NCBI GenBank assembly: GCA_013811855.1
Contig: JACCUL010000103.1
Location: 1-29,835, forward strand
Length of the DNA: 29,835 bases
DNA from: Acidimicrobiia bacterium
GTDB taxonomy: Bacteria; Actinomycetota; Acidimicrobiia; Acidimicrobiales; Ilumatobacteraceae
Direction: 5' to 3'
Under the pieces are notes generated by a model. The model ran no database searches and was not told where the DNA came from. It was given only the letters and a program-made list of their open reading frames with translations. Shown piece after piece: positions 1 to 29,835 of the stretch (position 1 is the first letter of the stretch; each line of letters starts with the position of its first letter). The position numbers and the translations under genes are program-made.

Positions 1-2
1 GT

Positions 3-1928
3 GGTGGCCCCGGTGGCCCGCCCGGCGGCGGTCCCGGGCGTCCCAGCGGTCAGCGCCGCCCACCGCGCCGTGGCCGCGGCCGACGCCGTCGTCGTGACCG
101 CGAGGAGCTGCAACCGCAGTACACGAACTACACCCGCAGCGATGCGCCCGTTCCGGAGGGCACGGTCGTCATCGAGCGCGGCGTGTCGGCCCAGGAGTTC
201 GGGCCCAAGCTCAACCGGACGTCGGCCGACGTCGTGCGCTTCCTCCTCAACAACGGGGAGATGATCACGGCGACGATGACGCTGTCTGACGATCAGATGG
301 AGCTGTTCGCGCTCGAGCTCGGCGCCGACATCGTGCTCGTCGAGCCCGGCCAGCAGGAGGAGCTGGAGCTCCAGGCGTTGTTCGACGACAGCGACGATGA
401 GATCAACCAGGAACCCCGTCCGCCGGTCATCACGATCATGGGTCACGTCGACCACGGCAAGACGACCGTGCTCGACAGGATCCGCTCGACCAACGTCGTC
501 GCCGGAGAGGCCGGTGGCATCACCCAGCACATCGGCGCCTACCAGGTCGAGCAGGGTGGCCGGAAGATCACGTTCCTCGACACGCCGGGCCACGCCGCGT
601 TCACGCAGATGCGCGCCCGCGGCGCCGATGCCACCGACATCGTCGTGCTCGTCGTCGCCGCCGACGACGGCGTGATGCCCCAGACCGTCGAGGCCATCGA
701 CCACGCCAAGGCGGCCGAGGTGCCGATCGTCGTGGCCGTCAACAAGATCGACAAGGACAACGCCGACCCGCAGCGTGTGCTCTCGCAGCTGTCCGAGCAC
801 GAGCTGGTGCCCGAGTCGTGGGGCGGCGACACGATCGTCGTCGAGATGTCGGCGACGCAGGACCTCGGCATCGACGACCTGCTCGAGCAGCTCCTCGTCG
901 TCGCCGAGCTCGAGGAGCTGACGGCCAACCCCGAGGGTCGGGCCAAGGGCGTCGTGCTGGAGGCCCAGCTCGACATCGGACGCGGGCCCGTCGCCACCGT
1001 GCTCGTCGACAAGGGCGAGCTGAAGGTCGGCGACCCGATCGTCGCCGGCGCGGCGTGGGGCCGGGTGCGGGCGATGATGGACGACCACGGCGAGCCGGTG
1101 ACGTCGGCCGGGCCGTCGACGCCGGTGCAGGTGCTCGGCCTGTCCTCGGTGCCCCAGGCCGGTGACGAGTTCCGCTCGGCGCCCGACGAGAAGACGGCCC
1201 GCCTGGTCGGCGAGGCTCGTGAGCACCGCCTGCGCATGAAGTCCCAGCGCGGCGACGCCCGCGTCAAGACCGGGACCAAGCTCGAGGACATCTTCAGCCA
1301 GATCCAGGCCGGCGAGACCGCCCGCCTCAACCTGGTGCTCAAGGCCGACGTGCACGGCTCGCTGGAGGCCGTCACCGAGAGCCTGCGCAAGCTGGACCGG
1401 CCCGAGGTCGAGCTGACCTTCGTCCACCGGGCCGTCGGCGGCATCACCGAGAACGACATCTCGCTCGCCGCCACCACGAACGCCACGATCATCGGCTTCA
1501 ACGTGCGTCCGGACCGCAAGGCTCGCGAGCTGGCCGACGCCCAGGACGTCGAGATTCGCACGTACGAGATCATCTACAAGCTGCTCGAGGACATCGAGCA
1601 GGCGATGGTCGGCATGCTGGCGCCGGAGTTCGAGGAGGTCGTCACCGGCGAGACCGAGGTCCGCGAGATCTTCCGGGTGCCCCGGGTCGGCGCCATCGCC
1701 GGGTGCTACGTGCGCTCGGGGACGATCACTCGCGGGTCCAAGGTCCGCTTCCTGCGTGACGGCACGATCATCTGGAAGGGCGAGATCTCCTCGCTGCGCC
1801 GGTTCAAGGAGGACGTGCGCGAGGTCCGTGAGGGCTTCGAGTGCGGCATCGGGCTCTCCGACTTCCAGGACCTCAAGCCCGGCGACATCATCGAGACCTT
1901 CGACGAGCGCGAGGTCGCCAGGACGTGA
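3..1928 (+). CDS. infB: Translation initiation factor IF-2 (5'-partial; frame is open from position 3)
   Basis: G-domain motifs [18 protein letters not shown]; C-terminal ECGIGL. Frame 3 reads without a stop upstream of the 183 ORF start ([14 protein letters not shown]...[13 protein letters not shown]), so the true start lies before the window. Confidence 0.98.
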
Positions 1929-2578
1929 GCGACGTGGGCGCGTCACCGGATCTCGAGTTCTTCCTCGATCCCGTCTGCCCGTGGTGCTGGATCACGTCGC
2001 GCTGGGTGCGCAACGTGCAGGCCGAGAAGGACTATTCCGTCCGCTGGCGCTTCATCTCGCTGAAGGTGCTCAACGAGGACCGCACGGCCCCCGACTACTC
2101 CGACGACCACCGGGCCGTCCACGTCGCCGGGTTGAGCGCGCTGCGCGTGCTCGATGCCGTCCGGATCGAGCACGGCAACGACGCCGTGCGGCGGGCGTAC
2201 ACCGCGACCGGCACGGCGATCCACGTCGACCGTCGGCGCAAGGAGCTCATCGCCGATCCCGTGGCCTTCATGCGCACCTGCCTGGAGTCGGCCGGGGTCG
2301 ACGCGGCGCTGGCCGAGCACGCCCTCGACGACTCACACGACGCCCACCTGCGGGCCGAGACGGCAGCGGCGCTGGAGCGCACAGGACCTGACGTCGGCAC
2401 CCCGATCCTGACGTTCGCGCCCGGCCAGGAGGGCGAGGGCAGCTTCTTCGGCCCGGTCGTCAACAAGGCCCCGACGGGCCACGACGCCGTGCGCCTGTGG
2501 GAAGCGGTCGAGACGCTGGCCACCACCGGCGTCGCCGAGCTCAAACGCTCCCTCCGCGGCGACATCGACTTCACGTGA
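1925..2578 (+). CDS. DsbA/thioredoxin-fold protein, Rv2466c (mycothiol-dependent reductase)-like, 217 aa
   Basis: FFLDPVCPWCWITSRW (CPWC motif), VGTPIL and FFGPVV motifs. The GTG start overlaps the infB stop (GTGA 1925-1928). Confidence 0.8.
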   Translation: MSDVGASPDLEFFLDPVCPWCWITSRWVRNVQAEKDYSVRWRFISLKVLNEDRTAPDYSDDHRAVHVAGLSALRVLDAVRIEHGNDAVRRAYTATGTAIHVDRRRKELIADPVAFMRTCLESAGVDAALAEHALDDSHDAHLRAETAAALERTGPDVGTPILTFAPGQEGEGSFFGPVVNKAPTGHDAVRLWEAVETLATTGVAELKRSLRGDIDFT

Positions 2579-2642
2579 GATCACGGTTCTGACGAGGTCT
2601 ACGCAGGATTTTCTGACCAACCTCGCGCCACAACCGCGAATC
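2579..2642. repeat. Long imperfect intergenic palindrome (REP-like or terminator-like)
   Basis: Nested arms GATCACGGTT/AACCGCGAATC, CGAGGT/ACCTCG and CAGGA/TTCTG directly after the stop at 2578. Confidence 0.5.
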
Positions 2643-2664
2643 CGGCGCCGTTAGCGTGGCGTCC

Positions 2665-3039
2665 ATGAGCGCACGCCGATCGAGCTCCGGCGGGCATCGC
2701 TATCCACGCCGCGCTCGGCTGAACGAGACATTACGGGAGGTCATCGCCGACGAGCTCGTACGCATCGACGACGAGCGCCTGACCTTCGTCACGATCACGT
2801 CCGTCGACGTCGACAACGAGCTCAACCGGGCCATCGTCTTCTACGACTCGCTCGAGGGCGAGGGCGGCGACGAGCCGATCCTGGAGACGCTCGAGGAGCA
2901 CCGCCGGCGCATCCAGTCGTCGATCAACCGGCAGATGCGCACGAAGAAGACGCCGCGGCTCGACTTCCGGCCCGACGACGTCATCCGCACGGCCGAGCGG
3001 ATCGAGAACATCCTCCGCGACCGCAACCACCCGAGCTGA
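2665..3039 (+). CDS. rbfA: 30S ribosome-binding factor A
   Basis: YPRRARLNETLREVIA...FVTITSVDVDNELNRAIVF...KKTPRLDFRPD. ATG 2665 is 7 nt after TAGCGT (2652-2657), suggesting a leaderless start; GTG 2656 is an alternative. Confidence 0.95.
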   Translation: MSARRSSSGGHRYPRRARLNETLREVIADELVRIDDERLTFVTITSVDVDNELNRAIVFYDSLEGEGGDEPILETLEEHRRRIQSSINRQMRTKKTPRLDFRPDDVIRTAERIENILRDRNHPS

Positions 3040-3914
3040 TGGCCCGCCGCCGGCCGCCGACCGTGCACGGTCTGGCGATCGTCGACAAGCCGGCCGGCGT
3101 CACGAGTCACGATGTCGTCGGCCTGCTGCGCCGCCGGTTCGGCGAGCGGCGCGTCGGCCACGCCGGCACGCTCGATCCGGGCGCCACCGGCGTGCTCGTC
3201 GTCGGCGTCGGCTCGGTCACCCGGCTGCTGCGGTTCGTGACGGGGGGAACCAAGCGGTACACGGGCGAGGTCGTGCTCGGCGTCGAGACCGACTCCCAGG
3301 ACGCCGACGGCGCGGTCACGGCGACGCACGGCATGGCGACGGTGACGCTGGAGGACGCCCGTGCCGCAGCTTCGACGTTGACCGGCGACATCATGCAGGT
3401 GCCGCCGATGGTCTCGGCACTGCACGTCGGCGGCCGCCGGCTCCACGAGCTGGCGCGCCAGGGCATCGAGGTCGAACGGGCTCCCCGACCGGTGACCGTG
3501 GAGCGGTTCGTCGTGGTCGACTGGGTCGAGCCGGACGTGGTGTCGATCGAGGTCACCTGCTCGACGGGGACGTACGTGCGCACGCTGGCCGCCGACCTCG
3601 GCGCCGCGCTCGGCGGTGGCGCCCACCTGCGCCGGCTGCGGCGCACGGCCGTCGAGCCGTTCACGATCGACGACGCGGCCCCGCCCGACAAGTGCGAGCT
3701 GCACCCGCCGATCACCGCCGTCCGGGCCCTGCGAACGGTCGTCGTCGACGATGAGGTGCAGGCGGCCATCACCGTCGGTCGAGTGCTGCCGGCGCCCGCC
3801 GGGGTCGGCCCGTGGGCGATGGTCACCGCCGCCGACGAGTTGCTCGCCGTGTACGAGCGCCACGGCGACGGCACGGCCAAGCCGGCCGTCGTGCTGACGT
3901 CGGCGCGTGGCTAG
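3039..3914 (+). CDS. truB: tRNA pseudouridine(55) synthase
   Basis: DKPAGVTSHDVV, GHAGTLDPGATGVL (catalytic Asp), CSTGTYVRTLA; TGATG overlap with rbfA. Confidence 0.97.
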   Translation: MARRRPPTVHGLAIVDKPAGVTSHDVVGLLRRRFGERRVGHAGTLDPGATGVLVVGVGSVTRLLRFVTGGTKRYTGEVVLGVETDSQDADGAVTATHGMATVTLEDARAAASTLTGDIMQVPPMVSALHVGGRRLHELARQGIEVERAPRPVTVERFVVVDWVEPDVVSIEVTCSTGTYVRTLAADLGAALGGGAHLRRLRRTAVEPFTIDDAAPPDKCELHPPITAVRALRTVVVDDEVQAAITVGRVLPAPAGVGPWAMVTAADELLAVYERHGDGTAKPAVVLTSARG

Positions 3915-3925
3915 CGTCACCGCCC

Positions 3926-4876
3926 GTGCAGGTGATCAGCGAGCTCGATCCGCCGCCGTGGCCCGGCGAGCGCACCGTCGTCACCATCGGCGCTTACGAC
4001 GGCGTGCACCTCGGGCACCGCGCCGTCATCGACCAGGTGAAGGAGCTGGCCCAACGCGCATCGGCCCGCTCCGTCGTACTGACCTTCGACCGCCACCCGG
4101 CCACCGTCGTGCGTCCGGAGTCGGCGCCGCAACTGCTGACGACGCCGGAGCAGCGCCTGGAGCTGTTGGAGGCCACCGGCATCGACGCCACCGTCGTCAT
4201 GCGGTTCGACGAGTCGCAGAGCAACGAGGGACCGAAGGATTTCGTGCAGCGGGTGCTCGTCGAGGCTCTGGCCGTCAAGTACGTCGTCGTCGGCGAGGAC
4301 TTCCACTTCGGGCGGCACCGCGACGGCAACGTGGCGTTGCTCGCCGTCGCCGGTGAGGCCGACGACTTCACGGTCGTGCCGATCGAGCTCGTCGACCGGG
4401 CCGACGACATCGACGAGCCGATCAGCAGTACGGCCATCCGCCGGGCGCTGGCCGGCGGCGACGTCGAGCTCGTCACCCGCATGCTCGGCCGTCCGCACGA
4501 GGTGCGCGGCACCGTCGTGATGGGCGATCAGCGGGGCCGGCTCCTCGGGTTCCCGACCGCCAACGTCGAGGTGACCAACGCCGTGTGCCTGCCCGCTGAC
4601 GGCGTCTACGCCGGCGAGTACGAACGGCCGAACGGCAAGGTCCACCTGTCGGCGATCAACCTCGGACGACGACCGACGTTCTACGAGCACGCCGACCACT
4701 CGCTGCTCGAAGCCCACCTCATCGACTTCAGCGGCGACCTCTACGGCGAAGCGGCCGAGGTGCGCTTCCAGCACTTCCTGCGCAGCGAGCGCAAGTTCGA
4801 GGGCATTGAGGCGCTGGCCGCCCAGCTCGCCCGCGACATCGAGCACGCCAGGGACTTCGGACGGCCGGATCTGTGA
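3926..4876 (+). CDS. ribF: Bifunctional riboflavin kinase/FAD synthetase
   Basis: GAYDGVHLGH, ISSTAIR, GRLLGFPTAN, LEAHLIDFSGDLYG. GTG 3926 chosen because it is 8 nt after TAGCGT (3912-3917). Confidence 0.96.
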   Translation: MQVISELDPPPWPGERTVVTIGAYDGVHLGHRAVIDQVKELAQRASARSVVLTFDRHPATVVRPESAPQLLTTPEQRLELLEATGIDATVVMRFDESQSNEGPKDFVQRVLVEALAVKYVVVGEDFHFGRHRDGNVALLAVAGEADDFTVVPIELVDRADDIDEPISSTAIRRALAGGDVELVTRMLGRPHEVRGTVVMGDQRGRLLGFPTANVEVTNAVCLPADGVYAGEYERPNGKVHLSAINLGRRPTFYEHADHSLLEAHLIDFSGDLYGEAAEVRFQHFLRSERKFEGIEALAAQLARDIEHARDFGRPDL

Positions 4877-4911
4877 GCTGACGGCGCGGGGTTCCGCACC
4901 GTCAGCTCACA
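4872..4911. terminator. Bidirectional hairpin between convergent ribF and ABC solute-binding gene
   Basis: TGTGAGCTGACGG-C-GCGG-GGTT-CCGC-A-CCGTCAGCTCACA: 13-bp perfect outer arms. There is no U-tract, which is common in Actinobacteria. Confidence 0.75.
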
Positions 4912-4918
4912 CTTCGCG

Positions 4919-6178
4919 TCAGGACGGCCAGATGACGGTGCCGGTATCGTCGTAGATCCCGGCGGCCAGGTCGGCGGCGACGAAGTCCGACGCCGGCGGC
5001 GCACCGGCGTCGCCGAACAGGCCGACATCGCTGTACGCGTCGAGCTCGGCCTGCAGCAGGTCGACCTCGATGACGCCGGGCGGCGGGCCGTCGGCCGTCT
5101 CGTCGAGCATCTTGTCGACGTCGCTGCGCCAGCGGAACGTCTCGCCCTCCGGCGACAGGAAGTTGGGGTTGCCGTTGTCGTCGATGCGCTGGAGCGCGAT
5201 CGCTGACGCGGCGTCCGGTTCGGCCAGCGCGTCCGCCAGCCCGCGCATCGTGGCCCGGACGAAGTCCTCCACCGCCGTCGGGTGATCGTCGAGGAAGTCG
5301 CGACTCGTGTAGATGACGCCCGACGAGCCGGGCACGTCGTAGTCCGTCGGCACGAAGAGATCGAACGGGACGCCGGCGCGTTCCAACGTGCCCGGCTCGT
5401 TGTTGCGGTACCCGGGGAAGCCGACGATGCCGTCGAGCGTGATGTGCACGAGCGGGTCGAACCCGTCCACGAGCACGGTCTCGTAGTCCTTGCCCTCGCC
5501 GAGGCCGGCGGTGGCGAGCATGGCGGCCACACTCGGCGGGAGCGCCTGCTTGACCCCGATCGTCGTGCCAGCCAGGTCCTCCAACGTCGCTGCCCTCCCC
5601 GGCTTGAGGATCAGGCTGTCGATGGCGCTGCGACCCTCGACGGCGACGGCCACCAGCTCGGCCTCGTTGGCGTCGGCGGCGTTGACGACCTCGCTGAACG
5701 ACCCGCCCGAGGCGAACTGCGCCTCGCCGGAGGCGACGAACGGGTAGTTGGCAGTCGAGAAGCTGGGCTGCAGCGAGACGTCGAGGCAGAGTTCGTCGTA
5801 GTACCCGGCCTCGTCGGCGAGGATGACGTCGATGATCGACACCGTGGCGGCGAAGTCGAACCCGCTGAGGTAGGTGATCGTCCCGGCCGCCTCGTTGGCC
5901 GCGCAGCGCTCATTGGGGAAGGGCTCATCGGCGATGACGTCCAGCGGGCCGGCCGGTGCGGTCGTGGCGGTCGTGGTGGCGACGCTGTCGACGGCCGTGG
6001 TCGTCGGCGGCGAGGTGTTCGTCGGCGGGGTCGTGGCCAGGTTGGGCGTGGCCGGCGCGGTCACGGGCACGGCGATCGTCGGCACGGTGGTGGCCTCACC
6101 GCCCTCGTCGTCTGAACAGGCCGCGGCAACGAGCGCGACGGGGACGAGGACGATGGCGAGGCGAGCACGCTGGCGCAT
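4919..6178 (-). CDS. ABC transporter solute-binding lipoprotein, NMT1/THI5 (SsuA/ThiY/RibY-like) family, 419 aa
   Basis: Lipobox LVAAAC, Thr/Pro-rich linker, GYYDELCLDVSLQP, LEDLAGTTIGV, VEDFVRATMRGL; SD AGGAGG before ATG 6178. Confidence 0.85.
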   Translation of the reverse strand: MRQRARLAIVLVPVALVAAACSDDEGGEATTVPTIAVPVTAPATPNLATTPPTNTSPPTTTAVDSVATTTATTAPAGPLDVIADEPFPNERCAANEAAGTITYLSGFDFAATVSIIDVILADEAGYYDELCLDVSLQPSFSTANYPFVASGEAQFASGGSFSEVVNAADANEAELVAVAVEGRSAIDSLILKPGRAATLEDLAGTTIGVKQALPPSVAAMLATAGLGEGKDYETVLVDGFDPLVHITLDGIVGFPGYRNNEPGTLERAGVPFDLFVPTDYDVPGSSGVIYTSRDFLDDHPTAVEDFVRATMRGLADALAEPDAASAIALQRIDDNGNPNFLSPEGETFRWRSDVDKMLDETADGPPPGVIEVDLLQAELDAYSDVGLFGDAGAPPASDFVAADLAAGIYDDTGTVIWPS

Positions 6179-6218
6179 CGGGTCCTCCTGCGGTGTCGGG
6201 GGTTCGGATTGTGCCAGC

Positions 6219-6273
6219 GCACGGGGTCGAGAGCGGTGAGCCAGACGGCCGCTCCAGACCGTTGGGTCCGTGC
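6219..6273. repeat. Nested imperfect palindrome between permease and solute-binding genes
   Basis: GCACGG/CCGTGC, GGTC/GACC and GAGCGG/CCGCTC arms; a minus-strand CACAAT -10-like hexamer (6208-6213) follows it. Confidence 0.5.
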
Positions 6274-6278
6274 GGGCG

Positions 6279-7064
6279 TCAGCGTACCGAGCGGGGCAGG
6301 GCCGTGTCCCGTTGCGAGGCGTGCCAGTGGAGGAGGACGCGCTCGGCGATGGTGATGACGGCCAGGAAGACGACTCCCAGGACCACCGTGGAGATGACCG
6401 TGGCCCACAGTGCCGGCCCGAACTGTGCCGCCGCCGCCCGGTCGCCGATGGCGCCCAGGCCGGCCGTCGAGAGGTTGCCGCCCTCGCCGTAGTAGGCCGC
6501 GGCCAACGCCAGACCCACCGTGTAACGGGCGGCGGCGAGGATCGCCGGCAGGGCCGACGGCAGGCGCAAGCGCCAGAGCACCTCCCAGCGGGAGGCGTCG
6601 ACAGAGGCCAACAGCTCACGCGCCGCTGGGTCGGCCGAGCGCATGCCGGCGACGGCGGCGAAGACGAACGCCGGAGTCGTGACGAACGCGGCAAGGAAGA
6701 CGACGGGCGGATCGCCGGCACCGAGCCAGATCGCGATCGAGCTGAAGTAGGCCACCCACGGCGCCACGAGGATGATCATCAGCACGGGCTGGGCGGCCTG
6801 CTCGGCGAAGCGTGACGCCGCCAGCGCGGCGCCGAGGAGCACGGCCACGACGAGTGCGATGATCACCCCGAGCGCGGCATGGCGGGCCGTCACCAGCGCC
6901 GCCTCCGTGTAGCGGGCCGGGGCGTTGCCCAGCTCGGCCACGATCTCGGACGGGGCCAGGAGGATGAACGGCTTGACGTCGAACAGGCGGACCAGGCCCT
7001 CCCAGAGCAGGCCGAACACGGCGAGCCCGGTGAGGCTGGCCAGGACGATCCTCGGTCGGGTCAT
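6279..7064 (-). CDS. ABC transporter permease (SsuC/TauC/ThiX-like)
   Basis: Several hydrophobic segments; EAA-like motif ELLASVDASRWEVLWRLRLPSALP; ATGA overlap with the ATPase gene. Confidence 0.9.
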   Translation of the reverse strand: MTRPRIVLASLTGLAVFGLLWEGLVRLFDVKPFILLAPSEIVAELGNAPARYTEAALVTARHAALGVIIALVVAVLLGAALAASRFAEQAAQPVLMIILVAPWVAYFSSIAIWLGAGDPPVVFLAAFVTTPAFVFAAVAGMRSADPAARELLASVDASRWEVLWRLRLPSALPAILAAARYTVGLALAAAYYGEGGNLSTAGLGAIGDRAAAAQFGPALWATVISTVVLGVVFLAVITIAERVLLHWHASQRDTALPRSVR

Positions 7065-7819
7065 CGACCGGCGCCTTCGTGCAGGAGCGCCCGCAGTCGG
7101 GTCTCGACGGCGAAGAAGGCGGGGTCGTCCTCCAGCTCCGGTTGCCGCGGGCGGGGGAGCGCCACGTCGACGGCGCCGACGATCTGCCCCGGCCGGAGAG
7201 AGAGCACGGCGACCCGATCGGAGAGGAAGACCGACTCGGCGATCGAGTGCGTCACGAATAGCACCGACGTCGCGGACAGCTCGCACAGCCGGGCGAGCAG
7301 GTGGCGCATGTCGGCACGGGTGATCTCGTCGAGCGCGGCGAACGGCTCGTCCATCAACAGCAGCGGCGCACCGAGCGCGAACGCCCGGACGAGGGCGACG
7401 CGCTGGCGCATCCCGCCCGACAGCTCGTGGGGGTAGGCGCCGGCGAAGTCGCTGAGGCCGACGTCGGCCAACAGCTCGTCCGGCGACGGGCCGCCGCGCA
7501 CCGGCACCCGCCGGTTGACGTCGAGCAACAGGCGGGCGTTCTGCGCCACGGTCCGCCACGGCAGCAGGGCGGGCGCCTGGGGGACGAACCCGATCTGCTT
7601 GGCGGCGCGGGCGCGGCCGGCGTCGCCACCGAGCACCGTGACCGTGCCGCTGGTCGGCGCTTCCAGGCCGCCCACGAGGCGCAGCAGGGTCGTCTTGCCG
7701 CTTCCGCTCGGTCCGAGCACGGTGACGACCTCGCCGTCATCGACCGTCAGGTCGATCGGCGCCAGCGCGTGGATGCGCCCGAACCGCTTGGTGACCCCGG
7801 ACAGCGAGATGGCGGTCAC
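7061..7819 (-). CDS. ABC transporter ATP-binding protein (NitT/TauT family)
   Basis: Walker A GPSGSGKTT, signature LSGGMRQRV, Walker B LLLMDEPF, H-loop FVTH. GTG 7819 is 8 nt after minus-strand TACGCT. Confidence 0.95.
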   Translation of the reverse strand: MTAISLSGVTKRFGRIHALAPIDLTVDDGEVVTVLGPSGSGKTTLLRLVGGLEAPTSGTVTVLGGDAGRARAAKQIGFVPQAPALLPWRTVAQNARLLLDVNRRVPVRGGPSPDELLADVGLSDFAGAYPHELSGGMRQRVALVRAFALGAPLLLMDEPFAALDEITRADMRHLLARLCELSATSVLFVTHSIAESVFLSDRVAVLSLRPGQIVGAVDVALPRPRQPELEDDPAFFAVETRLRALLHEGAGR

Positions 7820-7864
7820 GGCGAGCGAGCGTAACGACGGCCCCCTTTCACTCCAGCGGCGTCC

Positions 7865-7943
7865 GCATCTGGGTGCGCTCCGTTGCGAATTTGAGACACG
7901 GGCGCGCCCAGTTGACCGTTTGAGACGGATCGCACCCAGATGC
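7865..7943. repeat. REP-like palindromic element (full copy plus duplicated right arm)
   Basis: GCATCTGGGTGCG-C-TCCGT ... ACGGA-T-CGCACCCAGATGC inverted repeat; 7867-7911 matches the reverse complement of 23608-23651 at 38/45 aligned columns. Confidence 0.75.
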
Positions 7944-7971
7944 GTCGTGTCGCGCAACGTTCGGTGGGCCG

Positions 7972-8079
7972 TAGCCTTGCCAGGTCCGTCGAGGCTCTGG
8001 CGTCGGCGTGATGCCGCAGCGCCGTCCGGCGCCGGCGAGGTCAGCACCGGGCTGCGGCCCGGGGAACAGGAACGACCCG
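7972..8079 (+). promoter_or_regulatory. rpsO promoter (-10 TAGCCT) and structured 5' leader, candidate S15 autoregulatory RNA
   Basis: TAGCCT 7972-7977; stem GCCGCAGC (8013-8020)/GCTGCGGC (8051-8058) with inner CCGG/CCGG just before the ribosome-binding site. Confidence 0.45.
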
Positions 8080-8334
8080 ATGTCCAAACAGGACACCATC
8101 ACCGAACACCGCACCCACGACACCGACACCGGCTCGCCCGAGGTGCAGATCGCGCTGCTGTCGTCGCGCATCACGCACCTGACCGGACACCTCAAGGCGC
8201 ACCCGAAGGACCACCACAGCCGGCGCGGCCTGTTGATGCTCGTCGGCCGCCGCCGCCGGATGCTCGACTACGTCCGTTCCATCGACGTGGCGAGGTACCG
8301 CGACATCGTCGCCCGCTTGGGTCTTCGCCGCTGA
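8080..8334 (+). CDS. rpsO: 30S ribosomal protein S15
   Basis: [42 protein letters not shown]. Confidence 0.98.
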
Positions 8335-8337
8335 CCG

Positions 8338-8409
8338 CCGCTTTGGTCACCGATTTCGTAGCCAGGGCGACACCATCGGTGACCGAAGTGAGATCGGTGA
8401 CCAAAGCGG
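8338..8409. repeat. Perfect 17-bp inverted repeat with an extra internal right arm (terminator or REP-like)
   Basis: CCGCTTTGGTCACCGAT (8338-8354)/ATCGGTGACCAAAGCGG (8393-8409); internal ATCGGTGACCGAAG at 8375-8388. Confidence 0.7.
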
Positions 8410-8450
8410 AGACCGTGGGTAGGCGCCGCTAGCATCACCGCAAACAAACC

Positions 8451-8543
8451 GAGCGGCTTGGTCGCCGGTTGTCAGTCGCCTGTCCCGTGCTCGAGAACTC
8501 GCTCGATCGGCGGGGTTGCCGACTGGGAACCGGCCAGCCGCTC
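8451..8543 (+). promoter_or_regulatory. pnp 5' leader long hairpin (Actino-pnp-like, candidate RNase III site)
   Basis: -10 TAGCAT 8430-8435; nested stems GAGCGGCT/AGCCGCTC, CCGGTT/AACCGG and CAGTCG/CGACTG. Position matches the structured leader known upstream of actinobacterial pnp. Confidence 0.65.
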
Positions 8544-8587
8544 CACATCAGCCGAGGGCCAGTCGGCTCGGGCGAAAGGAGCCATTC

Positions 8588-11017
8588 GTGGCCAACCCCA
8601 TCCGCGTGTCGGGTCTCATCTCCGGGACCGAGCGCACGCTCACCTTCGAGACCGGCAAGCTGGCGCCGCAGAGCCAGGGCGCCGTCATGGCGTCCATCGG
8701 CACCACGTCGGTGCTCACGACGGCCAACGCGTCGCGTGACATCCGCCCCGGGATCGACTTCTTCCCCCTGACCGTCGACGTCGAGGAGCGGGCGTACGCC
8801 GCCGGCAAGATCCCCGGCTCGTTCTTCCGTCGGGAGGGCCGCCCGACCGAGGACGCCGTCCTCACCTGCCGCCTGACCGACCGGCCCTTGCGCCCGTCGT
8901 TCGCCGACGGCTATCGCAACGAGACCCAGGTCGTCACCACGGTCCTCGGGGCCGATCAGGAGAACCCGCACGACGTCTTGTCGATCAACGCCGCGTCGGC
9001 GGCGCTGATGATCAGCGGCATCCCGTTCGAGGGCCCGATCGGCGCCGTCCGCCTGGCCTACACCACCGATGGTGAGTGGATCCCGCACCCGACGTACGCC
9101 GAGGGTGAGGCGAGCACGTTCGAGCTCGTCGTCGCCGGGCGTGAGCTCGCCGACGGCGACGTCGCCATCATGATGGTCGAGGCCGGCGGCAGTGTGAAGA
9201 GCTTCGAGTACTACGACGAGGGTGCGCCGAAGGTCGACGAGACCGCCCTGGCCGGCGGCCTCGAAGCGTCCAAGCAGTGGATCAAGGAGTCGATCTCCCT
9301 GCAGCGCCAGCTCGTGGCCAGCGTGATCGCCACCAACGGCCCGATCGAGCCGCTGCCGTTCGTGCCCGTCGTCGACTACGGCAAGGACGTGTTCGACGCC
9401 GTCGAACGGACGACCACCGACGAGATGACGCACGCCGCCACGATCTCCGGCAAGTCCGAGCGCAACGCGCTCATCGACCTGGCCGCCGACAAGGCGATCA
9501 AGGAGCTGTGCGGCACCGAGGAGGCGCCCGGCGAGTTCGCAGGCCGCGAGAAGGAAGTCCGAGAGGCCATCCGCGCGCTGAGCAAGAAGCTCGTCCGCAA
9601 GCGCATCGTCGAGGACGGCATCCGCATCGACGGTCGCGCCGCAACCGACCTGCGCCCGGTGACGGCCGAGGTCGGCGTCCTGCCGACCGCCCACGGCTCG
9701 GGCCTGTTCCAGCGCGGCGAGACCCAGGTGCTCAACGTCTGCACGCTGGCCATGCCACGCATGAACCAGCTCCTCGACACGCTGTCGCCGGAGACGACGA
9801 AGCGCTACCTGCACCACTACAACATGCCGCCGTGGGCCAACGGCGAGACCGGTCGGGTCGGTTCGCCCAAGCGCCGCGAGATCGGCCACGGTGCGCTCGC
9901 CGCCCGGGCCGTGCTGCCGGTCGTGCCGAGCCAGGAGGCGTTCGCCTACACGCTGCGCCTCGTGTCCGAGGTGATGAGCTCGAACGGGTCGACGTCGATG
10001 GCGTCGGTGTGCGCGTCGAGCCTGTCGCTGATGGACGCCGGTGTGCCGATCAAGGCGCCGGTGGCGGGCATCGCCATGGGCCTCGTGTTCGCCGACGGGA
10101 AGTACACGACGCTGACCGACATCCTCGGGGCCGAGGATGCCTTCGGCGACATGGACTTCAAGGTCGCCGGCACCGCTGACGCGGTGACCGCCCTCCAGCT
10201 CGACACGAAGATCGACGGCATCCCCGCCGACGTCCTCGCCGCCGCGCTGGAGCAGGCCAAGGTGGCCCGTCTGGAGATCCTCGACGTGATGAACGCGGCG
10301 ATCGCCGCTCCCCGCGAGGAAGTCGCGGCGACGGCGCCGAAGATCACGACGATCATCATCCCGATCGACAAGGTCGGCGAGGTCATCGGGCCCAAGGGCA
10401 AGGTCATCAACACGATCCAGTCCGAGACCGGCGCCGACATCAGCGTCGACGACGACGGGGCCCAGGGCATCGTCACCATCGGCGCCGTCGAGGCGTGGCG
10501 GATGGAGGAGGCCAAGGCCGCCATCCTCGCCATCGTCGACCCGCCCAAGGCCGAGCTCGGCAAGGTGTACACCGGCCGCGTCGTCAACATCACGAAGTTC
10601 GGCGCGTTCGTCAACATCCTCCCCGGGCGCGACGGCCTGGTGCACATCTCCAAGCTCGGTCGGGGCAAGCGGATCAACGCCGTCGAGGACGTGCTGTCGC
10701 TCGGCGACGTGATCGACGTCCGCGTCGAGGAGATCGACGACAAGGGCAAGGTCAGCCTGACCCCGGCCGGCGACGAGCCGGTCGGCGGCGGATCGGCGCC
10801 AACCCGTGACGCCGCCCCGTCGGCGTCCCCTGCCTCGTCCGGCAACGGCGAGAGCGATGTCGTCAGCGTGTCCTTCGAGGACACGTTCGACGCCGAGCTG
10901 GCCGACGAGCTGGGCGACCTCGGCCCGAACGCCCCGCGGGAGCGCAGCGACGCCGGCACCGGCGGTCGCGGTGGCAACCGCGGTGAAGGAGACCGAGGGC
11001 GTCGGCGCCATCGCTAA
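8588..11017 (+). CDS. pnp: Polyribonucleotide nucleotidyltransferase (PNPase), 809 aa
   Basis: IDFFPLTVDVEER, FFRREGRP, RREIGHG, SNGSTSMAS, DMDFKVAGT, KH (VIGPKGKVI) and S1 (FGAFVNI) domains; SD AAAGGAG before GTG 8588. Confidence 0.98.
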   Translation: MANPIRVSGLISGTERTLTFETGKLAPQSQGAVMASIGTTSVLTTANASRDIRPGIDFFPLTVDVEERAYAAGKIPGSFFRREGRPTEDAVLTCRLTDRPLRPSFADGYRNETQVVTTVLGADQENPHDVLSINAASAALMISGIPFEGPIGAVRLAYTTDGEWIPHPTYAEGEASTFELVVAGRELADGDVAIMMVEAGGSVKSFEYYDEGAPKVDETALAGGLEASKQWIKESISLQRQLVASVIATNGPIEPLPFVPVVDYGKDVFDAVERTTTDEMTHAATISGKSERNALIDLAADKAIKELCGTEEAPGEFAGREKEVREAIRALSKKLVRKRIVEDGIRIDGRAATDLRPVTAEVGVLPTAHGSGLFQRGETQVLNVCTLAMPRMNQLLDTLSPETTKRYLHHYNMPPWANGETGRVGSPKRREIGHGALAARAVLPVVPSQEAFAYTLRLVSEVMSSNGSTSMASVCASSLSLMDAGVPIKAPVAGIAMGLVFADGKYTTLTDILGAEDAFGDMDFKVAGTADAVTALQLDTKIDGIPADVLAAALEQAKVARLEILDVMNAAIAAPREEVAATAPKITTIIIPIDKVGEVIGPKGKVINTIQSETGADISVDDDGAQGIVTIGAVEAWRMEEAKAAILAIVDPPKAELGKVYTGRVVNITKFGAFVNILPGRDGLVHISKLGRGKRINAVEDVLSLGDVIDVRVEEIDDKGKVSLTPAGDEPVGGGSAPTRDAAPSASPASSGNGESDVVSVSFEDTFDAELADELGDLGPNAPRERSDAGTGGRGGNRGEGDRGRRRHR

Positions 11018-11030
11018 TGATGATGGTGTG

Positions 11031-12260
11031 ATGGACGAGCGTGTCTCCACGCTGTCGAACGGTTTGACGATCGCCACCGATCGCGTCCCTGGGGCGCGGT
11101 CGGTGGCGATCGGCGTCTGGGTCGCCGTCGGGTCCCGCGACGAGCCGCCCGAGCTGTCGGGCGTCAGCCACTTCCTCGAGCACCTGCTGTTCAAGGGCAC
11201 GCCGACCCGCTCGGCGGTGGACATCTCCCGCGCCGTCGACCGCGTCGGCGGCGACATCAACGCCTTCACGTCGAAGGAGTACACCGCCTACTACTGCCGC
11301 ATGCCGCGGCGTCACGCAGGCGTCGGCTTCGAGCTGCTCGGCGACGTGCTGACGGCGTCGACGATCGCCGCCGACGACGTCGAGAGCGAGCGTCAGGTGA
11401 TCCTGGAGGAGCTGGCCATGGACGACGACTCGCCCGACGACGTCGCGCTGCGCCAGCTCGGCCGCCAGCTCTTCGGGGATCACGGCCTCGGCCGCGACAC
11501 CGCCGGTGGCCGGGCCACCGTACGGTCGATCACGCCTGACGACGTGCGGCAGTTCTTCGGCGAGCACTACCGCACCGGCGCCACCGTCGTGGCCGCCGCC
11601 GGCGACATCGACCACGAGCACGTCGTCGACCGAATCGCCGAGGCGTTCGGGCCGATGGCCGCCGGCGACGGTCGCATCGCCCGTGCGGCACCGGGCGCCC
11701 CGGAGGACGACATGACGATCGACGACGACTCCGAGCAGATCCACCTGGCCATCGGCGGGCGATCCGTACCGCGGGAGGATCCGGACCGGGAAGCGCTCGA
11801 TGTCGTCAACCACGTCTTCGGCGGCGGGTTGTCGAGCCGGCTCTTCGACGAGATCCGCGAGCGCCGCGGGCTCGCCTACAGCGTCTACTCGGCGACGTCG
11901 GCCTACGCCGATGCCGGCGCGTGGTCCGTGTACGCCGGCACGATGCCGGAGCACGCACCGACCGTGCGATCGCTGATCGGCGCCGAGCTCGACCGATTGG
12001 TCGCCGACGGCATCACCGACGAGGAGCTGGAGGTCGCCGCCGGCTACCTGGTCGGCGCCTACGAGATGGGGCTCGAGGACACCGGCGCCCGCATGTCCCG
12101 CTTGGGTGGGATGCTGGCGACCATGGGTCGGGTGCGTCCAGTCGATGAGCAGATCCGTCGCTGGGAACAGGTCGATCACAGCGCCGTGCGGCGGGTCATC
12201 GACCGGGTCTACGGCGCGGCCGCGCCGGTGACGGTGGCGGTGGGGCCGGTGGGCTCGTGA
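11031..12260 (+). CDS. M16 family zinc peptidase (pitrilysin-like)
   Basis: Inverted zincin motif HFLEH, INAFTSKEYT, GGGLSSRLFDEIRERRGLAYSV; usual neighbour of pnp and dapB. Confidence 0.93.
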   Translation: MDERVSTLSNGLTIATDRVPGARSVAIGVWVAVGSRDEPPELSGVSHFLEHLLFKGTPTRSAVDISRAVDRVGGDINAFTSKEYTAYYCRMPRRHAGVGFELLGDVLTASTIAADDVESERQVILEELAMDDDSPDDVALRQLGRQLFGDHGLGRDTAGGRATVRSITPDDVRQFFGEHYRTGATVVAAAGDIDHEHVVDRIAEAFGPMAAGDGRIARAAPGAPEDDMTIDDDSEQIHLAIGGRSVPREDPDREALDVVNHVFGGGLSSRLFDEIRERRGLAYSVYSATSAYADAGAWSVYAGTMPEHAPTVRSLIGAELDRLVADGITDEELEVAAGYLVGAYEMGLEDTGARMSRLGGMLATMGRVRPVDEQIRRWEQVDHSAVRRVIDRVYGAAAPVTVAVGPVGS

Positions 12261-13027
12261 TCAGGGTCGGTGTCAACGGCGCCGGTGGGCGGATGGGTGC
12301 CACGGTGTGCCGCGCCGTCGCCCTCGACCCGGACCTGGAGCTCGTCGCCGCCGTCGACCCGGGAGCCGTCGGCTCGACGGTGCAGGACACCACCATCGCC
12401 GGGGAATTGCGGGCCTTCGCCGACGCCGCGTGCGACGTCGTCGTCGACTTCACCGTGGCCGAGGCCGCCCGCGCCACGATCCCGTGGCTGGCGATGCACG
12501 GCATCCACGCCGTGGTCGGCACGACCGGGCTGACCGGGGACGACCTGGCGACGTTCGCCGGCGAGTTCGGCGCCGGCGGGCCGAACTGCGTCGTCGCCGC
12601 CAACTTCTCGATCTCGGCAGTGCTCATGATGCGCTTCGCCGAGATCGCCGCGCCGTTCTTCGACACCGCCGAGATCGTCGAGCTGCACCACGACACGAAG
12701 GCCGACGCCCCGTCCGGGACGGCGCTCGCCACCGCCGAGCGCATGGCCGCGGCCTCCGACCAGTGGGCCGCCGACCCGACGCAGACCGAGACGCTCGCCG
12801 GCGCCCGGGGCGGCGTCGGCCCGGCCGGCATCCACGTCCACGCCGTGCGGATGCGCGGGATGGTCGCCCACCAGGAGGTCATCCTCGGCGCCATCGGCCA
12901 GTCGCTGACCATCCGCCAGGACAGCTACGACCGCGACAGCTTCATGCCCGGCGTGCTGCTGGCCTGCAAGCACGTCGCCGAGCAGGACGGCGTGACCATC
13001 GGGTTGGACCGCCTCCTCGAGCTGTAG
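12257..13027 (+). CDS. dapB: 4-hydroxy-tetrahydrodipicolinate reductase
   Basis: GVNGAGGRMG, VVGTTG, EIVELHHDTKADAPSGTA, FMPGVLLA; GTGA overlap. Confidence 0.97.
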   Translation: MIRVGVNGAGGRMGATVCRAVALDPDLELVAAVDPGAVGSTVQDTTIAGELRAFADAACDVVVDFTVAEAARATIPWLAMHGIHAVVGTTGLTGDDLATFAGEFGAGGPNCVVAANFSISAVLMMRFAEIAAPFFDTAEIVELHHDTKADAPSGTALATAERMAAASDQWAADPTQTETLAGARGGVGPAGIHVHAVRMRGMVAHQEVILGAIGQSLTIRQDSYDRDSFMPGVLLACKHVAEQDGVTIGLDRLLEL

Positions 13028-13053
13028 GCCACGGCCCGATGTACCGGTGTCGG

Positions 13054-14424
13054 TCAATCGGGCGAGCGGGCGACGGGCAGGGTGATCACCATCCGTGTGC
13101 CGGGCGTGTGATCGGTGTCGACGGCGATCGCGCCGCCGTGACGCTCGACGATCTCCTTGGCGATCGCCAGGCCGAGCCCGGTGCCGCCGGCTGAACGGGC
13201 GTCGTCGACGCGTGCGAAGCGTTCGAAGATCCGTGCTCGGTCGGCGACCGGTATTCCGGCACCGTCATCGGTTACCGCCAACCGCAACATCCCGTCGGTG
13301 GACTCCAGGCTGATCGACACGACATTGCTCGCGTGGCGGACGGCGTTGTCGGCCACGTTGGCGACGGCCCGGGCCAGTTGATCGGCGTGGCCGCGCACCG
13401 GGGTGGCCTCGATGGTCGCCACCTCGACCCGGACGTCGGGGCGCACCCTGGCGGTGCGTACGGCGCGGGCGACAACGCCGTCCAGGTCGACGATGTCAGC
13501 GAGCTCGTCAATCGGGGCGACGTTGCGCTGATCGTCGGCCGATGCCAGTACCAGGAGGTCGTCGACGAGGTGCTGCAGGCCGACCACCTCGTCGAGGACG
13601 CTGCGCTGGGTGGCGGCCGGATCGGCACCGGCCGGGTGGGCGATGTCGACTTCGAGCTCCGCGCGCATACGGGTGAGCGGACTGCGCAGCTCGTGGGAAG
13701 CATCGGCGACGAAACGACGCTGCCGCGCCGCGGCGTCCTGCATCCTCGCCAGCATCCCGTTCATGGTCGAGGCGAGGCGGGCGATCTCGTCGTCGCCTGC
13801 CGGCACCGGCACCCGGCGGTCGAGCTGATGTCCTCCGATGGAATCCACCTCGGCGCGGATCGCCTCCACTGGCCGCAAGGTGCGCCCGACGAGCCACCAC
13901 ACCAGGGCGGCGAGAAGCGCGACGATCACGGGCACGGCGAGGACCAACGAACGAGTGAGGCTGCGCACGCTCTCGTCGATGTCGTCGCGCGTGCCGGCAA
14001 CGTGCACCACGAACGTCCCGGCGGGTCCCGTCCCCCGAACCGATGCGACGCGAAAGACGGCGGGGTCGTGGGGAAGGCGGTCGACCGTGCGAACGGAGCG
14101 GTCGGCACCCTCCGGCGGCGGATCGGCGATCGGTGGGGCGTCGCGAAGGTTGGCGCTGGCCGCGATCACCGCGCCGTTCTCGTCCACGACCTGGGCCGCG
14201 GCGTCGTCCTCGCCGAGCCCCTCGATCGATGTGGCCCCGCGACCATTGGCCACATCGGCGCCGATCTCGACGGCGTGCTGGACGATCGACTCGTCGAGGT
14301 TCTCCGTCAGGACCCGGCGTTGCACGGCCACGAGCACCAGACCCGTGACGAGCAGGACCACGAGCACGACGCCCGTCGCGATCGCCGTCACCCGGAAGCG
14401 GATCGTTGACGGCACGCCCGTCAC
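13054..14424 (-). CDS. Membrane sensor histidine kinase (HAMP-HisKA-HATPase), 456 aa
   Basis: Two hydrophobic segments, HAMP (DEIARLASTMNGML), H-box ADASHELRSPLT, N-box NVADNAVRH, G-boxes DDGAGIP and GGTGLGLAI; GTGA overlap with the regulator gene. Confidence 0.95.
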   Translation of the reverse strand: MTGVPSTIRFRVTAIATGVVLVVLLVTGLVLVAVQRRVLTENLDESIVQHAVEIGADVANGRGATSIEGLGEDDAAAQVVDENGAVIAASANLRDAPPIADPPPEGADRSVRTVDRLPHDPAVFRVASVRGTGPAGTFVVHVAGTRDDIDESVRSLTRSLVLAVPVIVALLAALVWWLVGRTLRPVEAIRAEVDSIGGHQLDRRVPVPAGDDEIARLASTMNGMLARMQDAAARQRRFVADASHELRSPLTRMRAELEVDIAHPAGADPAATQRSVLDEVVGLQHLVDDLLVLASADDQRNVAPIDELADIVDLDGVVARAVRTARVRPDVRVEVATIEATPVRGHADQLARAVANVADNAVRHASNVVSISLESTDGMLRLAVTDDGAGIPVADRARIFERFARVDDARSAGGTGLGLAIAKEIVERHGGAIAVDTDHTPGTRMVITLPVARSPD

Positions 14425-15095
14425 CGGTTCTCCTCGAGGCGGTACCCGGCCCCGCGCAGCGTGGTGATCGTGTGCGTGGCCGCCGGATGGCCGAGCTTGC
14501 GGCGCAGCCGGCCCACGTAGACCTCGACGATGTTGGGATCCCCCAGGAAGTCGTCCTCCCAGACGCCGGCGAGGATCTCGTCCTTGTTGACGACCTGGCC
14601 GGCCCGGCGCACGAGGAACTCGAGCACGTCGAACTCGCGCGCCGTCAACTCGACCTCGATCCCTGCGCACCAGACTCGTCGGGCCGCCGGCTCGATGCGC
14701 AGGTCGCCGACGTCGACCGGTGTCGGATCGCGACCGGCGGCGCGCCGCAGCAAGGCGCGGATGCGGGCCACGAGCACGGGGAACGAGAACGGCTTGCTGA
14801 GGAAGTCGTCGGCGCCGGTGTCGAGCATCTCCGCCTCGTCGAGATCCCCCGACTTGGCCGTCAGGACGAGGATCGGCGTCCAGTTCTCGGCGGCCCGGAG
14901 GTCGGCGCAGAGGCGGAACCCGTTGCGGCGCGGCAGCATGACGTCGAGCACGATCAGGTCGTAGGTGTTCTCGCTGGCCCGCCACCACCCCTCGTCGCCG
15001 TCGCCGGCGATCTCCACGGTGAAGCCCTCGGCCGTCAAGCCGCGCGCAACGGCGGCGGCGATCTTCACGTCGTCCTCGACCACCAGCAGCTTCAC
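14421..15095 (-). CDS. OmpR/PhoB-family response regulator
   Basis: LLVVEDD, LDVMLP (phospho-Asp), GADDFLSKPF, winged helix NIVEVYVGRLRRKL and TLRGAGY. Confidence 0.96.
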   Translation of the reverse strand: MKLLVVEDDVKIAAAVARGLTAEGFTVEIAGDGDEGWWRASENTYDLIVLDVMLPRRNGFRLCADLRAAENWTPILVLTAKSGDLDEAEMLDTGADDFLSKPFSFPVLVARIRALLRRAAGRDPTPVDVGDLRIEPAARRVWCAGIEVELTAREFDVLEFLVRRAGQVVNKDEILAGVWEDDFLGDPNIVEVYVGRLRRKLGHPAATHTITTLRGAGYRLEENR

Positions 15096-15139
15096 GGCCT
15101 CGTCTCTCGTTCCTCGACGGCGCCAGTGTGCCCCGCCTG

Positions 15140-15178
15140 GCTGAACCGGGCCTGAACATCACTCAGACCCGGTTCAGC
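15140..15178. promoter_or_regulatory. Palindromic pair of TCAG-N7-TCAG direct-repeat boxes (candidate response-regulator site; may also act as terminator of the upstream gene)
   Basis: gCTGA-accgggc-CTGA-acatcac-TCAG-acccggt-TCAGc; the minus-strand box is 10 nt upstream of CACACT (15130-15125). Confidence 0.6.
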
Positions 15179-15188
15179 GGCGGGCAGT

Positions 15189-16409
15189 TCACCGGCAGTC
15201 GTCGTCGTCCAGACGCTCGGCGATGGCGTCGAGGATGACTCGGTCGCTGGCGACGCCGACACCGTCGTGCTCGCTCCGATCGAGGCGCAGTTGGCGAGCC
15301 CATGCCTCGAGTCGACGATGGTCGATCCGCGCCGGCGAGCTGTACTGCAGGCGCAGGTCCAACGCGGCGAGCTCCACGTCGATGGCGGCCTGGCGCACGT
15401 CGCCGCGCTGGCGATCGGCGACCGCTTCCTGCAAGCCGCCGAGGGCGTCGTCCATCTGCTCGGCGAGCAGCGGCGGGACCGGTCGAGCGAAGTCCCCCCA
15501 CGACGACGTCATCCTGCCCACCTTGGCGGCGAGCCGCCGCCAGCTCGCCGAGGGCGCGTCAGCGAACACTCGAGCGGCATCGTGGGAGAGCTGGCGCAGC
15601 CGCGGCGGCGTGGCCCCGCCGATGCTGTCCGTCGGAACGGCGACGGCGACGGTCACCAGTTCGTCCTCGACGGGGACGTGGGCCGAGAACTCGCCGTAGC
15701 CGGGCGCGAACGTCTTGTCCTCGAGCGTGCCGTCGGACAGGCGCTCCTGCACGACGATGGCGCCGTGCACCGGGCCCCGTGGTCCGGCGACGGTCTGGTC
15801 GATCGCTTTGACGGTGACCTCTTCGAAGACCAGGCCGGGGATGTTCTCGGGCCGGTACACGTCGCCGACCTGGGGGTCGGAGGGCATGATCATCCCGGGC
15901 GGCCCGTCGCGGCCGGCCAGCCACGTCCCGTCGTGGTTGTCGAGCACGCCGTCGGCGTAGTTGGCGACGTGCTCGCCGAAGTACCACACCGCGCCGTCGT
16001 CGGCCTGGGCGAAGTAGTCGTAGGCCACCTCGGCGATCTGGCCGTCCGAGTAGGCGACGAACTGCGAGACAACGGTCTCGATGCGCTGCCCCCGCCAGTG
16101 GAACACCTTGATCTCGTCGATCAGCGTGATCTCGTGGCGCAGCGACGCGTCGGCCTCGTGCCCCAATTGGACCGCCTGCGTCACCCGCGTGATCGGGAAC
16201 AGCGGGTTGGTGATCCTGGTGGGGTGCGAGAACACCGGTCGGTCGCGGTCCACGCGGTCCGCCGGAGCGCTGACCCCCTCTGGCACCGGCGCGGCACGCG
16301 CCGATCCGACGGCCAGCGGTGCGGCGAGCAGGGCGGCGATGCCGAGCGGTAGGGCGAACCGCAGGGGCGGTCGACGGCGGTCGTCGCGGGAACGGTGAAG
16401 TACGGGCAT
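15189..16409 (-). CDS. Exported protein of unknown function (beta-rich conserved domain plus helical C-terminal extension), 406 aa
   Basis: Signal peptide (RRRPPLRFALPLGIAALLAAPLAVGSARA); motifs YFAQADDGAVWYFGE, WLAGRDGPPGMIMP and GDVYRPE shared with 16579-17562; GGAG before ATG 16409. Confidence 0.8.
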   Translation of the reverse strand: MPVLHRSRDDRRRPPLRFALPLGIAALLAAPLAVGSARAAPVPEGVSAPADRVDRDRPVFSHPTRITNPLFPITRVTQAVQLGHEADASLRHEITLIDEIKVFHWRGQRIETVVSQFVAYSDGQIAEVAYDYFAQADDGAVWYFGEHVANYADGVLDNHDGTWLAGRDGPPGMIMPSDPQVGDVYRPENIPGLVFEEVTVKAIDQTVAGPRGPVHGAIVVQERLSDGTLEDKTFAPGYGEFSAHVPVEDELVTVAVAVPTDSIGGATPPRLRQLSHDAARVFADAPSASWRRLAAKVGRMTSSWGDFARPVPPLLAEQMDDALGGLQEAVADRQRGDVRQAAIDVELAALDLRLQYSSPARIDHRRLEAWARQLRLDRSEHDGVGVASDRVILDAIAERLDDDDCR

Positions 16410-16485
16410 GATCTGCTCCATCACGTGTGCGCCGGATGCGCCGAGTGCGCAGCCGTGCGGTCGAGGTCCACCATGTCCGGCGCTC

Positions 16486-16534
16486 GCTGACTTCGGCCTG
16501 AACGGGGGGTGGAGCCGTTCAGCCGGCCGTCAGC
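16486..16534. promoter_or_regulatory. Second palindromic pair of TCAG-N7-TCAG boxes in the divergent promoter region
   Basis: gCTGA-cttcggc-CTGA-(17 nt)-TCAG-ccggccg-TCAGc; each box is 11 nt upstream of a CANNNT hexamer (minus CATGGT 16475-16470, plus CACGAT 16545-16550). Confidence 0.6.
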
Positions 16535-16578
16535 GACGGTGGGTCACGATCGAGGAGCGCAATGCACAGGAGGAGCCG

Positions 16579-17562
16579 ATGATGTCGAGAAGCCCACGTA
16601 CCCTCGCCTCCACCGGGAGGATCGCGTCGACGGTCGCGCTCGGCGTCGCCGTGCTCGCCGGCTGTGGCGACGACGCGCCTGACACCGGCGGGCCGAGCAC
16701 GGTGCCCGCGGCGGTGGCCACCACGGTCGACACGCCCACGACGGTCGCCACCCCCGCTGCGCCCGAGGCCAGCACGACGGTCGGAGCCGCCACCACGGTC
16801 GAACCCGCCACCACGGTCGAACCCACCACCACGGCCGCGCCGAGCACGACCGTCGGGCCCGCCACGACGGTCCCCGGTTCGCAGCCGGGTGGTGGCGGGA
16901 TCGAGCCCATCGACCCGGGTGACGGCGGGGTCTATGAGCCAGTGCTCGAACCGGCCGACTTCGTCGACGTGGTCGACCACCCCTACTTCCCTCTGGCGGT
17001 CGGGAGCCGGTGGGTCTACGAGGGCGAGGACGACGGCGAGGTGGAGCGGGTCGAGGTCGTCGTGACCGGCCGGCGCCGAGAGATCCTCGGCATCTCGGCG
17101 ACCGTGGTGCGCGACACCGTGTACGTCGACGGGGAGCTCGCCGAGGACACGTTCGACTGGTTCGCCCAGGATCGCGATGGCAACGTCTGGTACCTCGGGG
17201 AGGACACCCGGGAGTTCGAGAACGGCGTCGCCGTCAGCGCGGCAGGGGCGTGGGAGGCCGGAATCGACGGCGCCAAGCCGGGCATCGTCATGCTCGCCGA
17301 ACCCGCCTCGGGTGACGCGTACCGCCAGGAGCTCTACGAGGGTGAGGCCGAAGACATGGCCCGCGTCGTCGACGTCGCCGCCGAGCGAACGGTCCCCACG
17401 GGGACGTACCAGGACGTCCTCGTGACCGAGGACTGGAACCCCCTCGATCCCGATGTGTTCGAGGAGAAGTGGTACGCCGCGGGCGTCGGGTTGATCGGTG
17501 AGCGCAAGCTCACTGGCGGCAAGGGCCGCGTCGAGCTGATCGAGTTCACGGCGGGCGGGTGA
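16579..17562 (+). CDS. Lipoprotein of unknown function, paralogue of 15189-16409, 327 aa
   Basis: SD AGGAGG, lipobox VLAGC, Thr-rich linker, WFAQDRDGNVWYLGE, WEAGIDGAKPGIVM, GDAYRQE, EEKWYAAGVG. Confidence 0.85.
   Translation: MMSRSPRTLASTGRIASTVALGVAVLAGCGDDAPDTGGPSTVPAAVATTVDTPTTVATPAAPEASTTVGAATTVEPATTVEPTTTAAPSTTVGPATTVPGSQPGGGGIEPIDPGDGGVYEPVLEPADFVDVVDHPYFPLAVGSRWVYEGEDDGEVERVEVVVTGRRREILGISATVVRDTVYVDGELAEDTFDWFAQDRDGNVWYLGEDTREFENGVAVSAAGAWEAGIDGAKPGIVMLAEPASGDAYRQELYEGEAEDMARVVDVAAERTVPTGTYQDVLVTEDWNPLDPDVFEEKWYAAGVGLIGERKLTGGKGRVELIEFTAGG
16771..16878 (+). repeat. In-frame 18-bp tandem repeat, 6 units (STTVGA ATTVEP ATTVEP TTTAAP STTVGP ATTVPG)
   Basis: Units 2 and 3 are identical (GCCACCACGGTCGAACCC); the array encodes the lipoprotein linker. 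Confidence 0.8.
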
Positions 17563-17584
17563 CGGTCACGCCGCGGTGACCGTC
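17561..17584. terminator. Hairpin spanning the junction of two convergent genes
   Basis: GACGGTCAC-GCCGCG-GTGACCGTC, perfect 9-bp stem overlapping both gene ends. Confidence 0.5.
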
Positions 17585-18870
17585 TCTTCGATCTGGCGGT
17601 CGACTCGCCGGGGCGTGACGGCGAGGTGCGGGTGTGGCGTGAGGTGCGGCGTGATGACGAGACCCTGGCGGCGGGAGAAGACGGCCGCCGCGACGAGCGT
17701 GCCGGCGACCGTCAGCGCGCCTCCGCCGATCAGCGTCCAGCGGGCGCCGAAGCGCTCGGCCACCCAGCCGAGAACGGGCGACCCGATCGGCGTGCCACCC
17801 ATGAAGATCGTCAGGTACAGCGCCATCACGCGTCCCCGCAGCTGCGGGGCGACGGACATCTGCACGAACGCGTTGGCCGCCGTGACGAGCGTCAACGCGC
17901 TGAAGCCGCAGGCCGGCAGGACCACGGCGAAGGTCAGGTACGACGGCATCAGCCCGGCGGCCGTCGTGCAAACGCCGAACACCACGGCCGACACGAGCAC
18001 GAGCCGCTGACGGCTGAACTTGCGCCGCGCCGCCAGCAACGAGCCGGCCAACGAGCCGACGGCGAGGATCGAGCCGAGCACGCCGTACTCGCCGGCGCCC
18101 TTGTCGTAGACCTCGGTCGCCATCAGCGCCATCGTCATCTGGTAGTTCAGTCCGAACGTCCCGGCGCAGAACACGACGGCCATCACGAGCATCAGATCGG
18201 GGCGTGAGCGCACGTAGCGCAGGCCGTCGCGCACCTGCCCTTTGGCGCGGGGGAGTCGCTCGGTCGGCCTCAGCTCCTCGGCCCGCATCCGCCACAGCGA
18301 TGCGATCACGGCCAGGTAGCTGCCCGCGTTCAGCAGGATGACCCAGCCGGTGGCCCCGACCCCGGAGCCCTGCCAGGCGATGAGGAGCCCGGCGACGGCC
18401 GGTCCGATGACCCGGCCGAGGTTGAACGACGCCGAGTTGAGGCCGACGGCGTTGGGCAGCCGATCGTTGTCGACCATCTCGTTGACGAAGGCCTGACGGG
18501 CGGGGGTGTCGAAGGCCGTGCCGGTCCCGAAGACGAACGCCAGCACGTAGACGTGCCACGTCGTCACCCATCCCGTGATGGCGAGCACGCCGAGCAGGCC
18601 GGCGCTGACGGCCATGCTGAGCTGGGTCACGGCAAGGATGCGGCGCTTGGAGAAGCGGTCGGCGACCAGCCCGGCGATCGGCGAGAGCAGCAGGATCGGC
18701 AGGAACTGCAGTCCCGTGGTGATGCCGAGGGCGCCGGCGCTGCCGGTCAGCGCCAGGACGAGCCAGTCCTGGGCGACGCGCTGCATCCAGGTCCCGACGT
18801 TGGACACCAGCGACCCCTGGGCGAAAAGCCGGTAGTTGCGGACCCGCAGGGCGGCGAAGGTCGATCTCAC
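17566..18870 (-). CDS. Major facilitator superfamily transporter
   Basis: About 12 hydrophobic segments, motif A GLVADRFSKRR, LRGRVMALY; GTGA overlap with marR. Confidence 0.93.
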   Translation of the reverse strand: MRSTFAALRVRNYRLFAQGSLVSNVGTWMQRVAQDWLVLALTGSAGALGITTGLQFLPILLLSPIAGLVADRFSKRRILAVTQLSMAVSAGLLGVLAITGWVTTWHVYVLAFVFGTGTAFDTPARQAFVNEMVDNDRLPNAVGLNSASFNLGRVIGPAVAGLLIAWQGSGVGATGWVILLNAGSYLAVIASLWRMRAEELRPTERLPRAKGQVRDGLRYVRSRPDLMLVMAVVFCAGTFGLNYQMTMALMATEVYDKGAGEYGVLGSILAVGSLAGSLLAARRKFSRQRLVLVSAVVFGVCTTAAGLMPSYLTFAVVLPACGFSALTLVTAANAFVQMSVAPQLRGRVMALYLTIFMGGTPIGSPVLGWVAERFGARWTLIGGGALTVAGTLVAAAVFSRRQGLVITPHLTPHPHLAVTPRRVDRQIEETVTAA

Positions 18871-19319
18871 GAGCGGGCCAGCAAGTCGAGGAGGGGGGCG
18901 GCGGTGCGCAGCGCGTCGAGCTGGGCGGGGTCGAGCTGGTCGAGCCGCTGGGCCAGCCAGCGGTCGCGACGACGGCGGTCCTCGGCCAAGACCGCCCTGG
19001 CCCCGTCCGTCAACGCCACGACGACGTGACGGCCGTCGGTGGCGTGGGGACGCCGCGCGACCAGGCCGGCCTCGACCAGTGCGTTGACGGTCCGGGTGAT
19101 GGACGGCGGCTTGACCCGCTCGGCGGTCGCCAGCTCGCCGATGGTCAGGTCGCCGCCGCGCTCGAGCGTGCCGAGCACGGCCAGCTGGTTGAGCGTCAGG
19201 TCCTCGCGGGCCCGCTCCAGGCGCAACCGGCGCGCCAGTCGCATGACGCTGACGCGGAGCGCGCCGGTCGTGCCGTCGTCGACCGGCGGGCGATCGAGGG
19301 AGGCAGCGAGCGACGACAT
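18867..19319 (-). CDS. MarR-family transcriptional regulator
   Basis: LTLNQLAVLGTLERGGDLTIGELA...PSITRTVNALVEAGLVARRPHATDGR; ATG is 6 nt after TAGGCT (leaderless-type). Confidence 0.93.
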   Translation of the reverse strand: MSSLAASLDRPPVDDGTTGALRVSVMRLARRLRLERAREDLTLNQLAVLGTLERGGDLTIGELATAERVKPPSITRTVNALVEAGLVARRPHATDGRHVVVALTDGARAVLAEDRRRRDRWLAQRLDQLDPAQLDALRTAAPLLDLLARS

Positions 19320-19353
19320 ATCGTTAGCCTAGCTCATTAGCCGAGCGAACGAT
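19320..19353. promoter_or_regulatory. Candidate MarR operator overlapping the marR -10
   Basis: Direct repeats TCGTTAGCC (19321-19329)/TCATTAGCC (19334-19342) framed by ATCGTT/AACGAT. Confidence 0.4.
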
Positions 19354-19418
19354 CTCGTGACTTCGGTCATGAAGGCGCGGGAGCGGCCGCCGACGGCCTG
19401 CGTGGCCGGGGAACGCTG

Positions 19419-19438
19419 TAGCTAGCTAGCTAGATAGC
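19419..19438. repeat. (TAGC)n tetranucleotide tract TAGCTAGCTAGCTAGATAGC
   Basis: Read directly; five tetramer units, one variant; merges into TAGCGT (19435-19440). Confidence 0.8.
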
Positions 19439-19449
19439 GTCTGACCGGC

Positions 19450-20862
19450 ATGTTCGAGAACCTGTCCACCCGCCTCGAAGGCATCGTCAAGCGGGTTCGC
19501 GGCAAGGGCCGGCTGACCGAGCGGGACGTCGAGGAGATCCTCGCCTAGATCCGCACGGCCCTGCTCGAGGCCGACGTCAACGTCGGCGTGACCCGCGAGG
19601 TCGTCGCCCGTATCCGCAGCGCCGCCATCGGCGCCACCCGATCCCAGGCGCTGGACGCCAGCCAGCAGGTCGTCAAGATCGTCAACGCCGAGCTGACCCG
19701 CATCCTCGGCGGCGAGACCCTCCGCATCACGTACGCCGGCCGCCCACCGACGGTCGTGCTGATGGCCGGGCTGCAAGGCTCCGGCAAGACGACCAACGCC
19801 GCCAAGCTGGCCCGCTGGTTCAAGGCCCAGGGCCGCCAACCGTTGCTCGTCGGCGCCGACCTCCAGCGGCCCGCCGCCGTCGAGCAGCTGCGCACGCTCG
19901 GTCGCCAGATCGACGTGCCCGTGTTCTCGGAGCCCGGCGACCCGGTCGTCACCGCCGCCCACGGCCTCGCCGAGGCCCGCCGTCTCGGGCGCGACGTGCT
20001 CATCGTCGATACGGCCGGACGCCTGGCCATCGACGCCGAGATGATGGAGCAGGTCCGGATGATCTCCGGTGTCGTCGCCCCCCACTACACGTTTCTCGTC
20101 GTCGACGCGATGACCGGCCAGGACGCCGTCGGCGTGGCCGAAGTGTTCCACCGCACGCTCGCCATCGACGGCGTGATCCTCTCCAAGCTCGACGGCGCCG
20201 CCCGCGGCGGGGCCGCGCTGAGCGTCAAGGAGGTCATCGGCAGGCCCATCGCCTTCGCCTCGACGGGGGAGAAGCTCGACGCCTTCGAGCAGTTCCATCC
20301 CGATCGGATGGCCGGACGCATCCTCGGCATGGGCGACATGCTGACGCTCATCGAGCAGGCCGAGCAGGCCTTCGAGAAGGAGGAGGCGGAGGAGGCGGCG
20401 GCGAAGCTGATGGAGGGTCAGTTCACCCTCGACGACTTCCTCGACCAGATGCAACAGCTCAAGAAGATGGGGCCGCTCGGCAACCTGATCGGGATGATGC
20501 CGGGGATGCCCAAGGAGCTGAAGGGCGCTGAGATCGGCGACGACGAGCTGAAACCGGTCGAGGCCATCATCCGCTCGATGACGATGGAGGAGCGCGCCCA
20601 GCCCCAGCTCATCAACGGCAGCCGGCGGACGCGGATCGCCAACGGCTCGGGCACCAGCCCGTCCGACGTCAATCGACTGGTCAAGCAGTTCTCCGAGATG
20701 CAGAAGATGATGAAGCGCTTCGGCATGGGCGGCGGCAAGAAGGGTGGCAAGCGGCGCGGCGTGCCCGGACTGCCGCCCGGCGGTGGGATGCCCGACCTGG
20801 CCGAGCTGACCGGCAGCCTCGGCGCCGCCGCCGGTGGCTTCCCGAGGCTCCCGGACCGTTGA
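19450..20862 (+). pseudogene. ffh: Signal recognition particle protein Ffh, interrupted as sequenced by an in-frame TAG at codon 33 (19546-19548); real nonsense allele or sequence error
   Basis: MFENLSTRLEGIVKRVRGKGRLTERDVEEILA*IRTALLEADVN, then GLQGSGKTT, DTAGR, SKLDG, RILGMGD and an intact M domain, all in one frame. Gene identity is certain; pseudogene status is not. Confidence 0.75.
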
Positions 20863-20945
20863 GGAGCCCCTCACCGCTAACCTTTCCCGGTTCGATTCCG
20901 CCCGGCGCTCGGCCGTGGCGTCCGACGAGACACGAAGGATCTCCC

Positions 20946-21245
20946 ATGGCAGTGAAACTGCGCCTCACCCGCGTCGGCAAGACCAAGCAGCCGCAGTACC
21001 GCATCGTGGCCGCCGACTCGCGGTCGCCGCGCGACGGCCGGTTCATCGAGATCCTCGGCCACTACAACCCGCGCACCGAGCCGTCGACGCTGACGGTCGA
21101 CAACGACAAGGCGGCCAAGTGGCTGCGCGAGGGCGCCCAGCCGACCGACCGGGTGCGCAAGCTGCTCGAGATCTCCGGTGCCCTAGCCGTCGCCGCCGGC
21201 GGCACCGTCCCGACCGCCGACACCCCGACCGACGCCGCGCCGTGA
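20946..21245 (+). CDS. rpsP: 30S ribosomal protein S16
   Basis: [35 protein letters not shown]; -10 TAACCT at 20878-20883. Confidence 0.98.
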
Positions 21246-21562
21246 GCGACCCGCAGATCGACGGCGACGACGGCGACGGCGACGATGGGTTCGACGCCGG
21301 CAACACGGCGCTGGCGCCGACGGCCGCCGCCGTCCTGGCCCACATCGTCACCTCCATCGTCGACAACCCCGAGGCCGTGGAGGTCGACGCCAGCGAGCAC
21401 CGTGGCCGCGTGCGACTCGACGTGCGCGTCGGTCCCGGCGACCTCGGTCGCGTCATCGGCCGTCGCGGGCGCACCGCCCAGAGCATCCGCACCGTCGTGC
21501 GCGCAGCCGCCACCCGCGACGACGCCAGCGCCGATGTCGATGTCGAGTTCATCGACGACTGA
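21242..21562 (+). CDS. khpA: KH-domain RNA-binding protein with acidic N-terminal extension
   Basis: [20 protein letters not shown]; conserved position rpsP-KH-rimM; GTGA overlap. Confidence 0.88.
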
Positions 21563-21580
21563 CGCGCCCGCCCGCCGACC

Positions 21581-22069
21581 ATGACACGGCCGCCCGCCGG
21601 CCTCTTGGAGATCGGTACGCTGCGGCGCGCCCACGGGTTGCGCGGTGAGATCCAGGTCGAGCTGGGCAGCGAACGCCCCGAACGACTCGCCGCCGGTACC
21701 CGCTGGTGGGCCGGTGGTCGGTGGCTGACGGTCGACTCGAGCCGCCGCCACCAGGACCGCTGGATCGTGACGTTCCGCGAGGTCGGTGATCGCAACGCGG
21801 CCCAGCGACTGACCAACACGGTGGCGTTGGCCGAACCGCTCGACGATCCCGACGAGCTGTGGGTACACGAGCTGATCGGGTCCGAGGTCGTCGAGCTCGA
21901 CGGCACCGAGCGCGGGCGCTGCGTCGCCGTCGTCGCCAACCCGGCCGCAGATCTGATGGAGCTCGACTCGGGGGCGCTGGTGCCGGTGGTGTTCGTCGTC
22001 GAGCACGTCGCCGGGCGGGTCACGATCAGCCCGCCCCCCGGCCTGTTCGAGCTCGGCGCGACGTCGTGA
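21581..22069 (+). CDS. rimM: 16S rRNA processing protein RimM
   Basis: IGTLRRAHGLRGE, DRNAAQRL, LWVHELIG, NPAADL, PPPGLFE. Confidence 0.93.
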   Translation: MTRPPAGLLEIGTLRRAHGLRGEIQVELGSERPERLAAGTRWWAGGRWLTVDSSRRHQDRWIVTFREVGDRNAAQRLTNTVALAEPLDDPDELWVHELIGSEVVELDGTERGRCVAVVANPAADLMELDSGALVPVVFVVEHVAGRVTISPPPGLFELGATS

Positions 22070-22800
22070 GGATCGACGTCTTCAGCCTCTTTCCCGAGGC
22101 GGTGGACGGCTTCTGCTCGGCCAGCCTCATCGGCAAGGCCCGGCAGGCCGGCCGGCTCGACCTACGCACGCACGATCCCCGCGCCCAGGCCAGCGATGTG
22201 CACCGCACCGTCGACGACGCGCCGTTCGGCGGGGGTGCTGGCATGTTGATGCGTCCGGAGCCGGCGTTCGCCGCCGTGGAGGCGGCCGGTCCGCCGCGGC
22301 CGTTGCTCCTGCTCGGTCCGGGCGGTCGGCGCTTCGACCAGGCAGGAGCCGCCGAGCTCGCGGCCCTCGACGGGTTCAGCCTGTTCTGCGGTCGCTACGA
22401 GGGTGTCGACCACCGGGTCCGTGAGCACCTCGTCGACGGCGAGCTGAGCGTCGGTGACGTCGTCCTGGCCGGCGGCGAGGTCGCCGCCTGCCTCGTGATC
22501 GAGGCCGTGGCCCGGCTGCTGCCGGGCGTGCTCGGCAACGACGCCAGCTCGGTCACCGAGAGCTTCGGCGCCCGCGGGCTGCTGGAGGAGCCGCAATACA
22601 CGCGGCCGGCCGACTTCCGCGGGTGGCTGGTCCCCGACGTCCTGCGCTCGGGCGACCACGGTCGCATCGAGCGGTGGCGGCACGCCCAGGCGCTGCACCG
22701 CACGCTCGTCGCCCGGCCCGACCTCATCGACGCCCGCGGCGGGCTCGACGACGCCGAGCGGGCGCTGTTGGAAGAGTTCCCGCCGGTCCCATATCCTTGA
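22066..22800 (+). CDS. trmD: tRNA (guanine37-N1)-methyltransferase
   Basis: VDDAPFGGGAGMLM, CGRYEGVDHRV, SVGDVVLAGGE, PQYTRP, SGDHG. Confidence 0.97.
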   Translation: MRIDVFSLFPEAVDGFCSASLIGKARQAGRLDLRTHDPRAQASDVHRTVDDAPFGGGAGMLMRPEPAFAAVEAAGPPRPLLLLGPGGRRFDQAGAAELAALDGFSLFCGRYEGVDHRVREHLVDGELSVGDVVLAGGEVAACLVIEAVARLLPGVLGNDASSVTESFGARGLLEEPQYTRPADFRGWLVPDVLRSGDHGRIERWRHAQALHRTLVARPDLIDARGGLDDAERALLEEFPPVPYP

Positions 22801-22857
22801 CCGGCCCACTCGCGCTGCGACCGTCCGTCGCCCGCTCCGCACCAGGACGTCTGCCCC

Positions 22858-23205
22858 ATGAAATCCACCGACCTCATCGACAACGAGTCACTGCGCGACG
22901 ACATCCCCGACTTCGCTGCCGGCGACGAGGTCAAGGTGCACGTCAGGGTGGTCGAAGGCAGCAAGGAGCGGGTCCAGATCTTCCAGGGCAACGTCATCGG
23001 GCGCCAGGGCGGCGGCCTGCACGAGACGTACACCGTGCGCAAGCTCAGCTACGGCGTCGGCGTGGAGCGCACGTTCCCGCTGCACGCGCCGACGGTGACC
23101 AAGATCGAGGTCGTCAAGCGCGGCGACGTCCGCCGGGCCAAGCTGTACTACCTCCGCGGCCGCACCGGCAAGGCGGCAAAGATTCGCGAGAAGCGCGACT
23201 TCTGA
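22858..23205 (+). CDS. rplS: 50S ribosomal protein L19
   Basis: [44 protein letters not shown]. Confidence 0.98.
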
Positions 23206-23252
23206 TCGGCGCCCGACTCGGCGCCCTCCATTCGTGAATGGGGAGGTGGCGC

Positions 23253-23591
23253 GTGTCGCACTTGGAGTACGGGCGGACCGGCGAGGAGCTGGCCGGCGCG
23301 TGGTACGTCGGGCGGGGGTACGCGGTGGTGGCGCGTAATTGGCGGTGTCCGGCCGGCGAGATCGACCTCGTGCTCCGACGCGGGCGGCAGGTGGTGGTGT
23401 GCGAGGTCAAGGCTCGTCGCTCGGACTCCTTCGGATCGGGCGCCCATGCCGTCGGCTTCGCCAAGCAGCGCCGGCTACGGCGCCTCGCCGCCCTCTGGCT
23501 GGCCGAGACCGGCACCCACGGGGTCGACGTCCGCTTCGACGTGGCGGCCGTCACCGGCGCCGCCATCGACGTGATCGAAGGCGCCTTCTGA
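23253..23591 (+). CDS. yraN: YraN/UPF0102 family protein (PD-(D/E)XK-like)
   Basis: GRTGEELA, RNWRCPAGEIDLV, CEVKAR, RFDVAAV; SD GGGAGG before GTG 23253. Confidence 0.9.
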   Translation: MSHLEYGRTGEELAGAWYVGRGYAVVARNWRCPAGEIDLVLRRGRQVVVCEVKARRSDSFGSGAHAVGFAKQRRLRRLAALWLAETGTHGVDVRFDVAAVTGAAIDVIEGAF

Positions 23592-23604
23592 CGTCCCACC
23601 CGCC

Positions 23605-23652
23605 GATCTGGGCGCGCCAGCGTCTCGAATCCGAGACGGAGCGCCCCAGATC
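23605..23652. repeat. REP-like palindrome, second copy of the 7865 element
   Basis: GATCTGGGCGC...CGTCTCG-AATC-CGAGACG...GCGCCCCAGATC; 38/45 identity to 7867-7911 in opposite orientation. Confidence 0.75.
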
Positions 23653-23710
23653 CGCCGGAACGGCGATGTGGGTTGTAGCCCATCGGGTCAGTATCGGGCA
23701 TGATCGGGCG

Positions 23711-24127
23711 ATGCCGATCACGAGCGGGTTCAACCACGTCGCCACGCTGTCCACCGACCTCGACCGCACGAAGCGCTTCTACGCCGACGCGTTCGAGGGC
23801 GTCACCGTGTTCGAGATGGAGGCCGTCGCCGACCACCCCCGGATGGCGATCATCGACATCGGCGGCGGCGGCGCGCTCAACGTCTTCGAGGTGACACCGG
23901 ACGACATCATCGGCGACCGCAGGACCCAGGGTGGTCGCGGCGCCATCGACCACTTCGCCATGGCCGTCGACTCGAAGGCCACGCTCGAGTCGCTGCGCCA
24001 GCGGATGGTCGACGCGGGGGCCGAGATCGGCGAGATCCAGCAGCTCGGCGGGGCCATGTGGTCGTTGTTCTTCCGCGATCCCGACGGCATGGAGCTGGAG
24101 GTCTGCGCACCCGCTGACGCCGAGTGA
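23711..24127 (+). CDS. VOC/glyoxalase family protein
   Basis: FNHVATLSTDLDRTKRFY, IDHFAMAV, FFRDPDGMELEV; ATG is 6 nt after CATGAT. Confidence 0.9.
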   Translation: MPITSGFNHVATLSTDLDRTKRFYADAFEGVTVFEMEAVADHPRMAIIDIGGGGALNVFEVTPDDIIGDRRTQGGRGAIDHFAMAVDSKATLESLRQRMVDAGAEIGEIQQLGGAMWSLFFRDPDGMELEVCAPADAE

Positions 24128-24164
24128 CGTTCCCGGCCGAGGCGGCTCCCGTAGCCTGACCGCC

Positions 24165-24917
24165 GTGTGGCAACGGCTGGCGGTGCTGATCGTCGCCGGC
24201 GGAGCGGTCACCTTCGGCGGCACGGTGGCCGCCGGACAGGACCCACCCGTCGACCAGACGCTCCCGTCGACGCCACCCACCGCCGCCCCGACGACCACCG
24301 TCCCCGGGCAACGTCAATGGCCGGTGGCCGTGCCGGCCGGCTGCACGGCGCCACCATTGCCCGACGTCGTGTTCATCGGGACGCTCGTCGCCGCCGTTCC
24401 GGCGACCGCCCGCTTTCGCGTCGACCAGGTCCGAGCCGGGGCCATGGAGCGCTACGCCTCCAACGGCCTCGTCGACGTCGACTACGGCATCGACACCAAG
24501 TACCTGGAGACCGGCCAGCGCTACCTCGTCGGCGCCAGCGTCGACGTCGCCACGGCGAGGCTGACGTCCAAGATCCGTGCGCCCGAGCCGCTCTTCGGCG
24601 GGGACGAGGTGATCGGCGCCCGGGAGTCCGACGTCGAGTGCCCGGTGCTGGCCGATCCGATCCGCACGCTGACCGTCGACGGTCGCTCCGTCGACTCGAG
24701 CCTGTTCAAGCCGTTCGTCGAGGCCGACCGTGACCTCCTGCGGGCCGCACTGCTCCCGCTCGGCACCGCCCTCGCCGTCATCTTCGGACTGGTCGCGCTG
24801 CGCTGGACGATCACCGGTGTCGGCAAGGGCGTCGGTGTCGCCTACCGCTCGGCTCGGGTGCCGCGTGAGGTCCGTGCCGTGATGCGCACGAACCTGCGGG
24901 CCCGTCAGCCGGAGTAG
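24165..24917 (+). CDS. Exported, C-terminally membrane-anchored hypothetical protein (possible TIMP/NTR-like OB fold), 250 aa
   Basis: N-terminal signal peptide, Pro/Thr linker, two Cys, C-terminal hydrophobic helix plus basic tail; GTG is 7 nt after TAGCCT. Confidence 0.7.
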   Translation: MWQRLAVLIVAGGAVTFGGTVAAGQDPPVDQTLPSTPPTAAPTTTVPGQRQWPVAVPAGCTAPPLPDVVFIGTLVAAVPATARFRVDQVRAGAMERYASNGLVDVDYGIDTKYLETGQRYLVGASVDVATARLTSKIRAPEPLFGGDEVIGARESDVECPVLADPIRTLTVDGRSVDSSLFKPFVEADRDLLRAALLPLGTALAVIFGLVALRWTITGVGKGVGVAYRSARVPREVRAVMRTNLRARQPE

Positions 24918-27900
24918 TCCACGCCCGCCGCCACCCCGACGGGAGCGACGGCGGCGATGGCCTCGGCCCACCGCTCGATCGGGATCTCGACCGCCGGAGC
25001 GTCGTCGCGGCAGTGCACGAGCACGCCGCCGGCGATCGGCTCGTCGAGGAGCCGACTGAGCGCCAACCCGTAGGCCGCCAGTTGGTGTCGGTACCGCCCG
25101 ATGCGGGCGGTCGCGACCGTGCCGGTGCGCCAGACGTCGGTCTTGTAGTCGACGACGACGAGGCCGTCCGGCGTGCGCACGAGCAGATCGATGTAGCCCT
25201 CCAGCACGGTGTCGCCGAGGGAGGCGACGACGAACAACTCCCGCCAGTGCTCGGCCCCCGCAGCCGCGGCCCTGACGATCGGCGCCGCCAGCGCCGACCG
25301 GGCGAGCGCCTCCACGCTGGCCTGCATCGCGAAGATGCCCTCCGCCGCGCACTGGGCGGCGGCCAGCCTAGGGATGTCGGTCCCCTCGGCGAGGTCGGCG
25401 TCCTGCAGCACGGCGTGCACAGCGCGCCCGATCGCCGTGCCGTACCGGCCGCGCTGCCACGGCGGGAGATCGAGGTCGACGGGATCCTTGTCGAGCCCTG
25501 GGTCGTCGTCGACCACGAGCGCCAGTTCTCCGCCCCCCAGACCGCCGGCCAGCCGGGTGGCGCTGGTGGCGGAGCGGACCGAGCCGGCGATGATCGCCCG
25601 CACCCGCTCCGCTTCCCACGGGCCGGCGTCCGCCCACGGCAGCTCCAGCTCCTCGGCCGGGGGATGGGGGATCGCTGACGGCTCCAGCACCCTCGTGGTG
25701 GCACCATGCCCGGCGGCACCGGCGGCGAAGAGGACGGTGGCGCTCGTGCAGGCGCCGGTGCCCTCGTCGGTCTTCTCCGGCTTACGGTGCAACGAGACCA
25801 CGAGGTGGTCGACGGCGCGGGTGCAGGCGACGTACAGCAACCGGCGCCGTTCGGCGTCGCTCATCTGCTCGTCGAGCGGCTTGAAGTCCTCGAACTGCTC
25901 GTCGTGGCGATCGACGAGGCGCCAGTCGCCGTCCGGCCAGACGACCGACATCGACTGACGGCGGGGCATCCGCGTCGTCAGCCCGGCGAGGACGGTGATT
26001 GGGAACTCCAGGCCCTTGGCGGCATGGACGGTCATCACGCGAACGGCGTCGTGGTCCCGCTCGGGCAGCACGGAGTCGCCGGCGCGCCCCTCCTTGCCCT
26101 GGAACACCACCCACCGCAGGTACCGCCGCACGCCCCGGCCACCGGCGTCGGTCCAGGCCCTCGCCTGGTCGACGACGTAGCGCACGCGACGCCAGACGTC
26201 GCGGGCGCTCGGACCGGCGAGCGCCGTCTCGACGACGCGCCGTTCCTCGACGATCGCCTCCAGCAGCTCGGCGGGCCCGGCCCGGCCGACCCGGCGGGCC
26301 AGGGACCGGACGTGGTCGATCGCCGCCGCCACCGGGTGGCCCTCCATCCCGGACGGCGTCGCCGTGAACGGCCGGAACTGGCCCCCGGACTGCCGCCAGT
26401 CGTACAGATCGACGTCGCTGCACCCGTAGAGGGGGGTGCGCAGCGTCTCGACGAGCGCCAGTTCGTCGGTCGGGTCGGCGGCCGCCCGTAGCGCCAGCAT
26501 CATCGCCCGGATCTCCGGTGCTACGTACACGACCGACGCGTTCTCGGCCCGGTACGGGACGTCGAGGTCGAACAGCGCCGCTTGCAGCATCGGCAGCGAC
26601 GTGCGAGCGGGCAGGAGGACGGTGATGTCGCCGGGTCGGCACGGTCGCAGCGCGCCGGTCTCCCGATCCGTGACCGGCCAGCCCTCGGTCAGCGCGGTCG
26701 CCACCGCCGCCGCCACGTCGGTCGCTTCGGCCTCGCGCAGCCCGTCGGCCAGGAGGTCGGTGTCGTGCTCCTCCATTCCGAGCACGGTCACCGAGCCGTG
26801 CTGGCGCGAACCGGGGCGGCACGTCGACAACGCTCGGTACTCCGGCTGGACCCTGGCCTTGGGCCGGATCGCCTGGCCGAACACGCCGTTGACCCAGTCG
26901 ATGACGGCGGCCGTCGAGCGGAAGTTGGCCGTCAACCGCTCGACGTCGGCGGCGATCAGATCCGGCGTCGACAGGTAGACGGCGATGTCGGCGCGGCGGA
27001 AGCGGTAGATCGACTGCTTCGGATCGCCGACCACGAAGAGCCGACCGGGCACGGGCCGCAGTTTCGAGGCGTCCGCGGCCTGGGCGTCGGGTGGAGCCGT
27101 GAGCCGTATCGCGATCTCGAGCTGGATCGGGTCGGTGTCCTGGAACTCGTCGAGCAACACGCGCTGGTAGCGATGGTGCAGCAGACGGCGGGCCCCCTGG
27201 TGCGTGGCCAGCAGGTGCCGCGCCAGCACCAGCAGGTCGTGGAACTCGAGCGTGCCGGCCGCCGCCCTGGTCATCGCACCGGTGAGGACGAACCGACCGG
27301 CGAGCGCGCCGACGACGAGCCGCCGGTACTCCCGCCACTGCCTGATCGGTTCGACGAGCAGGTCGTAGGCCTGCGCCTCCCGTGTGCGCAGCGCGTTGAG
27401 CGCGTTGGCACCGCCATGCGCCTTCCAGTTGAGCTGGTTGCCCACCCGTGAGACCTTGCCCAGCCGCGTCGTCAACACGTCGAGCGCCGCCAACCGCGCG
27501 CCGAGGTCGCCACCGGTCGCCAACGCCGGAAGCAACGCGGCGATGTCGTCCAACAGCTCCCGCTGGCGGTCGCCGTCGGGGACGGGCGTTTCGACGAGCT
27601 CGGTCAGCGCCGCCCGCACCGTGACGAGGCTGTCATCGGGCCGGGACGGCGGGTCGCGATCGACGCGCGCCTCGACGAGGTCCCAGTTGGCCTGGAAGTC
27701 CTCGATGATGCGCCGCAGGCCGGGGAGCCCGCCGAACGGTGGCCAGGCGAGGAGCGCGACGAGCTCGGCGGCGCTCAGCCCGGGGCCGACCTGACGTGCC
27801 GCGTCGTCGAGGAGCTGATCCTGCAGATCCTCCCAGCGCTCGTCCAGCTCGAGGTGGCTCTCCAGCTCGTCGAGCACGCTGAACCCCGGCGGCAGCCCGG

Positions 27901-28303
27901 CCTCGACGGGCAGCTCGAACAGCAGGCGGCGGGCGAAGGCGTGCACCGTGCCGATCGGAGCGCGGTCGATGACCTCCAGGGCCGACGCTCGTCGTGCCCG
28001 CTCGTCGTCGGGCGCAAGGGCCGGCTCCTCCAGGGCTACCCGGACGCGGTGGCGTAGCTCGGCGGCAGCCTTCTCGGTGAACGTGATGGCGGCGACCGCG
28101 TCCAGCGCGACGCCCTCGTCGACGAGACGGACGATGCGGCTCACCAGCGCGGTCGTCTTGCCGGCTCCGGCGCCGGCCTCGACGAACAGCGTGGCCGCGG
28201 TGTCGTCGGTGATGCGGTCCCGGTTGGCCTGGTCGGGTGGTGGCGCCGGCCCGGTCGCCACCGGCCCAACTGCGGCCAGGTCGAGCGTGAGCTGGTCACT
28301 CAC
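24905..28303 (-). CDS. AddA/AdnB-like UvrD-family helicase with C-terminal RecB-type nuclease, 1132 aa
   Basis: EAGAGAGKTT, DEFQDTD, VGDPKQSIYRFRRAD, NFRS, TVHAAKGLEF, RRLLYVACTRA; nuclease YIDLL...VVDYKT...QLAAY. Confidence 0.92.
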   Translation of the reverse strand: MSDQLTLDLAAVGPVATGPAPPPDQANRDRITDDTAATLFVEAGAGAGKTTALVSRIVRLVDEGVALDAVAAITFTEKAAAELRHRVRVALEEPALAPDDERARRASALEVIDRAPIGTVHAFARRLLFELPVEAGLPPGFSVLDELESHLELDERWEDLQDQLLDDAARQVGPGLSAAELVALLAWPPFGGLPGLRRIIEDFQANWDLVEARVDRDPPSRPDDSLVTVRAALTELVETPVPDGDRQRELLDDIAALLPALATGGDLGARLAALDVLTTRLGKVSRVGNQLNWKAHGGANALNALRTREAQAYDLLVEPIRQWREYRRLVVGALAGRFVLTGAMTRAAAGTLEFHDLLVLARHLLATHQGARRLLHHRYQRVLLDEFQDTDPIQLEIAIRLTAPPDAQAADASKLRPVPGRLFVVGDPKQSIYRFRRADIAVYLSTPDLIAADVERLTANFRSTAAVIDWVNGVFGQAIRPKARVQPEYRALSTCRPGSRQHGSVTVLGMEEHDTDLLADGLREAEATDVAAAVATALTEGWPVTDRETGALRPCRPGDITVLLPARTSLPMLQAALFDLDVPYRAENASVVYVAPEIRAMMLALRAAADPTDELALVETLRTPLYGCSDVDLYDWRQSGGQFRPFTATPSGMEGHPVAAAIDHVRSLARRVGRAGPAELLEAIVEERRVVETALAGPSARDVWRRVRYVVDQARAWTDAGGRGVRRYLRWVVFQGKEGRAGDSVLPERDHDAVRVMTVHAAKGLEFPITVLAGLTTRMPRRQSMSVVWPDGDWRLVDRHDEQFEDFKPLDEQMSDAERRRLLYVACTRAVDHLVVSLHRKPEKTDEGTGACTSATVLFAAGAAGHGATTRVLEPSAIPHPPAEELELPWADAGPWEAERVRAIIAGSVRSATSATRLAGGLGGGELALVVDDDPGLDKDPVDLDLPPWQRGRYGTAIGRAVHAVLQDADLAEGTDIPRLAAAQCAAEGIFAMQASVEALARSALAAPIVRAAAAGAEHWRELFVVASLGDTVLEGYIDLLVRTPDGLVVVDYKTDVWRTGTVATARIGRYRHQLAAYGLALSRLLDEPIAGGVLVHCRDDAPAVEIPIERWAEAIAAVAPVGVAAGVDYSG

Positions 28304-28472
28304 TGGTGGACGCTTACGTCGTGACACGGGTTCGCCGGATCCGCGACCACCGGACACCAGCGCGCGCCGCGCCGCAAAGCCGGCGCCGAAGGAGCACCGC
28401 AACGCTGGTTCGCTCGCTCGAAGATTCGCTCACTCACCGGTCGCTCGCTCGAAGACTCGCTCGCTCACTCAT
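28300..28472 (-). repeat. MIRU-like intergenic insert: two imperfect ~31-35 bp direct repeats plus a unique segment, tiled by 12-aa and 45-aa mini-ORFs
   Basis: Repeats at 28410-28436 and 28441-28471; (A/G)TGAGTGA at minus-strand 28472, 28437 and 28303; both mini-ORFs translated by hand without internal stops. Confidence 0.7.
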
Positions 28473-29833
28473 GCGGTAAGCGGCGCCTCGGTCGGGAACC
28501 AGCGCGGCAGGCGGGGATCGGCACGCGTCCGCTCCCACTCGGCGAACCGGTCGGCGGTGCCGAGCCCGTCGGGATCGCAACACGCGCAGTCGACCCAACG
28601 CTGGAAGCCGGGCGCCTTCGGCCGCGCCGGGAAGACGCCGGCGTCGATCCCGGCGACGACCTGCGCCAGGTCCGCTCGGACCTGGGCCCACGTCGTGTCG
28701 TCGAACGTGACCCCGTGGCGGGCGAACCGGCCGCGGCTGAAGAAGGCGAACTCGGCCCGCACCGGTGCCTCCGGGCGGCCGAGCAGGGCGCGTGCCGCTG
28801 CCGCGTAGACGGGCAGCTGGAAGCGGGTGCCGCCGACGGTCGGGTCGGTGGCGACCTGGTCGAGGTCCTCGACCTTGCTGGTCTTGTGGTCGGTGACGAG
28901 GAGCGTGCCGTCGGGCAGTTCGACGACTCGGTCGATGGCGCCGACGAACGCCAGGCGGCGACCGTCGGGCAGCTCGATGTCGACGGGGGTCTCGTCAGGG
29001 CCGCCGAAGTGCTGTTCGGACAACAGCAGGCGCCGGTCACCCCAGTGCTGGCGGTCGACCTCGATCCAGCGCCCCAATTCCTCGATGATCAACGGCCGGG
29101 CCGTCGCCCAGGTGGCCGCCCGCCCCGCCACGCCCCTGGCCTCCAGGTCGTCGGCGACGTCCTCGGCCAGCTCGTGGAGCAACGCCTGGTGCGCGGGCGT
29201 CCACCCGTCCGGTCCGGGTGGCGCGACGTCACCGCGAAGGACGGCCTGTTGCAGCCGGTCGATGGCGTCGTGGATGGCGCTGCCCCGCTCGAGTGCGCTG
29301 ACCGTGATGATGTCGGCCGGTTCCTCCACCTCGTACACGCCGAGCACGTGGGCGACGAAGTAGGCGTGAGGGCACTTGACCCACTGCTCGATGGCGGTCG
29401 GCGAGACCGGCCCGATGAACGGCGGGGTCGGCCGGCTGGAGAGGTCACCGTCGTACTCCGTCATGCCGACGCCGGCTCGCGCGTCGAGCATGGCGACGGC
29501 GCGGCGCAGCACGACGTCGTCATGGTGTGCCGGATGGTCGCGGATGTCACCGCCGGCGCGAGCGAGCACCCAGAGCTGGCGGGCGCGGTGCTCGGCCGCC
29601 GACACCGGGAACTCGACGGTGGCCAGGCCGTGGGCGTGGGAGTCGATGTCGCGCCTGGTGCCGATCCCGGCGATCCACCGCGACGGATGATGCAGGGACG
29701 CCGCCCGCAGGTCCCCCCGGGGCACGGTGATCGTGACCCGGGGCGTCGGCCCGACGACGGCGAGCAGGTGGTGGTGGACCAGGGCCGTGCGCTCCTCGGA
29801 CGTCGGCAGGCCGGCGGCCCGGCGCTCCGCCTC
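28469..29833 (-). CDS. AddB/AdnA-like PD-(D/E)XK nuclease subunit (5'-partial; frame is open to the window end)
   Basis: VSPTAIEQWVKCPHAYF, ERGSAIH, GAIDRV, VTDHKT, FQLPVYA; frame reads EAERRAAGLPTSEER... from 29833 without a stop. Confidence 0.88.
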   Translation of the reverse strand, partial: EAERRAAGLPTSEERTALVHHHLLAVVGPTPRVTITVPRGDLRAASLHHPSRWIAGIGTRRDIDSHAHGLATVEFPVSAAEHRARQLWVLARAGGDIRDHPAHHDDVVLRRAVAMLDARAGVGMTEYDGDLSSRPTPPFIGPVSPTAIEQWVKCPHAYFVAHVLGVYEVEEPADIITVSALERGSAIHDAIDRLQQAVLRGDVAPPGPDGWTPAHQALLHELAEDVADDLEARGVAGRAATWATARPLIIEELGRWIEVDRQHWGDRRLLLSEQHFGGPDETPVDIELPDGRRLAFVGAIDRVVELPDGTLLVTDHKTSKVEDLDQVATDPTVGGTRFQLPVYAAAARALLGRPEAPVRAEFAFFSRGRFARHGVTFDDTTWAQVRADLAQVVAGIDAGVFPARPKAPGFQRWVDCACCDPDGLGTADRFAEWERTRADPRLPRWFPTEAPLTA

Positions 29834-29835
29834 GC

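Follow-up and report, generated by a model that had tools for sequence, protein, structure and literature searches.

Genes and repeat elements of the locus

The window, by which we mean the whole stretch of 29,835 nucleotides that was analysed, comes from an Acidimicrobiia bacterium. It holds a regulator-kinase operon, two genes for exported proteins (EXP1 and EXP2) and two palindromic sets of short direct repeats (boxes), with hexamers that resemble -10 elements. The features are listed below with their strands.

13054..14424, minus: sensor histidine kinase (Pfam HAMP, HisKA, HATPase_c)
14421..15095, minus: OmpR/PhoB-family response regulator, 224 aa (Pfam Response_reg and Trans_reg_C)
15125..15130, minus: -10-like CACACT of the regulator-kinase operon, 10 nt past the proximal box
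15132..15187, minus: stable RNA hairpin, candidate terminator without U tract, 10 nt past the stop of 15189-16409, overlapping the putative operator
15141..15155, minus: tandem box pair facing the regulator, GTTCAGG-N4-GTTCAGC (weight matrix 22.0, the top score of the genome)
15163..15177, plus: orphan box pair (weight matrix 16.6), one arm of the hairpin
15189..16409, minus: EXP1, exported protein, 406 aa (from the translation)
16470..16475, minus: -10-like CATGGT of EXP1, 11 nt past the proximal box
16487..16501, minus: tandem box pair facing EXP1, GTTCAGG-N4-AGTCAGC (weight matrix 18.5, genome rank 4)
16519..16533, plus: tandem box pair facing EXP2, GTTCAGC-N4-CGTCAGC (weight matrix 19.5, genome rank 2)
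16545..16550, plus: -10-like CACGAT of EXP2, 11 nt past the proximal box
16579..17562, plus: EXP2, lipoprotein, 327 aa (from the translation)

The receiver and winged-helix (Trans_reg_C) domains of the regulator match their Pfam models with E = 6.6e-26 and 5.4e-25, and its phospho-acceptor is presumably D51. The start of its HisKA/HATPase partner kinase overlaps the regulator stop by 4 nt. The kinase has two membrane spans that enclose an extracytoplasmic loop of about 120 aa, followed by the HAMP, HisKA and HATPase domains. Its best NCBIfam match is a heavy-metal sensor subfamily, under the cut-off (198 vs 292 bits). A copper or heavy-metal system was considered and not adopted, given that this score is well under the cut-off and that no His, Met or Cys is found among the residues that are invariant in the lipoprotein domain.

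EXP1 has a signal peptide, a beta-rich domain in common with EXP2 and a helical C-terminal extension; its comparison with Pfam and NCBIfam matched no family. Its orthologue in a relative is 46% identical and has the same four boxes upstream. EXP2, whose ATG (16579) is preceded by AGGAGG at 5 nt, consists of a lipobox (LAGC), a Thr/Pro-rich linker and a 217-aa all-beta domain, and belongs to a very widespread, unnamed family that has no Pfam model. Its AlphaFold model has a pLDDT of 94.3, and the best structural matches (the putative lipoprotein 4fvs, DUF1849 and MucB) show weak similarity, with TM scores of 0.44-0.48. Other genomes encode at least 592 relatives of EXP2, the best 80 of which are at least 50% identical; at this level of identity, the matches listed include Chloroflexota, Thermoleophilia and archaeal records. 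In the protein atlas, the lipoprotein falls into hypothetical or lipoprotein clusters only.

The first set of boxes has an inner spacer of 7 nt, which separates the CTGA cores (starts at 15141 and 15152) from the TCAG cores (starts at 15163 and 15174). The spacer of the second set measures 17 nt; here, CTGA cores begin at 16487 and 16498, and TCAG cores at 16519 and 16530. The 11-bp period is exact in all four TCAG-N7-TCAG pairs (15141-15177 and 16487-16533), and a repeat search finds the 16-nt arms 15140-15155 and 15163-15178 to be 94% complementary. The initial annotation of this DNA had described these two palindromic sets, and its coordinates and geometry are exact; the hexamers CACACT, CATGGT and CACGAT, which it proposed as -10-like elements 10-11 nt past a box, each lie where it placed them. 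It had also called the two exported genes paralogues, and the two proteins are indeed 35% identical over 133 residues (E = 1e-17).

The window contains four TCAG-N7-TCAG motifs, while dinucleotide-preserving shuffles contain 0.48 on average (0 of 100 reaching four). A genome-wide scan for further boxes, which the initial annotation had suggested, finds the four-box palindromic pattern solely at these two sites in the 3.18-Mb assembly, and no match to the reversed control pattern. The idea of a REP-like repeat element dispersed in the genome was rejected because the four-box pattern is found at this locus only. The full grammar, TCAG-N7-TCAG-N10-12-NAnnnT, has seven matches in the genome, which comprise the three promoters of the window, one site ahead of the gene for a paralogous regulator (contig C485) and others. 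When the genome is scanned with a weight matrix, the promoter sites of the window rank 1, 2 and 4.

Conservation of the boxes and extent of the proposed regulon

The comparative set consists of 98 related loci (850 kb), mostly from Acidimicrobiia, and contains 94 unique TCAG-N7-TCAG pairs. The great majority of them (85/94) lie upstream of, and are oriented toward, a gene for the regulator, for an exported beta-barrel lipoprotein or for a small PepSY-like protein. The NAnnnT hexamer follows the pair at an offset of 11 nt in 63/94 cases and of 10 nt in 12/94, any other offset being found six times at most. The consensus is cGTTCAGc..gcGTTCAGc-N9-gCAnnnT, with half-sites GTTCAGS-N4-GTTCAGS (77 related sites). 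The related loci are not independent, and these counts therefore overstate the statistical support. Conservation in orthologous clusters, on which the initial annotation had made its proposal depend, is what we observe.

The box and its -10 hexamer are found upstream of the regulator here and in every orthologous locus inspected: orthologous regulators have the same box pair, and the position of CACACT is occupied by A.CACT, GATAGT or CACGCT. The box pair is also found upstream of orthologous EXP2 genes (34 unique cases). In nine relatives, whose regulator is 60-76% identical, the regulator-kinase operon is divergent from the EXP2 orthologue, and CTGA-N7-CTGA...TCAG-N7-TCAG lies between the two. 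Many of the orthologous promoters are leaderless, the -10 hexamer sitting 6-8 nt ahead of the start codon. At many loci, the box precedes EXP2 though there is no regulator within 4-6 kb; in all five such genomes that were checked, a regulator of 71-75% identity is encoded elsewhere with its own box, next to a PepSY-like gene in three of the five. The contigs of four runs, of DNA or of unknown kind, show only strain variants at this locus, none of them inside the boxes, which is uninformative at a divergence of about 0.7%. A search of public RNA runs found none that contains the locus.

The initial annotation had predicted a self-contained regulon, and this wording is too strong. A PepSY-like gene on another contig (C17) is preceded by a near-consensus box, TCAG-N7-ACAG-N11-CATCAT, so that the regulon is not fully self-contained, and the paralogous two-component system on contig C485 has a box of its own. 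The PepSY-like protein matches the Pfam PepSY model with E = 7e-4, at 20.3 bits, below the cut-off of 24 bits. In relatives, the corresponding gene adjoins the two-component system and is boxed, and it is a regular third target.

Probable recognition by the local regulator and proposed mode of action

We consider it likely that the boxes are operators, where the phosphorylated OmpR-type regulator of the locus would bind 7-bp GTTCAGS half-sites, repeated with an 11-bp period at the place of a -35 element, and would then activate weak CAnnnT promoters. In the mechanism that we propose, the kinase phosphorylates the regulator (14421-15095), and two molecules of the latter bind head-to-tail to two GTTCAG(C/G) half-sites, whose separation by 4 bp gives the 11-bp period. 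The proximal half-site ends 11 nt upstream of CAnnnT and therefore sits at the place of the -35 element, from which the bound dimer would recruit RNA polymerase in a class II activation of the PhoB type. Three promoters of the window would be built in this manner: that of the regulator-kinase operon, which implies positive autoregulation, and those of EXP1 and EXP2, which would be driven from the single divergent four-box element 16487-16533. The transcription starts are predicted near 15118 (regulator-kinase operon), 16463 (EXP1) and 16557 (EXP2). The PepSY-like gene of the other contig, which codes for a small exported protein, would be part of the wider regulon. As the analogy with PepSY/two-component modules suggests, the exported products probably have as their target the extracytoplasmic domain of the kinase or the envelope condition that it senses. 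The proposal of the initial annotation that the local regulator activates its own operon and co-induces both paralogues is thus supported, as far as sequence comparison goes, by the conserved box and its 11-nt spacing, by the unlinked boxed targets and by the co-variation of helix and half-site described below.

A canonical promoter scan of the region detected no sigma-70 promoter with a -35 element, and the general leaderless promoters of this genome have TAnnnT, not CAnnnT. Both features, the missing -35 and CAnnnT in place of TAnnnT, fit activator-dependent promoters. That the -10 hexamers are poor, with C and not T at the first position, was also counted against the model. The CTGAAC of the opposite strand could be taken for the -35 element of an ECF sigma factor; this was ruled out, since the hexamer conserved along with it is NAnnnT, at 11 nt, and not a CGT-type -10 at 16-17 nt.

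The same regulator could bind these sites and act as a repressor, at -45 to -24, where it would block the polymerase on constitutive promoters until a signal removes it. The site does overlap the footprint of the polymerase, palindromic four-box arrays are common for repressors, and the sign of the regulation is not set by sequence alone. However, with no recognisable -35 element and with CAnnnT weaker than the TAnnnT norm, the promoters would be poor if unaided, and the strict 11-nt spacing and the head-to-tail orientation toward the gene match the architecture of activators such as PhoB and BqsR. We therefore hold repression to be improbable, and activation is the mode of action that we infer.

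According to another hypothesis, the boxes are of the PHO type and are bound by the phosphate-starvation regulator, in which case the local system and its neighbours would belong to the Pho regulon and would not form an autonomous circuit. In actinobacteria, the PHO box is a direct repeat of 11 bp that has GTTCACC as its core (PMC9019756), and the pstS-like gene of this organism has GTTCACC-N4-GTTCATC upstream, one base off GTTCAGC; as a consequence of this one-base difference, binding of the phosphate regulator, or cross-talk, may occur. On the contrary, position 6 distinguishes the two motifs. The sites of the comparative set had been collected by their TCAG core; on the freer pattern TCAN-N7-TCAN, the G at position 6 is kept (G,G) at 85/109 sites, whereas C and T occupy this position in the pstS site. 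Moreover, a box is present at the promoter of the local regulator itself in every lineage examined, the half-site shifts along with the helix of this regulator in other lineages, and the PhoB equivalog model, whose cut-off is 296.2 bits, gives the regulator 182.7 bits. The Streptomyces-type PHO box, bound by PhoP, is an 11-bp direct repeat with the same core except at position 6, but the regulator described here is no PhoB/PhoP equivalog, and its targets are envelope proteins, not phosphate-uptake genes. We regard membership of the Pho regulon as very improbable.

Indirect support for binding by the local regulator comes from the co-variation of its recognition helix with the half-site. The helix (N188-I-V-E191-V-Y193-V-G-R196) aligns without gaps to that of Mycobacterium tuberculosis PhoP. 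In a lineage of regulators at 43-49% identity, neither the targets nor the N11-to-(-10) grammar differ, but the half-sites are TCTCAT, and the helix reads SNVVDVYVRYLREK in place of PNIVEVYVxRLRRK, which amounts to two switched residues (Glu/Asp and Arg/Tyr). These two residues align gaplessly with Glu215 and Tyr220 of PhoP, which touch the 3' and 5' parts of the 7-bp motif TCACAGC (PMC4832192). The paralogue on contig C485 has Glu and Tyr in its helix and TCTCAGC as its proximal half-site, matching the prediction of this code. The parallel shift of half-site and helix over three lineages is a clean natural example of specificity divergence in the OmpR family that can be read on the PhoP-DNA structure, and it shows how such regulators can keep apart from a PHO box with a single base of difference.

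PhoP itself (PDB 5ed4), whose DNA-binding domain ranks second by closeness among proteins of solved structure, likewise uses 7-bp half-sites with a strict 4-bp spacer. Its half-site TCACAGC has the 3' part, CAGC, in common with GTTCAGC, but the 5' part is TCA instead of GTT; in its recognition helix, Asn, Glu and Tyr217 are conserved here, while Tyr220 is replaced by Arg. The PhoP system differs in gene order, kinase type and targets, and the present regulator is not a PhoP orthologue, because none of the NCBIfam equivalog models reaches its cut-off. In the pho box of Escherichia coli PhoB, a tandem 11-bp repeat stands in for the -35 element, some 10 bp ahead of the -10, and the system regulates its own expression. 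Its half-site differs from the one described here, where many orthologous promoters are leaderless.

A close parallel may be found in BqsRS/CarRS of Pseudomonas aeruginosa (bqsPQRST), an OmpR-type system with an 11-bp-period tandem repeat over the -35 region, TTAAG-N6-TTAAG as compared with TTCAG-N6-TTCAG here. The first genes of the Bqs operon, bqsP and bqsQ, presumably encode PepSY proteins. Small exported PepSY proteins are part of the module in BqsRS/CarRS and in DbfQRS of Vibrio cholerae, and a PepSY-like one probably is here; such PepSY/two-component modules are reported to be widespread (bioRxiv 10.1101/2025.03.24.645060). The repeat bound by BqsR overlaps the -35, and BqsR is an activator of its own operon (PMC4358008); it acts in this way when phosphorylated, and the same activation and autoregulation are what we propose here. 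The DNA-binding domain of CarR is the 26th PDB match for the present regulator (E = 1.9e-12). Unlike BqsS, which has an RExxE Fe(II) motif, the kinase described here has no RExxE in the translation of its extracytoplasmic loop. The regulator and the kinase do not qualify as orthologues of BqsR and BqsS. Compared to Bqs and Dbf, the PepSY-like gene of this genome lies apart from the two-component system, the host is a Gram-positive-type Acidimicrobiia, and the module has an additional beta-barrel lipoprotein family that is unreported for either system. The initial annotation had likened the boxes to the TCTCAG repeat of the mycobacterial MprA box; the MprA motif reported for Corynebacterium, TKTTAAGAAM (PMC12113857), is unrelated. 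A literature search for the GTTCAG direct repeat gave no relevant match.

The type of circuit, in which an activator regulates itself through tandem 11-bp repeats, is textbook knowledge. The analysis yields a concrete putative operator, a promoter grammar and a set of targets for an uncharacterised two-component system that is common in Acidimicrobiia, a largely uncultured class from soil, biocrust and freshwater. An all-beta lipoprotein family without a Pfam model and a PepSY-like protein are tied to one signalling circuit, which gives a first functional handle on both. As a tentative and rather speculative extension, the sensor loop of the kinase, the PepSY-like protein and the beta-barrel lipoprotein family might form a conserved three-part extracytoplasmic module, in which the regulator would induce both exported proteins and these would in turn act back on the kinase, while the helix switches would serve as a specificity code that insulates the clade from the PHO box. 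If this is true, the lipoprotein family would represent a novel class of accessory or co-sensor proteins for two-component systems.

The element at 15140-15178

Both halves of this element serve as divergent promoters in the relatives that share the 7-nt spacer. Here, the pair 15163-15177 points into the 3' end of EXP1, with no NAnnnT hexamer 10-12 nt past it. This pair is probably what remains of one half of an ancestral element with divergent promoters; 15141-15177 would be a former element of this kind, the outward half of which has lost its target. The outward pair without a target was counted against the operator model.

The hairpin at 15132-15187 has a free energy of -48.1 kcal/mol (z = -6.55, with none of 200 shuffles equally stable). 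A terminator scan found neither a U tract past the stem nor a T run; the tail reads CAGGCGGGG. The U tract is often missing from the terminators of high-GC actinobacteria. Since the almost perfect palindrome of 15141-15177 folds, over 15140-15178, as a hairpin of -48 kcal/mol, it probably also forms the terminator hairpin of the upstream gene, EXP1.

The initial annotation had kept a plain terminator as an alternative for 15140-15178. The stable hairpin past the stop codon agrees with it, but the intact box-to-(-10) grammar toward the regulator speaks against termination as the sole role. Taken to its end, this alternative holds that the element is only an intrinsic terminator of 15189-16409 devoid of U tract, and that its likeness to the second element is incidental. 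The stop codon, 10 nt away, and the stability of the fold are in its favor, and so are the reach of the stem past the boxes and the spacers within the boxes, which are also complementary, at 6/7 positions, compared to 2-4/7 in relatives of the same geometry (read by eye). However, the same four cores recur in the same 11-bp register at a distance of 1.3 kb, between divergent promoters, where a terminator is unexpected, and they are found at orthologous regulator promoters that have no co-directional gene upstream. The grammar facing the regulator gene is unbroken and a T run is absent. It is improbable, to about the same degree as repression, that the element is a terminator and nothing else.

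A dual role is more likely than termination alone, and the terminator function would probably be added to that of operator, not be an alternative to it. Known RNA families gave one meaningless match at the locus, to a miRNA hairpin (26 bits vs a threshold of 70 bits). The palindromy of 15140-15178 exceeds what binding needs, and this excess points to a role at the RNA level that the operator model does not require.

The locus and its box pairs

The source genome is metagenome-assembled (3.18 Mb, 71% G+C, 89% complete), and its closest relatives are labelled Acidimicrobiia, Ilumatobacteraceae or Microthrixaceae. The genes of the locus are as follows.

13054-14424, minus strand: histidine kinase, whose start overlaps the regulator gene by 4 nt
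14421-15095, minus strand: OmpR-type response regulator
15189-16409, minus strand: EXP1, exported protein
16579-17562, plus strand: EXP2, lipoprotein, divergent from EXP1
Beyond EXP2: MFS transporter, convergent with EXP2

EXP1 and EXP2 have a beta-rich domain in common (35% identity, E = 1e-17). That of EXP2 has a high-confidence all-beta model (pLDDT 94); its structure matches are all weak (the putative lipoprotein 4fvs, DUF1849 and MucB), and a Pfam search gave no matching model. The EXP2 family is very widespread, with members of at least 50% identity in several phyla and in some archaeal records; relatives of the beta-domain at 50–57% identity occur in records labelled Methanolobus, Peptoclostridium, Thermoplasmatota and Altiarchaeota (loci L072, L076, L093, L116). 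This spread is unusually wide, and the family well conserved, for one that has no Pfam model; horizontal transfer or binning artefacts could be the source.

The initial annotation had described two palindromic elements made of TCAG-N7-TCAG boxes, three of which are followed by a -10-like hexamer. This observation is confirmed: the cores, the centres of 7 and 17 nt and the three hexamers are all found as described.

Boxes and -10-like hexamers in the window
First element: CTGA cores at 15141 and 15152, TCAG cores at 15163 and 15174; centre 7 nt
Second element: CTGA cores at 16487 and 16498, TCAG cores at 16519 and 16530; centre 17 nt
CACACT: 10 nt after the box pair, points at the regulator gene
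CATGGT: 11 nt after the box pair, points at EXP1
CACGAT: 11 nt after the box pair, points at EXP2

The window contains four TCAG-N7-TCAG matches, far more than expected by chance (shuffle mean 0.48), and a pattern search of the whole assembly found the four-box palindromic pattern in no other place. Scans with the genome grammar and with a weight matrix found no -10-like hexamer behind the fourth box pair (15163-15177). Each of the three units has a short leader that contains a Shine-Dalgarno sequence.

Conservation of the box grammar and promoter type

We compared the surroundings of EXP1 and EXP2 homologues from 40 relatives and from a collection of 185,579 species. In nine relatives, the orthologous regulator-kinase operon (regulator 60–76% identical) and an EXP2 orthologue diverge from a shared spacer, in which the same two tandem box pairs face outward. 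In six relatives, a third target, an exported protein of about 110–135 aa with a weak PepSY match, lies directly 3' of EXP2 with its own box pair and -10. Among the 94 unique TCAG-N7-TCAG occurrences in 98 related loci (850 kb), 85 precede a regulator, EXP or PepSY-like gene and point toward it.

A tally of these loci that presupposed no hexamer places NAnnnT at offset 11 after the box in 63 of the 94 pairs and at offset 10 in 12, every other offset accounting for at most 6. The extended consensus is cGTTCAGc..gcGTTCAGc-N9-gCAnnnT. In many relatives the mRNAs would be leaderless, since the hexamer is only 6–8 nt before the start codon. The gap that separates the outward-facing pairs falls mostly into three classes, 5–7, 17–18 and 28–29 nt, which holds the entire array to a single 11-bp register; the centres in the window belong to two of these three classes.

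The first base of the -10 is C in 47 of the 63 offset-11 sites, and a promoter scan of the region detected no -35 element. Unlike these CAnnnT promoters, the general leaderless promoters of the genome have a clear TAnnnT signal 6–8 nt before start codons (67–94 per offset before candidate starts, 43 at 9 nt, background about 10) and no CAnnnT enrichment. On these three grounds, the window promoters look activator-dependent. It is conceivable from the sequence that the regulator represses them instead, but repression is a poor fit to weak promoters without a -35.

Elsewhere in the genome, an intergenic segment (C218, 4095-4175) has three 11-bp-phased boxes in inverse orientation (CTGAAG, CTGAAC, GTGAAC); some 30 nt downstream of them is a TATCGT hexamer, followed by an ATG that looks leaderless.

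The regulator that probably binds the boxes

Evidence of four kinds points to the local regulator as the binder and supports the earlier proposal that it autoactivates and co-induces both exported paralogues: a box at its own promoter, sites in trans, co-variation of its recognition helix with the half-site, and promoters of the activator type. It is quite likely that it binds the boxes and activates all three units.

The box is present at the regulator's own promoter in all lineages examined. The EXP2 box is retained in many loci that have no regulator within 4–6 kb; in the five such genomes checked, a regulator 71–75% identical sits elsewhere with its own box (beside a PepSY-like gene in three of the five), and the regulator would act in trans. 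In the genome studied, a PepSY-like gene on another contig is preceded by TCAG-N7-ACAG-N11-CATCAT-N7-ATG, and the same 'GACAG' proximal variant occurs at the EXP2 promoters of two relatives. Sequence comparison supports the interpretation with two amendments: the regulon, which had been called self-contained, is not fully so, and the element upstream of the regulator gene probably has two roles. The protein encoded by the PepSY-like gene (C17, 1539-1960) is exported and 65–67% identical to the third regulon member of relatives. Further upstream, the printed sequence, read by eye, has a segment with more TCAG cores, out of the 11-bp register, present twice about 89 bp apart.

The recognition helix aligns without gaps with that of M. 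tuberculosis PhoP; in the crystal structure of PhoP with DNA, the 7-bp motif TCACAGC is contacted in its 3' part by Asn212 and Glu215 and in its 5' part by Tyr217 and Tyr220 (PMC4832192). A diverged regulator lineage (Gaiellales/Thermoleophilia-type records, 43–49% identity) retains both architecture and targets (regulator, PepSY, EXP2) with half-sites TCTCAT-N5-TCTCAT instead; its helix is SNVVDVYVRYLREK, versus PNIVEVYVxRLRRK in the window lineage.

Helix residues and half-sites
PhoP: Glu, Tyr; TCACAGC
Window lineage: Glu, Arg; GTTCAGC
Diverged lineage: Asp, Tyr; TCTCATC
Paralogous regulator on contig C485: Glu, Tyr; proximal half-site TCTCAGC

One code would fit three natural combinations, Glu going with CAG, Asp with CAT, Tyr with 5' TC and Arg with 5' GT.

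The C485 regulator (44% identical) belongs to a paralogous one-strand cluster (538-4030, L025), in which it is followed by a kinase and an EXP1-like gene; the latter, perhaps a pseudogene, is split by either a frameshift or an in-frame TGA. Upstream of the regulator is TTTCAGG-N4-TCTCAGC-N10-GATGCT, 6 nt before the ATG. In same-genus relatives (L129-L132), a second regulator paralogue (52–56% identical) has phased CTGAG-N6-CTGAG upstream in opposite orientation and is oriented divergently to a small ORF that looks exported; this arrangement may be a further sister circuit.

The strongest rival reading is that the phosphate regulator binds the boxes, since 11-bp repeats carrying GTTCACC form the PHO boxes of actinobacteria (PMC9019756) and a pstS-like gene of this genome is preceded by GTTCACC-N4-GTTCATC. 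However, the codes differ at one position, which is G,G in 85 of the 109 unbiased TCAN-N7-TCAN matches of the studied promoters, and the score of the local regulator falls well short of the PhoB equivalog cut-off; we consider this rival very improbable, while cross-talk is conceivable. The repeat of the pstS-like gene (C278, 1380-1800) differs from the window half-site only at position 6, and this one-base gap raises the question of insulation between the two regulons.

With the local regulator as binder, the mode of action would be of the PhoB/BqsR type; the BqsR operon presumably starts with PepSY genes. BqsR, which autoregulates, has its TTAAG-N6-TTAAG site over the -35 and is an activator in its phosphorylated form (PMC4358008), and PepSY/two-component modules are reported to be widespread (bioRxiv 10.1101/2025.03.24.645060). 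The window system is not an orthologue of BqsRS, since RExxE is absent from its kinase, the DNA-binding domain of CarR is a distant match, and it reaches no curated NCBIfam equivalog (best, a heavy-metal subfamily, 199 vs 279 bits). A literature search found no paper on this operator; the circuit type is already known, and the window regulon would be an additional member.

The element upstream of the regulator gene

In relatives with the 7-nt-spacer form, sequence comparison indicates that both halves serve as divergent promoters. In the window, EXP1 is at the position that EXP2 has in relatives, which leaves the outward half (15163-15177) pointing into the 3' end of EXP1, without a -10. The palindromy goes far beyond the need of binding: by eye, the intra-box spacers are complementary at 6/7 positions, versus 2–4/7 in relatives, and the stem is lengthened by 6 further flanking base pairs. 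On the EXP1 transcript, the fold (-48.1 kcal/mol, z = -6.55) lies 10 nt past the stop codon. Because of this excess palindromy and this stable fold just after EXP1, the element (15141-15177) is probably an operator that doubles as a terminator lacking a U-tract. A terminator alone, the alternative raised initially, fails as the sole role, since the same cores recur in regions where there is no gene to terminate. As to the origin of the arrangement, it is plausible that an EXP gene was duplicated together with its four-box element, and that an inversion then occurred between the palindromic copies.
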